From assembly GCA_016206085.1 (NCBI GenBank), contig JACQSF010000034.1, positions 26-64,025 on the forward strand: a stretch of DNA of 64,000 nucleotides, in the 5' to 3' direction. Under the pieces are notes generated by a model. The model ran no database searches. It was given only the letters and a program-made list of their open reading frames with translations, and was not told where the DNA came from. Origin of the DNA: Candidatus Uhrbacteria bacterium. Lineage in GTDB: Bacteria; Patescibacteriota; Patescibacteriia; UBA9934; GWF2-40-263. The position numbers and the translations under genes are program-made. Numbering within the stretch: position 1 is the first letter of the stretch; each line of letters begins with the position of its first letter. Of the stretch, positions 1-64,000 are shown in pieces.

Positions 1-37
1 CGCCGAGCCCGAGCTTAAAAAGAAGTTTGATGTTCAT
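1..37 (-). CDS. First 12 codons (MNIKLLFKLGLG...) of a CDS that runs off the left edge
   Basis: ATG is the reverse complement of 35-37. GGAGGA (rc of 41-46) lies just upstream. Too short to identify. Confidence 0.3.
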   Translation of the reverse strand, partial: MNIKLLFKLGLG

Positions 38-115
38 AGTTCCTCCAAAAAGGTTATATCGCAAAGGATTAAAACACGCGCTTGTTTTGATGTAAACCCC
101 CGCCATTGGGGATTC

Positions 116-144
116 TTGACAAAAGCCTTTGTTTATGATATCTT
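116..144 (+). promoter_or_regulatory. sigma70-like promoter (TTGACA, 17 nt spacer, TATCTT)
   Basis: TTGACA at 116-121 and TATCTT at 139-144, in AT-rich context about 125 nt upstream of the ATG at 272. Confidence 0.5.
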
Positions 145-271
145 ATTCATCTGCTGAAAGTGGCGGGTGATAGTGATTTTGGTGTCATTGCGGCACAAAA
201 CTCACTACCACCCCGCTGCTTCCTGCAGTGTCTCAACCTGCGGGTGGCACAACCTCAACCAGGAGAATCCG

Positions 272-772
272 ATGCCCAGCACCGAATCCGAAACCACCAC
301 CGTCCGCACCCACGGCCACGCCGAAGGTCACAACATGACCAAGCGCAAGGGCTTGCTCGCCACCGTCGTCGGTACCGTTTCCTTCGAGGGGGAACTCGAG
401 CCCTGGACCCACAAGCCGGCGCGCGACGGCCGGCCGGAGATGTACCGCTCGAAGGTCAACGGCGTGGAGATCTGGCTCAAGGGCGTCACCCCGCCCAAGA
501 CCCGCTCCCCGATCGTGGGAGCCATCGAGGTCAAGTCCAACCAGGTCACCCAGCACGTCGACGGCGGCGACGAGGTCAGCGAGTACTTGTACGTCAACGT
601 CCTGCCCCTCCCCGAGGGCACGACGCCGACGGTAACGGTCTCCATCGTCCGCCCGCCCAAGGTCGGCCAGGGCAAGGACCGCGTCAAGATCCTCCCCCAG
701 GACTTCGACGAGGCGACCGACTTCGTGGTCGAGCGCCAGGGTCAGCCCTGGCAGGTGATCACGGTCCGCTGA
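272..772 (+). CDS. Hypothetical protein (166 aa) with extreme GC3 codon usage; orphan, probably horizontally acquired
   Basis: AGGAGA lies 5 nt upstream of ATG 272, in the frame of ORF 167..772. By my manual count only about 10 of ~166 codons end in A/T. I recognise no motif. Confidence 0.7.
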   Translation: MPSTESETTTVRTHGHAEGHNMTKRKGLLATVVGTVSFEGELEPWTHKPARDGRPEMYRSKVNGVEIWLKGVTPPKTRSPIVGAIEVKSNQVTQHVDGGDEVSEYLYVNVLPLPEGTTPTVTVSIVRPPKVGQGKDRVKILPQDFDEATDFVVERQGQPWQVITVR

Positions 773-793
773 CCGACCACGCAGCCCCGCTGC

Positions 794-866
794 GAAGAAG
801 AGTCCCCGAGTGATGTCACATCACACGGGAGGAGACTCGACTTCGTTCGGGGCTCTTCTTTTTGTT
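794..866 (+). terminator. Rho-independent terminator (long compound hairpin plus T-run)
   Basis: GAAGAAGAGTCCCCGAG (794-810) pairs with TCGGGGCTCTTCTT (847-860). There is an inner GTGATG/CATCAC hairpin, followed by TTTTTG. Confidence 0.6.
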
Positions 867-883
867 CAAGAGACCCCTCCCGG

Positions 884-937
884 CCTCCCCTTGTGAAGGG
901 GAGGAGAACGCGTTTACCCCTCCTTGAGAAGGAGGGG
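884..937. repeat. Two tandem REP-like GC-rich hairpins
   Basis: CCTCCCCTT-GTG-AAGGGGAGG (884-904) and CCCCTCCTT-GAG-AAGGAGGGG (917-937). Confidence 0.6.
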
Positions 938-978
938 CTAGGGGAGGTCGCTCCGAGTATGCTAAAATTCATCTGATT

Positions 979-2559
979 ATGGAAAGCTCACCACAAAAAT
1001 TCCAAACCGCGTGGCTTGGATACGACGCTCCCTACAAGGATGTTGAATCTCAGCCCATTGTTGCGCTTGTGCGTAAGCAGGGTGTGAAGAAGCGCCTCGC
1101 GCAGGAAGAACACCACATCACCGTCGGGTATTTTCCTGAAGTGAAGCTTGAAGACGTGAACGAATTTGTTCGATCTGGCGAGAAAGATTTTGCCAAACCG
1201 CTCACGACATCAAAAATCAAATTCGATCGTTACGGCTCCATCGCCACAGACGACGGCCACTATGTGTACTTCTCGCCAAGCGAGGATTCAGCCAGCGAGG
1301 CGCGTTTTCTCAAGTCCAGAATCAGTGAGATCGATGGTGTGAGCCAGACAAGCACGACGACCAATCTTCACCTGAGCGTCGGCGGCAAGGATCCGTTTGA
1401 TCACAACAAGGCCCCGCAGGCACCTCTGCCACAGCCATTCTCCGTCGAAGGCCACCTTATTTTTGTGGGCAAAGCCGGCGAGGAGTTTCAACGCTTTTTC
1501 TGGTCAACAGAGAAACAGACATTTCTCCCCGAGGGGTACAAGGAGCCGATAGCGGCTCTACCTGTCCACACCATCGCCATTTTTCCAAAAGTTCAAGTGG
1601 ACACCCTCGTGAGTATTTATCTGTTGAAGGCGTTTGGTGAAGAAGCATTCCCAGGTGTGAAGGAAGCGAAAATTGCGTTCATGAGCAAGGCGCCAGAGGG
1701 CAAGACGCCCGAGGAAACAGAAGCCGAAGGAATGTTGCTCGTCGACCTGGGCGGCATGTTCGATCACCACCGCACCAACACCGAAAGTGGAAAGCGCCAG
1801 GACTGTGCGGCCACGATCATTGCAAGGTATCTAGGCATCGATAAGGAAAAATATCTTGAGAAACTCCTTCAGTGGGCCAAGCGCGATGACTTGGAGGGCA
1901 AGGGCACGATCAGTGAGGATAGTCTCGACCGCGCGTTTGGGTTGAGTGGGGTCATCAGCAATCTCAACCGTGAACTCAAAGAAACACCGCAACAAATCGT
2001 CGAACTCATCCTGCCACTGATTGAGCACCACGTGGATGAGCAGCGTCATCGCGCAGAGGGCCTTCCCAAACTCTACGCGGAGCTTGAGGACGCTGGAAAA
2101 ACGCGACGCTGGAAAATGAAACAGGGAGCGGCAGAGATCAGTGCGGCGGCAGTCGAGTGTGACGATATCGGCATGGCTGGCTGGCTCAAAGCCGTGAAGC
2201 GCATGGACTTGGTTGTCCAGCGCGCACCCACGGGACACACGAACGTCATCACTCGACAAGAGCGATCAATCGACTTGCGGCCAGTGATCGAGAGACTGCG
2301 CGTCGAAGAAGCGATAGCTCTGGGCACTCCCCTCTCGCTTGATAAAACAAAACTACAATCAACCGGCAAAATCGAAGAAGTTCCGATGTGGTACTACGAC
2401 GACGCCGCGAACACCCTGCAAAACGGTGGCATCGACCCGGGACAAATTCCTCCCACCAGGCTTTCTTTCGACAAGGTTATCGACATCCTCACACAAACCC
2501 TCCCTAGCGGCATCATCGGCGCCCTCAAAAGAAGAAAAGAAAAAGAGCTCAAATCCTGA
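979..2559 (+). CDS. Fusion protein: N-terminal 2H phosphoesterase (LigT-like) plus C-terminal DHH/MYG1-like phosphoesterase-type domain
   Basis: Two H-x-[TS]-x motifs: HHITVG (H46/T48) and LHLSVG (H131/S133), 85 aa apart. The C-terminal half has LVDLGGMFDHH (D262-H264), preceded by HTIAIFPKVQVDTLVSIYLLK. Confidence 0.55.
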   Translation: MESSPQKFQTAWLGYDAPYKDVESQPIVALVRKQGVKKRLAQEEHHITVGYFPEVKLEDVNEFVRSGEKDFAKPLTTSKIKFDRYGSIATDDGHYVYFSPSEDSASEARFLKSRISEIDGVSQTSTTTNLHLSVGGKDPFDHNKAPQAPLPQPFSVEGHLIFVGKAGEEFQRFFWSTEKQTFLPEGYKEPIAALPVHTIAIFPKVQVDTLVSIYLLKAFGEEAFPGVKEAKIAFMSKAPEGKTPEETEAEGMLLVDLGGMFDHHRTNTESGKRQDCAATIIARYLGIDKEKYLEKLLQWAKRDDLEGKGTISEDSLDRAFGLSGVISNLNRELKETPQQIVELILPLIEHHVDEQRHRAEGLPKLYAELEDAGKTRRWKMKQGAAEISAAAVECDDIGMAGWLKAVKRMDLVVQRAPTGHTNVITRQERSIDLRPVIERLRVEEAIALGTPLSLDKTKLQSTGKIEEVPMWYYDDAANTLQNGGIDPGQIPPTRLSFDKVIDILTQTLPSGIIGALKRRKEKELKS

Positions 2560-2567
2560 GCTCTTTT
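2541..2567. terminator. Bidirectional hairpin between convergent genes
   Basis: AAAAGAGCTC-aaatcct-GAGCTCTTTT, spanning both stop codons. Confidence 0.5.
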
Positions 2568-2568
2568 T

Positions 2569-3081
2569 CTATCGCTCGTAGTAATACAATTTCGGCGCTC
2601 CCTCGAGTTCATCGATCTTCATCACCTCCCAATCTGGGATCGGCCAGACGTAGGAGACCACCCGGGCGCCGGGTTTCAATTCTGCCTCGAACTTCGGGCG
2701 GATTTTTTGATAGGTCTCAGGCATAAGGAACACATAGAGCGCGTCGTACTCTGAGAGATCATGCTTGAACGCGTTCTCCAGTTTCATCTTAACGCCTGAA
2801 CCAGCCAGCCGATTCTGCAGCCAGCCCACACCGTACTGGAGGATCGAGAGCTCCACGCCTGTCACGTCGGCCTGTGGCTGTTGCTGCTTGAGGTGTCGAC
2901 ACACCCGTGCGTTCCCACATCCAAGCTCCACAAACTTCTCGCCCGGCTGTAGCCCTAACAGTCCCCCCACTCGCTTCATATCCCGCTTCCACGTCGGCAC
3001 CCACGGTGCGCCCTGAATACCGGCATAGGCGGCACTCCCGAGTAGGACGAGGATGATGACAAATAAAATCTGCCAAATCAT
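2569..3081 (-). CDS. Membrane-anchored class I SAM-dependent methyltransferase
   Basis: Start MIWQILF (ATG is rc of 3079-3081). N-terminal TM helix and motif I VELGCGNA. The rest of ORF 2569..3336 is antisense to tRNA genes. Paralogue of 10710..11258. Confidence 0.7.
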   Translation of the reverse strand: MIWQILFVIILVLLGSAAYAGIQGAPWVPTWKRDMKRVGGLLGLQPGEKFVELGCGNARVCRHLKQQQPQADVTGVELSILQYGVGWLQNRLAGSGVKMKLENAFKHDLSEYDALYVFLMPETYQKIRPKFEAELKPGARVVSYVWPIPDWEVMKIDELEGAPKLYYYER

Positions 3082-3122
3082 ATAGACGAGTATACCAAGA
3101 TCGCGTATTATTTTCTCGTTAT

Positions 3123-3197
3123 CGGGCCATAGCGCAGGGGCAGCGCGCTTGCATGGGGTGCAAGAGGCCGTGGGTTCAAATCCCACTGGCCCGACCA
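3123..3197 (+). tRNA. tRNA-Pro (anticodon GGG), CCA encoded
   Basis: Manual cloverleaf: acceptor CGGGCCA/TGGCCCG, anticodon arm CTTGC-ATGGGGT-GCAAG, T-arm GTGGG-TTCAAAT-CCCAC, then ACCA. Confidence 0.85.
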
Positions 3198-3279
3198 ACA
3201 TTGTCGATGAAGAGAAAAGGCTGTAGGCGCTCCGGTTTTTGAGTTCACGAGACGGGAGAGCGATGTTCCAGTGTGGTGT

Positions 3280-3351
3280 CGGGCTGTAGCGCAGGGGTAG
3301 CGCGCTTCGTTCGGGACGAAGAGGCCGTGGGTTCAAATCCCGCCAGCCCGA
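3280..3351 (+). tRNA. tRNA-Pro (anticodon CGG), CCA not encoded
   Basis: Acceptor CGGGCTG/CAGCCCG, anticodon arm CTTCG-TTCGGGA-CGAAG, T-arm GTGGG-TTCAAAT-CCCGC, discriminator A. Confidence 0.85.
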
Positions 3352-3392
3352 CAGCAGACTGGAACCGATAGCCCAAGAAGTCGAACAAAAAA

Positions 3393-3420
3393 ATCCAGGC
3401 TCGAGAGCCTGGATTTTTTT
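3393..3420. terminator. Bidirectional rho-independent terminator
   Basis: AAAAAAATCCAGGCTC-GAGAGCCTGGATTTTTTT. It sits after the tRNA pair (+) and after the minus-strand gene ending at 3431. Confidence 0.7.
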
Positions 3421-3430
3421 GATGAATCAC

Positions 3431-3907
3431 TTATTGAAGATACTGGGCGACAGATGGAATTTTATGAATCGTGGTCGAGTCGCTTGTCAATCCTGAAGCA
3501 GCGATTGCTTCTTTCACATAGCCCTTGAGAATAACGATTTCAACATCAAACTCTTCGGAAAGACCTTCCAGACCAAATCCTTGAGAGATAAGAAGTCGAA
3601 GAAGATCCGTAGAAATGCCCAGGAGCTCCGCTAGGCCATTGGCGAATTCTTCATTCTTCATCAGCTTTGAAAAAGCTGAGTTACTCCCTTGATTCATATA
3701 ATTGCGTAGGTCGTTGGCTTCAACCCCGTGCGTCTGAGCAATCTCACTCCAGGTCATACCTGAATTGATTTCCTCGATGAGAACTTCCGTTGTCGTGTCC
3801 AAAAACAAGGCAAGATCCTCAAGCTTGTGCGTGGTGGCTGCGAAAGAAGGAGCCGCGACGCTCATACCAATAATGATCGCGAGTGCCATGCTAAAAATCA
3901 TTTTCAT
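3431..3907 (-). CDS. Secreted hypothetical protein (signal peptide)
   Basis: N-terminus MKMIFSMALAIIIGMSVAAPSFA-ATT is signal-peptide-like. No recognised domain. Confidence 0.65.
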   Translation of the reverse strand: MKMIFSMALAIIIGMSVAAPSFAATTHKLEDLALFLDTTTEVLIEEINSGMTWSEIAQTHGVEANDLRNYMNQGSNSAFSKLMKNEEFANGLAELLGISTDLLRLLISQGFGLEGLSEEFDVEIVILKGYVKEAIAASGLTSDSTTIHKIPSVAQYLQ

Positions 3908-3964
3908 AAAGCGTAGAAAATGAATTAATCTAACATGGCAGTCTAGCAGAAAATAGGACTTTTG

Positions 3965-4966
3965 TCAATAATCTAACCCCTTTCTGACCTTCACTCCTGA
4001 ATAAAAATAGTGCTTACGCAGGCGCATGTCCGTCACAAGATGCGCTCGATCAATGAACGCCTGTGGCGCATTCCGACCTGTGAGGACGATCTCAATGTGA
4101 TCAGATTTCTGATCAAGAAGCGTGAGAACCTCACGCTCATCGACAATCCCAAGATCGGTACTGGAGTTAACTTCATCTAAAATCAACAGGTCATATTCAT
4201 TTGATGCAACCAAAACCACGGCCTTTGCTAACCCCTCTGCACCCAATCGACGGTCTTCATCGGTTATCGTGAAATCAAATCGGCCGGTAACAGGATCAAT
4301 TCGATCGCGTCCAAACGCGAACCAGGGCACGCCGAGTTTCTCGAGCACCGCCCGCTCCATATAGTGCTCCCCTCCCTTGTCGAAAAAAATAATCGCCGCA
4401 CGCTTCCCCGCTCCCACCGCACGCATGATCTCCCCGAGCGCGGCGGTCGTCTTGCCCTTACCATTTCCAGTAAAAAGCTGAATCAACCCAAATCCTTCAC
4501 GTCCCTTAATCTCATCATCCGCTGCCACGACGATTCCCTCGTGCTGGCGATACGCGTTTATCACATCGATACCAGGGAGTGGATCTGTGCCAGGAGGATC
4601 CTGCCGAGGATCAATCCACTGGAACTCGTTGTGTTCCTCAGAAAGCCGGATCTCAGGATTGCCAATCAGACGGACGATGTAAAAAATACCGACAATAGGA
4701 TGATTGAGCGTATCCCCACCGACTCCCCAAAGACCCACATGAATCGGCATATCGATTTGAACATCCTTAGGCGTGAAGCCAAGCTCTTCCTGCAATTCTC
4801 GCAAAAGACCCTCCTGTGAGGTCTCTCCTGTATCCATACGACCACCAGGAAAATCCCACTTCCCATCAGCCCCTGTGTGATCGAGTTTCCCCGCGTCACG
4901 CACAAGAAGAATCTTCCCTTGTTGATTGACGATCACGGCCTTATTGGCGACAAATTTCTTTTCCAT
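3965..4966 (-). CDS. Nudix hydrolase fused to ATP:cob(I)alamin adenosyltransferase (CobO/CobA/BtuR family)
   Basis: Nudix box GGRMDTGETSQEGLLRELQEELGF. C-terminal half has FTGNGKGKTTAALG...LLILDEVN...IVLTGRNAP...GVKVRKGLDY, matching BtuR/CobA blocks. Confidence 0.85.
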   Translation of the reverse strand: MEKKFVANKAVIVNQQGKILLVRDAGKLDHTGADGKWDFPGGRMDTGETSQEGLLRELQEELGFTPKDVQIDMPIHVGLWGVGGDTLNHPIVGIFYIVRLIGNPEIRLSEEHNEFQWIDPRQDPPGTDPLPGIDVINAYRQHEGIVVAADDEIKGREGFGLIQLFTGNGKGKTTAALGEIMRAVGAGKRAAIIFFDKGGEHYMERAVLEKLGVPWFAFGRDRIDPVTGRFDFTITDEDRRLGAEGLAKAVVLVASNEYDLLILDEVNSSTDLGIVDEREVLTLLDQKSDHIEIVLTGRNAPQAFIDRAHLVTDMRLRKHYFYSGVKVRKGLDY

Positions 4967-5059
4967 ACAACTCTATGATAGCAGATCAGAACTCTTGATC
5001 TTTTTCTCTCTCTTTTGTATGCTTCATGGCCTCAATTCCACGGAGATTTGGAATCATGA

Positions 5060-5368
5060 GTGATCGACTGCTCTGCCACATCGGCCGGTCGCCGGGAACG
5101 TCACCGGTACCGACCAAAAAAAAAATCATCTGGCCGCATCGGGGTCGGACGACAATGGGAAGAGAATACCCCCGCGGCTGTCCTCGTCTTAAGTGAAGCT
5201 CGCAGGATCAAGAACCGACCCCTTACCTGGCAGGAGGTCCTCGCCATCCTCAAGAAGTCGCCCCCCAAGGACATCCCACCGCTACGCAAGCGAGAAATCC
5301 TCCAAGCCAACGGCCTCATCCGATCCATCGGTGACGGCACCTGGGAGATCATTCCTCCAACTTCCTGA
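5060..5368 (+). CDS. Small hypothetical protein, GC-rich; start uncertain (GTG 5060, or ATG 5056 in another frame before an A10 run)
   Basis: ORF track 5060..5368. G/C-biased third positions. Followed by a CCCACC...GGTGGG-TTTTT hairpin at about 5388-5420. Confidence 0.45.
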   Translation: MIDCSATSAGRRERHRYRPKKKSSGRIGVGRQWEENTPAAVLVLSEARRIKNRPLTWQEVLAILKKSPPKDIPPLRKREILQANGLIRSIGDGTWEIIPPTS

Positions 5369-5429
5369 CGGTCATCCGATCGCCTGCCCACCATCACCCC
5401 AACGGAGACGGTGGGTTTTTCAACTCTCC

Positions 5430-5465
5430 AAAAAAAGAACCAGGGGAAACCTGGTTCTTTTTTTG
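5430..5465. terminator. Bidirectional rho-independent terminator
   Basis: AAAAAAAGAACCAGG-ggaaa-CCTGGTTCTTTTTTT, immediately 3' of the nrdJ stop (5471-5473). Confidence 0.75.
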
Positions 5466-5470
5466 ACAGA

Positions 5471-8400
5471 TCAAGAGCACCCACTCGTGGCTCCACAATT
5501 GAGGCATTTGTAGCACGCGGCGTTGCGCACCATCATGCTGCCGCAGGTGTCACACGCAGGCGCATCGGACTGATTGTCGAATGTCTGTGTATGCACGCTG
5601 CGGAGCTCAAGTGGCTCTGTCTTCTTTGCTTCAAATAAGTTTGGCTGCTTCTCTGCTGTCTCCACCTTACCCACCTCCGCCACCTCTTCCACCTTCGCTA
5701 CCTCCTCAATCTCCTCTCCCCCATTGATTCCGACAGCCAGCTGGCTCTCACGTGGCAAAAACTTCAGCGCGAGCCAACGGAAGATGTAATCGGTTATGGA
5801 CTTGGCAATACGAATCTGCGGATTGTTCGTGTAGCCGGATGGTTCAAAACGCATGTGTACGAACTTGTTGACCAACACTTCCAGGGGCACCCCGTACTGA
5901 AGTCCGATCGAGATGGACGTGGCAAATGAGTCCATGAGTCCAGAAATCACCGAACCCTCTTTACTCATGGTCAAAAACAATTCTCCAGGCGTCCCGTCAT
6001 CATAGAGTCCCACCGTGATGTAACCCTCATGATTTCCAACCGCGAACTTGTGCGTAATAGCGCGACGCTCATCTGGAAGTCGACGTCGTCGCAATTTCTG
6101 ATCGTTCGCAACCTTGACCACCTCTACCACCTTATCCACCTCCTCCACCTTTTTGTCTTCATTTTGTTTCTTGGCGTCACTTTCTTTTGAAGTTGTGAGC
6201 GCCTGTTGACGCTTGGATCCGTCACGATAAATCGCAATAGCTTTAAGCCCGAGTTTCCATCCGGTCATGTACACATCCGCAATCTCTTTCACGGTTGCCT
6301 CGTGTGGCATGTTCACGGTTTTGGAAATGGCGCCAGAGATAAACGGCTGAACCGCCGCCATCATGTGCACATGACCCATGTAATGAATGGTGCGTGTTCC
6401 CTGCGCCGCTTTGAACGCACAGTCGAATACGCAAAGGTGTTCAGATTTCAGATGTGGTGCCCCCTCGATCGTATCTTTCTCTTGGATATACGCAAGGATA
6501 TCCGTGCGTTCACTATCACTGTATCCAAGTCGTGTAAGCGCTTCCGGAACAGTTTGATTGACGATCTTGAGCATACCGCCTCCCACAAGCCACTTGTACT
6601 TCACCAACGCAATGTCAGGTTCGATACCGGTCGTATCGCAGTCCATGAGAAAAGAAATAGTGCCGGTTGGGGCGATGACCGAAATCTGCGCGTTGCGCAA
6701 ACCAAACTTGCTTCCATGCTCCACAACGTTATCCCAGCTCTTACGTGCCTCAGTCAACAAATCCGCAGGGACTCCCTCCTGGGTGATCTGATAGGTTGCG
6801 TCTCGATGCATGCGCATCACTTCAAGGCAGGGTTCCTCGTTCGTTTTGTATCCAGCAAATGAACCAATTTTCTCGGCGATCTTCGCAGACTGGTAGTAAC
6901 AATGTCCGCTCTGAAGACTCGAAATCGCTGCGGCGAGATTTCGTCCCTCATCCGAATCGTAGGCCAACCCTCGACTCATCAACAACGCTCCCAGGTTTGC
7001 GTACCCGATTCCCAGTGGTCGGTAATCATGTGAGTTCTGCTCAATGGCCGGAGTAGGGTACACGCAGTTACTCACAATAATCTCCATGGCTGTGATAATG
7101 ATCTCGTTGGCTTTTTTAAACGCCTCGACATCAAAAATCGTCACACCGTTTTCATCGGGTTTGCGGAAACGCATGAGATTCAAGCTTGCAAGGTTGCACG
7201 CGGAGTCGTTCAAAAACATGTACTCCGAACAATTATGAATCAGAAGCCCGTTTGCTACAAAATGACTTGTACGCGGTTCCGTCAAATCATATACCTCTTC
7301 TATGCCCGCCTCGGTTAAGGACTCAAATTCATCGTAAAAATAATCCGTATACGCTCCCACTTCTTCATTCATTGTACGCAACTTTGCTCGTTTTGGACTC
7401 CCTGAAAGAAACCCTATAGCTCTCTCAAACTCGATGCGTGAATCACGGCTGATACGCAACGAATGCATTTGTTGAACGGGATATTCAGCAACGCCTCCTC
7501 GACCATTTGGCATCATCGTCTGAAATGTTTGTCTTCGATTCTCATATACTTTAGCCTTAATACCAAAACCAAGTAGAAGAAGTTGAACTTGTCGTAAAAG
7601 TAATACGCTGACTGAATCCAAACCAACATACTGCGATTTCTCGCCATAGTTGGCAACCGTCCCGTCAGCGCTAAACAACCCTCGCAAGAGAGCGGCCTGA
7701 GATTCCTTATCCAGCTCAAATATAGCATCTCTAAACTGCTTTTTGAGGGAACCTTGATCTACCAAGGCATATCTCTTAAGCGGCTCGACCACAGCTCGAC
7801 TGCTTGTTCCAATACGCACACCAGTTGGTGTATCTACCACAGAGCTCCATCGCGCACTACGCTGATCTGTGGCCATTTCTTGTTTGTACTCGTTTACTCG
7901 AGTGTTAAAGGATTGAAACATACCGTGCTCCTCCCTTCCTCCACTCACGAAAGCTATCTCTTGCTCCGATGTAAGACATCCATCGCCAACCGTCAATCCA
8001 ATCATTTCCGCAACCACTTCCTCAATATGAACGTTGCCAAAACCAGGCTGTTTGAGTTCAAGAAGATCACCGATTCGCAATTCAGATGCCGGAACATCCC
8101 CGCGATTCGCGGTCCAAACTTTATGATCCTCCGTTAATCTAAGTTGATAACCGCTCTTGGTACGAAGTTCAAAAATCGGTTTTATTCCAGTTGGAAAGAT
8201 ACGTGTCACATGGCTACTTTTTCCATCTGCTGCGATTACACGCGCATCTTTCCCAACCAATTCTCCAATACGTCTGTAGCCCGAATCAGTTGAAATAAGC
8301 GTGTCAGCGGTTACGCAAGGATTTGAAGCATAGATACGATCAGTATTCTTGCAGGTGTGCCAACGGTTGACGGTGGTATCGTACTGCATGCCCGGATCGC

Positions 8401-9856
8401 CACACTGCCAAGCCGCGTCTGACATCATGTTCATGAGCTCGCGTGCGTTGCGCGTCTGAACGGGTTCTCCTGTGGTCACGGCATGAGTCGTCCATGGTTC
8501 ATCATTCTCGACGGCCGACATAAAGCCATCGGTCACACGCACAGAATTATTGGCATTTTGAAAATAGATGCTGGCATATGCATCACCATCGATAGAAGAA
8601 TCGTAACCGGCATCAATGAGAGCCCATGCTTTCTTTTCTTCCTTGACTTTGCACATGATGAACTCATCGATATCCGGGTGATCAATGTCCAAGATAACCA
8701 TTTTTGCGGCACGACGAGTCTTTCCTCCACTCTTAATGACCCCCGCAAAGGCATCGAGTCCTTTCATGAAGGAAACGGGACCGGAGGCTTTTCCGTTGCT
8801 ACCGCCCAAGTACTCATGCCGTGAACGAATTTTTGAAAGATTAGAACCTGTTCCAGAACCACCCTTGAAAAGCATTCCTTCTGTGACGCAAAGGTTCAGG
8901 ATGGAACGCATGTCATCCTGCACGGAGTTAATAAAACAGGCGGAACACTGTTGTGGACGTGGAGTTCCAACATTAAACCAGACCGGAGAATTAAATGCCG
9001 CCATTTGATTCACAAGAATGTAATGAAGCTCGTCATCAAACGCCTGGGCGTCTTCCTGTGTTTGAAAATAACCGTCCTTGCGTCCCCAATTCGCGATGGT
9101 TTTCGCGACACGTCCAACAAGTTGCTTCACGGAATACTCACGATCTTCTTTTCCAATGGTTCCAAAAAAATACTTTGAGACAACAATGTTTGTTGCGGTT
9201 TGTGTCCAGGTCTTTGGAACCTCCACACCCTTTTGTTCAAACACGACCTTTCCCTTGGAATCCGTGATGGAAGCATCACGTGTTTCCCATTCAATCTCGT
9301 CGTAGGGGTGAACGTCAGGTTTGGTAAAATATCGACCGACAACAATCCCGTGACCATACACTTCTTCTCGCGCTTCTTGCTGCAATCGTCCTTTGAACGA
9401 GACGTACCGTTTGGCGACATGTGGAAGATTGTAATCAACCAACGTAACACAAACGAACTCACGCACATCCGCATAGGTCGGCGTGCTGTGCCCATCAAAC
9501 TGACGCGTCAATCGACTCACGACTTGCGAAACAATGCGAGCCACTAACGCCTCTTCTCTCATTCCCGATTCTTCCGCGGCTCGTTTAATGGATCCGTGGA
9601 GCTTCTGTATCTCAAACGGCTGCTCTTCTCCGTTGCGTTTTTGAATGCTTTTCACGGACGTCATAAACGTCCAGACAGCGTCTGAGATGGATCCGGTCAC
9701 AAGACTCGTAGATTGAGCCTTTTTCGTAGCATGGTCCGACATAGGGCGAGTAGGTCGAGACTGTTTAAGAAATGCGCGATCTTGCAACTTGCGGGGCCCC
9801 TCCACCGCCTCATCGTAGGATTTACCTACGCCTCGGCGGCTGGTTTCCCCGCGCAT
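5471..9856 (-). CDS. nrdJ: Class II (adenosylcobalamin-dependent) ribonucleotide reductase with N-terminal ATP-cone, C-terminal Zn-ribbon tail and one intein
   Basis: ATP-cone VKSIQKRNGEEQPFEIQKL. Extein junction YASNP|C...HN|CSEYMFLNDSACNLASLN restores the NPC..E...CNL active-site block. Tail CDTCGSMMVRNAACYKCLNCG. The true start may be M39 or M65. Confidence 0.9.
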   Translation of the reverse strand: MRGETSRRGVGKSYDEAVEGPRKLQDRAFLKQSRPTRPMSDHATKKAQSTSLVTGSISDAVWTFMTSVKSIQKRNGEEQPFEIQKLHGSIKRAAEESGMREEALVARIVSQVVSRLTRQFDGHSTPTYADVREFVCVTLVDYNLPHVAKRYVSFKGRLQQEAREEVYGHGIVVGRYFTKPDVHPYDEIEWETRDASITDSKGKVVFEQKGVEVPKTWTQTATNIVVSKYFFGTIGKEDREYSVKQLVGRVAKTIANWGRKDGYFQTQEDAQAFDDELHYILVNQMAAFNSPVWFNVGTPRPQQCSACFINSVQDDMRSILNLCVTEGMLFKGGSGTGSNLSKIRSRHEYLGGSNGKASGPVSFMKGLDAFAGVIKSGGKTRRAAKMVILDIDHPDIDEFIMCKVKEEKKAWALIDAGYDSSIDGDAYASIYFQNANNSVRVTDGFMSAVENDEPWTTHAVTTGEPVQTRNARELMNMMSDAAWQCGDPGMQYDTTVNRWHTCKNTDRIYASNPCVTADTLISTDSGYRRIGELVGKDARVIAADGKSSHVTRIFPTGIKPIFELRTKSGYQLRLTEDHKVWTANRGDVPASELRIGDLLELKQPGFGNVHIEEVVAEMIGLTVGDGCLTSEQEIAFVSGGREEHGMFQSFNTRVNEYKQEMATDQRSARWSSVVDTPTGVRIGTSSRAVVEPLKRYALVDQGSLKKQFRDAIFELDKESQAALLRGLFSADGTVANYGEKSQYVGLDSVSVLLLRQVQLLLLGFGIKAKVYENRRQTFQTMMPNGRGGVAEYPVQQMHSLRISRDSRIEFERAIGFLSGSPKRAKLRTMNEEVGAYTDYFYDEFESLTEAGIEEVYDLTEPRTSHFVANGLLIHNCSEYMFLNDSACNLASLNLMRFRKPDENGVTIFDVEAFKKANEIIITAMEIIVSNCVYPTPAIEQNSHDYRPLGIGYANLGALLMSRGLAYDSDEGRNLAAAISSLQSGHCYYQSAKIAEKIGSFAGYKTNEEPCLEVMRMHRDATYQITQEGVPADLLTEARKSWDNVVEHGSKFGLRNAQISVIAPTGTISFLMDCDTTGIEPDIALVKYKWLVGGGMLKIVNQTVPEALTRLGYSDSERTDILAYIQEKDTIEGAPHLKSEHLCVFDCAFKAAQGTRTIHYMGHVHMMAAVQPFISGAISKTVNMPHEATVKEIADVYMTGWKLGLKAIAIYRDGSKRQQALTTSKESDAKKQNEDKKVEEVDKVVEVVKVANDQKLRRRRLPDERRAITHKFAVGNHEGYITVGLYDDGTPGELFLTMSKEGSVISGLMDSFATSISIGLQYGVPLEVLVNKFVHMRFEPSGYTNNPQIRIAKSITDYIFRWLALKFLPRESQLAVGINGGEEIEEVAKVEEVAEVGKVETAEKQPNLFEAKKTEPLELRSVHTQTFDNQSDAPACDTCGSMMVRNAACYKCLNCGATSGCS
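7232..8317 (-). mobile_element. Intein (362 aa, aa 514-875) with LAGLIDADG homing-endonuclease domain, inserted at the catalytic NPC cysteine
   Basis: Starts CVTADTLI (TGC is rc of 8315-8317). Block B LTEDHKV. LAGLIDADG motifs IGLTVGDGCL and LLRGLFSADGTV. Ends VANGLLIHN (AAT is rc of 7232-7234), followed by Cys+1. Confidence 0.9.
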
Positions 9857-9972
9857 TGCAATATCATCGCATTTCTTAAACAGTGCTAAAAAGGTGGATT
9901 AATAAACGTCAGATAAAAAGAAGATCCAACATAGGGATCATCTTTCACTCCTGGGAAGGGGAAGGCGCTCCA

Positions 9973-10021
9973 CCACAAGATGTTGTGGTATATCTTCATT
10001 TTAGACCACGATATGTTGTGA
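9973..10021. promoter_or_regulatory. Putative tandem NrdR boxes upstream of nrdJ
   Basis: CCACAAGATGTTGTGG (9973-9988) and CCACGATATGTTGTGA (10006-10021). Each matches the palindromic consensus acaCwAtATaTwGtgt at 12/16. Centres are 33 bp apart, with TAAAAT (rc) between them. Confidence 0.5.
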
Positions 10022-10073
10022 GTCAAAGAACAGGTTATCCACACATTTTGACGACACTTCCAAAAAACGATGC

Positions 10074-10649
10074 CTAAAACCCCATGCTAAGATTAATCGC
10101 GGGGGTGGCCTCCTTGCGAGCAAAATCGACCGGAATCGCCTTACGGCCACCAAGCCGATCCTCGTACGCCAAGGCCCCATACTTCAACCCATATTCGTAT
10201 ACCGCTTTGGTGACTTTCACGTCCTGTAAACAGTAGTCTTTAATTTTCTGGATCTCCCCCTGCTTCCACCACTCCACCGCCTGAAGCCCATGGCCAGATT
10301 TACGAACCCCGACCGTTGCGGCCGCCACATCATCAAGTTTCAGTCGAAATCCCAGAACCTTATGAATCTGCTCAAGCATGTCGAGCTGGACAAAGCGATT
10401 CAGATCCCCTGGATAGTAGTTATTCAAAATGGGCGTATCGAAATACCGAGAGTTGTAACCGATCAGGCGATCACTTTTCTCAAGCCGCTTCCAAAGCTGA
10501 GGAAATTCCTTCTCCTCAAAACACTGGTACTCATCTGTTTCATAAAAATAGACGCCAACGACGGAAATACGCATCTGTTTGAAATCCGCTCCCGCGGCCG
10601 ATTGGGTCTCGATGTCAAAAACGACTTCTGTAGACATAGCGAATGCCAT
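10074..10649 (-). CDS. DEDD-type 3'-5' exonuclease (RNase H-like fold, PolB-exonuclease-like)
   Basis: ExoI VVFDIET, ExoII GYNSRYFDTPIL, ExoIII DYCLQDVKVT. Confidence 0.7.
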   Translation of the reverse strand: MAFAMSTEVVFDIETQSAAGADFKQMRISVVGVYFYETDEYQCFEEKEFPQLWKRLEKSDRLIGYNSRYFDTPILNNYYPGDLNRFVQLDMLEQIHKVLGFRLKLDDVAAATVGVRKSGHGLQAVEWWKQGEIQKIKDYCLQDVKVTKAVYEYGLKYGALAYEDRLGGRKAIPVDFARKEATPAINLSMGF

Positions 10650-10709
10650 TATAACATGAGTGGTTGAATGGTTAAGTCGCTTAGTCTTTGAGGCTTCTTA
10701 TCTCAACGA

Positions 10710-11258
10710 CTAAATCTCATAGACATGAAGTGTTGAACCACCAAATCTCTGGGATTCTATCTTCCGTAGGGTTGGAAAAATAAAATCCCGTGAAACAATA
10801 CGCGTCCCCTCTGGCAAACTCGCTTGCAGGCGTGGTTCAAGTTCTTTGTTCACTTCAGAAAATAAGTAGCAGGCCACAAAAGACGCCTGTGGGATAGGGT
10901 CTTTTAAGATGTCCCCACAAACGAACAAGGCCTTTGTCTGTATCCCCTGCATTCTTGCCCGTACACGCGCAACCCACACCAAAAGACCAAGACGTTCAAT
11001 CCCAATCCCCTCGCCTCCCAAAGCTACCGCTTCAAGAACAATGGATCCATCGCCAGATCCCAGATCAAGCAGACGATCTCCAGGTCGAAAATCGATCATC
11101 TCAAGCATCTTCCTAGACATACGCCTCGTCGTACGAATCCATGGAACCGTCATCATTCCTTGAATCAACAAATATCCAACAATCACCAACGTGATCGCTA
11201 AGATTAAAAGCACTCCCATGGAGAACCAAAAAGCTCCTGCATTCATATTGTTACTCAA
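10710..11258 (-). CDS. Membrane-anchored class I SAM-dependent methyltransferase (paralogue of 2569..3081)
   Basis: TM helix, then VPWIRT...LLDLGSGDGSIV (motif I). Same architecture as the other copy (PWVPT...VELGCGNA). Confidence 0.7.
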   Translation of the reverse strand: MSNNMNAGAFWFSMGVLLILAITLVIVGYLLIQGMMTVPWIRTTRRMSRKMLEMIDFRPGDRLLDLGSGDGSIVLEAVALGGEGIGIERLGLLVWVARVRARMQGIQTKALFVCGDILKDPIPQASFVACYLFSEVNKELEPRLQASLPEGTRIVSRDFIFPTLRKIESQRFGGSTLHVYEI

Positions 11259-12657
11259 CCGCTGTTACGGAAGCGGCCGCTTTAAGTCCCTCCGCATACG
11301 TAGGAAATGCGTGAATCATCCCAGCCATCTTGTCGACCGTCGCCCCTAGATAGATCCCAAGCGCCGCCTCATGGATAAGTTCACCTGCATGCGGACAAAT
11401 CGCATGGGCTCCGATCAATTTTCGAGTCTTTGGGTGAGCGATGAGCTTAATCAAACCTCCTAAAACGTGATCCGTCACGGCTCGACCAAGTGTTTGAACC
11501 TCATAACGCCCGACAAGAACTTTTCCGTACTTCGCGATGGCTTGTGCCTGCGTCATTCCCACACTTGCTACCTCAGGATCAATAAACGTCGCGCGCGGAA
11601 CAACTCGCTCATCTGTTTTGAGCAACCCCCCTTTTTTCTTCAAGACAACGCGAGCCGCATTGTGTCCCGCCACCCAACCCTCATGGTGAGCTGTGTGAGT
11701 GAACATCAGTCCTCCATCCACATCTCCGGCAGCAAAAATATGCGATTGATCCGTTCGTTGTTCTGGGGTGGTTCGTAAATGTGTGCCGTTCGCAAGCCCA
11801 GCATGCTCAAGACCAAGGTGCATCACACGAGGTCGTTTGCCTGCGGCCACAACAACGGTCTCAACGGCAAATATGCTCTCTTGCTTCTGAATCCTCACCT
11901 TCAAACCAATCGCTCCCATTCCGCCGTTGACACACGAGAGTACCTGCGCATCCACAACAACCTCCACGCCGATCGCCTCAAGAGCCTTGTGCGCTCGCCC
12001 AGAAATCTCCTCGTCCTCACGAGCTAAAACCATCGGAGCTGATTGCAAAATAACGACACGCGTTCCAAATGAGGCATAGAACGTTGCGATCTCACAGGCC
12101 ACCGGTCCCCCACCGATAATCGCCATCGACTTTGGTTGACGCGAAGCGGTCAACGCCTCCTTCCATCCCCAAAATCGAATATCCCGCAAACCGTCAATGG
12201 GGGGGATGACCTCTTGCGAACCGGTCGCAATCACAACGGCTCGAGCGATCAAACGCTCATTGTTCACTTCCAGGGTATGGGAATCGATAAATCGTGCCTC
12301 TCCTTTCTTCCAGGTGACCTTGAGACGTTTGAGTATCTGCATGTACCGCTCCCCCATAACTCCTCCAGTAATGGTTGCGACAACGCGTTGGCGATACGCC
12401 TGCACCTTCTTCCAATCAAAACTTCTCCCCGATGCCTCAATCCCAAACTCACGAACATTTCCAAGTGTTCGATACACGCTCGCCGCTTTCAACAGAGCCT
12501 TGGAGGGAACACAGGCGTCGTTGGGACATTCCCCGCCAAGATGTTCACCCTCAATAAGACACACACGAGCCCCCTGACTCACGGCTGCCTCTATCGCGGA
12601 AAATCCCGCTGACCCCGATCCGATGACGATAACATCAAATGGTACTTGCTTTGCCAT
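11251..12657 (-). CDS. Class I pyridine nucleotide-disulfide oxidoreductase (dihydrolipoyl dehydrogenase / mercuric reductase-like)
   Basis: GSGSAG FAD motif, redox-active GGECPNDACVPSK, second Rossmann IIGGGPVACE, C-terminal HAFPTYAE. Confidence 0.8.
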   Translation of the reverse strand: MAKQVPFDVIVIGSGSAGFSAIEAAVSQGARVCLIEGEHLGGECPNDACVPSKALLKAASVYRTLGNVREFGIEASGRSFDWKKVQAYRQRVVATITGGVMGERYMQILKRLKVTWKKGEARFIDSHTLEVNNERLIARAVVIATGSQEVIPPIDGLRDIRFWGWKEALTASRQPKSMAIIGGGPVACEIATFYASFGTRVVILQSAPMVLAREDEEISGRAHKALEAIGVEVVVDAQVLSCVNGGMGAIGLKVRIQKQESIFAVETVVVAAGKRPRVMHLGLEHAGLANGTHLRTTPEQRTDQSHIFAAGDVDGGLMFTHTAHHEGWVAGHNAARVVLKKKGGLLKTDERVVPRATFIDPEVASVGMTQAQAIAKYGKVLVGRYEVQTLGRAVTDHVLGGLIKLIAHPKTRKLIGAHAICPHAGELIHEAALGIYLGATVDKMAGMIHAFPTYAEGLKAAASVTAVE

Positions 12658-12660
12658 AGA

Positions 12661-13671
12661 CTAATTTGTTTTAAAAACATCTCGAGCGGCTTCCCAAAGA
12701 CGGTCGTCCCCAGCTTGTTTAAGCGCGTACCACCATTCCGATCCCCAAAGATACGCTTCAGACACTCCCACCTCACGGGCGAACTTGACGTTGCGGTTAA
12801 ACATTTCAACATCGAATGATTCATACCATTGGGTCAAAGGTCGAGACTCGATGGGCTCCGGGAACCAAGGCTCTGCCTGAAGCTCAGAAATAACCACTTG
12901 ACTTACATCCTCCCCCACAAGAGACGCTCGAAAAAAATAATATTCCGGCGTGAGTGGATACATGAAGTACCCAAAAAAATCATTCCACGTCTGACGATAG
13001 AGAGAAATCCCGAGGATATCAGCGGCCTGAGCCGAGTCCAGCCATGGGCCCAACTCGCCGCTCACGGTCACCTGAATAGGACGATCATCCAGCGATCGCA
13101 CCAAGTCCACACGCTCTTTGAACTGCACCACGCTCATACTAGGACACTCTCCGTAGGGAAAGAACGGTTCGTTTTCCACTTGCCAACGTATGATTGCCGA
13201 TGAACCCTTGTAATGGATCACGGATTCCTCAATAAACGCAAGAACGGCTTGACGCTGGAAGTCCTCGTTAAATGACTCAGCCCAATCTGGAATGTAGCAC
13301 TCAGGCCAGCGAGGAACTTTCATTCCCGTAACAAGCGTGACCTCCACTCCACGATCTTCAGAGATCGCGAGAAGATTGTCGGAAATAGCCCAATCATACT
13401 CTCCCTGAGCACGCTCAATTTCAGACCAATAGAGTGGTAATCGAACATGACGAACCCCTAAATCGTTGACAAGGGCTTGGTACATCTTCACGGGATCCTG
13501 ACCCAGTTGGAGCGCGTAGACCCAAGAGAACGTCACGCCAAACGTGGGTTCCACAAGGCTTCGTGTATTGAGCCAAACGAAGGCGAATGTGAACATGGCG
13601 AGGGTGAGAACCGTCGCCAATGAAGCGAGCATGTAAAAGTATTTGGAATGATGATGTTTCATGTCCTCCAC
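12661..13671 (-). CDS. Membrane-anchored clan GH-A (TIM-barrel) glycoside hydrolase
   Basis: N-terminal TM. VRLPLYWSEIERAQGEYDW. Acid/base WQVENEP. Candidate nucleophile ISELQAEPW. Confidence 0.55.
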   Translation of the reverse strand: MEDMKHHHSKYFYMLASLATVLTLAMFTFAFVWLNTRSLVEPTFGVTFSWVYALQLGQDPVKMYQALVNDLGVRHVRLPLYWSEIERAQGEYDWAISDNLLAISEDRGVEVTLVTGMKVPRWPECYIPDWAESFNEDFQRQAVLAFIEESVIHYKGSSAIIRWQVENEPFFPYGECPSMSVVQFKERVDLVRSLDDRPIQVTVSGELGPWLDSAQAADILGISLYRQTWNDFFGYFMYPLTPEYYFFRASLVGEDVSQVVISELQAEPWFPEPIESRPLTQWYESFDVEMFNRNVKFAREVGVSEAYLWGSEWWYALKQAGDDRLWEAARDVFKTN

Positions 13672-13680
13672 ATCTTCGTC

Positions 13681-15264
13681 CTAAATCTCTTCCTGTTTCT
13701 CACGCAAAAATGCGAGCCAACTTTCCACGATATCAATAGCCGCCTTAAACGGTGCTTCGATGATGAAATCGAAGAAGAACAAAAAGATATTCACTCGAGG
13801 GGCACGCAGTGCGACCCAACGTCCAGTACGGATGATCGGTAAAAACAGCATGTCCGCCACGGTACCAAAGAACCCTCGCGAGAGATCAACGACGACCAGT
13901 TCACGTCGTGTATTGCGTATGCGCAAGCCGAAATAGGCCACCAACGAAAGAAAGAAAATAAAAAAGAAAATCGACAGGCCGTTAAATGCAAACGATTTGA
14001 GAACGGAAGAAACGACAACGATCGTCAACACTAAGATCCCAACGTAAAGCGTGTTGAAAATCCACCAAAGTGCCCCGCGACCCCAACCACGCTTGCGCTT
14101 AAAGATGACCGAAAACTCATCTCCCACTCCGAAGATCGCATGAAGCTCCTCCAAAATCCGCTGAGTATTCTGTTTTCTGGGAATGCGTACACTCAAACTT
14201 ATGAGCATGAGCAAAATCGGCGGAAAAAGAATATTTATCGCCAGCGGAAGATAGTCACTGGTGTGTAAGACGAAAACTTCGTAGGGCAACTCGATCACAA
14301 CGGCCAGAATGGATTTAGTGAGAAGTAAAAACAGAGCCGCGCGAACAACTGTGCGCTTAAGCTTCCCACGGAAGGTGCTGTAGCGGGTCTCTGCCGCCTT
14401 TGTCAACGCGGTATCAATACTTGGAATGTCCCCCCCCTTGAGCGCCTGCCCGAATGCCTCTGGATTGTCCCGTACCACATCAGACAGGACATGGAACACG
14501 ACGGCATGGCGTCGGATAAAGCGATACATCTCATCTTGCGCTGGATGCAAAATTTGGTGTTCAACAGAATTGATCACCTTCATGAGGTTCATCGAAATTT
14601 CCTTCACAACAGCGTCCCCCCCTTGCGATTTACGCCAGGTGTTATAGTAGAGCGTCAAAACACGATACCGAAGCGTCGCCTGATTGGATTTAAGCACGGT
14701 GCGGTGGATGGCAATGTACAATTGAAGATCGCGCTCCTCTCCTTGGAGCGTCTGTGTCTGCCATTCCAGACGTTTCTTGAGTTCTTGATAAGCAAAACTC
14801 GCAAGCGCCTCATCAATACAGGGGGGACCCAGCAAGTACTCAATCTCCACGGAGAGAACGTCCAGGAGCCACTCATAGGCATGCTGGCCATCTTTGCTTT
14901 CTGGATCGAGCGTCGTAAACAGTAATTTGTACTTCTCCAAAATTGTCCCGACCTTCTGGATCATGTTGGTTGGAACTTTGCCATTATGCAGGTAGCGAGC
15001 CCAAATCAACTCTTTGAGGAGCTTGGTCGCCATCTCACGAGACGGCCCATCCACCATGCGACGCTTAAGAATGCGATGAATCGCGTTTCGACGCAACAAA
15101 TGCTCCTCGTCATATTCCAGCGCGTTGCGGACTGTTTCGTAAACCGAAGCGGCCGCGGAAACCGTTTCAGAAACGTTCATCACGTCCTCTTCTTTCTCAA
15201 GTTCCTCGGCCTCTCGTCGCATTTGTACAACCGTCGAAAGAAGATGTTCCAGAGTTTTATCCAT
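13681..15264 (-). CDS. Hypothetical integral membrane protein
   Basis: Start taken at MDKTLEHLL (avoids overlap with the upstream stop at 15269). Soluble N-terminal half, several TM helices in the C-terminal half. Confidence 0.65.
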   Translation of the reverse strand: MDKTLEHLLSTVVQMRREAEELEKEEDVMNVSETVSAAASVYETVRNALEYDEEHLLRRNAIHRILKRRMVDGPSREMATKLLKELIWARYLHNGKVPTNMIQKVGTILEKYKLLFTTLDPESKDGQHAYEWLLDVLSVEIEYLLGPPCIDEALASFAYQELKKRLEWQTQTLQGEERDLQLYIAIHRTVLKSNQATLRYRVLTLYYNTWRKSQGGDAVVKEISMNLMKVINSVEHQILHPAQDEMYRFIRRHAVVFHVLSDVVRDNPEAFGQALKGGDIPSIDTALTKAAETRYSTFRGKLKRTVVRAALFLLLTKSILAVVIELPYEVFVLHTSDYLPLAINILFPPILLMLISLSVRIPRKQNTQRILEELHAIFGVGDEFSVIFKRKRGWGRGALWWIFNTLYVGILVLTIVVVSSVLKSFAFNGLSIFFFIFFLSLVAYFGLRIRNTRRELVVVDLSRGFFGTVADMLFLPIIRTGRWVALRAPRVNIFLFFFDFIIEAPFKAAIDIVESWLAFLREKQEEI

Positions 15265-15268
15265 AAAA

Positions 15269-16618
15269 TTAAACGATAAGCGGAAGTGGTTGAATTTCAC
15301 TCGGACGTCCTAAAACCACGTCCTCTATACGATACGCTCCATGGGTCGGGGCTTCAATATAGCCATTCCAAGCCATGCGGGCGACCCCCCCTGAGGCGAT
15401 CCAGTCAAATAACCATTCGCTAGCGTATCGAGGATCATTTTGGGAAACCCCCCCTCCCACATAAGTGAGCCAGACGCGATTGAATTCCTCTTGTGAGCCG
15501 ATCGGGGGAGCCATCACAATGCCAATCCCAAGTCCACAATAAAATGAAAGCTCGCTGGGCTTGGTCCAAAGCATGTCCGTGGTCTTGAGCGTTTCTGTAA
15601 AATCTGAAAAATAATCTGCCCGTGACGCATGCTCGGGCACACAAATCCACTCCCCGAGTTCTTTTTTGAGTCCAACTTCTTTTACGGCGTCACGATAATA
15701 AGAAACAGCATCACGCCGATACCCGGCCATGAGATTCACGCGCAACTCATGTCTGGCGATACGCGACTTGAGGCTCTTCAAAATTTTCACACCCAAAGCC
15801 CGTTGTGCTCCGGCTCCACCAACCGAGTACGTCAATGTGAGAGGATGTGCGGATGTGGCTCGTTTACAGCGAGCCGGACCCAACTCCGTTTGGAGCGTGC
15901 GTTGATAGCGTTCGTGAAAAATTCCGTTTGGATCAAGATTACACAAACGCTCGGTCAGAAGATCTTTAAGAATCTCTCCCTCTGAACCACCGACAAGTTC
16001 CTTTGGTAGCGGAAACCCCGTGAGAAAAATATGGTCGGCGCGAACCCCATAGAGTTTTAGACGCTCCACGACGCGACCATTGCTGGCCAGATATTTGATA
16101 CGACTCTGTTTTGGATCCAACGGTGCCCAGGCACGCGAAATGTCCGCATCGGTTGTCACACACCAAATGTCACCAGGATAGTCGTAATAATCAGCGAAAA
16201 AAGCGGGAATGAAAAATGTTGTCACGAGCGGGAGAGGGTTGTGTGAAAGTTTATCGATAAGGTGCCGTCCAAACCCACGGTGGATCATGTGGAAAATTTG
16301 ACGGAGTTGAATATTGGGCTTGGAAAGGTCACGGCGTGGATAGAACAAAGGGATCTCCTGCCAATGATCCATCGTTTCAAATAAAAACTTACCAACCACG
16401 GGGAGAGGTTTCATCCTGGAGATGAACTCATACAACTTCCGACTTTCCTGCCAACGCGAGCGGTCCTCAGCCGGTATGCCAGCATAGTCATTGGCAGAAA
16501 GAATATTTCCACCGCTAAGATCCTTGAGCGCAAACGCCGCACGAGAATGCCCATAACCCATGTTGACGTCGACGACCCAAGCTCGCGCAGCGCCGCCATT
16601 GTGCGAATGTTTCACCAT
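15269..16618 (-). CDS. Conserved hypothetical protein (possible GT-B / MGDG-synthase-like N-terminus)
   Basis: NMGYGHSRAAFAL resembles the GGGHxxAAxAL motif of GT28-type enzymes. The functional assignment is weak. Confidence 0.55.
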   Translation of the reverse strand: MVKHSHNGGAARAWVVDVNMGYGHSRAAFALKDLSGGNILSANDYAGIPAEDRSRWQESRKLYEFISRMKPLPVVGKFLFETMDHWQEIPLFYPRRDLSKPNIQLRQIFHMIHRGFGRHLIDKLSHNPLPLVTTFFIPAFFADYYDYPGDIWCVTTDADISRAWAPLDPKQSRIKYLASNGRVVERLKLYGVRADHIFLTGFPLPKELVGGSEGEILKDLLTERLCNLDPNGIFHERYQRTLQTELGPARCKRATSAHPLTLTYSVGGAGAQRALGVKILKSLKSRIARHELRVNLMAGYRRDAVSYYRDAVKEVGLKKELGEWICVPEHASRADYFSDFTETLKTTDMLWTKPSELSFYCGLGIGIVMAPPIGSQEEFNRVWLTYVGGGVSQNDPRYASEWLFDWIASGGVARMAWNGYIEAPTHGAYRIEDVVLGRPSEIQPLPLIV

Positions 16619-16621
16619 ACC

Positions 16622-17356
16622 CTAGAAAAACGTGCGCTCATCAGAGGCACAGATGATGGTCAGCGCTTCTTGAGCAGAATCCACAACCTGAATGAGCTTG
16701 AAATCTTTTGCCGTGATGGTTTTATACTTCCCGACCTGTATCTCTTCCATCCAAGCAAACAGACCAGACCAAAACTCTTTTCCAACGCAGATGACTGGTG
16801 TTGCTTGCATCTTTCCGGTTTCAATTAACGTCACGATTTCAAACAGCTCGTCGAGGGTTCCAAAGCCTCCAGGAAAATAGACGTAGGCCTGAGCCGAAGC
16901 CGCAAGCATGACTTTGCGTGTAAAAAAGTAGTGAAACCCCCGACCCTTGGTGACGAAAGGATTGATGCGCTGTTCGGTCGGGAGTTGAATATTAAGACCG
17001 ATCGATTCACCACCACCTTCTTTCGCTCCCTTGTTTACAGCCTCCATCATTCCAGGCCCACCACCGGTAATGACCGTAAATCCAGATTCGGCCAGAAGCC
17101 GGCCAAGTTTTGTGCCTTCCTTGTACCATCGGTCGTTCTTCTTTGTGCGTGCGGAGCCAAAGAACGTCACCTCACGGCTGGACTCAGATAAAAACTGAAA
17201 CCCCTCGACAAACTCCGCCATAATGCGAAAGATGCGCCAGGTGATTTCGTTGAGGCTTGTTGGCTTGGTGGGAGTCTCTCCTGGAGCCAGGGGCAAGCGA
17301 CAAACAAGCGGTTTTGGTGAATCGTTCAACATATCGGATTTCTTTTTTGTCGACAT
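16622..17356 (-). CDS. LOG family protein (TIGR00730; nucleotide 5'-monophosphate nucleosidase-like)
   Basis: GGGPGMMEAVNKGA and PGGFGTLDELFE signature motifs. Confidence 0.85.
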   Translation of the reverse strand: MSTKKKSDMLNDSPKPLVCRLPLAPGETPTKPTSLNEITWRIFRIMAEFVEGFQFLSESSREVTFFGSARTKKNDRWYKEGTKLGRLLAESGFTVITGGGPGMMEAVNKGAKEGGGESIGLNIQLPTEQRINPFVTKGRGFHYFFTRKVMLAASAQAYVYFPGGFGTLDELFEIVTLIETGKMQATPVICVGKEFWSGLFAWMEEIQVGKYKTITAKDFKLIQVVDSAQEALTIICASDERTFF

Positions 17357-17461
17357 AGCTTCCTTATTTTAGCACAATGCCGATTCTTCTGAAATTTAAT
17401 ACCCTCCAAAGCTCAGAAAGCGAGGGAGGGTCGTTGGGGGTGGACACACTAGAGGTATGGA

Positions 17462-18772
17462 TTAGACGCTTCCTGCGGGAACGGCGCAACCACCGTCGTT
17501 GAGACCGCGCCATCCACCTTCGTTACAACGATCACAAATATCGCAGTTGTTGCAACCGTTGCATATCAGACAGATGTCGCACATGATGCAGGGATTGCAG
17601 AAGTTGCAGGAGCCGGCCGCTGCAAAGGATTCAGCTCGCAGACCTGACGCCTCGATCCCCCGCAGGAGCGCCAGATTGTAGGCGCAGCTGATTTCTGCGG
17701 GCTCGCTCAGCGTGCCGGTTGCCGACAAATTTTCAGCCCAGCAACCGCCACGACAGGCCCCGAGCGCGGGACAGCGGTGACAGCGTTCCGGAACCTCGCG
17801 GGTGTTGAAGAGCGCCCGGAGTTGGCTCCAGGAACCAGGGCCCTCTCCGTCCAGCGTCCGCAGTTCGTAGCCTTCCCAGTTGGACTGGCCTGTGAATCGG
17901 TGACAGGGGAAGATGCGCCCATGGATATCGATTCCCAGGAAAGAATGACAGGCTCCGCAGTGGTACCCATCACCCGCTGGTGGGTGCAGCAGCAGACGGG
18001 CGTAACTGTCGATGGGATGAAGCCTACTCAGACTAGCGAACTGGGTCAGACGAGCCTCCCCGATCAAGCGCGTCTGTTCCTGAACCACCAAGAGCAGATC
18101 CGAACTCCAGGTCTGACGATCGAAGGCTGGGAAGGCGGCAATCGTTGTGAAACCCAGAGATTGCAGATGACGCACGCCGTCAAACATCTGTCCGACTGTT
18201 GCCGGAGTGACGGTCATTCGCGCGCCACGCAATGCGCCGCGTTCACGCAAAATATCCACATGTTGCATCACCGTGCTGGAAGAACCACGCCCACCAGCGT
18301 ACGGCCGATTCCGGTCATGACTGACCGGACAACCGTCAACGGAACAGTGGAAGGCACCACCGGCCTTGAGCACACGCGTCGCGCGCTCGGGGGTCAGCAG
18401 GGTCAGGTTCGAAGTCATGCTCCAAGAGAAAGAAAGACCCTTGTTGGAGCAACGACGGCTTAGCTCACTGGCAAGGCGCAGCGCGTCATCAAGAGCAATC
18501 AAGGGCTCGCCACCCATAAAAGCTACGGTCAGCCCACCGTGCTCAGTGATGACTGGCCAGAGAACTTCCATCGTCCTGAGAACCGATGGAATGTCGACTC
18601 CTTTGCTTCCTGCCGGGCCCTTGTAGCAGTAGGCACAAGCCAGGTTGCAACGTTCAGTGACGTCGATGGTCAAAGCAAGCGAACTGTCGGACGTACCAAT
18701 GGGACTGACTTCAGGCATGGAGACTCCTTGAGAATCCAATCTTGATGCTAGGCCAATAATAGCCATTGTCAA
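17462..18772 (-). CDS. Radical SAM / SPASM-domain enzyme with a C-terminal (Cys-x-x)10 repeat tail
   Basis: CNLACAYC (CX3CX2C). SPASM: C-x14 with G-x4-C (CHSFLGIDIHGRIFPC), then CHRCPALGACRGGC, then ISC. Tail has Cys at aa 389, 392, ...416 (nt 17525-17608). Start is TTG 18772 or ATG 18766. Confidence 0.85.
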   Translation of the reverse strand: MTMAIIGLASRLDSQGVSMPEVSPIGTSDSSLALTIDVTERCNLACAYCYKGPAGSKGVDIPSVLRTMEVLWPVITEHGGLTVAFMGGEPLIALDDALRLASELSRRCSNKGLSFSWSMTSNLTLLTPERATRVLKAGGAFHCSVDGCPVSHDRNRPYAGGRGSSSTVMQHVDILRERGALRGARMTVTPATVGQMFDGVRHLQSLGFTTIAAFPAFDRQTWSSDLLLVVQEQTRLIGEARLTQFASLSRLHPIDSYARLLLHPPAGDGYHCGACHSFLGIDIHGRIFPCHRFTGQSNWEGYELRTLDGEGPGSWSQLRALFNTREVPERCHRCPALGACRGGCWAENLSATGTLSEPAEISCAYNLALLRGIEASGLRAESFAAAGSCNFCNPCIMCDICLICNGCNNCDICDRCNEGGWRGLNDGGCAVPAGSV

Positions 18773-19293
18773 GGTTCAATCGATCCTGGCTCTGGTTGAG
18801 CTTCTGGAGTGGCGAGAAATGTCATGAGAATAACGGATTGTTCTGAATCGACGGCCTGGGTGTCTGTATCCTCGCGGAACTGTCCATCCCCGTCGTCTTG
18901 ATAGAGCATGGCGTAATAGACCTTGTTCTCAACAAGCGGTTCACCTAAAGAGACGGTAAGGTGTTCCCCGCCGGTTTGAAGCAATACCGATTCGCCGACG
19001 ACGGATCCAGGAACGCCACCATCGTCGTTGTAGATCACGATATATCCAGGGACAGATAACACGACGAAACCCACAAGGACTGAGGAACTACCACTCTTTT
19101 GATTCTCCACGTAAATGGCGTTTCCACCCAAATCAAGCATCCCCTCAAACTTCGTATAGCGGGTCGGCTCCGGAACGCTGGATTCCTGCGGAGCAGAAGG
19201 TGGGGCTGAGGGCTCGGAGACAAAAATGGTCGCCACGAGAATGACGACGATAAAAAAGAAAAGAATCCAAAGTTTTGGGACGGCTTGTCGCAT
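18769..19293 (-). CDS. Membrane-anchored extracytoplasmic hypothetical protein
   Basis: N-terminal TM LWILFFFIVVILVATIF, Pro/Ser linker, beta-rich domain. Its stop overlaps the rSAM start (TTGA). Confidence 0.65.
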   Translation of the reverse strand: MRQAVPKLWILFFFIVVILVATIFVSEPSAPPSAPQESSVPEPTRYTKFEGMLDLGGNAIYVENQKSGSSSVLVGFVVLSVPGYIVIYNDDGGVPGSVVGESVLLQTGGEHLTVSLGEPLVENKVYYAMLYQDDGDGQFREDTDTQAVDSEQSVILMTFLATPEAQPEPGSIEP

Positions 19294-19372
19294 ATGGCTC
19301 TAGTTTAACACAGGAGACTAGACAGTCTCAGGGGCTTCGGCTATACTCCCCTCGTCAATAATTCTCTCTTGT

Positions 19373-19618
19373 ATGTCCAAATCCTGCATCATTACGGGCA
19401 AAAAGACCTCCACTGGACAGCTTGTCTCCCACTCCAACGTGAAGGTCAAGCGCAAACTCTTTCCGAACCTCCAAAAGAAACGGCTGGTCAATCCAAAGAC
19501 TGGCAAAACGGTGACGGTCATGATCTCTACTCGAGGTCTTCGAACGCTCAAAAAATGGGATCGCGAAGGAAAGACGTACGATCTCGGCGCCCTCAAAGCA
19601 CAAAATAAACAAGCATAA
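19373..19618 (+). CDS. rpmB: 50S ribosomal protein L28
   Basis: MSKSCIITGKKTSTGQLVSHSNVKVKRKLFPNLQKKR matches the bL28 signature. Confidence 0.9.
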   Translation: MSKSCIITGKKTSTGQLVSHSNVKVKRKLFPNLQKKRLVNPKTGKTVTVMISTRGLRTLKKWDREGKTYDLGALKAQNKQA

Positions 19619-19621
19619 AAT

Positions 19622-19644
19622 CAGCCTCTGGGGGCTGGTTTTTT
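19622..19644 (+). terminator. Rho-independent terminator of rpmB
   Basis: CAGCC-tctggg-GGCTG followed by GTTTTTT. Confidence 0.6.
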
Positions 19645-19697
19645 CTTGAACCTTGACTTCTCATTTTTTAACGCTCAAAGTCGTAGGGAGGTGCGTG

Positions 19698-20138
19698 ATG
19701 ATCCATGAGTTCTTTACCCTTACGGTAAGCCGCTCGCTCTACCGGGTGAGTGATGAGCGCGACCAGAACGGTTGGCCAACGGTGGTCAAGATCGCGGATT
19801 CCGGGACAAGCAATTTCGGTCTTGGAAATCGGCTGGGTCGTGGTCGTTTCGTCGCCGTCACACCCGGCGGGATCGCTCTCTACGCCGCGAATACGGATTC
19901 ACAAGGTCATCCTCAATCTCCATATGAGGTGAGCACCCGTCATTGGGGCGGCACAACAAGCGCTGTCGTCGGTCTTTTTCTTGATGAGCATGAGGCGCGA
20001 GAGGCGTTCTTGGCCAAGTTCCTGAAGTCCTGCGACCCACGCTGGCATGCTCAGACTCGTGCGGTTCTCGCCGCCATCGAACATCACCCGGTCTTCATCC
20101 AGGTTCCCTTCCACGAACTTCTTCCCCCAGCTGCCTAA
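19698..20138 (+). CDS. Hypothetical protein (146 aa), GC-rich orphan
   Basis: GGGAGG lies 6 nt upstream of ATG 19698 (MIHEFFTL...). No recognised motif. Confidence 0.6.
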   Translation: MIHEFFTLTVSRSLYRVSDERDQNGWPTVVKIADSGTSNFGLGNRLGRGRFVAVTPGGIALYAANTDSQGHPQSPYEVSTRHWGGTTSAVVGLFLDEHEAREAFLAKFLKSCDPRWHAQTRAVLAAIEHHPVFIQVPFHELLPPAA

Positions 20139-20148
20139 CCCCCACGCT

Positions 20149-20178
20149 CTGCCGTCCCAACGGCAGATTTTCTTTTTT
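20149..20178 (+). terminator. Rho-independent terminator
   Basis: CTGCCG-tcccaa-CGGCAG followed by ATTTTCTTTTTT. Confidence 0.7.
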
Positions 20179-20244
20179 GGACACCCCTCACCGGCTAATT
20201 TTTGTAGAAGCGCGATGCGACTTCCTGTCGACCATGATGAAAAA

Positions 20245-20281
20245 GGGTACTTTTTTTCGCAGGTGAGAAAAATCGTCACCC
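20245..20281. repeat. 37-nt site containing the 18-nt core TTTCGCAGGTGAGAAAAA; partner of 20818-20855
   Basis: GGGTAC-TTTTTTTCGCAGGTGAGAAAAATC-GTCACCC. It overlaps the stop codon of the Cas2-like gene. Confidence 0.7.
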
Positions 20282-20896
20282 TTTTCTCTGGCCAATGTAG
20301 ACTTGTACCCACCTCTCAACCTTCGCCTTTTGAACAAAGGCAAGAACCTCTCCAGTTACATCCTTGTCTGTCTGCCAAACACTCTGCTGCACCTGTTCAA
20401 AACCGATTCGTTTCAAAAAATACCTTAAGCCATCTCTCCCGGAACCGGCATCCAAAGGGATGTCATACATAACTAAGCAAACAGAGCCGCTTGGAAGTTT
20501 GGGTCTTTCCTGGATCAATCTCCCCAGCAACTCCTCCCTGCCTTGATCTGTAAGTTCGAAAAGCAACTTCTTCTCTATTTTTTTCGTTTTGATGAATTTT
20601 TTTCGCCGGAGATACTTGAGTCGCTTGCGGAACGCCTGTTCTCGCTGGAAATGTTCCTCAGCTAGTTTGTGTTCGCCTTCGTAGCGATACTTCCGCCGTC
20701 TGGCCCACTGTTCGAACATCTCCGAAGCCTCAGTCGTTGCCCCGTCAATCCATCTCAGAAGATCTGTCACCGCCTCTCTTCCGGTAGGTTCGTTTTGATT
20801 CTTCTTCTCCTCCATATGGGATACATTTTTTCTCACCTGCGAAATTTTGTCACCCATTTTTGCACATGTCGGATGTCTTCTTTCACTTAACAACAT
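20276..20896 (-). CDS. Cas2-like / PaaX-C-like ferredoxin-fold protein with coiled-coil N-terminal extension; start uncertain
   Basis: C-terminal VCLVMYDIPLDAGSGRDGLRYFLKRIGFEQVQQSVWQT resembles the Cas2 core (LVxYDI...R..v.k.L...G..vQ.SVf). Alternative starts are M14, V21 and M28. Confidence 0.5.
   Translation of the reverse strand: MLLSERRHPTCAKMGDKISQVRKNVSHMEEKKNQNEPTGREAVTDLLRWIDGATTEASEMFEQWARRRKYRYEGEHKLAEEHFQREQAFRKRLKYLRRKKFIKTKKIEKKLLFELTDQGREELLGRLIQERPKLPSGSVCLVMYDIPLDAGSGRDGLRYFLKRIGFEQVQQSVWQTDKDVTGEVLAFVQKAKVERWVQVYIGQRKG
20818..20855. repeat. 38-nt site carrying the reverse complement of the 18-nt core
   Basis: GGGATAC-ATTTTTTCTCACCTGCGAAATTTT-GTCACCC. Positions 20827-20844 are the perfect reverse complement of 20255-20272. 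Confidence 0.7.
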
Positions 20897-20910
20897 CCTT
20901 CTTTTTAAAT

Positions 20911-21035
20911 TAGGACTTTCTCATTTGGATGAGATGCGCCGTGCTGGAGTCAAGAAAAACTGCAAACGTAGTGCAACCTACGGTGAGGATTTTTCTTGGC
21001 GAAGCACAAGCAGATCGCCAAATGAGAAAGTCCTA
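20911..21035. repeat. Long nested hairpin element A (125 nt), member of the ATGAGAT...AGATCG family
   Basis: TAGGACTTTCTCATTTGG (20911-20928) is the perfect reverse complement of 21018-21035. Inner stems are GTGCT/AGCAC, CAAGAAAAA/TTTTTCTTG and CGTAG/CTACG. Confidence 0.7.
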
Positions 21036-21038
21036 TAA

Positions 21039-21064
21039 ATGTAAAAGCACCCGAGTGGGTGCTT
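21039..21064 (-). terminator. Rho-independent terminator of the frameshifted gene
   Basis: Minus sense: AAGCACCC-actc-GGGTGCTT followed by TTAC ATTT. Confidence 0.6.
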
Positions 21065-21081
21065 GAGCGAGGAAGGTATCC

Positions 21082-21775
21082 TCAGTGTTCGGTGGTGAAT
21101 CGGAACGGGCCGGTGGCCGTGACGCGCAGGCGCCACGGGTACCGGCTCTCCTCGACCGTGGGGTCGATCCAGGACTCTCGGACGATCTCACTGGTGACGT
21201 GAACCCCACAGCGAGTGTACGCGATCTCATTGAGAATCCAGTCTGGCCTCCTATCGAAATGGAGGAATGACTGTACACCCAGGTGCCCACACGTGATGCG
21301 GGCTGTCGTCGTAGACCTCACCCTGGGCGATGCCCAACGCAAGCAGATCTTTCCAGACCCAGGCGTCGCCACAGAAGTCAGGGTCGATCTCGTGAGGATC
21401 AAACCACAATTCAGCAAGGCGAACGCGGATCCCTGGTGGATCCACAATGAGGAGCGGTTGAGGAAGCTCTGGTCGTCTTCTGAAAAACGACACAGCCCCC
21501 TCTGGTCCCCATGTCTGAATGAGGAACGGTTGCTCACCCAGGAACGATGCGAGAGACTTCCCGCAGAAGGGGTCACGAACACGACCACCTACGACGAGCG
21601 TCTCATCGAAGTCGATGAAGCGACATGCTGCTGCTATGCGGCCACGAATCTCCTCCGCGGTCAGGCCTCGCGGCCACTTGACCCGCGTAACCAAATCTTT
21701 GTCCGAGAGCACACGGCTCTCGGGTCTTTCCCGCACCATGTGCCCTCCTTTGTGGGACAAACAAAAATACCCCAT
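21082..21775 (-). pseudogene. GC-rich hypothetical gene split by a 1-nt frameshift (ORFs 21251..21775 and 21082..21588)
   Basis: Both ORFs look coding only in their non-overlapping parts. The frames must switch between about 21254 and 21300. Could be a sequencing error. Confidence 0.5.
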
Positions 21776-21799
21776 TTTTTGGCGTATGTCAATGATTGC

Positions 21800-22942
21800 C
21801 TATGAAAACAGCCTTATTGACAGGCTGTTTTCTATTTGGGCGATGAGGTCGTCCAACCCTTGGTGCTTGGTTGCTGAAATCCAAAGTGGTGGATGCTCCT
21901 CGTGTGTCTTGTCGATGCTTACGCGAGCCTCCGAGGATGTCTGGTCGTTTTTGTTGAAAACGACTATCCGCGGCGTTGACGCGACACCAAGACGCTCGAG
22001 GATCTCGTCCACAACCTTCATCTGTTTGAGCCAGTTCGGATCACTCCCGTCCACGACATGAATGAGCAGGTCTGCGTCGACGGCCTCGGAGAGTGTCGAA
22101 GAAAAAGCGTTGAGAAGCTCGGGGGGTAGATCCTTGATAAAGCCTATCGTGTCAGAAACCAGAGCCGTCCGAGGACGATCAATTGTGTCCGATCGGACAA
22201 AATTGATTCCTGGTAAAAAAAGCTGTCCGACTCGGGTATCAAGTGTGGCAAAGAGTTCGTCGGCCGCATATTCTTTTCGACCGGTAAGGGCGTTCAAAAG
22301 CGTCGTCTTTCCAGCATTGGTGTACCCGACAATCGACACCGTCTTAAAACCCTGACGAGAACGATGACGGCGCGCGAGGTCACGACCGTTCTGATAACCC
22401 TCAAGTTTTTCCTTGATCTTTCGTTCCTTCTCGCGAAGGTGTCGCTTCATGCGCTCGATGTTCGTCTCTCCAATTCCGACCGTTCCGATTCCACCTCCTT
22501 GTCGGGAGAGCTCCATCCCCATACCGAAAATTCGCGGCCCCATGTGCCGCACGCTCGCCAGCTCAATCTCAAGCTTCGCCTCGGTCGTCTTGGCATGCTT
22601 GGCGAAAATCTTGAGAATGAGATCAACGCGATCCCAAACCTGCACCCCATACGGTCGCAGCCTCTCGCTTAGGTCGTACACCTGTCGAGGTTTGAGTTGT
22701 GCGTTCACGATCAACAATTTGGCACCCAACTGTTTAGCTTCCTCTCCCACAAGCGTCACCTTGCCTGTCCCGATGTACGTTTTTGGATGAGGGGCAAATC
22801 GTTTCTGCCACGCCTTCACGATCACAATCCCACCATAGGTATTCACCAACTCCTCAAGCTCAACCATCCGCTCCATCGCATGACGCTTGAGCATTTTTGG
22901 ATGGATGAGATCAATCAAGATCGCTTTTTGTGTTTTATCCAT
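21800..22942 (-). CDS. hflX: GTPase HflX
   Basis: HflX N-terminal domain plus G-domain: G1 GYTNAGKTTLLNALTG, G3 DTIGF, G4 NKND. Confidence 0.9.
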   Translation of the reverse strand: MDKTQKAILIDLIHPKMLKRHAMERMVELEELVNTYGGIVIVKAWQKRFAPHPKTYIGTGKVTLVGEEAKQLGAKLLIVNAQLKPRQVYDLSERLRPYGVQVWDRVDLILKIFAKHAKTTEAKLEIELASVRHMGPRIFGMGMELSRQGGGIGTVGIGETNIERMKRHLREKERKIKEKLEGYQNGRDLARRHRSRQGFKTVSIVGYTNAGKTTLLNALTGRKEYAADELFATLDTRVGQLFLPGINFVRSDTIDRPRTALVSDTIGFIKDLPPELLNAFSSTLSEAVDADLLIHVVDGSDPNWLKQMKVVDEILERLGVASTPRIVVFNKNDQTSSEARVSIDKTHEEHPPLWISATKHQGLDDLIAQIENSLSIRLFS

Positions 22943-22944
22943 AT

Positions 22945-22966
22945 AAGAAAACCGCCTATGCGGCGG
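22945..22966 (-). terminator. Rho-independent terminator of the HU gene
   Basis: Minus sense: CCGCC-gcata-GGCGG followed by TTTTCTT. Confidence 0.6.
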
Positions 22967-22985
22967 CTTCTATTGTACCTGATTT

Positions 22986-23267
22986 TTAGAGGACAGAGTC
23001 CTTTGCGCTCTTTGCAACGCGGAACTTCACGACCGTCTTGGCTGGGATGGAGATAGACTCCCCAGTCAATGGGTTGCGTCCCTGTCGAGCAGCACGTGCC
23101 TTCTTTACGAGCTTACCCAGTCCCGGGAGGTTGAACTCTCCGCCCTGTCGGACCTCCTTGAGGGCCATCGCGACGAAGGCATCCCACTTCTCTCCGGCGT
23201 CTTTCTTGGAAAGGCCGAACATTTCTCCGAGGCTGGCCATGAATTGGCTCTTAGTCATTTTTGCCAT
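22986..23267 (-). CDS. hup: HU family DNA-binding protein
   Basis: FGLSKKDAGEKWDAF...GEFNLPGLGKL...ARQGRNPLTGESISIPAKTVVKFR, typical HU/IHF fold signature. Confidence 0.9.
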   Translation of the reverse strand: MAKMTKSQFMASLGEMFGLSKKDAGEKWDAFVAMALKEVRQGGEFNLPGLGKLVKKARAARQGRNPLTGESISIPAKTVVKFRVAKSAKDSVL

Positions 23268-23337
23268 AGGTGTGGAAAACTTATGTTTTAACGAATTTTA
23301 TGTTAGCACGGGGTCAAATATTTGAAAACACCTGGAT

Positions 23338-23901
23338 TTAGCGCATGTTCATAACTGCGTCAAGGGCTTGGGATAGAATAACGCAGCTTTCCTCGTTATC
23401 AACGGGCCCAGAAAAGTGCTTCATTTTCTCAAGGATTGTCGTTTCGGCACCTAATTCATCTGCCAAAATAGTCGCGTACTTGAGATCCACAAACGGATCG
23501 TCATTAGAATGAATCGAGATAAGGCGTGGAAGGTGCGAACGAATCTCTTTGAAGTCGAGAGGGGTTTCAAAAAAATTATGAATCTCCTCGAACCCAAGGT
23601 CAGTCGTAAATCCAGCAATAAATACCGCTCCGCCGATTGTCTCGGTCTCTCCAAGTGTTTCGAGATAGCGCATGATCGTCGCACATCCGATTGAATGCCC
23701 AACTAAAATGGTGTCCTTATCAGGCTTTCCAACAACATCGGCCAACACCGGAACCCAAAGATCCATCTTCGGCATGGAAGTCTCCGGCATCGCCGGCACG
23801 ATCACCTCAAATCCTCTGGCTTCCAGCTCCCGCTTCAACCATGGGTACCAACAGTACTCCGGATTTCCGTCCCAACAGTGGACAATAATCACTCGTTTCA
23901 T
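23338..23901 (-). CDS. alpha/beta hydrolase, RBBP9/YdeN-like serine hydrolase
   Basis: Start MKRVIIVHCW (ATGA overlap with the upstream stop). Nucleophile elbow GHSIGC. Confidence 0.7.
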   Translation of the reverse strand: MKRVIIVHCWDGNPEYCWYPWLKRELEARGFEVIVPAMPETSMPKMDLWVPVLADVVGKPDKDTILVGHSIGCATIMRYLETLGETETIGGAVFIAGFTTDLGFEEIHNFFETPLDFKEIRSHLPRLISIHSNDDPFVDLKYATILADELGAETTILEKMKHFSGPVDNEESCVILSQALDAVMNMR

Positions 23902-24278
23902 ATCTGGGAACCTTTCGCAGATGCCCACGCTCGCGCCTGTACCAAATCATCAGCGATAATGGCGGCCATTTCCTTTTCTCCTGGAAACGGAATGACATCC
24001 CGTAATTTTTCATGGAGCATAACCTCGATACGCTTGCCGACTAAATCTTGATTCACTCCGAGCAAGTGGACTTCCATTTTGAGATTATATCCTGTGCGCC
24101 CATCGCTGATGCAGATAAGCGCGTCGTGCCATGCTCCATCGACTTGTGCCTCTCCCACATAGACCCCAAGCGCTGGAATGAGAACCCCTTGTTCAACCGC
24201 AATATTGGCTGTCGGGCATCCTAACCCAGTAGCCATCCCTTCCCCACGTTCGACTCGCCCGCTCAGCGTGAACTTCAT
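23898..24278 (-). CDS. Riboflavin kinase (stand-alone RibF C-terminal-type domain)
   Basis: GRVERGEGMATGLGCPTANI...GVYVG...HLLG, riboflavin-kinase blocks. Confidence 0.8.
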   Translation of the reverse strand: MKFTLSGRVERGEGMATGLGCPTANIAVEQGVLIPALGVYVGEAQVDGAWHDALICISDGRTGYNLKMEVHLLGVNQDLVGKRIEVMLHEKLRDVIPFPGEKEMAAIIADDLVQARAWASAKGSQI

Positions 24279-24288
24279 ATCATTTTTC

Positions 24289-24789
24289 TTACCCCTTCTT
24301 GAGCATTTTTACAAGCTCAACCGCCTTCTTCACGATGGGAACCATATCAGGATAGCTTGAAATTTTCTCTACCTTTGACAGTGGTACCCACTTGGCTTCA
24401 TAGACATGCTCTCCGGGATCTGGACGAAGCTCGCTGCGTTCACCGGCCTCAAAAAGATAGTAGTGAATATCTTTATGGATAAGCTGACCTTTCTTGTGAA
24501 ATTTATCTCGGAACCAGATGTCGATCTTCCCTAAATAGTCCAAAAGACGAATTTCTTGGAGTCCAAGCTCCTCCAGTGTCTCCCGCGCAGCCGCTTCTTC
24601 AACATCTTCTCCCTCTTCAACGTGACCTTTTGGAAAAGTCCACTTCCCATACGAATCCTTCATCATCGCAAATGAAAGCGTCCCGCCTGATCGACGAAAC
24701 ACCATCCCTCCTGCGGAAAGCTCACGAGAAACGGGTTCCCTCTTCAATGGTTTACTTAATTTGCTCTGTTTGCCTTTCTTCAAATTCAT
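24289..24789 (-). CDS. Nudix hydrolase
   Basis: Start MNLKKGKQ with GGAGGA upstream. Nudix box PKGHVEEGEDVEEAAARETLEELGL. Confidence 0.8.
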   Translation of the reverse strand: MNLKKGKQSKLSKPLKREPVSRELSAGGMVFRRSGGTLSFAMMKDSYGKWTFPKGHVEEGEDVEEAAARETLEELGLQEIRLLDYLGKIDIWFRDKFHKKGQLIHKDIHYYLFEAGERSELRPDPGEHVYEAKWVPLSKVEKISSYPDMVPIVKKAVELVKMLKKG

Positions 24790-26038
24790 AGGTTCCTCCG
24801 AGAATTTCTCGTGCGGCAATATCTTGAGGATCGATACCTGCCTGATATTCTTCAACGGTGTACTCCACAACGACATCCGGAGCAATTCCCTCTTCGTTAA
24901 TAGATCGACCATTTGGGGTGTACCAAGCGGCCGTGGTGATCTTCACCGCCGAACCATCTGGCAGCTCACGATAATCCTGCACAGAGCCCTTCCCAAATGT
25001 CTGAGTTCCTACAATGGTGGCATAGCCATAATCCTGTAGAGCACCCGAAACAATCTCCGAAGCAGAGGCACTTCCCCCATTGACCAATACAACTGTTGGA
25101 ATCCCTTGAAGTCTTGGTGCAGAGACACCTGAAAACGAATGGACATCAGCTTGCGAACGCTCGATCACCACATCGTCATACCCCACCCACGCGGAAGCAA
25201 TATCAATAGCCGTTGTAAGAAGTCCGCCTGGATTTCCACGCAAATCAAGAATAATTCCTGTCACACCAGAGGAAAGAGCTTCCTGGATCGCTTGGGAGAA
25301 AAGCTCAGATGTATCGTGATTAAAGGTCGAAATGGAAATGGTCATGACACGTTGGTCGTCCACACTCCATTTCACAGAATCGATAACAATCTTGTCGCGC
25401 GTGATGGGGTATTCCGTAATTCCATCGACTCCCTCGCGCGCAATTGTAAGCACAACTTGTGTTCCCTTTTCACCGCGAATCAGAGACACGGCTTTTTCGA
25501 CACTCATCCCCGTGGTCTCGACCCCATCGATCAGCACAATCCAATCTCCTGGTAGGAGTCCAGCTTGGTCGGCAGGCAACCCATCAAGCGGTGAGACAAT
25601 CTGTAAACGATCGTCTTTGATACCAATCTCCGCACCGATCCCTTCAAAGGAACCTTCAAGACTCGCATTAAATTCCTCTGCCTCTTGCGGATCAAAATAC
25701 ACTGAGTAGGGATCATTCAAACCCGAAAGAAGCCCCTTAAGGGAACCATAGTAGAGATCAACATCTGAGACTGGTTGACGGTAGAACTCTTCTTTGACAA
25801 GGTTCCAGATGTCCCAAAATTGCTGGAAGTCGACATCCTGGGTAAGATAGTTGGGAATTTCGCCATCACCAATGAGCTCCCCTTCTCCTTCTGGAACAAC
25901 GGAAGCCACACCTCGCGCTCGACCAACATAAAACCCGAAACTGAAGGCCACAATCACAAGGAGGATAACACACAGGAAGAAAAGCGAACGGGGAGCTGGA
26001 CGCGAAAGTTTCACCATAGATGTGTACAGGATATACAA
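24752..26038 (-). CDS. ctpA: S41 C-terminal processing peptidase with PDZ domain
   Basis: N-terminal TM, PDZ (GDWIVLIDG), LDLRGNPGGLL, VLVNGGSASASEI. Confidence 0.85.
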   Translation of the reverse strand: MYILYTSMVKLSRPAPRSLFFLCVILLVIVAFSFGFYVGRARGVASVVPEGEGELIGDGEIPNYLTQDVDFQQFWDIWNLVKEEFYRQPVSDVDLYYGSLKGLLSGLNDPYSVYFDPQEAEEFNASLEGSFEGIGAEIGIKDDRLQIVSPLDGLPADQAGLLPGDWIVLIDGVETTGMSVEKAVSLIRGEKGTQVVLTIAREGVDGITEYPITRDKIVIDSVKWSVDDQRVMTISISTFNHDTSELFSQAIQEALSSGVTGIILDLRGNPGGLLTTAIDIASAWVGYDDVVIERSQADVHSFSGVSAPRLQGIPTVVLVNGGSASASEIVSGALQDYGYATIVGTQTFGKGSVQDYRELPDGSAVKITTAAWYTPNGRSINEEGIAPDVVVEYTVEEYQAGIDPQDIAAREILGGTYEFEERQTEQIK

Positions 26039-27390
26039 TGAACCTGGTTATGTCCAAATCGTTACGTCTCTTCCTCTTTCTGCTGTTCTTCTTTGCGTTT
26101 TTAATTTCTGCCCCCATCGTTGTTCTGTACACGGCAGGATATCGTGTTGACCTCACACACGGTCGCATTGTGCACACGGCCGTCCTCAACATCTCCAGTA
26201 ACCCGCGAAACGCCTCGGTACGTTTAGACGATGAAACAGTTGCTCAGGAACGAACTCCCGCGGTCATGGATACCATCCTCCCGGGAGAACACACCATCAT
26301 CCTTGAAAAACAAAACTATCTTCCCTGGGAGACCACCCTCTCGTTTGAAAGTCGTGAGGCACGGGTGCTCGGACCTATCGTGTTGTTCTTGGATGAACAA
26401 CCAACTCTCCAACAATCCCTCCAAGCCACGCTCACCTCTGTCCATGCGGAATCCAACCGTTTTGTCTACGCCACCCAAGAAAGTTCCTGGGTAGAAGTCT
26501 GGATCGTCGACGCGACGACATCTCACACAAGACTTCTCATGCGCCTTCCTTATACAGCAACAAGTACCTATGCGTTCAGTTGGTCGGCAAACGCCGAGTA
26601 TCTTGCCCTTATTGAAACGCATGGATCTCGTCAAGACATTTCTGTGACACGGGTGCGTGATGGCATGGCGGTCGATCTCCCGAAGGAAACACAAAATGTG
26701 GAAGCCTCGTGGTGGGACTTGGAAGTTGCCTCACGTCTGTATGTACGCACCGGAACACAAATCACACAGATCGCGATGGAGAGACTTGACACCGTGCGTT
26801 TTCCGTACGCGGCTTGGCTTGTCACAACGCGAGAAGAGAACATCGTAACTCTTTCAGAAAGTGGTAAACGAAGTGTTGTCTCCTTCCAGGAGGGAGAAAC
26901 GGCCTCGATTCTTACGTATCTCCCACTTGGGACATACCATTTCGTAGAGGCTCCAGGGAACCTCATTGCCCTTGAAGATACTCGTCATCATCGACTCGTA
27001 CTTCTGGATCCCGAGAACCGAGAACAACCAATCCTTCTAAACGAAGAAGCGACACTCTGGCGCTGGCATCCCTCTGAAAATATCCTCCTCTATTCAAGTG
27101 GGTACGACCTTAAGCGGTACATACGGTCTGCACATGAAACGCAGACGATCACTCGATTATCAACTCCTATCGATGCGCTTGATTGGTACCCAGAAGGGAA
27201 TTGTGTGCTGTATCGATCAGGCGGTGAACTCGTCGCTTTGAATCTTGACGACGTGACCATCTTGTCCCAAACAGTCCTTACAACGAACTTGCCTGGAACA
27301 TTCTGGTTGAATCCGAATGGGACTTCCCTTTCGTCCCTCATCCAAACACAAACAGGGTGGGAGTGGTGGACAAGAGCCTTACAAAACTAA
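26038..27390 (+). CDS. Membrane-anchored PEGA-domain protein with beta-propeller-like C-terminal region
   Basis: ATG 26038 (MNLVMSKSL), TM helix, PEGA-like NPRNASVRLDDE...GEHTIILEKQNYLPWETTL. Confidence 0.6.
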   Translation: MNLVMSKSLRLFLFLLFFFAFLISAPIVVLYTAGYRVDLTHGRIVHTAVLNISSNPRNASVRLDDETVAQERTPAVMDTILPGEHTIILEKQNYLPWETTLSFESREARVLGPIVLFLDEQPTLQQSLQATLTSVHAESNRFVYATQESSWVEVWIVDATTSHTRLLMRLPYTATSTYAFSWSANAEYLALIETHGSRQDISVTRVRDGMAVDLPKETQNVEASWWDLEVASRLYVRTGTQITQIAMERLDTVRFPYAAWLVTTREENIVTLSESGKRSVVSFQEGETASILTYLPLGTYHFVEAPGNLIALEDTRHHRLVLLDPENREQPILLNEEATLWRWHPSENILLYSSGYDLKRYIRSAHETQTITRLSTPIDALDWYPEGNCVLYRSGGELVALNLDDVTILSQTVLTTNLPGTFWLNPNGTSLSSLIQTQTGWEWWTRALQN

Positions 27391-27409
27391 ACAACCCGTG
27401 CGGGGTTGT
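27391..27409. terminator. Bidirectional hairpin between convergent genes
   Basis: ACAACCC-gtgc-GGGGTTGT. Confidence 0.5.
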
Positions 27410-27414
27410 GGAGA

Positions 27415-28497
27415 TTAGAGTTCGACGAAACTGTTGTCTCCGATCACAAGTCGATGTCCCGTCTTTGGATGCGAACGACGGCAATCAACCAGCTGCGCGT
27501 TTACTCCAATGAGACTGTTGACGATACGTCGTGTCGTATCGATCACCGCCCCGTTTAACACTATCGAGTGCTCTACTTCTGTATCTTTAATCTTGACCTC
27601 ATCGCCAATCGACGTGTAGGGACCAATGTAACTGGATTCAATCTGACAGTTCTTTCCTATTGTCACCGGACCGCGAATCATACAATCTGCGTTAATCGTC
27701 GTTCCTTCTGCGATTGAGACAGGTCCTTGAATTTGAGCTTCTTCGTGTGGGGTACATTGGATGCAGTACGTTTCCCGTGGCATATCGTCCATGATAAGCG
27801 CATTGCCCTCAATAAGGGCGTCAGGCGTTCCCGTATCCTTCCACCATCCGGTAATTTCCTGCGAACCAACCTTCCGATATTCGATGTACCAGTTGATCAC
27901 GTCCATGATCTCATATTCTCCGCGGGCCGAGGGTTTGGCTGTCTTGAAGGCTTCAAAATATTCCGGACTGAAAAAGTAAATCCCCGTCACGGCAAACGGA
28001 GAGGGTGGATTCGCTGGCTTCTCAAACATGCGCACGACCCGACCATCACCATCAAGTTCCGGCACACCGAAACGCTGCGGATCTTTCACTCGTGCTAACG
28101 CGATCAAACAATCAAGGTGTTCACGCTCAAATTTCTCTCGCATGTGACGGATGCCGCCCAACAAAATATTGTCTCCAAGGAAAAAAATAAAAGAATCTCC
28201 CTTGAGGTATTCCTCAGCGTTTGCGACGGCGTGGGCGATTCCTCTTGCCCCGCCCTTTTGTTCGATATACACAATGCGTACCCCTTTGTCCGATCCATCT
28301 CCCAATGCCCCGCGCATGGAATCCCCCTCACCCGGATTCACATTCACAAAAATTTCCGTGATCCCTGCGTCGATCACTTTATCGATCACATGCGCAAGCA
28401 TGGGTCGGTTGGCAAGTGGAATAAGGTGTTTGTTGCGCGTCCAGGTGATGGGGCGCAGGCGGGTGGCATGACCACCGGCCGCAATAAGAGCCTTCAT
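27415..28497 (-). CDS. Sugar-1-phosphate nucleotidylyltransferase (long RmlA-like, with left-handed beta-helix C-terminus)
   Basis: MKALIAAGGHATRLRPITWTRNKHLIPLANRPM (GGxGTRLxPxT-type motif). Hexapeptide-repeat C-terminal part. Confidence 0.8.
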   Translation of the reverse strand: MKALIAAGGHATRLRPITWTRNKHLIPLANRPMLAHVIDKVIDAGITEIFVNVNPGEGDSMRGALGDGSDKGVRIVYIEQKGGARGIAHAVANAEEYLKGDSFIFFLGDNILLGGIRHMREKFEREHLDCLIALARVKDPQRFGVPELDGDGRVVRMFEKPANPPSPFAVTGIYFFSPEYFEAFKTAKPSARGEYEIMDVINWYIEYRKVGSQEITGWWKDTGTPDALIEGNALIMDDMPRETYCIQCTPHEEAQIQGPVSIAEGTTINADCMIRGPVTIGKNCQIESSYIGPYTSIGDEVKIKDTEVEHSIVLNGAVIDTTRRIVNSLIGVNAQLVDCRRSHPKTGHRLVIGDNSFVEL

Positions 28498-28534
28498 AGT
28501 GGCTCGAGTTTACGCTTATTCCCTTGGAAAAGTC

Positions 28535-28691
28535 AAAACCGAGCATGGCCTGTTCCTAAATGAGCGATCTCGACTTTCACGGGCACCCAGGCATCGCTTC
28601 AACGTCCGTTTCAGGACGTTTTCAGCGATCGCCAGCCCGTTCAAGCCGATCTCATCTCATTTAGGAACAGTCCTAGCACATGCTCGGTTTT
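28535..28691. repeat. Long nested hairpin element B (157 nt); same family as D, opposite orientation
   Basis: Arms AAAACCGAGCATG+TGTTCCTAAATGAG (28535-28564) against CTCATTTAGGAACA+CATGCTCGGTTTT (28656-28691). Inner hairpin AACGTCC-gtttca-GGACGTT. Confidence 0.7.
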
Positions 28692-28695
28692 ATCG

Positions 28696-29571
28696 TTAAC
28701 AGCTACACGAACAGTCGGTTCCGCATCCTCCCCCACGTTTCATCCAGGCGTACTTTTCCATGGTGTCTCGCAGGGCTTCCTCAATCGGTCGCATGGTGAT
28801 GCCTCTCTTTGCAAGATTCTCTGACGCGAGAAAATTATTCGATCGTCCCTTGCGAACGAGTCCTTGACTTACAAGTTCGTCGTTTGAGATCCACTCGCAA
28901 GAGTGTGCAGGGTCGACAAGTTCTTTGTAGAGCGCGAGTAAGTCGCGGTGACGCAAGGTTCCAGGATTGGTTACATGAAAAATTCCTGACGCCCGCTTGA
29001 CAAGTAACTGATAGAATACGTCGATCATGTCGTCAAGAATGGTGACAGAGTTTTCGGCGTCGATCACTTTTGCGAATCCGGAGAGTTTATCGATAAGGTT
29101 CCCCGGAGCCGGCATCCAATCAATCGGCATGCGAATACGAGCGACGCCGACGTTTGGGAGTGTTGAGAGGGCAAGGTCAGCCGCCCACTTGCTGCGTGAG
29201 TACACGGGCTTAGGATTTCCAAAGTCGTCTTCGCGCCATGCCTTATCTGGATGAGGCGAGTCGCCGTAAAAAATGCAGCCCGACCCCATGTGCAGCATGT
29301 ACACCCCCGCCTGGCTACAGGCATCCGCAAGCAAGAGCGGCATGGTCGTGTTCCCACGAATCGTCTCGAGTTGATGATCCTCACACCAATCGACGTTTGG
29401 TTTCCCTTTCACACCCGCGGCGTTGAAAACCACGTCGGGTTGGACACGGCGTATTTCGTCCAGCGCATCTTCCACTGTTTGTACGATCACATCGGAAAGT
29501 GTTGCTTCCTCTCCCCACGCCTGCGCGCATCGTTCTCCCATGTATCCCTTACCAAAAATGAGAATTTTCAT
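28696..29571 (-). CDS. Bifunctional NDP-4-keto-6-deoxyglucose 3,5-epimerase/4-reductase of the plant NRS/ER (UER1) type; RmlD superfamily
   Basis: Blocks VFNAAGVKGKPNVDWCEDHQLETIRGN, GCIFYGD, RIRMPID, NSVTILDD, HVTNPG and RSNNFL match my recollection of Arabidopsis NRS/ER. Unusual tail GGGCGTDCSCSC. Confidence 0.7.
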   Translation of the reverse strand: MKILIFGKGYMGERCAQAWGEEATLSDVIVQTVEDALDEIRRVQPDVVFNAAGVKGKPNVDWCEDHQLETIRGNTTMPLLLADACSQAGVYMLHMGSGCIFYGDSPHPDKAWREDDFGNPKPVYSRSKWAADLALSTLPNVGVARIRMPIDWMPAPGNLIDKLSGFAKVIDAENSVTILDDMIDVFYQLLVKRASGIFHVTNPGTLRHRDLLALYKELVDPAHSCEWISNDELVSQGLVRKGRSNNFLASENLAKRGITMRPIEEALRDTMEKYAWMKRGGGCGTDCSCSC

Positions 29572-29589
29572 ATGTTGTTCTTACTTATC

Positions 29590-29722
29590 CTCGTCATTGC
29601 GAGGAGGGAGTTTATCGGCGACCGACGACGTAAAGTCGCGTTGCGACCACGTCGCTTTACGCGAAGCAATCTTCGAAGATTGCTTCCCGCCACGGCTTCG
29701 GCTGGTCGCTCGCAATGACGAG
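29590..29722. repeat. Compound palindromic repeat of the GTCATTGCGAG family
   Basis: CTCGTCATTGCGAG (29590-29603) is the rc of CTCGCAATGACGAG (29709-29722). Internal perfect palindrome GAAGCAATCTTC|GAAGATTGCTTC at 29663-29686. Confidence 0.75.
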
Positions 29723-29733
29723 TAGTATCAATA

Positions 29734-30735
29734 TTAACGTTTTCCGTATTGTTGTTCGTAATATTCCTTATAAGCGCCTGTTCGACATCGGTCGACCCAC
29801 TCGAGATGCTGTTTGTACCATTCCACCGTCTGCGCGAGGCCTTCCTCAAAACTTACTTGCGGTTCCCATCCAAGCTCCGTGCGTAGCTTGTTTGAGTTGA
29901 TGGCGTAACGTCGATCGTGACCTGGTCGATCTGCCACGTACTCGATCGCGTCCTGTCCCCGCCCGGTCAGTTCGAGCAACTTCTTTGTCACATCCAGGTT
30001 GGACACACGATAACCAGTTCCGATATTGTAAACCTCGCCCGGATTCCCTTTGTGAGCAATGAGGTCAATCGCCCGACAATGATCTTGCGTGAAGATCCAC
30101 TCACGTACCTGCATCCCATCGCCATAAACCGGAACCGTCTTGCCTTCAAGCAGGTTCATCGTAAATAGCGGGATAAGCTTCTCCGGAAACTGATAGGGCC
30201 CGTAAAAGTTGCATGAGTGTGTCACGGTGACAGGCACCCCATAGGTGATCGCATACGCCTGGCACAAGTGATCCCCTGCGGCCTTGGACGCTGAGTAAGG
30301 CGAGCGCGGTTCGAACTTCGATCCCTCATCGCTCTCCCCTTCCATAACGGCTCCGAATACTTCATCTGTTGAAATTTGCACGTAACGAGGTGTTTTGTAC
30401 TTACGCACCGCCTCCAAAATGTTGTACACGCCGTAGATGTTGGTATCGATGAACGCCTTTGGTTCAAGAATTGATCGATCCACGTGCGTTTCTGCGGCGT
30501 AGTTAAGGACGAGATCCACCCCAGCAACAGCCTTGTCGACGGCCTCAGAATCTGCGATGTTGCCTTTCATGAATGTGTACCCAGGATTAACGGCCACATC
30601 TGCAAGACTCTCTAAGTTTCCTGCATAAGTGAGATTATCAAAATTTACGATCTCCACATCAGGATACGTGCGCAGAAGATAGTGAATCATGTTGGAGCCC
30701 ATGAACCCGGCTCCACCTGTAAGAAGAATTTTCAT
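29734..30735 (-). CDS. rfbB: dTDP-glucose 4,6-dehydratase
   Basis: MKILLTGGAGFMGSN...YSASKAAGD...DGMQVREWIF, typical RmlB. Confidence 0.9.
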   Translation of the reverse strand: MKILLTGGAGFMGSNMIHYLLRTYPDVEIVNFDNLTYAGNLESLADVAVNPGYTFMKGNIADSEAVDKAVAGVDLVLNYAAETHVDRSILEPKAFIDTNIYGVYNILEAVRKYKTPRYVQISTDEVFGAVMEGESDEGSKFEPRSPYSASKAAGDHLCQAYAITYGVPVTVTHSCNFYGPYQFPEKLIPLFTMNLLEGKTVPVYGDGMQVREWIFTQDHCRAIDLIAHKGNPGEVYNIGTGYRVSNLDVTKKLLELTGRGQDAIEYVADRPGHDRRYAINSNKLRTELGWEPQVSFEEGLAQTVEWYKQHLEWVDRCRTGAYKEYYEQQYGKR

Positions 30736-30736
30736 A

Positions 30737-31105
30737 TCAACGCGAATCTCTCATAAGCGCATAAAGAATCATCGGGGTAAGCGCCGTAAGTAGGACGAGT
30801 GGAACGCGATAGACACCTAGATCAGCGGCAAGACCCCAGGTTAGCACAGCCAAGACAACCCCGAAAGTGATCGCGAGGAGAATATGGATGAGGGGACGCT
30901 GCTCGTATTCTTCCAGCACCATCGACCACAAAATTCCAAAGACTACGGTTGCCAGGAGGAAGATGTGAACCGAAAAGTACCGAGAGACAAATCCTGGTTG
31001 CACAACATCCGCCAGCCAGAAGACGATATAGGATGTGAGGCTCACGAGGAACCCTGTCCGTGTGATCGCTTCTAGAGGCTTGAACATTTTTTGGTACCAA
31101 ATCAT
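30737..31105 (-). CDS. Small integral membrane protein (4 TM)
   Basis: Hydrophobic throughout. Embedded in the glycan cluster. Confidence 0.6.
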   Translation of the reverse strand: MIWYQKMFKPLEAITRTGFLVSLTSYIVFWLADVVQPGFVSRYFSVHIFLLATVVFGILWSMVLEEYEQRPLIHILLAITFGVVLAVLTWGLAADLGVYRVPLVLLTALTPMILYALMRDSR

Positions 31106-31107
31106 AG

Positions 31108-32529
31108 CTAGTAGTGATTGAACCAGGTGTCAATGCGATGGATCAGCAACTCCGCACCCAACTCTTCGATGAGCGGTGTAGAGAAACTAAATTTCCACGT
31201 CTGATCCTCTTCATACAAGTCCGCCACATCAAATGGGACGGTGGCGACGAGCCAGTCGCCTTCTTGTCGGGGAGACTGATACTGAGCCAGGACATAGTCG
31301 ACGCCGAGTTGTTCAATCGTCGTATAGGCGTTGAGTGAGACCGGATCTGGATTGAAGTACTGGGAGGGAGAGAACGAAAACGTTCCTTCCGTGACAGTCT
31401 CGACATCACCAGTAGGCAGGACGACGCTCTCAAGTCCCTCACTGGTGAGTGTGAGTGTATACCACTCGTAGGGTTGTGCGATGTCGAGCTTCTGCTCTCC
31501 GGCTGTAATCGTCTGGATCCCTTGCGCGTGACGCGTTTGAAAACGCAAGCGTTTTGATTCTGTGTAGAGCGTCGTTCCCTGGCTTGGCTCCCGGTAGCCA
31601 ATCTCATCCCCGATAAAAAGCGTATTGAGGAACACCACTTTCTGTTGCGGTGTCTGGATCGTTCGAAAGAAGACATCACGCGTGGTATTCATCACAACCT
31701 TGTACACCCCCTCGGGAAGACTGTAGGCGGTGAGTTGTAATTCCTTGAGTCCATACCCCACAACGGCATCGTCACTCGCATTGCCGTCATCCCCCGCCCG
31801 CGCCTCGGCGACGGGCTGATTCTGCTCATTAAACACGATCACTTGTACCACATCCTCTCCCTCCTCCCGATTCATATCCATGTAATTGAATACGAACGAG
31901 AGGGTTTCGTTCTTGATATACGTTTTGAACTCATGATGTCCTCGCAAAGAAGCGTCGATCGTTTGTATCGAAGTGGTTGGTTGGTACTCCTCAATCCGAT
32001 ACGGCACATCAAAACTCGTGCGATACACCGCGACCTCATCGCGCGACGGTGGATCCGCAAAAAAATCCGCGAGCGAACCGTATGTCTCTTCACGTTGAAG
32101 GAGCACGAGTCCGCCCTCGTCGATCCGGTTCCAGGTCGACTCATCGATCAGACGATTGTGGAGTGGATAGAGGGTATATGTTTCTGGATTCACGCCCGCG
32201 AGCCCGCCGAGTTCGACGATCGGCAGGGCCTTATTTTGAAACCAAACGTCGAAAACAACTTGATCGAAAAACTCTTCGCGGTGCGGATGTAAGAAAAAAA
32301 ATGCTGGATCCTGCTTGATGGCTTGAACCATTTCGTCCTGTTCATTCTCATAGACGTCCGTAACTCGTGTTTCCGGCTTGAGTTCCTCGATGAACGCAGA
32401 GGATGTACCAACCTCATGCTCAACAACGAAGACCCCGCTGGGTACGAACCACAAATTCACAAGCCAGACCATCACCGTAAGCGGGATGGCAACAAGGAAA
32501 AATTGAATGAACCGAGTGAGAAAAATCAT
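31108..32529 (-). CDS. Hypothetical protein with N-terminal TM anchor
   Basis: ORF with ATGA overlap to the upstream gene. No recognised motif. Confidence 0.6.
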   Translation of the reverse strand: MIFLTRFIQFFLVAIPLTVMVWLVNLWFVPSGVFVVEHEVGTSSAFIEELKPETRVTDVYENEQDEMVQAIKQDPAFFFLHPHREEFFDQVVFDVWFQNKALPIVELGGLAGVNPETYTLYPLHNRLIDESTWNRIDEGGLVLLQREETYGSLADFFADPPSRDEVAVYRTSFDVPYRIEEYQPTTSIQTIDASLRGHHEFKTYIKNETLSFVFNYMDMNREEGEDVVQVIVFNEQNQPVAEARAGDDGNASDDAVVGYGLKELQLTAYSLPEGVYKVVMNTTRDVFFRTIQTPQQKVVFLNTLFIGDEIGYREPSQGTTLYTESKRLRFQTRHAQGIQTITAGEQKLDIAQPYEWYTLTLTSEGLESVVLPTGDVETVTEGTFSFSPSQYFNPDPVSLNAYTTIEQLGVDYVLAQYQSPRQEGDWLVATVPFDVADLYEEDQTWKFSFSTPLIEELGAELLIHRIDTWFNHY

Positions 32530-34124
32530 GGAGTGATAATTCGATAGAGAGATTCGTCCCCATACGTCTCAACGAGCTCAATTCGCAGGTTCATCCGTTT
32601 CAAGCGGGAATCGTTGAGATAGGCAAGGTCCTGCTCTGGAAACGTCATGCCGTAATAATACAATGTCGTTGCTTCAACCAAATCGGGCATGGCGTTATAC
32701 GTCGCCTCGTCTCGCAAAGGATACCAAACATGTCGATGTGGAAAAAATAGCTTGTCCGCGCGATCGACAATGATGACGGCGTTCTCTTCTGTGTAGCGTA
32801 AAACAGACTCTTGAATCTGTGCGGATTCTAAGAGTTCCTGTCGCATTTTCACTAACCTATCTTGCCCCTGAATGAAGACTGCATTCATATTGAGACTCAC
32901 AACCGCAAGCAGGAGTGTCACAACAATAAGACCACGAGCCACACGTGTTTTTCCACGTGCGGCAATCCATGCAATGGTGACGGCGATCATGGGGGTGGAA
33001 AATAGGTACATCGGCAACCAGTAGCGGACATAGGAATTGGCCATCGTGATCTGTGTTGGATCTGGATTATCGTGAATCTCCCAGCTGCCGTACATGAAAA
33101 CAAGCCAAAGGCTTACAACGGTCGCAAGTGCGATCGCCCATCGAACCGTATAGCGATGAGATTTCTGCGCAAGCAATAAAAAGAACCCAGGCAAGGCAAG
33201 CACCGACAACCACCAAAACATCGTCACGGCGTATGCGGAAAAATGTCGCCAGGCGTTCATCGGATGGAATCCAAACGGGAGAAGCGCAACCGAATCGATC
33301 GATTCACTCACAACGAGCTCGGTCACTGGTGGTGCTCCCACGGTGTAACCCGTCGTCAGTGGATGACCGTACGTAAGGAAATTCATCAGAAAAAAAAGTC
33401 CAAGTCCAACGAGAAGTCCAAACAGCCCTGCTCGCAGACGTCGCCATGAGAGTGTGCGCCACCAAATGAGTCCCGCGACCGCGAGTTCCACACCGATCCA
33501 AAGAAACTCAGACGTTCGAACAAACAGGGCGAACCCAATACAGAATCCAGCAAACAAATCGTTCCATACGCTCGGATGATTTTTTGTTTTTCCCATTGAA
33601 CGAATCACCCACAGCCACGCGGCAAGAACCAACAAATCAAGAAACAACACGTTGTGCATGAGCCCGCGCGCGCTGTAATACCAGACAGCCGGATGAAACA
33701 AGAAGAGCAGGTACGAAATGTTTGCGATCGTCAAATTTGTGTACCGCTTGACGAGTTGTCGCCACCCAAAAGCTGCGAGAATGGTGAGCAGGGGCGTGAG
33801 GAACCAAAGCGCTATGGGTCCCAGAACCATCACAAAAAATCCATACAGAAACGGTAAACCAAGAAAACTGCCGGGAACAATCTGGCCATTCAACACGAGT
33901 GTGCTACGCGGGTGCAAGCGGTCGAACTGCACGAGAAGTTCGTCGACGGGTCCTGTGAGAGAAAGGGTTTGTGCGAATCTCGTCGCAAAAAAAGCGTTTG
34001 CCGTCTCATCTGGCGAAACGTACACCCGTGCCGGATTCATGAGCACGAGACTCCCAACAAAAAAAAGAACCGCCACAACACTCATCCACACGTGCGTCCA
34101 ACCAAACCGCATCTTAGAGCCCAT
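32526..34124 (-). CDS. Polytopic membrane protein, GT-C (ArnT/PMT-like) glycosyltransferase candidate
   Basis: More than 10 predicted TM helices followed by a soluble C-terminal domain. The assignment rests on architecture only. Confidence 0.5.
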   Translation of the reverse strand: MGSKMRFGWTHVWMSVVAVLFFVGSLVLMNPARVYVSPDETANAFFATRFAQTLSLTGPVDELLVQFDRLHPRSTLVLNGQIVPGSFLGLPFLYGFFVMVLGPIALWFLTPLLTILAAFGWRQLVKRYTNLTIANISYLLFLFHPAVWYYSARGLMHNVLFLDLLVLAAWLWVIRSMGKTKNHPSVWNDLFAGFCIGFALFVRTSEFLWIGVELAVAGLIWWRTLSWRRLRAGLFGLLVGLGLFFLMNFLTYGHPLTTGYTVGAPPVTELVVSESIDSVALLPFGFHPMNAWRHFSAYAVTMFWWLSVLALPGFFLLLAQKSHRYTVRWAIALATVVSLWLVFMYGSWEIHDNPDPTQITMANSYVRYWLPMYLFSTPMIAVTIAWIAARGKTRVARGLIVVTLLLAVVSLNMNAVFIQGQDRLVKMRQELLESAQIQESVLRYTEENAVIIVDRADKLFFPHRHVWYPLRDEATYNAMPDLVEATTLYYYGMTFPEQDLAYLNDSRLKRMNLRIELVETYGDESLYRIITP

Positions 34125-34692
34125 ACGTAAACAAGCTAATCACCGCAAACACGATCGCAAGACTAAACGTCCCCACGGAGATCGGGATGAACAGATCAAA
34201 TCCTGCCCACAGAGCAATCAACAACATCAACACCCCTGATACCTGCAAAAACATCTTTGTCTTTCCAAAAATGTTTGAGCCGATGTATTTCCCCTGGCGC
34301 TTACGAATGTACCCTCCAATGAGTAAAACCGCTTCCACCGCAACGATCAAGAGCCCAAAAATCACATTTACATGCTGAATGACAACCAGGAGAACCACCG
34401 ACCCAATCAAAACTTTATCTGCGAGTGGATCATAAAACGTCCCCCACTCCGTTACCTGATTGCGTAACCTGGCAAGTGAACCATCAATCGCATCCGTGAA
34501 GGCGGCAAACAAAAAAAGGGGCACGCCCACCTCAAATTGGCTCGTATAGAGTAACCAAAGAACAACGGGCGTTATCACAATTCTAAACATGGTAATCATG
34601 TTTGGAGTAACGAAGCTCGGAATCAATGGTATGAGGCTGTAACGCAAGACATGGTCATGCGGGAACAACTTATGCGGATCACGCTCAAACAT
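34114..34692 (-). CDS. CDP-alcohol phosphatidyltransferase family protein
   Basis: DAIDGSLARLRNQVTEWGTFYDPLADKV fits D-x2-D-G-x2-A-R-x8-G-x3-D-x3-D. Confidence 0.85.
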   Translation of the reverse strand: MFERDPHKLFPHDHVLRYSLIPLIPSFVTPNMITMFRIVITPVVLWLLYTSQFEVGVPLFLFAAFTDAIDGSLARLRNQVTEWGTFYDPLADKVLIGSVVLLVVIQHVNVIFGLLIVAVEAVLLIGGYIRKRQGKYIGSNIFGKTKMFLQVSGVLMLLIALWAGFDLFIPISVGTFSLAIVFAVISLFTYGL

Positions 34693-34707
34693 ATGGTAAA
34701 GTGGAGT

Positions 34708-34770
34708 GGTTGAGTCGTTGAGTCATTGAGTGGTTGAGACACTAAACGACTCAGACACTCAACGACTCTC
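34708..34770. repeat. Four tandem octamers (NNTTGAGT) plus a partially complementary downstream arm, in a divergent promoter region
   Basis: GGTTGAGT CGTTGAGT CATTGAGT GGTTGAGA (34708-34739), then ...ACGACTCAGACACTCAACGACTC. Confidence 0.6.
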
Positions 34771-34772
34771 CT

Positions 34773-36896
34773 ATGTTCCATCGTCTCCAGCTTAACATTT
34801 TCTGTGTGCTCTTCCTAGTGCTTTTTCTTTTCAACGCCGCTTCGTTTGAGAGCGTAAGCTTTGGCATTGTGCTTCTGGGTTTCTATCTCGCCGTGTTTGG
34901 CTGGGAGCTTGGTGGCGTCTTCGTCGCAAGTGAAAAAGCGGTTTTGCGCTGGTGGATCGGCATGTGGGTATTGCTCAGTTGCCTCTTGATTGTCCTCACC
35001 GCAAGCTACTATCTCTGGGCCATCACGTCCGAAGTCGTGTTGATCTGCGTACTTGTCACCCCCGCGATCATTCTTTGGTTAACGAAACGATTCAAGACGC
35101 GCTCATTGTTTGGTCACGCCCATGATCTCTGGCATGAACGCCGTCACCGACTTCCGACTCTCACTTGGCTTGTAATTGCCATCGTCTTGTTTCTTTTCGT
35201 CCTGTTCTTTCGTGCTCTTGGAGCGCATCCTGTGACCGATGCCGTTCGCTCAGTCTGGGAACGGCTCCCGAAAAGTTTATTTCTCTTGTTCGCTCTCATT
35301 GCGAGCTTCGTGTTTGGACTCCTGTGGCGAGGTCGCGAGCGTGCTTTGAGCCTCCTGTTGGTCTGTGTACTTCTCTTTGCGACCCTGAGCGTCACAGCCA
35401 TCGCGTTCCCGATCGGATTTGGCTTTGACTCGTTCATCCACAAAGCCACCGAAACACATCTCGCAGAATTTGGAACCATCACCCCCAAACCCTTCTACTA
35501 CATAGGCCAATACGCTCTCGTCTTATTCGCGTATCACGGATTCCAGATTCCCATCGATCTTGCCGACACCTTTCTCGTTCCAATCCTTACGGCACTTCTC
35601 CTTCCCATGGCCTGGTACTTCGCCGCCGCGCACATTACCCGCAAGCGAGGAACCGCCATGCTCACGCTCACGGGACTCTTCCTGCTTCCCCTCTCGCAAT
35701 TTATCGTGACCACCCCACAAGCGCTCGCGAATCTCTGGACGATTCTACTCATCCTTGCTTCCGTGCCGTACCTACTCGAAAAAGAACACCCACGTCTGCG
35801 CGTGCTCTTACTTGCCTCCATAGCCACAGCACTCATCCATCCCATCGCGGGCATTCCGGCGCTCTTGTACTTCATATTCCTCGCCACAGACCCGAGCCGC
35901 ACGAATCCCCACACTCCCAAGACTAACCGGGTTGTGCGTCTCTTCCTCATCGCCTTTGCGTGTGTGGTTCTCCCGCTCTCGTTTGTCGTGAACAGTCTCG
36001 TGAGCGGTCAAGCGCTGGGTCTCAACTGGGCGTCCCTCAATCCTCTTACGTGGGTGTCGAGCCTGAACCTTGCGGTCTTTTTTGAAAATCGTTTTTCCCC
36101 GCTCCTGGATCTTGTCTACCTCTACGGCCTCAATTCCATGTTGATTCTCATCCTGATCGCGGTATTCGCTTGGATCGAGTATCGGCGCGATCTCTCTGTC
36201 CGATTCCGAGCGCTTCTGCTCATGGTCCTGGCGCTCACGGTGAATTATCTCATCATGTCCACGCTCCTGGATTTCACCTTCCTCATCGACTACGAGCGTC
36301 TCAACTACGCCGCCCGCCTCCTGCCACTCATCTCGTTCTTCCTGGTACCCCTCTTGATTCTTGGACTGGGTCATCTGTTCGTAAACATCAAAGGTCAACC
36401 TCTCATCTTGCGTGCGTGTGTCCTGGTTGGGATTGTAGCGATTGCTTCAAGTAGCTTCTACCTCAGCTATCCGCGACGTGATGCCTATGAGTCCAACCGC
36501 GGGTTCAATGTGAGCCAGGCGGATATCGACGCCGTACATCTCGTCGAGTCGATGGCGGCCGGAGTGCCCTATCTCGCACTCGCCAACCAATCGGTTTCGG
36601 CCGCCGCCATCCAAGAAATCGGCTTCCGCTACTATGGCGATCTGTTCTTCTACCCCATCCCAACCGGTGGCGAGCTCTACGCGTCGTTTCTTGCCATGAA
36701 CGAGTCCCCCACACGTGACACCGCCGAGCAGGCACTCGAAATTGTTCCACAGCATGGGGATGTGACGACATTGTTCTTCCTGGTCAACAACTACTGGTGG
36801 AATGCCCCGCGCACTATCGAAACAGCCAAAATGACCGCCGACGATTGGCGGAGCTTGGGCGATGGACAGATTTACTTGTTCCGCTACGATCTCTAA
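34773..36896 (+). CDS. Large polytopic membrane protein (hypothetical; possible glycan polymerase/transferase)
   Basis: About 15 TM helices plus a C-terminal soluble domain. No motif recognised. Confidence 0.6.
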   Translation: MFHRLQLNIFCVLFLVLFLFNAASFESVSFGIVLLGFYLAVFGWELGGVFVASEKAVLRWWIGMWVLLSCLLIVLTASYYLWAITSEVVLICVLVTPAIILWLTKRFKTRSLFGHAHDLWHERRHRLPTLTWLVIAIVLFLFVLFFRALGAHPVTDAVRSVWERLPKSLFLLFALIASFVFGLLWRGRERALSLLLVCVLLFATLSVTAIAFPIGFGFDSFIHKATETHLAEFGTITPKPFYYIGQYALVLFAYHGFQIPIDLADTFLVPILTALLLPMAWYFAAAHITRKRGTAMLTLTGLFLLPLSQFIVTTPQALANLWTILLILASVPYLLEKEHPRLRVLLLASIATALIHPIAGIPALLYFIFLATDPSRTNPHTPKTNRVVRLFLIAFACVVLPLSFVVNSLVSGQALGLNWASLNPLTWVSSLNLAVFFENRFSPLLDLVYLYGLNSMLILILIAVFAWIEYRRDLSVRFRALLLMVLALTVNYLIMSTLLDFTFLIDYERLNYAARLLPLISFFLVPLLILGLGHLFVNIKGQPLILRACVLVGIVAIASSSFYLSYPRRDAYESNRGFNVSQADIDAVHLVESMAAGVPYLALANQSVSAAAIQEIGFRYYGDLFFYPIPTGGELYASFLAMNESPTRDTAEQALEIVPQHGDVTTLFFLVNNYWWNAPRTIETAKMTADDWRSLGDGQIYLFRYDL

Positions 36897-36898
36897 CT

Positions 36899-38101
36899 TT
36901 ACACAATCTCTTTGATGAGCTCCTCCAGTCGGTCGACGTAGTGTTTGATGGAGTATTGATTTGCATACGCACGGATCGTCTCGCTCTTTGCCCACCAGGC
37001 ATCGCGCGTCTCGTGGAGCGTATGCATCGCTCGAGCCAAATCTTTTTCATCACCTGCCCGCACAAGAAGCCCCGTTTCTCCTTGAACGATCAACTCAGGG
37101 ATCCCTCCAATCCGCGAGGCAATCACGGGAACACCAACCAAGTAGCTCTCGTAAATAACCGTCGGTGAATTCTCGTAACAAATGGAAGGCACCACAATGG
37201 CATCAACGGATCGCAATAATTGAATCAGATGATTGAGCGAAACAAAACCATGGAAGTGAACACGCGAGTCGAGCTCCGCGCGTGAAGTGACAAACTCCGC
37301 AAGACTTCCCTCCCCTGCGATGTGAAGTTCCATGTACGAACCTAACCCCTCGACGGTAGCCAACAACTGGCGAATGCCCTTGTGTTCTTCTAGTTGTCCG
37401 ACATAAAGAAATTGCGTCTTTGAAGCCATCCGCGGACCTCGACCCCGCACTTGATCCGGGGGCATGGGATTGGGAAGAATCTCAAGACGCGAATCCATAA
37501 AGAGTCCTCGACCGTGATAGAAGTCGACCAAGAATCGTGAAGGAGAAAGCACAAGGTCAGGCTTCCCTATTTCTCGTTTCACGGTACGCTCGTACCATCG
37601 ACGAAGGAACGATCGATTCAGCCAAGACTGTTCTTGCCCGTCAATCAATAGACCGCTTGGAACCGAAAGTTGAACGTCGTGAAGGGTGTGGATATGCACA
37701 ACACCTTGGCGTTGAATCTCTCGCCCAATCGACACTCCAATTCCTTTCAGATTATGCGTCATGACCACATCGGGATCCTCGTCGTGGATAACACGACGAA
37801 TCGCGCAGCGGCCGCAATAGCTCCAGACGTCGATAAGATGCCAGAGCACACGAATGGGAAATGGGACGTGCGCGTCTTGACGTAGATGATAGACGTTGAG
37901 AGGAAAGAAGCGATACACGGCCTCCAGCGTACGTTCGCGAATACGAGGAAATAAGCTTCTCACCCCCTCAAATGGTTGGGTTGTCAAAACAAACACGTCA
38001 TGCCCACGCTCATACAAGGCATCCGCAATACGTTGAGCCACCAGCTCGGCTCCTCCGCGAGCATCCGGCGGATACAAATTTGAAACGATTCCGATTTTCA
38101 T
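36899..38101 (-). CDS. Glycosyltransferase family 4 (GT-B)
   Basis: C-terminal ENSPTVIYESYLVGVPVIASRIGGIPELI (E-x7-E-type motif). Confidence 0.8.
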   Translation of the reverse strand: MKIGIVSNLYPPDARGGAELVAQRIADALYERGHDVFVLTTQPFEGVRSLFPRIRERTLEAVYRFFPLNVYHLRQDAHVPFPIRVLWHLIDVWSYCGRCAIRRVIHDEDPDVVMTHNLKGIGVSIGREIQRQGVVHIHTLHDVQLSVPSGLLIDGQEQSWLNRSFLRRWYERTVKREIGKPDLVLSPSRFLVDFYHGRGLFMDSRLEILPNPMPPDQVRGRGPRMASKTQFLYVGQLEEHKGIRQLLATVEGLGSYMELHIAGEGSLAEFVTSRAELDSRVHFHGFVSLNHLIQLLRSVDAIVVPSICYENSPTVIYESYLVGVPVIASRIGGIPELIVQGETGLLVRAGDEKDLARAMHTLHETRDAWWAKSETIRAYANQYSIKHYVDRLEELIKEIV

Positions 38102-38102
38102 A

Positions 38103-39266
38103 CTAGTAATGCCGTTTTGACTGTTGGTTCAGAACCGAATCGTAGGTCGATTCGAGTCGATCAATAAGCGGCGGCCAGGCATACTTCTGTTGTGCATTCA
38201 CGCAAGCGGAGAGACCAAGTCGATGACGAAGATCTACTTGTTCAAGAAATAGGAGGATCGCTTTTTTGAGTTCCTCTCCATTCCCTGGTGGAACCAGAAG
38301 CCCTGTATTCCCATCCTGAACTACCGTACGCACTCCAGGTAAATCAGACGCAATCGTTGGAATCCCACTCGCAGCGGCTTCAAGCGCCACAAGTCCAAAG
38401 GCCTCCGCTCGTTTGGTTGATGGAAGAAGATGGATATCTGCCAGACGATAATACCGTGGAAGATCCTCTTGTGAAACATTGCCGGCAAACGTGACGCGGG
38501 ATTCAAGCCCTTTCTCTTGAGTCTGCGCGCGATAGGTTTCTTTCAGATTCCCGTCGCCAACGACCACAAGATGCCAACTGTACTGCTGTACGAGTACAAG
38601 CGTATCAAACAGAAGAGAAAGACCCTTGAACGCGTGCGCGGCATCAAGACCGCCAACAAACAAGAGAACTGGCGTTTGATGAGAAATCTGATGGCGTTTG
38701 CGGAGCTCTGTTTCTTCTCCCGGATGGAATCGTTCCAGATCAACTCCAAATGGATGTTCTTCCAAGCGATCATCAACCTCGAGTTCCGCAAGAGCCGAAT
38801 ATTTTGCGTAATCCAGTGAACTCACTAAGATGCGATCAACACGATTCACCAGCCAAGGAAACAATAGCCGACGATGCGCACTGAAGATCGCTCCCTTCAT
38901 GCCGTCTGCCGCTGCGTCCATGTGATAGGTCATAACAAGTCCTTGATCCGGTCGCATCGCCTTTCGGACGATCACCGGTTCGGCGCCACCAAAAAATGGA
39001 TAATGCAAATGGACGAGATCAAAACCAGCGAGCCGATGAAACAAGGATGGAAGCACGCCCGCATTGCCAATGTGCAAAATAGAGGGAATGCGATGGATGT
39101 GTCGTGGGTCGTTCTCAACCTGACTGTCTTGGATCGTGAACACGTGAACGTTATATCCACGGGCCCGCAGACGTTCCACATACTCAAACGCAACATGACC
39201 CATGCCTCCTCGATACGGAGGATAGGTACAAACAACGTGGGCGATGGTGGCTTTCTTTAAATCCAT
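38103..39266 (-). CDS. Glycosyltransferase family 4 (GT-B)
   Basis: Start MDLKKATIAHVV (ATG is rc of 39264-39266). AEAFGLVALEAAASGIPTIASDLPGVRTVV. Confidence 0.8.
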   Translation of the reverse strand: MDLKKATIAHVVCTYPPYRGGMGHVAFEYVERLRARGYNVHVFTIQDSQVENDPRHIHRIPSILHIGNAGVLPSLFHRLAGFDLVHLHYPFFGGAEPVIVRKAMRPDQGLVMTYHMDAAADGMKGAIFSAHRRLLFPWLVNRVDRILVSSLDYAKYSALAELEVDDRLEEHPFGVDLERFHPGEETELRKRHQISHQTPVLLFVGGLDAAHAFKGLSLLFDTLVLVQQYSWHLVVVGDGNLKETYRAQTQEKGLESRVTFAGNVSQEDLPRYYRLADIHLLPSTKRAEAFGLVALEAAASGIPTIASDLPGVRTVVQDGNTGLLVPPGNGEELKKAILLFLEQVDLRHRLGLSACVNAQQKYAWPPLIDRLESTYDSVLNQQSKRHY

Positions 39267-39268
39267 GG

Positions 39269-40378
39269 CTACTGGATAGCACGTTTTAGGAGGCTCCAAA
39301 GAATCGCAAGGGATGGGTTGATGAGTCGATCAACGAGAGGACTGCTTGTTTCCTGATGCTCAATCTTTCCGATCCAGAGCCGCACGATCTCGCGATCACT
39401 CACCCGACGAAACAACCGGCTCTCGCGACGCTTGCGCATAACGTACATCCACGTGCGTGGGCTCAGAAGATTGATATACACAAGAACTTTCTCCTTGAGC
39501 CATCCGCCCTTGATCGCAAATGCGAGGAGGCCGAGCTCGGCGACGAACATGAACGGGGCGAGCAGAAGAAGGGTCCAGAGTCTCAAGTGTGACGCATGGA
39601 CAATGACGCGGTTTCGTTCCATCCAATAAAATTTCTGGATCGAACGTTTAAACTCGTAGTCGTGGTAGGCAATCGAATCGACCGCGAGGACGTTCTTGTA
39701 TCCCGCGAGTCGGATGCGCCACCCGAGCTCGAGGTCCTCGTGATAGAGGAACAGAAACGGATCGAACACACCAGCTTGTTTGAGCACACTCGACCGATAC
39801 AAGACCGCCGCCCCGCTCGCATAGGCGATCTCAATCACAGGCGCTGCATGGGTACCCGAAACATTTCTTGACCCGGCTTTGCCAGCAAGAAATGTTTCGG
39901 GTACCCATGCAGTGCTCTCCCAGACTTTTCCATTATCGCGAACAAACCCGAAACCCAAAAAGTGCACCATCCCCCCTGTGGCGTTCACGATTTCTGGGTG
40001 TTTCCACAGCATAATCCGCGACTGAACCGCACCAATCTTGTCGTTGGTCTGGGCGAGCTTCACCGCTTCCATAATCGCATCCTGATGAAGTTTGGCATCG
40101 CCATTCAAGAGGGAGACATAATCAGCTCCTCCCAAAATGGCATGACGCATCCCAAGATTATTTCCTTCGGCGAATCCGAGGTTCGTGGCACTGGGCATGT
40201 AGGTGATCCCCGATTGCTGTCTCAGCCACTCTTGGCTCCCGTCCTTGGAATCGTTATCTACAACGACGATCTCTAACTTCTCCGACGGGTAATTCAGCGC
40301 ACGAAGCGACTCAAACACCTCGGGCAAGTAGGACCGGTTGTTATAGCACAGGTAGATAATCGCAACGCGTGGCAGCAT
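39269..40378 (-). CDS. Glycosyltransferase family 2 with C-terminal TM region
   Basis: VAIIYLCYNN...VVVDNDSKDGS...DED-type motif HEDLELGWR. Confidence 0.8.
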   Translation of the reverse strand: MLPRVAIIYLCYNNRSYLPEVFESLRALNYPSEKLEIVVVDNDSKDGSQEWLRQQSGITYMPSATNLGFAEGNNLGMRHAILGGADYVSLLNGDAKLHQDAIMEAVKLAQTNDKIGAVQSRIMLWKHPEIVNATGGMVHFLGFGFVRDNGKVWESTAWVPETFLAGKAGSRNVSGTHAAPVIEIAYASGAAVLYRSSVLKQAGVFDPFLFLYHEDLELGWRIRLAGYKNVLAVDSIAYHDYEFKRSIQKFYWMERNRVIVHASHLRLWTLLLLAPFMFVAELGLLAFAIKGGWLKEKVLVYINLLSPRTWMYVMRKRRESRLFRRVSDREIVRLWIGKIEHQETSSPLVDRLINPSLAILWSLLKRAIQ

Positions 40379-40380
40379 GC

Positions 40381-40716
40381 TCAGTCCCTTTTATCCAGAT
40401 CATCCATCGATAACTTCCTCACCAGCCGTGTGATCTCGCCCTCTCCTTGCTCGATCTTCACATACAAACGGAAGATCAAGTAAAAAATGACAATCAACGA
40501 GAAATAAATCACCACATCTGCCCCGCGTCCAACACCCACGATGCGAGCGAGCGTATCAGCCGTCTGAGGAAGAGCGGCGACCGTTCCCGCTACCATCCAA
40601 AAGAGGATCCAAAAAAGGAGCCAGCTTCTGGTAACGGCTCCCCGTCTAAATTGCAGAACCGTCCGTGTGCCTGCGAATAGAGCAAATACCATAATCAACA
40701 TCTGGATGATCGACAT
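40381..40716 (-). CDS. Small membrane protein of the DUF2304 type (usual partner of polyprenol-phosphate GT2)
   Basis: About 110 aa with 3 TM helices and a charged tail, immediately downstream of a Dpm1-like GT2. Confidence 0.6.
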   Translation of the reverse strand: MSIIQMLIMVFALFAGTRTVLQFRRGAVTRSWLLFWILFWMVAGTVAALPQTADTLARIVGVGRGADVVIYFSLIVIFYLIFRLYVKIEQGEGEITRLVRKLSMDDLDKRD

Positions 40717-40718
40717 AG

Positions 40719-41387
40719 CTATTGAGTGAGTCGACGAACAACAAGTTTTAACAAGGTCTTGAGACCAACCAAGAAACTCTGACCCTTCGAGAGCGAATAA
40801 TCCGTATAGATGGCCTTAATAGGAACTTCGACAAGCATGAGTTTGTTACGTTTTGCCTCCGCAATCAGCTCCGAAGACACCTCCATGCGATTGGTCTTGA
40901 TCTGAATCCTTGAGAGCGCGTACTTGGTGAGGGCACGAAATCCCGATTGACTGTCTGTCACCCATGCCCCAAACAGGAAGAACGTTGCCAGATTTCCAAC
41001 AACTTGAGCCACCCGCCTGTAGACTGGCATGCCCACGAACCCTGTGAGCATCCGAGAACCGATCACCATATCCGCCCCTTGTTCAATCGCTTCGATAAAC
41101 GGTTTTATTTGGGCAGGATCGTGTTGTCCATCTGCGTCCAGAGTGATCACGATATCGGCCCCGAGTTTTTGTGCGGCAACAAACCCTGTTCCAATCGCCG
41201 CCCCGAGTCCTCGGTTAATGACGTGGCTCACCACGATGGCGCCATGGGTACGGGCGATTTCAGCCGTCCGATCTACACTCCCATCGTCCACAACAATGAT
41301 ATCGTCTACATACGGACGGGTGTGTGAAAGTACGTCAGCGATCGACGTCTCTTCGTTATAGGCCGGGATGAGCGCCAAAATTTTCAT
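40719..41387 (-). CDS. Glycosyltransferase family 2, polyprenol-phosphate sugar synthase-like
   Basis: MKILALIPAYNEE...IVVDDGSVDRT...DADGQHDP. Confidence 0.8.
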   Translation of the reverse strand: MKILALIPAYNEETSIADVLSHTRPYVDDIIVVDDGSVDRTAEIARTHGAIVVSHVINRGLGAAIGTGFVAAQKLGADIVITLDADGQHDPAQIKPFIEAIEQGADMVIGSRMLTGFVGMPVYRRVAQVVGNLATFFLFGAWVTDSQSGFRALTKYALSRIQIKTNRMEVSSELIAEAKRNKLMLVEVPIKAIYTDYSLSKGQSFLVGLKTLLKLVVRRLTQ

Positions 41388-41410
41388 AGATCCTATAGAT
41401 CCTCTAGAAC

Positions 41411-42427
41411 CTAGAAGTTCATCAGGAGTAATTTATTTGCTTTCATGTACTCAATCGTCAGTCGCAAACCATCTTCTAGACGAACAAGAGGAAACCACCC
41501 CAGTTCCTTGGCGCGACCGATCCGAGGCAGAGCGAGTTCGGAAAGAAAGATAAAATTCTCTCCTTCAACAATCCGCGAGCTTGATCCGGTCATCGCAATA
41601 ATGTGTTTAGCCACATCTTCCAAAGAGAGATCCATGTCGCTCCCCAGATTCACCGGTCCGGAATATTCAGATGCTGCCATCATGCGCACAATCCCATCAA
41701 TCACGTCAGTAATGTAGCACAAGCTGGTGCGGAATTCTCGACCGCCGTACATGACCAAATCTTTCCCATCAAGCGCATTCAAAATAAAGTCCGGGATGAG
41801 CTGACCATCAAAGAGCGGCATCCGTGGTCCAAATGTCCGGAAGATACGCGCAATGCGAATCTCCAGACTGTGAACCTGACGATACGTTTCAAACATGGTT
41901 TCGGAAAAACGCTTGCCTTCATCGTAACAGGCTCGTGGGGTCAGGTGATCAACGATGCCCATCTCCTCCTCACCCACCAATCCTGTCTTGTTCTTACGCG
42001 CCCCGTACACAACAGAACTGGACGCAAGTAAAATCCGGGCACGATATTTTTTAGCAAGCTCGAGGACGTGATAATTTCCAAGGCTACTTGAGAGGAGCGT
42101 TTGAATTTTGAACTGGTCGAAGTTCTTAATCGATGTTGGACAGGCGAAATGATAAATCTCTTGAATCCCCTGAAAAGGGAGTTTGAACGCCGCAAGCTCG
42201 GCAAAGGATTCAAGTTCAAAAGGCTGGTTGACATCCAGTCGAATAAACCGAAAATTCTGATTCTGAAGGAGCGTGTCGATATTTTTCGTGTCGCCTGTCA
42301 CAAGGTTGTCCACACAAATCACGCGATGTCCATCTGCGAGCAGATGTTCACACAAAAAAGAACCTAAGAATCCTGCCCCACCAGTGACAAGAACATTTTT
42401 ATTTTCAAATAGAAGCGGTTGAGCCAT
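41411..42427 (-). CDS. UDP-glucuronate decarboxylase-like SDR (UDP-xylose synthase family)
   Basis: [39 protein letters not shown], with YDEGKR catalytic block. Confidence 0.75.
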
Positions 42428-42448
42428 ATGACTTAGTATAGCAGATTC

Positions 42449-44527
42449 TCACAAGCCCCATGCGGCGGAATTGATCCCCTCTCGATCGTTTTCGTCGTCG
42501 CTAAAAAACGTCCCAATAAGTTGCGCGTAGCCGTTATAGACACGAATATGGGGGCCTCCTCCAGGACCGGCCGCCGTGATAATCGAGGCACCGGGCCATT
42601 CACTAAGGTTTCCAACAGAAAGGCGCACTCCGCCACGGAATGCTGAGTCGTAGGCAAAAAACGTACCCAACCAAGTTCCCGCTGCATCGAAAATCTGGAC
42701 TTGCGGCCCGCCTCCGTTGTCCGTCCCTGTCACAATCTCGTCATCACCATCGCCATCTAAATCTCCACTGGCAACGAACACCCCCTTATCGTACGTTGAT
42801 GTATAAGCAAGAAACTCGCTGACAAACTCCCCATCTGGTTCGTAAATTCTGATAAGTGGCTCATATCCTTGTCCCAAAGACAGGATAACCTCATCTGTGC
42901 CATCACCGTCCACGTCACCCATTGTCAAGCGAACACTTCGTCCTGCGCTCAGATCCTCAAACGCGTTCAAGGTCGATTCCACCTGTTCTCCACCTCTATC
43001 AAACAGACCAACGCGTGCCGATCCGTCTTCATCGGTGGAGACAGCAATCTCTTCGATTCCATCGCCGTTGATATCTCCCGTTGCCACATACAGACCCGAC
43101 CGCAATGTCGTTTCAAACGCATAAAACTGGCTCTCGAGATTTCCCTCCAAATCGAACACGCGCACCTGTGGTCCGCCACCAGGTCCCGGAACTGTCACGA
43201 TCTCTTCTTGGCCGTCACCATCGACGTCTCCCATGGTCAGGCGAACCCCCCCAGTAAAACTGGAGTCATACGCATCAAATGCTGCCACAACCTCGCTCCC
43301 AGAATTCGTAAACACACGTACGGTGGGTGGACTGCCGGATTCCGGCGCCACGGCAATGCGATAACTCGAAATGGCTTCACGTGCTGACACAGAAGAACCT
43401 GAGTCGCTTGCATCAACAAAAGAGGGAGCCAGCGCAAGAGCGCTCGCGATGTTAAGTCGACCCGAACCCATCTTTCCCTTCGCGTCTCCTGTTGCGGTGA
43501 CGGGATCAACAGAAAGACGAAGGATCAATTTAATATCGTCAGGACTCAGCGAATGGTAGGCGGATTTAAGAAGAGCCGCCGCACCCGCAACCATCGGCGA
43601 AGCCATAGATGTCCCAGACCAGGAATCTTGATACGACCCCTCGCTAAACGCTTCCCAGTCATCGTCCTGATAGACCGCGCTAAAAATATTCTGCCCAGGA
43701 GCCGAGATGTCTGTGCACTCTGCCCCATAGTTTGAAAAATCGGCCTTCACATCGTTTTCATCCGTCGCGGCCACGCCTAGAATCCAATCCTCCTGCGCTC
43801 GCTCTCCAAAGCATGCAGGAAAAATTGCATGTTGGTCGATATTCATGCCCCCATGATCGGCGTTCCCCATGGCGGCCACAACGACGATTCCCGCCTCATA
43901 AGCCTCTTCAATGGCTCGCCGCAAGGCATCATCAAAATCAAACCCCGTGAAACTCAAGTTGATCACGTCCGCTCCGTTAGCGGTCGCGTACTCGACGCCT
44001 TGTCGAGCAAGATTTGAGTCGCCTATTCCCTGGTTATCCAAAATACGAACTGACATGAGCTGCACATCCCAGATGATTCCCGCGATCCCCTCGTCATTGT
44101 CTCCCACCGCACCGATAATACCGGCGATGACGGTTCCGTGCGAGACGGCTCCTTCGTCAAATGCTTCGCCTTGTGTCGGAATCGGTGAACCGTCGTCATC
44201 GATGAAATCGTACCCATTAAAGTCATCAACCCACCCGTTGTTGTCGTTGTCGATTCCATCCCCTTCAATCTCTGCGCTGTTCTTCCAAATATTTTCTTTG
44301 AGATCCGGATGATCCAAATCGATTCCCGTATCCAAAATTGCTACGACAACACTTCCGTCGCCCGTATGCGTGTCCCATGCCGTGTACGCGTCGATATTCT
44401 GCAAATACCATTGCTCCTCAAGAAACTCGTCATCTGGCGTAAAAGCCCGTGCGGGGCTCACGGAAGAAATAATGAAACAAAAAAGAAGACCCAATGGTAT
44501 CCAAGGTGAAAGAATGCGATGACTCAT
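42449..44527 (-). CDS. Secreted S8 subtilisin-like peptidase with C-terminal FG-GAP/VCBS repeats
   Basis: D/H/S triad blocks ILDTGIDLDHPDL, HGTVIAGIIGA and GTSMASPMVAGAAALL. Repeated GDVDGDGxxEIV. Confidence 0.85.
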   Translation of the reverse strand: MSHRILSPWIPLGLLFCFIISSVSPARAFTPDDEFLEEQWYLQNIDAYTAWDTHTGDGSVVVAILDTGIDLDHPDLKENIWKNSAEIEGDGIDNDNNGWVDDFNGYDFIDDDGSPIPTQGEAFDEGAVSHGTVIAGIIGAVGDNDEGIAGIIWDVQLMSVRILDNQGIGDSNLARQGVEYATANGADVINLSFTGFDFDDALRRAIEEAYEAGIVVVAAMGNADHGGMNIDQHAIFPACFGERAQEDWILGVAATDENDVKADFSNYGAECTDISAPGQNIFSAVYQDDDWEAFSEGSYQDSWSGTSMASPMVAGAAALLKSAYHSLSPDDIKLILRLSVDPVTATGDAKGKMGSGRLNIASALALAPSFVDASDSGSSVSAREAISSYRIAVAPESGSPPTVRVFTNSGSEVVAAFDAYDSSFTGGVRLTMGDVDGDGQEEIVTVPGPGGGPQVRVFDLEGNLESQFYAFETTLRSGLYVATGDINGDGIEEIAVSTDEDGSARVGLFDRGGEQVESTLNAFEDLSAGRSVRLTMGDVDGDGTDEVILSLGQGYEPLIRIYEPDGEFVSEFLAYTSTYDKGVFVASGDLDGDGDDEIVTGTDNGGGPQVQIFDAAGTWLGTFFAYDSAFRGGVRLSVGNLSEWPGASIITAAGPGGGPHIRVYNGYAQLIGTFFSDDENDREGINSAAWGL

Positions 44528-44530
44528 ACG

Positions 44531-46543
44531 CTAATAGATAGCGGCGACGGCGCCATAACGATGAACGGAATCAAAAGCGAAAAACCCACCAATGAGTTCC
44601 GTCTGTGTATTAAAGATACGAACCTGTGGACCACCCGCACCTGATGCGGTTACGTAGATCTCGAAGGAACCGTTACGGTCAATATCCCCAGCAACGATTT
44701 CTACTCCTTCACGAAATTCAAACGGGAAGGCAAAAAAGGATTTAAGCAAAACTCCCTTTTGATTATACACATGAACTTTTGGAACGTGTCCTGATCCGGC
44801 AACAACGATCACTTCTTCAATTCCATCGCCATCGATATCCGCATGTCCAATGGACTGTGCGGTGACCCCGCCCAACGCGGTAAAGGAATTCACATATCGT
44901 CCTGTGCCGTCATGAATGATAATTTTGCCGTCCCCATCCCAACCCAAAGTTGAAATGATTTCCTCTTGTGTGTCCGCATCGACGTTGGCGACCGTTACTC
45001 GCACGGGCGACGTCGTACGGCCAAAGGGGAAAATAGCCCCCTTCAGGTGACCATACTGGTTGAAGATACGGACTTGTCCTGTTCCTCCCTGATCCGTCGT
45101 CACAAGAATCTCATCGACCCCATCGCCGTTGACGTCTCCTGTTGCAACAAAAATTCCGTTCCGATCACCCTCATCCAGAGCAAAAAATTGACGTTCAACA
45201 TTCCCGTCAAGATCAAAAATTCTCACTTGCGAACCGCCGCTTGGGCCGGCACCTGTCACGATTTCAACTTCCCCGTCGCCGTCTACGTCTCCCATCGCCA
45301 AACGAACACCCCCGCGAAACGCGGCGGAATATGCGAGGAATTCCACCAAGATTTCACCCTGCCCATTCACTCGACGAACTATTGGTTCAGCTCCTTTTCC
45401 TTGTGCGACCACAAATGATTCAGGATTGTTCTGGAAGGTGTTACGCACGGTGCTTCTTCCCGTGCCGGCAAACACGGTGGCATATTCCAGAGCTCGTAAG
45501 AGGTTCACGCGCCCGGCTCCAAGTCTTAAACGAGCCTCTAAAGAAGTTTCAGCAACGGGATCAACGGAAAGTTTGAGTACGTTACGTACTTGGTCAGGAG
45601 TCAAACTGGGATAGGCTGAGCGCAGGAGTGCTGCGGCGCCTGAAACCATCGGTGCGGCAAGGGATGTCCCCTCCCACGGAGATGCATACGCGGTGATGAA
45701 CGCAAGGTCATTTGCGTTGTGATAGACACTCGCAAAAATATCGACACCCGGTGCCGTCAGATCTGTACATGTCGTCCCGAAATTTGAAAAATCGGCTTTG
45801 TAGTCATATTGATCCGTTGCTGCAACACCAATCACCACGTTTTTTCCGATCTCTAAGTCAAAACACGCGGGATAAATCGGCGTCACGTCTGTATCGATGT
45901 TCCCATTGCCTACAGCCGCGACCATCACAACTCCCTGATCATAGGCCCACTCAATGGTTTCGCGCAGACGTTCATCGTCTCGCGAAAAGGTAAAACTCAG
46001 ATTGAGTACATCGGCTCCGTTCTCCACCGCATACACGATAGCACGACGCACATTCGTCGTGGAACCGGCTCCGAACTCATTAAGCACACGCAATGGCATA
46101 ATTGAGACATCCCAGTTAATTCCCGTAATCCCCAAACCGTTGTTTGCGGTTGCTCCGATGATCCCGGCAATGACCGTCCCATGCGAGGCAACAGTATCAC
46201 TCACGCCTTGATCAAGATCAGGTGAAGGATCTGAGTCACCATCGACAAAATCCCAGCCGATCGTATCATCGTCGTACCCATTCGTATCGTCATCAGTACC
46301 ATCTCCCGCCACTTCGTCTTCATTCTTCCAATACTGCCCTACGAGATCCTCATGATCCAAATCAAACCCCGCATCAAGCACGGCGACAATCGTTTCCTGG
46401 GAACCTGTTTCCGTTTCCCATGCCCCTGGAGCGGACATCTGATCCAAATACCAAAGCTCCGAACGGAACCGATCCGTCACGTCACGGGCGGAGACAGGAA
46501 AAGCCACAAAAGCAACAAGAATAACAACAAAAAAATGCCGCAT
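44531..46543 (-). CDS. Secreted S8 subtilisin-like peptidase with FG-GAP/VCBS repeats (tandem paralogue)
   Basis: VLDAGFDLDHEDL, HGTVIAGIIGA, GTSLAAPMVSGAAALL. Repeated GDVDGDGEVEIV. Confidence 0.85.
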   Translation of the reverse strand: MRHFFVVILVAFVAFPVSARDVTDRFRSELWYLDQMSAPGAWETETGSQETIVAVLDAGFDLDHEDLVGQYWKNEDEVAGDGTDDDTNGYDDDTIGWDFVDGDSDPSPDLDQGVSDTVASHGTVIAGIIGATANNGLGITGINWDVSIMPLRVLNEFGAGSTTNVRRAIVYAVENGADVLNLSFTFSRDDERLRETIEWAYDQGVVMVAAVGNGNIDTDVTPIYPACFDLEIGKNVVIGVAATDQYDYKADFSNFGTTCTDLTAPGVDIFASVYHNANDLAFITAYASPWEGTSLAAPMVSGAAALLRSAYPSLTPDQVRNVLKLSVDPVAETSLEARLRLGAGRVNLLRALEYATVFAGTGRSTVRNTFQNNPESFVVAQGKGAEPIVRRVNGQGEILVEFLAYSAAFRGGVRLAMGDVDGDGEVEIVTGAGPSGGSQVRIFDLDGNVERQFFALDEGDRNGIFVATGDVNGDGVDEILVTTDQGGTGQVRIFNQYGHLKGAIFPFGRTTSPVRVTVANVDADTQEEIISTLGWDGDGKIIIHDGTGRYVNSFTALGGVTAQSIGHADIDGDGIEEVIVVAGSGHVPKVHVYNQKGVLLKSFFAFPFEFREGVEIVAGDIDRNGSFEIYVTASGAGGPQVRIFNTQTELIGGFFAFDSVHRYGAVAAIY

Positions 46544-46586
46544 ATGTACCGCGGCATTGTAGCGATTTCTTTAGAAATTGTCATGT

Positions 46587-47517
46587 GGGGTCAGGTCGGG
46601 AAACGGGAATTTCTAGTGTAACGATAATCATGCACGACAAATTTTGCCAACGGTCGTACGGTCAAGATTCAGATGTCTGGCAATCTCTGTATTAAGATAC
46701 CCGCATCTCAATTTCGCCAATTTTATAGCACGATTTCGTTGTTTAATGGTAGCAACGTTTTGAAAAATCTCTGCCAACGTAGGCCTCCCAACAATCCGTT
46801 GCTCGCGTGGGTATTCCTTTAGATCCTCGACTCCTGCCGTATGATTATCCCATATCCAATGAATAAATTGAGGCGAACCTAGAATAAGATCATGTTCAAG
46901 TTCGTCATAAGGGTCAGGAGCGTCGATTCCATCCATCACAAAACGTCGATACGCTTTTTTCGCGCGTGCGTGAACGATCATCATCAAAATTTCCTAGGAG
47001 CCAATCGACGTTCAGCCACGAGGGCGCGGTGGCTGTCCCGGCTGTGGCGTTGTAACTGCACCATTTCCATTTACGCGGGTGATCGACGAACCCTGCACGC
47101 ACCGCGTTGAGCACGATGTATCGCGCCACCGCAAGCAGATACGCTTCTTTTTCAATGATAAACGCTTTGTAGCGACCTTGAAACAGGTGACCGACCCCAC
47201 CATGGCGTGCATGAAACCACTGCGTGTAGTTCCCGTTGAGATCGCGCATGGCGGTGGAGAGATTTGCGTCGGGTGTTTCAATGAGCAGGTGAAAGTGGTT
47301 ATCCATGAGGCAATACGCATGAACAACAAGGTTGTGCAACTTCACGGCATCTTCCAGCCAATCGAGAAAGCCGCGTCGATCTTTATCGTCGAGGAAGATG
47401 TTTTGTTTATTGTTTCCACGAACAATGACGTGGTACAGGGCGCCTTCATAGAGGACGCGGAGGGGTCTAGACATAGGATGTCATTGTACCAAAATTCCCG
47501 TTTCCCGACCTGACCCC
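46587..47517. mobile_element. IS200-like (Y1/RAYT-like) transposase unit bracketed by 26-bp perfect inverted repeats
   Basis: GGGGTCAGGTCGGGAAACGGGAATTT (46587-46612) is the rc of 47492-47517. TCATGT is also shared just outside both copies. Confidence 0.65.
46628..47474 (-). pseudogene. Y1 (HUH) transposase, IS200-like/RAYT-like, with C-terminal DnaA-C-like HTH; split by a frameshift into 186-aa and 119-aa ORFs
   Basis: HUH motif DNHFHLLIE, Tyr motif ARYIVLNAVRAG, C-terminal ORF LRCGYLNTEIARHLNLDRTTVGKI. The frames overlap at 46914-46987. Confidence 0.7.
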
Positions 47518-47544
47518 AAAACGACATGAGTCGTCATTCATTCT

Positions 47545-47575
47545 CAAAAAGATAAAACCGCCAGAGTGGGCGGTT
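47545..47575 (-). terminator. Rho-independent terminator of the ClpP-like gene
   Basis: Minus sense: AACCGCC-cactct-GGCGGTT followed by TTATCTTTTTG. Confidence 0.65.
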
Positions 47576-47586
47576 GAGAGAACGGC

Positions 47587-48147
47587 TCAGCGGGGTTGCC
47601 AAGGAAACCGTTCGGTGACGTTGTGGACGATTCCGTAACGGAGAGCCTCGTGGGCACTGAGTCTGGCCTCCTCGCGCATGAGACCCAGGAAGGTACCCGT
47701 GTCGACATTCGTCTGCGCGCGCAGGAAGCGAACGAACCAGCTTTGCGCATCGCGCATCGACGCGAGCCATGCTTCGTAGTGCTCGCGCCCCTCGCGGGAC
47801 ATGCGGCTGCGGTATTCCTCGAAGCCTTCAAGATCTGTCACCGTGATGGGGCCGCCCATGGATCCGGCCGGGAAGATACGAACCTCGTGGAAAAGGAAGG
47901 TAGACCTCGGATGAGCGATCCGTCGGTGTCCCAGCAGGTAGAGCAACACGGCGGCTGACTCAACATCACCCGCAAAGGTTGTGACATCACGTCTGGCAAT
48001 AGCCGGACCCAGACGCGAGAAGAAGTCGAAGGTACCACCCGGGGAGTGGACAAAGAGTCCTGTGCGGCCGTTTTCACGCCGTAACTCCTGCAAGAGGAGT
48101 TCTATACGCTGTTCAGAGATTTCCCCTGTGAAGGACATAAGTCGCAT
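47587..48147 (-). CDS. ClpP/S14-like serine peptidase family protein, GC-rich; start uncertain
   Basis: LFVHSPGGTFDFF...GDVESAAVLLYL...FLFHEV resemble ClpP blocks. Start taken at MRLMSF (M87 of ORF 47587..48405) to avoid a 107-nt overlap with the upstream gene. Confidence 0.5.
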   Translation of the reverse strand: MRLMSFTGEISEQRIELLLQELRRENGRTGLFVHSPGGTFDFFSRLGPAIARRDVTTFAGDVESAAVLLYLLGHRRIAHPRSTFLFHEVRIFPAGSMGGPITVTDLEGFEEYRSRMSREGREHYEAWLASMRDAQSWFVRFLRAQTNVDTGTFLGLMREEARLSAHEALRYGIVHNVTERFPWQPR

Positions 48148-48298
48148 GAACCCTCCATCGTCTTGGAGAGACGAGCGATCAAAGATATAGCACGAGAGCC
48201 GTTCCGTCAATCGGTGCACTGGTAAGAAAAGCCGCCCGACAGAGGGGTCAGACGGCGGCGCGTGTGTCACGTGGTTGAGCCACTCCACTTCAAATATT

Positions 48299-49666
48299 CT
48301 ACCATTCGTGGATACTTTGATATTCCGGTACGACCACCTCGGTTTGGAGAGTGTGGCGTAGGTGGGTTGCAAAAACCTCTTTCGCTTCAGGATCGCCGTG
48401 TACAAGAAAAATCTTCTGTGGAATTTTTCCGTCTTCAGGCTTGAGCCATCGCGTGAGCTTGTTCATGTCCGCGTGTGCCGAGAATGCGCCAATTGCGCTC
48501 ACCTGAGCATGCACCTCTACATCCTCGCCAAAAATACGTACCTTCTTTGCTCCCTCATACAGTCGTCGACCAATCGTTCCCTGCGCTTGATACCCAATAA
48601 TCAAGAGCCGATTATTTTTATCGGGAAGATATCGAATAAGGTGGTGCATGATTCGTCCGCCAGACATCATGCCCGAACCGGCGATAATAATTTTTGGTGG
48701 CACCGCATCATTAATCGACTTAGACTCGGCAACGGAAAGAGTCTCTCGCAAATTTGGAAAGCTAAAAAAATCTTTATCCGGGTCTTTCAAAATCGACTCA
48801 TCGAATTTTAAGAAATTCTTAAAGTGACGATACAGAGCCGTCGCTTTAATGGCCATGGGGCTATCTAAAAATATCGGAAGCTTTGTGTGGAGCTCTTCGA
48901 GAAGCAGTTTATTAATCTCATACAGGAGCTCCTGCGTTCGTTCAATCGAAAACGCTGGGATCATGAGAACGCCTCGCTGCTTGATGATATCCTGAATGGC
49001 TTCCCGCAACTTGTCGCCTCGAGTATTCGCGCCCTCGTGCTCGCGGTGCCCGTACGTCGACTCACAGATCACCACGTCGGCGTGCGAGATGGGTTCTGTG
49101 TCAGGCAAGATAGGAACATCGTCATTCCCAATGTCGCCAGAGAACACGACTCGCTTCCCTTCTGCATCCACGGAAATATAACTCGAGCCAAGCACATGGC
49201 CTGCCTCATGAAACACCACCGTAATTCCAGACGCAAGTTCAATGTGCTCGTGATAGCTGACAGTCTTCACCTGCTCAAATGTTGACGTGAGATCTTCCAT
49301 CTCATACAACACAGAACTTCCACACTTTTCAGATTCTTCCTGCATGATGTGATGGGCATCCTCAAGCACCAACTTTGCGAGTCCCGCGCACGGCTCTACC
49401 ATGTAAATCGGTCCGGTGAATCCCTCTTTGACGAGTTTGGGCAGGCGTCCTGTGTGGTCTGCATGAGGATGGGAAATAAAAACGGCTTCAATCGCTGAAG
49501 CATCAAACCCAAACGGGGTCATGTTCTTATCCCCACACATGTGCTCGCCCTGGAACATCCCACAATCTAACAGGATGGCGTGCGACTTTTTGTTTGCATC
49601 AAGAAATTCAAGGCGATGACAGGAACCAGTCACTTCTCGCGCCGCGCCGTGGAATGAAAGTTTCAT
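48299..49666 (-). CDS. MBL-fold beta-CASP ribonuclease (RNase J/CPSF-like)
   Basis: Start MKLSFHGAA (ATGA overlap). HPHADHTG motif 2. beta-CASP and C-terminal H motifs (SAHAD, LVHGD). Confidence 0.85.
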   Translation of the reverse strand: MKLSFHGAAREVTGSCHRLEFLDANKKSHAILLDCGMFQGEHMCGDKNMTPFGFDASAIEAVFISHPHADHTGRLPKLVKEGFTGPIYMVEPCAGLAKLVLEDAHHIMQEESEKCGSSVLYEMEDLTSTFEQVKTVSYHEHIELASGITVVFHEAGHVLGSSYISVDAEGKRVVFSGDIGNDDVPILPDTEPISHADVVICESTYGHREHEGANTRGDKLREAIQDIIKQRGVLMIPAFSIERTQELLYEINKLLLEELHTKLPIFLDSPMAIKATALYRHFKNFLKFDESILKDPDKDFFSFPNLRETLSVAESKSINDAVPPKIIIAGSGMMSGGRIMHHLIRYLPDKNNRLLIIGYQAQGTIGRRLYEGAKKVRIFGEDVEVHAQVSAIGAFSAHADMNKLTRWLKPEDGKIPQKIFLVHGDPEAKEVFATHLRHTLQTEVVVPEYQSIHEW

Positions 49667-50094
49667 ACGCGTTCTGATCGGTAATTCAAAAACGAAAGGA
49701 CAAGAAGGGCCGCGATCGTTGCTTGCGAGGCAAGACACACGATGCACCAGGCATGCAGGACAAAGGCCTCGAGTCCGGTCAAATAAAGCGCGAAGAGAAA
49801 TCCACCAGTTGTAGCGACGAACAAGAATGTTGAGAGACTCCGATCTGTGGGATTCTTTCGTTTAAGAAATGCCGCAACAAATACGAAAAGATATCCCACA
49901 ACACCGATGCCGGCGATCGGAATACCCAGAATCTCCGAGTACGGCCCCTGGTTTACAATGTCGCAGCTAAAGGTATCGCTGAGATTGCACAGCGCCCCAG
50001 AGGTAAACCCTGTTTTGTGTGCCAAGGAGTAGGTCGAAAGGACGATCCCCAACAAAGAAACGCCCATAATCCAGTTGAGGATCGTCTTATTCAT
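49663..50094 (-). CDS. Vitamin K epoxide reductase (VKOR) family protein
   Basis: Start MNKTILNW. Loop cysteines CNLSDTFSC. Active-site CIVC in the last TM. Confidence 0.8.
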   Translation of the reverse strand: MNKTILNWIMGVSLLGIVLSTYSLAHKTGFTSGALCNLSDTFSCDIVNQGPYSEILGIPIAGIGVVGYLFVFVAAFLKRKNPTDRSLSTFLFVATTGGFLFALYLTGLEAFVLHAWCIVCLASQATIAALLVLSFLNYRSERV

Positions 50095-50491
50095 AACGGG
50101 AGTCAGGCAGGACACAGCCAGATTTATCCGCAAGTGTCCCCAGTGTCTGTTCACCACTTGCGCGCGATCCGTCTGCGAATTCCCACGTCGGGTATCCTTG
50201 GATCCCTGCATCTTTACAAGTTTGATTCATGGTACGAGCGGCCGTAGAACATTCGATGTAGTTGATAGAGTCAAACGCATTTCCAAAAAGTTTTTTCTGA
50301 TTCTCACAATGCGGACACCACCAGGCGCCATACATGGTCACGCCGGAGGTGGTGAGACATTGCGCAAACTCAGCATAGGGTGACGGAGCATCATCACCAA
50401 CGGCATTATTAGCCGCAAAGACGACAAGCCCGACAACTACGAGAGCCGCAGCTCCGTATAAATAATAGGAAGATTGTTTCAATTTAGACAT
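50087..50491 (-). CDS. Membrane-anchored thioredoxin-like protein (VKOR partner)
   Basis: N-terminal TM. GAWWCPHCENQKKLFG (CxxC). Confidence 0.75.
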   Translation of the reverse strand: MSKLKQSSYYLYGAAALVVVGLVVFAANNAVGDDAPSPYAEFAQCLTTSGVTMYGAWWCPHCENQKKLFGNAFDSINYIECSTAARTMNQTCKDAGIQGYPTWEFADGSRASGEQTLGTLADKSGCVLPDSRYE

Positions 50492-50544
50492 ACGACATTA
50501 GTATACTTGATATAAATCGATTTTTCGAGTAGTCTCGTTTCGTT

Positions 50545-51606
50545 ATGATTCTTCACTGGTCACAACTTCCACGACCGATTATCGCGCTCTCCCCCATGGC
50601 GGACATGACGGATTCTTCTTTCTGCCGTACGGTTCGACTTATGTGCTCCACCACCTTTCCACCTTCCCACCTCTCCACCTCTTTCATTGTTTTTCGTGAG
50701 ATGGTGAGTGCAGAGGCGGTCGTGCGCGGTAACGACAAGACACTCACGATGACAGAGATTCATAAGGATGAACGGCCATTGGTACAGCAACTGTTCGGAA
50801 GCGATCCAGCGACGATGGCAGAGGCTGCGCGCGTCATCGAGGAGCAACATCATCCAGAAGGCTTTGATGTGAACATGGGGTGTCCGGTCTACAAGATCGT
50901 CCACAACTTCAACGGTGCGGCGCTCATGAAAGAGCCTGAGCTTGCGGCAAAAATTATCAAAGCCATGAAAGCGGCGATCACGGTTCCCCTCTCCATTAAG
51001 ATCCGTGCGGGCTGGGATGATCCACGCGAGTGTCTTGAGTTCTCCAAAGTAGTCGAGGATGCTGGAGCGGATCTCATTACGATGCATGGCCGCACCAAAA
51101 CGCAGGGCTACTCGGGACAATCAGATTGGAACCTCATCGGCGAGGTGAAAAAGGGATTATCGATCCCTCTCCTGGCCAACGGTGATATCCACACACCTCC
51201 ATTGACTTTGAACGCTCTGGAAACAACCGGCGCGGATGGAGTCTTGATTGCACGAGGAGCGCTCGGCAACCCGTGGATCTTCTCGCAGATCGAAGACCTG
51301 CTCGCTGGACGAGAACCAAAAGCCATTACACTTAAGGAACGCGTCCGCATCGTGAAACAACACTTGGCGTACCACATCGAGCAATATGGGGAGCGCGGCA
51401 TCGTCACGTTCCGCAAACATCTCTCGTGGTACTTTCGTGGAATCAATGGCGCCAAACCGTACAAGGAACGTCTCCATACGGCTACAAGCCAGGCAGAAGT
51501 CGACTCAATCCTTCAAGATATGCTCTTGCATGGGTTGATCGATGGTCTCTCAACGCGCGATGCTGTACATCCACAAGCAACGGAACGTGTCTTCATGAAA
51601 AAATAA
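50545..51606 (+). CDS. dusB: tRNA-dihydrouridine synthase
   Basis: ALSPMADMTDSSF...EMVSAEAV...DVNMGCPVYKIV...HGRT. Contains a low-complexity insert STTFPPSHLSTSF. Confidence 0.85.
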   Translation: MILHWSQLPRPIIALSPMADMTDSSFCRTVRLMCSTTFPPSHLSTSFIVFREMVSAEAVVRGNDKTLTMTEIHKDERPLVQQLFGSDPATMAEAARVIEEQHHPEGFDVNMGCPVYKIVHNFNGAALMKEPELAAKIIKAMKAAITVPLSIKIRAGWDDPRECLEFSKVVEDAGADLITMHGRTKTQGYSGQSDWNLIGEVKKGLSIPLLANGDIHTPPLTLNALETTGADGVLIARGALGNPWIFSQIEDLLAGREPKAITLKERVRIVKQHLAYHIEQYGERGIVTFRKHLSWYFRGINGAKPYKERLHTATSQAEVDSILQDMLLHGLIDGLSTRDAVHPQATERVFMKK

Positions 51607-51607
51607 T

Positions 51608-52501
51608 ATGAACATCGGAATTCTCATTTTCTCCGGATCGCGCGATGAGGGCTATACGGGTGTCGATCGCCTCGTGGAAGCAGGCCAGGCGGCGGGGCAT
51701 ACGATCGTAAAAATTTACGAGCCGCATCTTTCATCTTTGGATGGACAGATTTTTCAGGACGGCCAGCCACTCCCCACACTCGACCTCATCATCTCTCGAC
51801 CAAACTTTGTCGAGGAACCAAGTCTTCGCACCTATGCGATCCAGCTTCTCAAAGATGCTGGGTATCGAATCGTAAATGGAAACGTCGGATTTACCTGGGC
51901 AAAAAACAAACTCATACAGCACGTCCTCTTTGCACAACATAGACTCCCCTGTCCACGCTGGGGCATCGCCCGCAAACCCGACGATGCGGTGGCGGTCGCC
52001 AAAAAACTGGGCTTCCCCACCATTGTAAAAGTTGCGTTCGGGACGCATGGTAAGGGTGTCTTCCTTGCCAAAGATGAGGAGTCTCTCTGGCCCATCGTTG
52101 ATTACCTTGGTATCCGCGATGGGAACCCCATGATCGTCGAAGAGTTTATCGCGGAGGCAAAATCGTCGGATCTGCGAGCGTTCGTCATTGGGGGAAACGT
52201 CGTTGCAGCTATGCAGCGAACAGCCTCGGCTGGAGATATACGTGCAAACACGTCAAACGGTGGAACCGGATCGATCGTGGAACTCAGAGAAGAAGAACGT
52301 GCGCTTGCTGTGCGCGCCGCTGAGGTTTTTGATCTGGAGATCGCGGGTGTAGATCTCATCCGCTCAAATCGCGGGACGCTCATTCTTGAGATAAACGCGA
52401 ACCCTGGATTCAAGGAACTCGAGGCTGTGACAAAGATCGACATCTCCCGGTTGATTATCGATTATGCCGTATCAACGATTCCACTTCAGGATTCACGATG
52501 A
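51608..52501 (+). CDS. rimK: RimK-family ATP-grasp alpha-L-glutamate ligase
   Basis: ATP-grasp blocks FPTIVKVAFGTHGKGV, DLRAFVIGG, AGVDLI...LEINANPG. Confidence 0.8.
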   Translation: MNIGILIFSGSRDEGYTGVDRLVEAGQAAGHTIVKIYEPHLSSLDGQIFQDGQPLPTLDLIISRPNFVEEPSLRTYAIQLLKDAGYRIVNGNVGFTWAKNKLIQHVLFAQHRLPCPRWGIARKPDDAVAVAKKLGFPTIVKVAFGTHGKGVFLAKDEESLWPIVDYLGIRDGNPMIVEEFIAEAKSSDLRAFVIGGNVVAAMQRTASAGDIRANTSNGGTGSIVELREEERALAVRAAEVFDLEIAGVDLIRSNRGTLILEINANPGFKELEAVTKIDISRLIIDYAVSTIPLQDSR

Positions 52502-52796
52502 CGCTTTCTCATGTCAATAAGGTATTGTTTGCTATAAGTAAAGTTCACGACATCGTTGACGCTCGTCTAACGAAATGTTACTCTTGCGACCGTAAGTAAT
52601 CGATATTGCTCGCTCCACTCCCGGATATCGTCCTGGACGATATCCGATCGTTCCGTTCGAATGGAAAAAACGGAAGTGTTTTTTACATCACTCACTTCGC
52701 TCCCGGATCTGCCCTCGACACGCTTCGCGGTTCTCGGTCAGATTCCGGTCGTTCGCTCGAGAAAGCCCGAGCAAGCTCAGGCTTTCCCTCACTCAC

Positions 52797-52870
52797 TCCC
52801 GGATCGTCTAACGGCAGGACGACTGGTTCTGGTCCAGTTAATCGGGGTTCGAATCCCTGTCCGGGAACCA
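52797..52870 (+). tRNA. tRNA-Gln (anticodon CUG), CCA encoded
   Basis: Acceptor TCCCGGA/TCCGGGA (U1:A72), D-arm GTCT-AACGGCA-GGAC, anticodon arm ACTGG-TTCTGGT-CCAGT, T-arm CGGGG-TTCGAAT-CCCTG, ACCA. Confidence 0.85.
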
Positions 52871-52991
52871 CAAAATTACTCACCTTTTGGTGGGTGATTT
52901 TGTTTTCTTTAACTTATCAACACTTGAACCAAAATAGTATTCATGATAGTCTTCTGCCGCGTTGCTATCCTCATTACGCTAAAGGAGTTCT

Positions 52992-53153
52992 GTGCTGACC
53001 ATCATCTGTGCTTGGTGCAATAAACATCTCGGAGAAAAGCCGGCTGTCCTGTTCGGCGTCTCCCATGGCATCTGCGCTTCCTGTCGGGACACGCTCATGG
53101 AAGAGGAGGAACCCCCCAAGGATCCTCCCCCTGAAATGGAGTCCACATGCTAA
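52992..53153 (+). CDS. Unannotated 53-aa zinc-ribbon-like small protein (below the ORF-track cutoff)
   Basis: AGGAG lies 6 nt upstream of GTG 52992. VLTIICAWCNKHLGEKPAVLFGVSHGICASCRDTLMEEEEPPKDPPPEMESTC with two CxxC pairs. TAA at 53151-53153. Confidence 0.5.
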   Translation: MLTIICAWCNKHLGEKPAVLFGVSHGICASCRDTLMEEEEPPKDPPPEMESTC

Positions 53154-53245
53154 ACGTAAAAGCAGGCACATGATTTCCCACGTCTACGCCTGAGGCAATG
53201 CACTCCCTGCCCACCCTAGCTCAACAAGCGACGGCGGGCTTTTTT

Positions 53246-54733
53246 TTACACAAGACTTCCTCCAAACTCTTGCAGAAGCACTCCGACCGTTTCATCCTCT
53301 GATGCCTTCATTTTTTTCTGAATAGCTTTCACGCGTAGTTTCTTTCCCAGTACCTGCTCAAAGACCCCCTCGATAAGCCGTCGATTCTTTTCTTGATTAA
53401 TCGTCTCGACATACAAACCATACTCAAACCCAAGCTCCACATGCTCTCCTTCTATGCCACAGACCTCGCAGGATTGCATCAACAAAGGAAGCGAAGTGTT
53501 ACACGACTTGATCTGTTCGTACACTTCTGGCCATTTATTTTTGACGTCTTCCAGACTGATGATGGGAACAGTATCGAAGATAATCCTATTCTCGTCATTG
53601 CGAGGGAGCTCTGCGACCGAAGCAATCTCCAAATCGGTGGATTGCTTCGCGTGGCTCGCAATGACATCGATATGCATCGAATCAACCCCCTGCTTCTGAA
53701 AATCCAGCCCGCAAATCTTGATCACAGCCAGCTCAACGGGAAGTTGCGGCAACTGTTCGTTGGCTCGTGTTCGCTGTGTTGCCAACAATTCCTCTATCGC
53801 CGTTTGTAAAAAGCTAACGGAAAATTCCTTCTGTGTTCCCCCAACCGTCTCCAGCAGTCGATCACGCAACCAAGAAATCGTATCTGAAACAAATTGTCGG
53901 AGGTCGACGCCTGACTCGAGATATTCGTTGAGCTGCGTGATCGCTTGAGCTGCCGTATGGTCTTTCAGGGATCCGACGAACGCTTCTACAAGAACGATTT
54001 GAGTCGCAGGCAGCACCAGCGATGCTTCCTTCATTCCAATTTCCATTTCCCCAAGGGCTAACACTTGTCCCAAAAGACTCTCCGCATCACGCGCACATCC
54101 GCCGCTATGCCGAGCGATCTCACGTAATACCACCTCGTCCACCTTCACTCCTTCTTCTTTCACAATTCCTTTCATGCGTTCCACAAGTTCATCCGAGCTG
54201 ATCCGTTTAAAATCAAACCGCTGGCAACGACTGATGATCGTTTCAGGAACTTTGTGGATCTCGGTCGTCGCCAACACAAACAGCACGTGCTCTGGTGGTT
54301 CCTCAAGGGTTTTCAAAAGCGCATTAAAGGCCGAGGTCGAAAGCATGTGTACCTCGTCAATGATATACACTTTCTTTTTCAACACATTAGGAGCAAAGCG
54401 CACTGAATCGATCACCGTTTCACGGACGTTGTCGACACCCGTGTGCGATGCCGCATCAATTTCATACACATCTAATGCTTGTCCTGAAGCAATCGAAACA
54501 CAGGCATCGCAGGTATTGCAGGGCTCATTCTTTTTTGGCGAAAGACAATTCACCAGCTTGGCAATAAGCCGAGCGGTGGTTGTTTTTCCTACACCGCGAG
54601 GACCCGTAAACAAATAGGCGTGAGCGGTAGACCCAGAGGCATGTTGGTTCTGCAATGTTCGAACCACATGCTCCTGCCCGCTCACCTCCTGAAATGTTTT
54701 GGGTCGATAGGTGCGATAGAGAACTTTAGACAT
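53246..54733 (-). CDS. dnaX: DNA polymerase III subunit gamma/tau
   Basis: YRPKTFQEVSGQEHV, Walker A GPRGVGKTT, Zn module CNTCDAC, SRC motif ISRCQRF. Confidence 0.9.
   Translation of the reverse strand: MSKVLYRTYRPKTFQEVSGQEHVVRTLQNQHASGSTAHAYLFTGPRGVGKTTTARLIAKLVNCLSPKKNEPCNTCDACVSIASGQALDVYEIDAASHTGVDNVRETVIDSVRFAPNVLKKKVYIIDEVHMLSTSAFNALLKTLEEPPEHVLFVLATTEIHKVPETIISRCQRFDFKRISSDELVERMKGIVKEEGVKVDEVVLREIARHSGGCARDAESLLGQVLALGEMEIGMKEASLVLPATQIVLVEAFVGSLKDHTAAQAITQLNEYLESGVDLRQFVSDTISWLRDRLLETVGGTQKEFSVSFLQTAIEELLATQRTRANEQLPQLPVELAVIKICGLDFQKQGVDSMHIDVIASHAKQSTDLEIASVAELPRNDENRIIFDTVPIISLEDVKNKWPEVYEQIKSCNTSLPLLMQSCEVCGIEGEHVELGFEYGLYVETINQEKNRRLIEGVFEQVLGKKLRVKAIQKKMKASEDETVGVLLQEFGGSLV
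53594..53665. repeat. 72-nt GTCATTGCGAG-family palindromic element inserted in frame in dnaX
   Basis: GTCATTGCGAG...GAAGCAATC-tccaaatcggtg-GATTGCTTC...CTCGCAATGAC. It encodes VIASHAKQSTDLEIASVAELPRND in the dnaX linker. Confidence 0.75.
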
Positions 54734-54743
54734 AGGGGGCAGA

Positions 54744-54800
54744 CTGTTAGGTTGTAGGCTGTTAGGGTGTAGGAACTCGAAACGCTACAACCTACAACCT
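54744..54800. repeat. Two 15-nt direct repeats folding against a complementary arm (intergenic hairpin)
   Basis: CTGTTAGGTTGTAGG and CTGTTAGGGTGTAGG (54744-54773). CTACAACCTACAACCT (54785-54800) is complementary to AGGTTGTAGGcTGTtAG. Confidence 0.6.
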
Positions 54801-54814
54801 ATCTGCCTATTAGC

Positions 54815-55432
54815 CTAGTTGTTCAAACGTTCTACCGCTGCCCAAACGGAAGTTCCTCCGCTTGGAATAAGGATCACAACTTCATCACCCGGAATCCCCT
54901 TGAAGTAAGAGACGCTCGCGACAAGGACTTTATACACGTCTTGATCGACCTGCACAATCGGTTCCTGTGTGGATGAATCTATGCCGAGTCTTCCAACCAA
55001 GCGGCGACGTTCCACCGGACCAATTTGTTTAAATACGTAATTTCCGTTTAATTTTACTATGAGTTTGAGGATATCCCCCTCAACGAGCTTGGACTTAGAC
55101 GCGTAATTCTCCGGTACGGTATAGCGCACCCCATCAGCCCCGACCATCCCCTGGCCATCAAAAACACCCTCAATCACTCGCATCTCCATACCGGACTCGA
55201 GTTCGGTCTCGACCAATTTCTTCTGTGAAACAAAATGAACCATTTGTCTCGTGGCACGTGTCGTATCCCCCTCTTCGAGTAACTGAATCACGTGCGACAA
55301 ACTGTCACGGGTTTGTTTAAGCATTTGCAGGGCGAGTCGATTGCGTGCGTCGCCATGCTCACGCTGGTTTGCATGTACGTCAACATCCGGCTCCGTTTCA
55401 AATGTGTAGGTATCTCCTTCACTCTCAGACAT
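54815..55432 (-). CDS. Hypothetical protein (205 aa)
   Basis: ORF only; acidic N-terminus. No recognised motif. Confidence 0.6.
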   Translation of the reverse strand: MSESEGDTYTFETEPDVDVHANQREHGDARNRLALQMLKQTRDSLSHVIQLLEEGDTTRATRQMVHFVSQKKLVETELESGMEMRVIEGVFDGQGMVGADGVRYTVPENYASKSKLVEGDILKLIVKLNGNYVFKQIGPVERRRLVGRLGIDSSTQEPIVQVDQDVYKVLVASVSYFKGIPGDEVVILIPSGGTSVWAAVERLNN

Positions 55433-55440
55433 AGATTACT

Positions 55441-55567
55441 TTGAATTACGAAACTCGATGAGATTTGCGTGAACGGGCTGACGATCCCCGCGAACCCTAT
55501 GAAAACATAGGGAGAGCGGGGTCGGCGGGCGCCCGTGAACGCAAAGATCGCGAGTTTCGTAATTCAA
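55441..55567. repeat. Long nested hairpin element D (127 nt), ATGAGAT...AGATCG family
   Basis: TTGAATTACGAAACTCG (55441-55457) is the perfect rc of 55551-55567. Inner stems are TTTGCG/CGCAAA, GGGC/GCCC, CCCCGC/GCGGGG and CCCTAT/ATAGGG. Confidence 0.7.
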
Positions 55568-55573
55568 CATAGG

Positions 55574-58129
55574 TTAAAATTCGCTTACTTCTGGAATGGC
55601 AGGAACTACTCCTCCCCGATTTCCCAGCGCCGTTCGCTCCATAATCTCGGCCTCGACAATCGCCCGATCGCGACCATACTTCAGACGTGAAAGTTCCTTA
55701 ATCGCGTTGGCAAGCTCTACATCTCCTTTAGGTGGTGGGGTGAAATTGAGGGTGAACGGTTTCTGCTGGGCGTTATCGACAATCATTTTAACGTACCAGG
55801 TAAATTTATCCGAATTGATGAGATCGTATCCGGAAAATTCCGGTGCATAAATCTTCTCAAGTGTTTCCACGTCCTCAGGACCGATACGAGCAACAAAATT
55901 CGTCCCCACGTTCCCAAAGACGGCATCACGAATCTTTGTATCATTATTTTTGACGAGCTGTCCGATGTACTGGTGCGCGATAATGAGATTTAATCGATAC
56001 TTACGAGCCTCGGACAAAATGGTCGCGATGGAATCGGTAATAAAATTTTGGAACTCGTCAATATAGAGGTAAAAATCATGACGCTGATCCTCCGGGAGAT
56101 CTGCCCGTGTGAGCGCGGCCATCTGAAGTTTAGAAACGATAACAAGTCCAAGAAGCTCGGCATTGACATCTCCCGTCTTTCCCTTGGAAAGGTTCACGAG
56201 CAAAATCTTCTTGTTGTCCATGATATCACGGAAGTTGAAACTCGACTTGGCCTGACCGATGATGTTGCGCATCATTTCGTTTTCGACAAAGCGACCAACC
56301 TTGGACACAAGGTACCCCATCATTTCTGACTTATGATAGTCGCTCGTGTTGTCAATTTCGTCTTCCCAGAAAGATCGCACGACCGGATCTTTCAGTCTAG
56401 AACGCCAAAGATCTTGAAACTTCTTGTCCGTCACCATGCGCGGGATCTCCGCGATGGTTCCTGGATTCTCCGGATCTGCCATGAGCGTCAACATGAAGTT
56501 GCGCATCTGGTGCTCGAACATCGGACCGATCATCTCTGGCGGGAACAACTTGTAAAAAATCGAGATCATTTCCTGCACAGCAAAATCCTTCATGGCGTCG
56601 TTGGGCGCCTCAAGCATATTAAGACCCATGGGACGTTCCATATCCGATGGATTAAAAACGACCACGTCGTCCACGCGTTCTTTGGGAATATTCGCCAAAA
56701 TAAGTTCGATGAGATCCCCGTGTGGCTCCACGACCGCCACACCATGACCCGCCTTAATATCCTGGATGGCAAGGGCAGCGATAAGCTGAGACTTTCCGGA
56801 ACCGGATTTACCTACCACGTACATATGGCGGGTACGGTCGACGGACCTCATCCAAATGGGAGTACGAATTCCACGGAACATGTTGTACCCAAGCTCAATA
56901 TCTCCGTCCTCTGGCCCAGGGATTCCCGAAGGTGCCGGACCTTTGCGTGCGCCGAGCCACTTGATATTGGGTGTCTCGGTCCAGGGAAGAGGAAGATGCC
57001 ACAAACTCGCCATCTCCTCCGCATTGAGGACGATCGTATTGCTCTGGTTGAAGCCTCGATAAATAAAATCCCGGATGATACGTTTCTTGCGTCCTGGAAC
57101 AACCTTCACGAACGAATTTCCATATTCATAAATGTTGTACTGGGCAAAAGCATTCAACATGTTCTGCAAAAGCGTCTGAGCATTTTGCAACGACTTGGAT
57201 GAGGTCACAAGACGAATACACACATCCATTCCCGCTTTGCTCGCTTTGGTCTCAAGACCTTTGACGATTTGTTCCTCTAAAGGCGAAAGTCGATATTCTT
57301 TTTCTGGTTCTTGCGGCTTGTTTCCCCCAAATCCTGCAAGCTCAGCCCAACCAACCTTTCCCTTCTTCTTTCCTTTCAACGCCTCAGTAAGTTTCATTCC
57401 CTGCTGCATGTTACTGGCGATTTTTATCCCTTTCTTGCGCCACTTCGCATAGGAAGAACGCACCAAAAACTGAAACGCCGCGCCACCCCCTTCCGGAATT
57501 TTTGAAAGCACATTTGTGATCGCGTTGAGCGGATCCTTCTCAAGTTCCCGATAGGTCTTGATTGGGAACGCATGCTCCCGACGAAAGACAAGATGACTTC
57601 CCAGGATGACGCCATCGGGTTGGAAGATATTGTAATCTTCGACTTCCTCGGTATAGGCGTCTGGATAGGCTGCGGAGAGTTGTTGTTCGAGAAACTCACG
57701 CAGCTCAACAGGGGAACTCACATAAAACTTGATGAGCTTTTTCTCAACCACAATCTCAAACGAAAACTCATCCTGCCGTCCCAAGAACCACGCCTTAAAA
57801 CCACGCTGAGCCTTAAGCCCGCCGACAGAAGAGAAGAACGACTCGGAAGCCGCTATGGCCTCCTGTACCTGATCTTTCGACGGACCACGTTCACTTTCCT
57901 CTTCTCGACGAAATTTTGGGAGAGTCACCAGCAAGGTCACACGACGAAACGTTGCCTGTTTTGCCAGCGAAAGTCGGTGCAGGATAAAGCGGCCAAGAGA
58001 CAGAAACCCGATCAAAACTCCCAGGCCAAGAACACCCCACAAAATAACTCCAGCCATAAAAAGATCCCCCTGCGCCGCCCTGGCAACGGATGATGTGTCG
58101 GCTTGCATCCCAAATTGAAGTACGTACAT
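55574..58129 (-). CDS. Type IV secretion coupling protein-like (TraG/TraD/VirD4-type) membrane ATPase
   Basis: N-terminal TM. Walker A VVGKSGSGKS. Walker B FYLYIDEFQNF. ARKYRLNLIIAHQ. ATG 58129 overlaps the upstream stop (TGATG). Confidence 0.65.
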   Translation of the reverse strand: MYVLQFGMQADTSSVARAAQGDLFMAGVILWGVLGLGVLIGFLSLGRFILHRLSLAKQATFRRVTLLVTLPKFRREEESERGPSKDQVQEAIAASESFFSSVGGLKAQRGFKAWFLGRQDEFSFEIVVEKKLIKFYVSSPVELREFLEQQLSAAYPDAYTEEVEDYNIFQPDGVILGSHLVFRREHAFPIKTYRELEKDPLNAITNVLSKIPEGGGAAFQFLVRSSYAKWRKKGIKIASNMQQGMKLTEALKGKKKGKVGWAELAGFGGNKPQEPEKEYRLSPLEEQIVKGLETKASKAGMDVCIRLVTSSKSLQNAQTLLQNMLNAFAQYNIYEYGNSFVKVVPGRKKRIIRDFIYRGFNQSNTIVLNAEEMASLWHLPLPWTETPNIKWLGARKGPAPSGIPGPEDGDIELGYNMFRGIRTPIWMRSVDRTRHMYVVGKSGSGKSQLIAALAIQDIKAGHGVAVVEPHGDLIELILANIPKERVDDVVVFNPSDMERPMGLNMLEAPNDAMKDFAVQEMISIFYKLFPPEMIGPMFEHQMRNFMLTLMADPENPGTIAEIPRMVTDKKFQDLWRSRLKDPVVRSFWEDEIDNTSDYHKSEMMGYLVSKVGRFVENEMMRNIIGQAKSSFNFRDIMDNKKILLVNLSKGKTGDVNAELLGLVIVSKLQMAALTRADLPEDQRHDFYLYIDEFQNFITDSIATILSEARKYRLNLIIAHQYIGQLVKNNDTKIRDAVFGNVGTNFVARIGPEDVETLEKIYAPEFSGYDLINSDKFTWYVKMIVDNAQQKPFTLNFTPPPKGDVELANAIKELSRLKYGRDRAIVEAEIMERTALGNRGGVVPAIPEVSEF

Positions 58130-58662
58130 CACAAATCTTCGCTTCGCTTTTTTTCTTCCTCGCTTACGAACAAAATTTTATCGGTCTTAATTTTTGCCTC
58201 CTGCTCCAAAAAAAATCGATTCACACCAGGGATGATCTTGAGCCAGTCTCGAATGAGATGAAAAATCTTTTTCGCGTTGATCTTGGCCGAACGAACGATT
58301 TGACGAATCCTGGAGCGCGTCTGCTCGCCCTTTTCACAAAACTCTGCCTGCTTGTCTGGTGACATCGTCAGGTACAACTCCTTCAAATCCTCCTCAAGAA
58401 TATCCTCAATTTCCTCCTCCAGTTTGTCAGTTTGCTTTATCCCAACCGACGCAGCCCTGCGTGATGTCACAAGCTGATCCTTGTGTGAAGTCTCCCCTAC
58501 CGGAGAAGATTCTGATGACGAAGAACGCTCTGGTTCTCTTGGTTGTTCTACTACCGACTCCTGGCTGGTCTGGATCTCCACCACCGGTTCAGAACCCCGA
58601 GGAACCTCTTTTGTCTCGGGAGTTTGAATTCCTATTTTTTGCTTGAGGATATCTTTTGCCAT
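58129..58662 (-). CDS. Hypothetical protein (177 aa), translationally coupled to the T4CP-like gene
   Basis: ORF only. Ser/Glu-rich N-terminal half. Confidence 0.55.
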   Translation of the reverse strand: MAKDILKQKIGIQTPETKEVPRGSEPVVEIQTSQESVVEQPREPERSSSSESSPVGETSHKDQLVTSRRAASVGIKQTDKLEEEIEDILEEDLKELYLTMSPDKQAEFCEKGEQTRSRIRQIVRSAKINAKKIFHLIRDWLKIIPGVNRFFLEQEAKIKTDKILFVSEEEKKRSEDL

Positions 58663-58680
58663 ATCGCAAATATTCTACCA

Positions 58681-58716
58681 CAAAACAAAGAGAACGCGGG
58701 GTTTTTGCGTTCTCTT
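58681..58716 (-). terminator. Rho-independent terminator of cysS
   Basis: Minus sense: AAGAGAACGC-aaaaacccc-GCGTTCTCTT followed by TGTTTTGT. Confidence 0.7.
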
Positions 58717-60115
58717 ACAATGTTTTTACCTGAGGACCTTGATCCGTATCCTCAACAACGTAACCAAAATCCTGAATTTGATCACGAAGTTCATCTGAAC
58801 GTATCCAATCTTTTTGTTTTCGCACTGCCTCTCGTTCTTGGACAAGTTGCTGAATCTGCTCTGGGATGTTGAGCGTATGACCCAGATATTCCTCAAGGTT
58901 CAGCCCCAGTACCCGATCCATCCACAAGAGGGTCTTTGCTTTCACTTCCGTTGGGAGATCCTCGTCAACAAGTTTCCACACAACGGCCAGTGCTTGCGGG
59001 GTTCCCAGATCGTCATTGAGCGCGGCGAGAAATTCGCTCTCTAAGTCAGCGCACCCAATCTTCCCCGACACAGTCCACGAACGAATCATCTCGCGCAACT
59101 TGTGCAGGGCATTCTGTGCGGCGTCGAGCGCCTCAAATGTGAAGTTGAGCTTGGACCGATAATGCCCACCCAGCACAAAGTATCGATACGCAAGCGGATC
59201 ATAGCCCTTGGCGACAATCTCATCGACGGTAAACAAATTTCCCAACGACTTACTCATCTTGCCGTCATCGACCGTGAGAAACTCGTTGTGCATCCAAATG
59301 TTGGCCTCAAGTACTCCTTCGGCTCCCATGGTCTGGGCGATCTCGTTCTCATGGTGCACGGCAATATGGTCGACACCGCCTGTATGGATATCAAATGGAA
59401 CATCAAGATACTTGAGCGACATGGCAGAACACTCAATGTGCCAGCCAGGGAAGCCTATTCCCCAAGGCGAGCTCCACTCCATCAACCGTTCATGCGGTTG
59501 ATGCCCTGAGCCTATCGAAGGGCTGAGCTTCCACAGCGCAAAATCTGTCGTGTTACGCTTCTTTCCCATCTCTACGCGAGCGCCTGCTTTTTTCTCCTCG
59601 GATTTCTGGCCAGACAATCGGCCATAGTCCGCTAGCTTAGACGTATCAAAATACACCCCGTCGCTCGTCTGGTACGTGAACCCATTTTTCTCAAGCGTCT
59701 GAATCATGTCGATCTGTTCAGCGATGTGATCCGTGGCCTTTGGGTAAATATTCGCTGGCTTGATGTTCAGTGTCTCGAGATCTTTTTTGAACGCCGCAGT
59801 ATAAAACTCCGCGATCTCATACGCGGTCTTCCCCTCCCGCTTCATGGCGACGATCATCTTGTCCTCACCATCATCCATGTCCCCTGTGAGATGACCAACG
59901 TCCGTGATGTTCATAACCTGTTTCACCTCATAGCCATTGAGCTCAAGCGTCCGCCGCAAAACATCGGCGAACAAAAAACTTCGCATGTTCCCAATGTGGG
60001 CAAACCAATACACAGTCGGACCACAACTATACATCCCCACTTTGCCCTCATGGAGAGGTCTAAACTCCTCCTTTTGTCGAGTCAATGTGTTGTAGAGGCG
60101 GATCATATTTCGCAA
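58715..60115 (-). CDS. cysS: Cysteine--tRNA ligase
   Basis: HIGN (HIGH-type) in CGPTVYWFAHIGNMRS. KMSKS in GKMSKSLGN. Confidence 0.9.
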   Translation of the reverse strand: MRNMIRLYNTLTRQKEEFRPLHEGKVGMYSCGPTVYWFAHIGNMRSFLFADVLRRTLELNGYEVKQVMNITDVGHLTGDMDDGEDKMIVAMKREGKTAYEIAEFYTAAFKKDLETLNIKPANIYPKATDHIAEQIDMIQTLEKNGFTYQTSDGVYFDTSKLADYGRLSGQKSEEKKAGARVEMGKKRNTTDFALWKLSPSIGSGHQPHERLMEWSSPWGIGFPGWHIECSAMSLKYLDVPFDIHTGGVDHIAVHHENEIAQTMGAEGVLEANIWMHNEFLTVDDGKMSKSLGNLFTVDEIVAKGYDPLAYRYFVLGGHYRSKLNFTFEALDAAQNALHKLREMIRSWTVSGKIGCADLESEFLAALNDDLGTPQALAVVWKLVDEDLPTEVKAKTLLWMDRVLGLNLEEYLGHTLNIPEQIQQLVQEREAVRKQKDWIRSDELRDQIQDFGYVVEDTDQGPQVKTL

Positions 60116-60136
60116 CCAGTATACCGTCTGACTCCC

Positions 60137-60184
60137 AAAAACAAAAGCCGGCCTGGATCGAGCTGAGCTCGGCGGCTGGCTTTT
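60137..60184 (-). terminator. Rho-independent terminator
   Basis: Minus sense: AAAGCCAGCC...GGCCGGCTTT followed by TGTTTTTGG. Confidence 0.6.
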
Positions 60185-60209
60185 GTGTTCACCTCTGAAT
60201 TATTTTCAC

Positions 60210-60698
60210 TTAAGAGGCATCTGGTTCAGGTCGGGCGGATGGAGCTCCAGGATGAGCCGGACGCAGGGGTTTCTCCTCAAAGAGAATAACGTGATCAGCG
60301 TCGATTTCAGCGACGTATTGTTCTGAGTCCCAGTTCACGATTCCATTTACATGGATCTTATCTCCAACAGAAACGGATGATTCATCGGCATCTTCACGCC
60401 CTTCTGAGAAAGTCGTCTGGTCATCATAGGTGACAAAAACGTACTTGACCTCACCATCTTTGCTGGGTCGTAGGGACTTCACAAGAATCGTATTGGCATT
60501 GGGATCAACTTCGACGACTTCCCCGATATGGAATCGTGGAGGAAGTCGTTTGTCCATATTCGTAGGTGGCTGATGTCGAGGTTCTTCATGAGAACCATCC
60601 AACTCTGCCGCAGAGGCAAAAAACGTGGGAACGACAAGTAGGGATGCAAGCGCAAGCATGGTAATCGGCACTCGCACCGCTTTGAGTATCATTGGCAT
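60210..60698 (-). CDS. Secreted hypothetical protein
   Basis: Signal-like N-terminus MPMILKAVRVPITMLALASLLVVPTFFASA. Confidence 0.6.
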   Translation of the reverse strand: MPMILKAVRVPITMLALASLLVVPTFFASAAELDGSHEEPRHQPPTNMDKRLPPRFHIGEVVEVDPNANTILVKSLRPSKDGEVKYVFVTYDDQTTFSEGREDADESSVSVGDKIHVNGIVNWDSEQYVAEIDADHVILFEEKPLRPAHPGAPSARPEPDAS

Positions 60699-60711
60699 AA
60701 CATTTTATTGG

Positions 60712-61374
60712 TTATCGTCCGTCGAACTGGTTGCGCGCGCGACGCCCCATCTCGAACAGACGGATGAGTTCATCTTCGGAAAGCTCATGTCCCTCGACGC
60801 GCAATCGCAAGGACTCAAGCGCTCCGGTCTCTTCCTCGTTTTCCTGTACACGAACTGAGAGTTCAAGGTAACGGGCGCGATGAAGTGAAAGGGATTCAAT
60901 AAGTTTCTTTCTCATCTCATCCTTCACCCCTTCATCGAGTGCTGAGATCGTTTGTTCGAATTGTTCAGCCGCTTCATCCAACGATGGGGGGACACGATCT
61001 GGTCGATGAGGCAACTGATATTCCCCTTCTGCCAAACGACGCTCCATCATTTCTGCATGAAACTGTGCACGAGCTTCTGGAGATCGGGCGAACCCACCTT
61101 GTATCGACTCGAGTCCTGACTTCACAAAGTACAGTGGGTGACCTTCTGTCACCTGTGGGCTTTCATAGGCATACACCCCAGCTCCCATACCAAAAAACAA
61201 CACAAGTGATGCAAAACTCACGCCTGCAAACTGAATCAGGAACGGACGTCGCTGTGGACAACCGTATTCTTGGTCATAGGCAAGACTCAATTCCGACAAC
61301 AAACGTCCGCGAAACGCCTTCGCGGGCGCGCTTGACTGCTTGGCTTTCTTTAATTGTCGTTTGAGGAAAAACAT
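60712..61374 (-). CDS. Single-pass membrane protein downstream of the ECF sigma factor (possible anti-sigma/DUF5667-like)
   Basis: Overlaps the sigma gene by 25 nt. Central TM FAGVSFASLVLFFGMGAGVY. Function inferred from position only. Confidence 0.45.
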   Translation of the reverse strand: MFFLKRQLKKAKQSSAPAKAFRGRLLSELSLAYDQEYGCPQRRPFLIQFAGVSFASLVLFFGMGAGVYAYESPQVTEGHPLYFVKSGLESIQGGFARSPEARAQFHAEMMERRLAEGEYQLPHRPDRVPPSLDEAAEQFEQTISALDEGVKDEMRKKLIESLSLHRARYLELSVRVQENEEETGALESLRLRVEGHELSEDELIRLFEMGRRARNQFDGR

Positions 61375-61865
61375 ACTTTGAGTTTCTTCATGGCACGATG
61401 GGTCGCGACTTTTAACGCGTCCGACTTCTTCTCAATCATTAAGGCCATTTCTTTGTATGAGTACCCTTCAAGGTACTTCATCGTTACGAGTTTGCGATCT
61501 TCCGGTGGAAGGGTTTCCAAAGCTTCGTACAGTTTCATTTCTTCTTCCCGGTCTTCGAATGTCTTGCGTCCATCTTCCCCTACGAGAGTAAAACTCACGT
61601 CTTCCAGATCTACATCTCTCTTTTGATCTCGAAAATAATTGGCCAAATGGTTATGTGCGATGCGATAAATCCAGGCGGATTGAGAAATCTCTGGATCAAA
61701 CTTGTGAAAATTCTTGAGCGCTTTCATGAAAATCTCCGAGACGAGATCTTCCGCAACGCTCACATTGCGCCCTACACGAAAAAACACGTATCGATAGATA
61801 CGGTCAATATTCACCTTATAAAATTGTTCAAACGCGTGTTTATCCATGCGTGGCTCACTATACAC
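61350..61865 (-). CDS. ECF-type RNA polymerase sigma-70 family factor
   Basis: Region 2 IYRYVFFRVG...DLVSEIFMKAL. Region 4 YLEGYSYKEMALMIEKKSDALKVATHRAMKKL. Confidence 0.85.
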   Translation of the reverse strand: MYSEPRMDKHAFEQFYKVNIDRIYRYVFFRVGRNVSVAEDLVSEIFMKALKNFHKFDPEISQSAWIYRIAHNHLANYFRDQKRDVDLEDVSFTLVGEDGRKTFEDREEEMKLYEALETLPPEDRKLVTMKYLEGYSYKEMALMIEKKSDALKVATHRAMKKLKVCFSSNDN

Positions 61866-61891
61866 GAGTCGCGTTTATCAGGTTACATCCC

Positions 61892-62452
61892 TTAATCCTC
61901 TTTCGCTCCCCCACCAAATAGAGCCATCGCGACAACAGGAAGTGTAACCCACACAGCGCGCGCAATGTCACTCATAAAAAGGGCTTGGCTCAATGGCGAA
62001 AGGACGTTGGCGAGGTCGGCGGGAAAAAATGAAAGCGTGACACTGATGAGCAACCCAACATGTAAAAACGAGTAGATCATCACTTGCCAAAATTTACCCT
62101 GAGCAGAAGTTCCATGACCGAACGCTTTCATCAAAGCGGAATGCGAAAGGAAAAAGAAGAGGAGAATAAAAACACCAAGAAACACAGAGACGCGCAAGGC
62201 GAAGGTGTCGTTTACGGAAACTTCTGCCGTGCTCACGCCTGTCAGGAAGGGCATGTAGTTCACGATCGCCAGCGCCATGTAAATCGAGACAAGGATCACG
62301 ATGATACGATCACGTCCAAGCGAGACGCCGTAAATCAGGGAGGCGACGACAAAAAAGAGAATAATAAAAAGATCCCAAGTGGGTTCGAGCCAGTTCACGT
62401 TGTTGACCGCGTTCACGACAGTGTCCGGGTCAAAGAGTGCGGTCTGAAACAT
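61892..62452 (-). CDS. Integral membrane hypothetical protein (5 TM)
   Basis: ORF with hydrophobic segments throughout. Confidence 0.6.
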   Translation of the reverse strand: MFQTALFDPDTVVNAVNNVNWLEPTWDLFIILFFVVASLIYGVSLGRDRIIVILVSIYMALAIVNYMPFLTGVSTAEVSVNDTFALRVSVFLGVFILLFFFLSHSALMKAFGHGTSAQGKFWQVMIYSFLHVGLLISVTLSFFPADLANVLSPLSQALFMSDIARAVWVTLPVVAMALFGGGAKED

Positions 62453-62467
62453 ATCCTCCTAACTAAC

Positions 62468-62504
62468 CCTCGTCATTGCGAGGAGCGAAGCGACAAAGCA
62501 ATCC
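62468..62504. repeat. Half-copy of the GTCATTGCGAG repeat family
   Basis: CCTCGTCATTGCGAGGAGCGAAGCGACAAAGCAATCC. Confidence 0.6.
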
Positions 62505-62524
62505 TTGAACATCAGTATATCACG

Positions 62525-63142
62525 TCAAGAACGGGCGATGAACTCAGCTGATGATTTGTATGTAGCCTGTACATTCTTCGAGGATCCACGCGCGAGTACA
62601 TTGTCGAGCAAATTGTGTTCGTCGATCTTGAGCGTTGCCAAGGCAATCTGCACCGAACCGCCGAAGCCGATCTGTTTCCCATCGAGAGCTGCGATCGCGA
62701 CAGCGGTGGCGCGATGGTGGCCTTCCATGCAGACAATGCGATCGGTTCCCTCGATTTGTAACCCAATGAAGGTGGTCAACGGTGGAAAGTTCTTCATCAT
62801 GGAAACGACTTTCTCATAAGCACGGAAGAGGAGCTCCTGTTCGGGAATGTGTACGAGATCGGCAAATGTGTGTTTATTGGGCGCGGGCAACCTCGACTGC
62901 CAACCTGTGAACGGACCTACGAGCATGCTGGGAATCTCACTCATGGGATCCGTCAGTTCGAATATCGCCCACTCCCGCTGCGACGCTTTGATCTGCTCCG
63001 CCGTAAACCGTCTCCACGCCTCCCAGCTCTCCCAACCTTTCAAGACCGTCGCACAATGAATCCAACCCGGATCATTCCCCTCGCGTTGTTTCCAATCTTG
63101 GAAGACTTCTTGCCACGTTGTTGGCCGGATACGTTTGAGCAT
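62525..63142 (-). CDS. Hypothetical protein; possible ParB/Srx-like (GHHR) C-terminal segment
   Basis: IVCMEGHHRATAVAIA resembles the DGHHR motif of ParB-like nuclease domains. Weak. Confidence 0.5.
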   Translation of the reverse strand: MLKRIRPTTWQEVFQDWKQREGNDPGWIHCATVLKGWESWEAWRRFTAEQIKASQREWAIFELTDPMSEIPSMLVGPFTGWQSRLPAPNKHTFADLVHIPEQELLFRAYEKVVSMMKNFPPLTTFIGLQIEGTDRIVCMEGHHRATAVAIAALDGKQIGFGGSVQIALATLKIDEHNLLDNVLARGSSKNVQATYKSSAEFIARS

Positions 63143-63358
63143 AACTGGTAGATAGTACCATACAGGTCAGTGTCATCCCGAGCGACCCCGAACCTGTCGA
63201 GGGGGAGCCGAGGGATCTCGAGTTGACGACAAAAGTTCGCACCTGCGAAAATTTGTCGTCAGTCAAAAAGCACATAACCCGACCTGACGTATAACTACGA
63301 CCCCACAACGAAACATAAAAGCGTACCAGAAAGGTACACTTTTAAGTATGACTGTTTT

Positions 63359-63643
63359 CTAACCCTTTTGTTCATCCCGCCACTTTTCGATGGCCGCTCT
63401 AATGGCTCCGTCTGTATGCTCTTCATTCTCATCCTTTAGGTATTTTTCTACGAAATCCGCTGGGGCGACCCAAAAATCCACTGTCCCTGTTTCCTCATCG
63501 GCAGGATAAAAACCCGCGTCATCTAGAGTAGTACCAACAGACCAGGCGCCACTTGAGGTTTCGGTCAAATGCCAGTTTAATTTCCTCTCCTTTTCTTTTA
63601 CTGCTTCTGGTGGAGCCTCCTTGTGTATCTCAGACATAGTCAA
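63359..63643 (-). CDS. Small acidic hypothetical protein (94 aa)
   Basis: ORF only. Confidence 0.5.
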   Translation of the reverse strand: MTMSEIHKEAPPEAVKEKERKLNWHLTETSSGAWSVGTTLDDAGFYPADEETGTVDFWVAPADFVEKYLKDENEEHTDGAIRAAIEKWRDEQKG

Positions 63644-63715
63644 AACACTAAATTATTAGATATGTATGAGTATACCCCCCCCCCGCCCGAATCCTTCAAG
63701 TCAACTATCACGAAA

Positions 63716-63747
63716 CCAAAAAACAGCCCATCTTGGACTGCTTTTTT
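63716..63747 (-). terminator. Rho-independent terminator
   Basis: Minus sense: GCAGTCCA-aga-TGGGCTGT followed by TTTTTGG. Confidence 0.6.
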
Positions 63748-63754
63748 GATGATC

Positions 63755-64000
63755 TTATTCCGCCATGGCGAAGGTGGGTTCGGAGCCGGAAATGTAATTT
63801 GGCATCTCGGCCTCGACGAAACCGAGCATCTTCACCGACTTCGCTACATGGTCGAGGGATTGACTCTTACGCGTCTCGAGTTCGAGATTCTGGTTCATGA
63901 GGCTGAGTTCATCAAGTTTGTTTTCAAGCTCACGGATCTGATATCCCTGTGAAATCGAAGCGTTCACTTGGAAAATATAGCCCGCGACCAAGAGCACAAC
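63755..64000 (-). CDS. C-terminal part of an FtsL/septum-formation-initiator-like protein (runs off the right edge)
   Basis: TM segment then coiled coil QIRELENKLDELSLMNQNLELE. The N-terminus is outside the window. Confidence 0.45.
   Translation of the reverse strand, partial: VVLLVAGYIFQVNASISQGYQIRELENKLDELSLMNQNLELETRKSQSLDHVAKSVKMLGFVEAEMPNYISGSEPTFAMAE

Follow-up and report, generated by a model that had tools for sequence, protein, structure and literature searches.

Four copies of a hairpin element in the window

The window, that is, the whole stretch of 64 kb analysed here, contains four copies of a long hairpin (D, B, A and E), detected with a covariance model (R1) that was constructed from 80 aligned copies and run with filters off. 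The proteins encoded in their flanks are closest to Candidatus Uhrbacteria (CPR), with a glucose-1-phosphate thymidylyltransferase that is 92% identical to that of GW2011_GWA2_52_8 and an RNase H-like protein that is 100% identical to one encoded on an NCBI contig of Uhrbacteria. Common to all four copies is a junction, denoted J1, that consists of G-ATGAGAT and AGATCG-C (in E with the variant ATGATAT) and is located directly inside complementary arms of ~19 bp. Arms are defined as the 19 nt counted from ATGAGAT or AGATCG, which sets copy D to 55439-55569 and copy B to 28546-28674. The copies comprise the following features.

55439-55569, plus strand: copy D, whole element, 131 bp; R1 score 120.1 bits on the plus strand versus 36.6 on the minus strand
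55439-55457 and 55551-55569, plus strand: arms of D, 19 nt, outer two pairs mismatched
55458-55464, plus strand: 5' half of J1 in D, ATGAGAT; (nearly) invariant in the 80 aligned copies
55545-55550, plus strand: 3' half of J1 in D, AGATCG
55432-55438, plus strand: left target-site duplication of D, TAGATTA; a single TAATCTA in the empty site of L009
55570-55576, plus strand: right target-site duplication of D, TAGGTTA; matches the left copy at 6/7 positions
28546-28674, minus strand: copy B, whole element, 129 bp; R1 score 128.8 bits on the minus strand versus 33.1 on the plus strand
28649-28655 and 28565-28570, minus strand: J1 of B
28675-28678, minus strand: upstream copy of the target-site duplication of B, TGCT (element strand)
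28542-28545, minus strand: downstream copy of the target-site duplication of B, TGCT
20911-21035, plus strand: copy A, 125 bp, 18-nt perfect arms; R1 score 67.7 bits on the plus strand versus 14.9 on the minus strand
20906-20910 (left) and 21036-21040 (right), plus strand: probable target-site duplication of A, TAAAT, from direct reading of the sequence
9758-9886, minus strand: copy E, 17 perfect arm pairs; R1 score 94 bits on the minus strand versus 26.4 on the plus strand
9861-9867 and 9777-9782, minus strand: J1 of E, variant ATGATAT and AGATCG

The opposite strands of the four copies reach only 15-37 bits. D, B and A are found where an earlier note on this DNA had placed them, and the 17-nt arms of D are perfect complements, as described there; the arms of A (18 nt) are likewise perfect, those of B (18 nt) contain one mismatch. 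The blocks shared between copies exceed chance, as the pattern GATGAGAT N60-90 AGATCGC is seen three times in the window versus 0.03 expected occurrences. The model places B on the minus strand and A and D on the plus strand, in accordance with the opposite orientation previously reported for B. Copy A shares the ATGAGAT and AGATCG motifs and the size (J1 at 20929-20935 and 21012-21017, 125 bp; boundaries 20910-21036 according to R1), together with a divergent interior whose type recurs with different arms at L089:2758-2885. The extent formerly given for B (28535-28691) contains the element, whereas its outer part is a terminator hairpin of the host. The earlier count of three copies has to be corrected, since copy E was missed: a scan for long inverted repeats recovers D, B and A as well as a fourth hairpin of the same layout at 9760-9884.

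Copy E is located at the called start of a class II ribonucleotide reductase gene (5471-9856) that harbors an intein with a LAGLIDADG domain. The product comprises ~1460 aa here versus ~1000 aa in relatives, and its true start is probably further downstream, because the called ORF start overlaps E. Other hairpins of the window do not belong to the family. A second, unrelated hairpin insertion (29590-29722, 14-nt arms CTCGTCATTGCGAG / CTCGCAATGACGAG) is found between an epimerase and an RmlD-like gene, which abut in L001 (GTTAATATG); ~160 bp were therefore inserted here, possibly with an ATAT duplication, and the arm has one weak match in other loci. A hairpin with 30-nt arms (39840-39916, 97% complementary, no J1) lies inside an ORF for a family-2 glycosyltransferase (39269-40378, minus strand), and an imperfect hairpin with 22-nt arms (54741-54808, 82% complementary) is found in the spacer that immediately follows the 205-aa gene adjoining D.

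Empty sites and target-site duplications

Occupied and empty sites were compared, as proposed in the earlier note; the sites of D, B and E are empty in relatives of ~90% protein identity. At the B site, L001, L002 and L005 have a 66-nt spacer with a terminator hairpin alone (10-bp stem), which reads AAAACCGAGC-(TCCG or TCAA)-GCTCGGTTTT; in the window, 129 extra bases are found inside its loop. Removing the element and one TGCT restores AAAACCGAGC-ATGT-GCTCGGTTTT, with the same stem as the terminator of the relatives. At the D site in L006 and L009, 2-3 nt separate the stop codon of a VirD4-like gene from the start of the following gene (L009 reads TTTTAATCTATG). In gene orientation the window reads TAACCTA-(131 bp)-TAATCTA, corresponding to a 7-bp duplication with one later change. 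The stop codon of the VirD4-like gene falls within the right duplication, and the ATG region of the downstream 205-aa minus-strand gene within the left one.

Insertion and duplication at the D site (55430-55576) together amount to 138 bp, or 46 codons. In gene orientation, the upstream junction recreates an ATG, from which a frame extends through the element to a TAA located 3 nt ahead of the real start codon. This read-through frame may preserve translational coupling in the operon, or may have arisen by chance.

The spacer of E is empty in L118. Two strains of 97% identity (L115 and L117) carry a different copy ~25 nt from the E site in the opposite orientation, of which L116 keeps a truncated half. 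No recognisable target-site duplication was found for E. For A, neither the relatives nor a protein-based metagenome scan yielded an alignable empty site, and its 5-bp duplication, although likely, is less certain than those of D and B.

The arms are absent from all empty sites, hence the element brings its own arms, and the notion that it lands in palindromes is not supported. Insertion points are located in small hairpin loops in 17 of 38 cases, compared to 40% of control sites; this frequency, no higher than in controls, and the empty sites speak against insertion into pre-existing palindromes.

The length of the duplication, with ends set 19 nt from J1, tracks the type of arm. Copies with the arm of D are flanked by exact duplications of 7 bp (such as TCTCTTC, TATAATA and TAAATAA): repeats of 6-8 bp are found in 13 such copies, 11 of these exactly 7 bp long. 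Among the other arm types, 23 copies have repeats of 4-5 bp, namely 4 bp for copies of the GAGACC type (for example CATG, TTAA, CTTA and TATG) and 5 bp for copies of the GGGACTG type. The targets are AT-rich without a consensus. A boundary repeat is absent in 26 of 100 copies, including E, and comprises only 1-3 nt in 34 more. The difference between 7 bp and 4-5 bp according to arm type makes a single enzyme of fixed geometry unlikely, and may reflect several enzymes or another mechanism.

Distribution, subfamilies and variants of the family

An exact-pattern scan (GATGAGATNNNNNTGAACGGGCTG) of 185,579 species genomes resulted in 104 matching stretches, ~85% of which originate from at least 16 Uhrbacteria MAGs with a GC content of 39-59%. 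The remaining stretches include ~15 in other phyla that lack the hairpin and are chance matches; apart from these, the family appears to be confined to Candidatus Uhrbacteria. The same pattern identifies 91 stretches with 78 complete copies in metagenomes, while no true match was obtained in collections of plasmids, phages and viruses. By script, 100 distinct copies were extracted, and in loci that add up to 727 kb R1 detects ~120 copies on the ATGAGAT strand. The further copies that the earlier note had proposed to search for thus exist, with ~200 complete or near-complete copies in the Uhrbacteria MAGs and in groundwater metagenomes. Two MAGs harbor at least 20 exact-pattern copies each. Three loci with true copies beside Uhrbacteria-type genes (L053, L060 and L083) are from MAGs labelled as uncultured Gammaproteobacteria; genes of L060 are syntenic with Uhrbacteria loci, and these contigs are probably mis-binned or mislabelled.

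The arms had been described as specific to each copy. Instead, they are common to the members of a subfamily. The arm of D, (C/T)CTTGAATTACGAAACTCG, is present in L001 and characterises a set of at least 16 near-identical copies; counted across related Uhrbacteria MAGs, it occurs in 20 further copies, most of them in C24_metabat.bin.112, whose contigs break at near-identical copies. The arm GAGACCTCTGCAAAACTCG is common to many other copies, and the arm of B resembles the group that begins with GGGACTGTTCC. Arm types and interior types are combined in several ways. Across 100 copies, the 19-bp arms are 92% Watson-Crick paired. Sequence is free in their outer 10 bp, down to the terminal nucleotides (G, A, C or T), with the pairing kept, and irrespective of the arm sequence the ends are located 19 bp from J1.

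Copies range from 72 to ~210 bp, with a typical size of 127-131 bp, and no protein-sized ORF fits within the element. The shortest are two 72-nt mini-elements (L078:3054-3125 and L068:4542-4613) consisting of 19-bp arms, J1 and one small hairpin; one of the two carries a TAAT duplication. Arms and J1 therefore appear to be the minimal unit. Copy L112:6479-6676 begins like these mini-elements, yet is 198 nt long. Longer copies contain extra hairpins at internal loops. In L028:2800-2929, CGATCT stands in place of ATGAGAT at the left junction and complements the right junction exactly, which implies that correction of the palindrome (by template switching) does happen. We also found nested copies (L040:3770-4177 and L100:7255-7428, each interrupted by another copy), truncated relics, and independent insertions in the same spacer of strains that are 97% identical. 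In three cases (L043:5963-6093, L085:501-628 and L086:6272-6401) long ORFs run through copies without a stop codon; these could be in-frame insertions into genes, like the RPEs of Rickettsia, or artificial fusions of neighbouring genes.

Predicted structure and covariation

Each copy in the window is predicted to fold into a long rod (z-scores: ATGAGAT strand, -10 to -11; opposite strand, -8.6 to -10.4), and the whole copy is one long imperfect palindrome. J1, at the inner end of the arm stem, consists of 5'-G-A-UGA-GA-U opposite A-GA-UCG-C-3'; in the predicted fold these form a bulged A, a U.G, a G-C and an A-U pair, followed by tandem G.A pairs. Inward of J1 a 7-bp helix is predicted, which in B and D is followed by a second tandem G.A (UGAA opposite UGAA) and then by ACGGGC/GCCCGU. 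Beyond J1 the interior is variable and rod-like, usually with more UGAA/UGAA tandem-G.A loops. The internal loops that the earlier note had described as rich in GAA are thus present, but are better described as symmetric tandem G.A motifs, AGAU/AGAU and UGAA/UGAA.

Among the 80 aligned copies the invariant positions are G-ATGA.AT and GATCG-C. In the same alignment 96.3% of the cells are paired, and 26 of 35 pairs have changes on both sides. Covariation, which the earlier note had suggested to evaluate, is strong: the score of 0.507 compares to 0.129 for shuffled alignments (reached in 0 of 500) and to 0.065-0.11 for slid partners. The inner stem P2 also covaries (6 pairs with several pair types), and compensatory substitutions are found in the arms as well as in inner stems. 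In each of the 100 copies the ATGAGAT strand is the one that folds better, with 291 versus 53 G.U pairs; since copies are related by descent, fewer independent events have occurred than this excess and the covariation counts suggest. At arm positions 1-17 the non-Watson-Crick pairs comprise 44 G.T versus 8 A.C, and across the loci R1 yields 120-140 bits on the ATGAGAT strand versus 40-50 bits on the opposite strand. The constrained strand is the ATGAGAT strand.

The proposal of a functional structured RNA accordingly holds with respect to the structural signal, which is strong and strand-specific, whereas a function of the RNA for the host does not fit the random orientation and the unstable sites. 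With respect to the flanking ORFs the orientations are ++ (14), -- (22), +- (14) and -+ (14). Within the young D-type subfamily, private mutations comprise 5 G.U versus 5 A.C and shared variants 6 G.U versus 2 A.C, and 13 further variants are compensated (10 private, 3 shared), although these numbers are small. The private mutations in young copies look neutral, and the pattern of private and shared mutations fits selection at the time when copies are made, not after landing. No Rfam family matched at the gathering threshold, nor when the limit was set to E<=10 for D and to E<=1 for the window as a whole, and no covariance model, including those for self-cleaving ribozymes and omega or bridge RNAs, resulted in a match, which rejects any Rfam family as a candidate. 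Lack of an orientation bias, neutral private mutations, sites that differ at 90-97% identity and the missing Rfam match leave a host function unsupported, and the structure is better explained as a need of the element's own propagation.

Search for a mobilising gene

We did not detect a version of the element that carries a gene among ~190 left ends in 1.66 Mb of loci, and among multi-copy proteins in the loci no transposase recurs near copies. Searches for solo ends, for arms without a junction, for long-range inverted repeats, and for an arm with a distant reverse complement likewise revealed no autonomous partner. We note that MAGs often lack multi-copy IS elements, hence the failure to find a mobilising gene is weak evidence.

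The window encodes an IS200-like Y1 (HUH) protein on the minus strand (46586-47518; PF01797, E = 8.7e-15 at 46914-47474), apparently split by a frameshift into ORFs of 186 aa and 119 aa. A perfect inverted repeat of 27 nt (TGGGGTCAGGTCGGGAAACGGGAATTT) borders the gene on both sides, a layout like that of RAYT genes, and this repeat has one or two weak relatives in other loci. L088:6650-7771, from the MAG with a burst of D-type copies, contains a 302-aa ORF whose weak match to an IS66-type DDE transposase (E = 0.001) does not reach the Pfam cut-off; the ORF lies between inverted repeats of 27 nt, and these ends are unrelated to the hairpin family. Searches by tblastn with the Y1 protein of the window and with the IS66-like DDE protein of L088 were negative.

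A probable gene-less mobile element and its possible mechanism

One of the two readings offered in the earlier note was a MITE-like DNA element, and empty sites, target-site duplications, nested copies and random orientation support it. The element combines small size and lack of coding capacity with terminal inverted repeats, target-site duplications, empty sites and many dispersed copies, all characteristic of MITEs; atypical is that the sequence of the inverted repeat varies between subfamilies. A further MITE trait, an autonomous IS that has the same ends and encodes the transposase, was not found among ~190 left ends or in 1.66 Mb of loci. We consider it likely that the copies constitute a non-autonomous, gene-less, MITE-like 'foldback' family of mobile DNA whose propagation needs a folded single strand. 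The family is real and previously undescribed: no description of it was found in the literature, and Rfam contains no match. Its kind of element is known; its way of defining ends is unusual.

A possible route of propagation involves a protein supplied in trans that would recognise the folded J1 and stem on one strand, which might take the form of single-stranded DNA, of a DNA cruciform or, with lower probability, of an RNA copy. The protein would cut at a measured distance from J1, and the element would be joined into staggered cuts of the target. Selection on the hairpin could then arise since only copies that fold well would be propagated; the host would have no need for the hairpin. More specifically, the mechanism might be a novel, structure-guided one, in which an enzyme reads the folded strand (the stem and the G.A pairs of J1), measures 19 bp and inserts the element with a short duplication; we regard this specific version as rather unlikely and put it forward only tentatively.

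About as unlikely, in our judgement, is that the copies are ordinary MITEs derived from IS elements, with a DDE transposase that binds the double-stranded arm and J1 by sequence, and with a hairpin that is a by-product of their origin and of template-switch correction. Duplications of fixed, short length within each subfamily point in this direction, as do the imperfect 25-bp inverted ends (left ...CTCG-ATGAGAT, right ...CTCG-CGATCT), which are reminiscent of many IS elements, and the mini-elements, in which only the ends are needed. The converted junction at L028:2800 shows that the correction process invoked does occur, and parent IS elements with different inverted repeats would give rise to covarying arms without any folded intermediate. 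Different parents, however, do not account for the covariation seen in inner stems, which are distant from the ends. DDE enzymes normally require conserved terminal nucleotides, whereas here the outer 10 bp and the terminal nucleotides are free, yet paired; the tandem G.A mismatches are conserved and not corrected away; G.T is tolerated over A.C on one strand; and no parent IS was found in the examined loci. Free terminal nucleotides, covariation of inner stems, and G.A mismatches that are kept despite correction of the palindrome render a model of sequence-specific recognition of double-stranded DNA by a DDE enzyme insufficient.

The strand-specific signal, together with the strong covariation and the conserved non-Watson-Crick junctions, would also be expected from a structured non-coding RNA, either a gene or a cis-regulatory element, that serves the host (for example as a G.A-motif protein-binding rod, an mRNA stabiliser or a terminator) and was multiplied secondarily; the optional extra hairpins at internal loops are found in many RNAs as well. 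Copies that are oriented at random relative to genes, differ in their insertion sites between strains, are interrupted by other copies or truncated, have target-site duplications, accumulate seemingly neutral private mutations and match no Rfam family make this reading quite improbable. Hairpin recognition, strand specificity and conserved mismatched bases are likewise reminiscent of IS608 ends and REPINs, and the window holds a candidate Y1_Tnp gene (46914-47474) flanked by an inverted repeat. That an HUH Y1 enzyme moves the element as single-stranded DNA, either as a derivative of IS200/IS605 or as a REPIN/RAYT system, is nevertheless highly unlikely: transposition by Y1 HUH enzymes is not known to make a target-site duplication, whereas the copies have such duplications; the repeats that flank the gene are unrelated to the hairpin family; and the gene looks frameshifted and does not recur in 1.66 Mb around ~300 copies. 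An intermediate of RNA, finally, could accommodate the G.U tolerance and the rod-like folding. CPR genomes are known to carry reverse transcriptases, and the reassortment of arm and interior types is what template switching would produce; a retro-mobile, SINE-like element, with a folded ATGAGAT-strand RNA that is reverse-transcribed and inserted at staggered nicks, is therefore conceivable. We consider it very improbable, as the length of the duplication is fixed per subfamily instead of varying copy by copy, neither a tail nor a pattern of 5' truncation is found, no reverse transcriptase gene is seen near copies, and no internal promoter is evident. A foldback family of mobile DNA thus remains our preferred reading.

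With genomes of ~1 Mb, CPR bacteria generally count as poor in mobile DNA; a single element family accounts here for tens of copies per genome. Copies differ between strains of 90-97% identity, break MAG assemblies and land in operons and terminators, and hence contribute to variation between strains, can serve as practical strain markers and lead to mis-called ORFs. Provided that structure and distance, and not sequence, set the ends, the family offers a tractable entry to a new type of transposon-end recognition. A structure-guided mechanism, if true, would combine structure-only recognition, as in attC and IS608 ends, with duplication-forming integration, and the enzyme involved could be a new or repurposed CPR protein.

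Comparison with known systems

Several systems resemble the Uhrbacteria element in part. The HIP1 repeat of cyanobacteria is dismissed, since GCGATCGC is not enriched and the organism belongs to Uhrbacteria, and the predicted fold rules out readings of GAUGAGAU as hammerhead, k-turn or box C/D motif. In k-turns and box C/D motifs, tandem G.A pairs adjoin a canonical stem and follow a bulge of 3 nt; J1, judged by predicted folds only, is not a k-turn, as it has a 1-nt bulge, 3 bp and a tandem G.A inside a continuous helix. The TIGR stem-loop guide units, considered together with box C/D RNAs, also occur in CPR, with variable palindromic stems that flank short motifs and with G.A pairs by the terminal stem; they are organised in tandem arrays beside a Tas gene and have unpaired spacers, and this described array organisation rules them out (PMC12045711). 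Copies of the Uhrbacteria element, in contrast, are dispersed, with an interior that is fully paired.

As in the attC sites of integrons, the site appears to be set by the fold of one strand, with free sequence, conserved short motifs at the base of the stem and conserved unpaired bases. The length of attC sites is 57-141 nt. Unlike these, the Uhrbacteria element has no RYYYAAC/GTTRRRY box, no cassette array and no adjoining integrase, and a variable target is duplicated; the base of its stem reads G-ATGAGAT / AGATCG-C and its copies are dispersed among housekeeping genes, such that attC is rejected. PATEs derived from IS200/IS605 have distinct left and right subterminal hairpins and insert 3' of a fixed 4-5-nt target without duplication. 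They are rejected as well, because the element consists of a single hairpin of whole length and its targets vary and are duplicated. With REPINs (REP sequences and RAYT) the element shares hairpin halves with compensatory change, an apparent recognition of single strands, and dozens of copies. REPINs, however, lack target-site duplications, and their sequence corresponds to the repeats on either side of the RAYT gene; membership in this class is excluded by the duplications of the Uhrbacteria element and by the 27-nt flanks of the Y1 gene, which are unrelated to the family.

A further resemblance is with the hairpin-forming MITEs of bacteria, namely Correia elements in Neisseria, ERIC/IRU in enterobacteria and RPE in Rickettsia. 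Like these, the element combines a length of 100-160 bp, the lack of an ORF and an imperfect palindrome over its whole length with tens of dispersed, mostly intergenic copies that occur in either orientation and are flanked by a target-site duplication. The three families, as they are generally described, are set apart by a conserved terminal repeat and by the duplication of mostly TA, whereas in the Uhrbacteria element the outer arm is free in sequence, its pairing, its length of 19 bp and J1 are kept, and the duplications comprise 4-7 bp.
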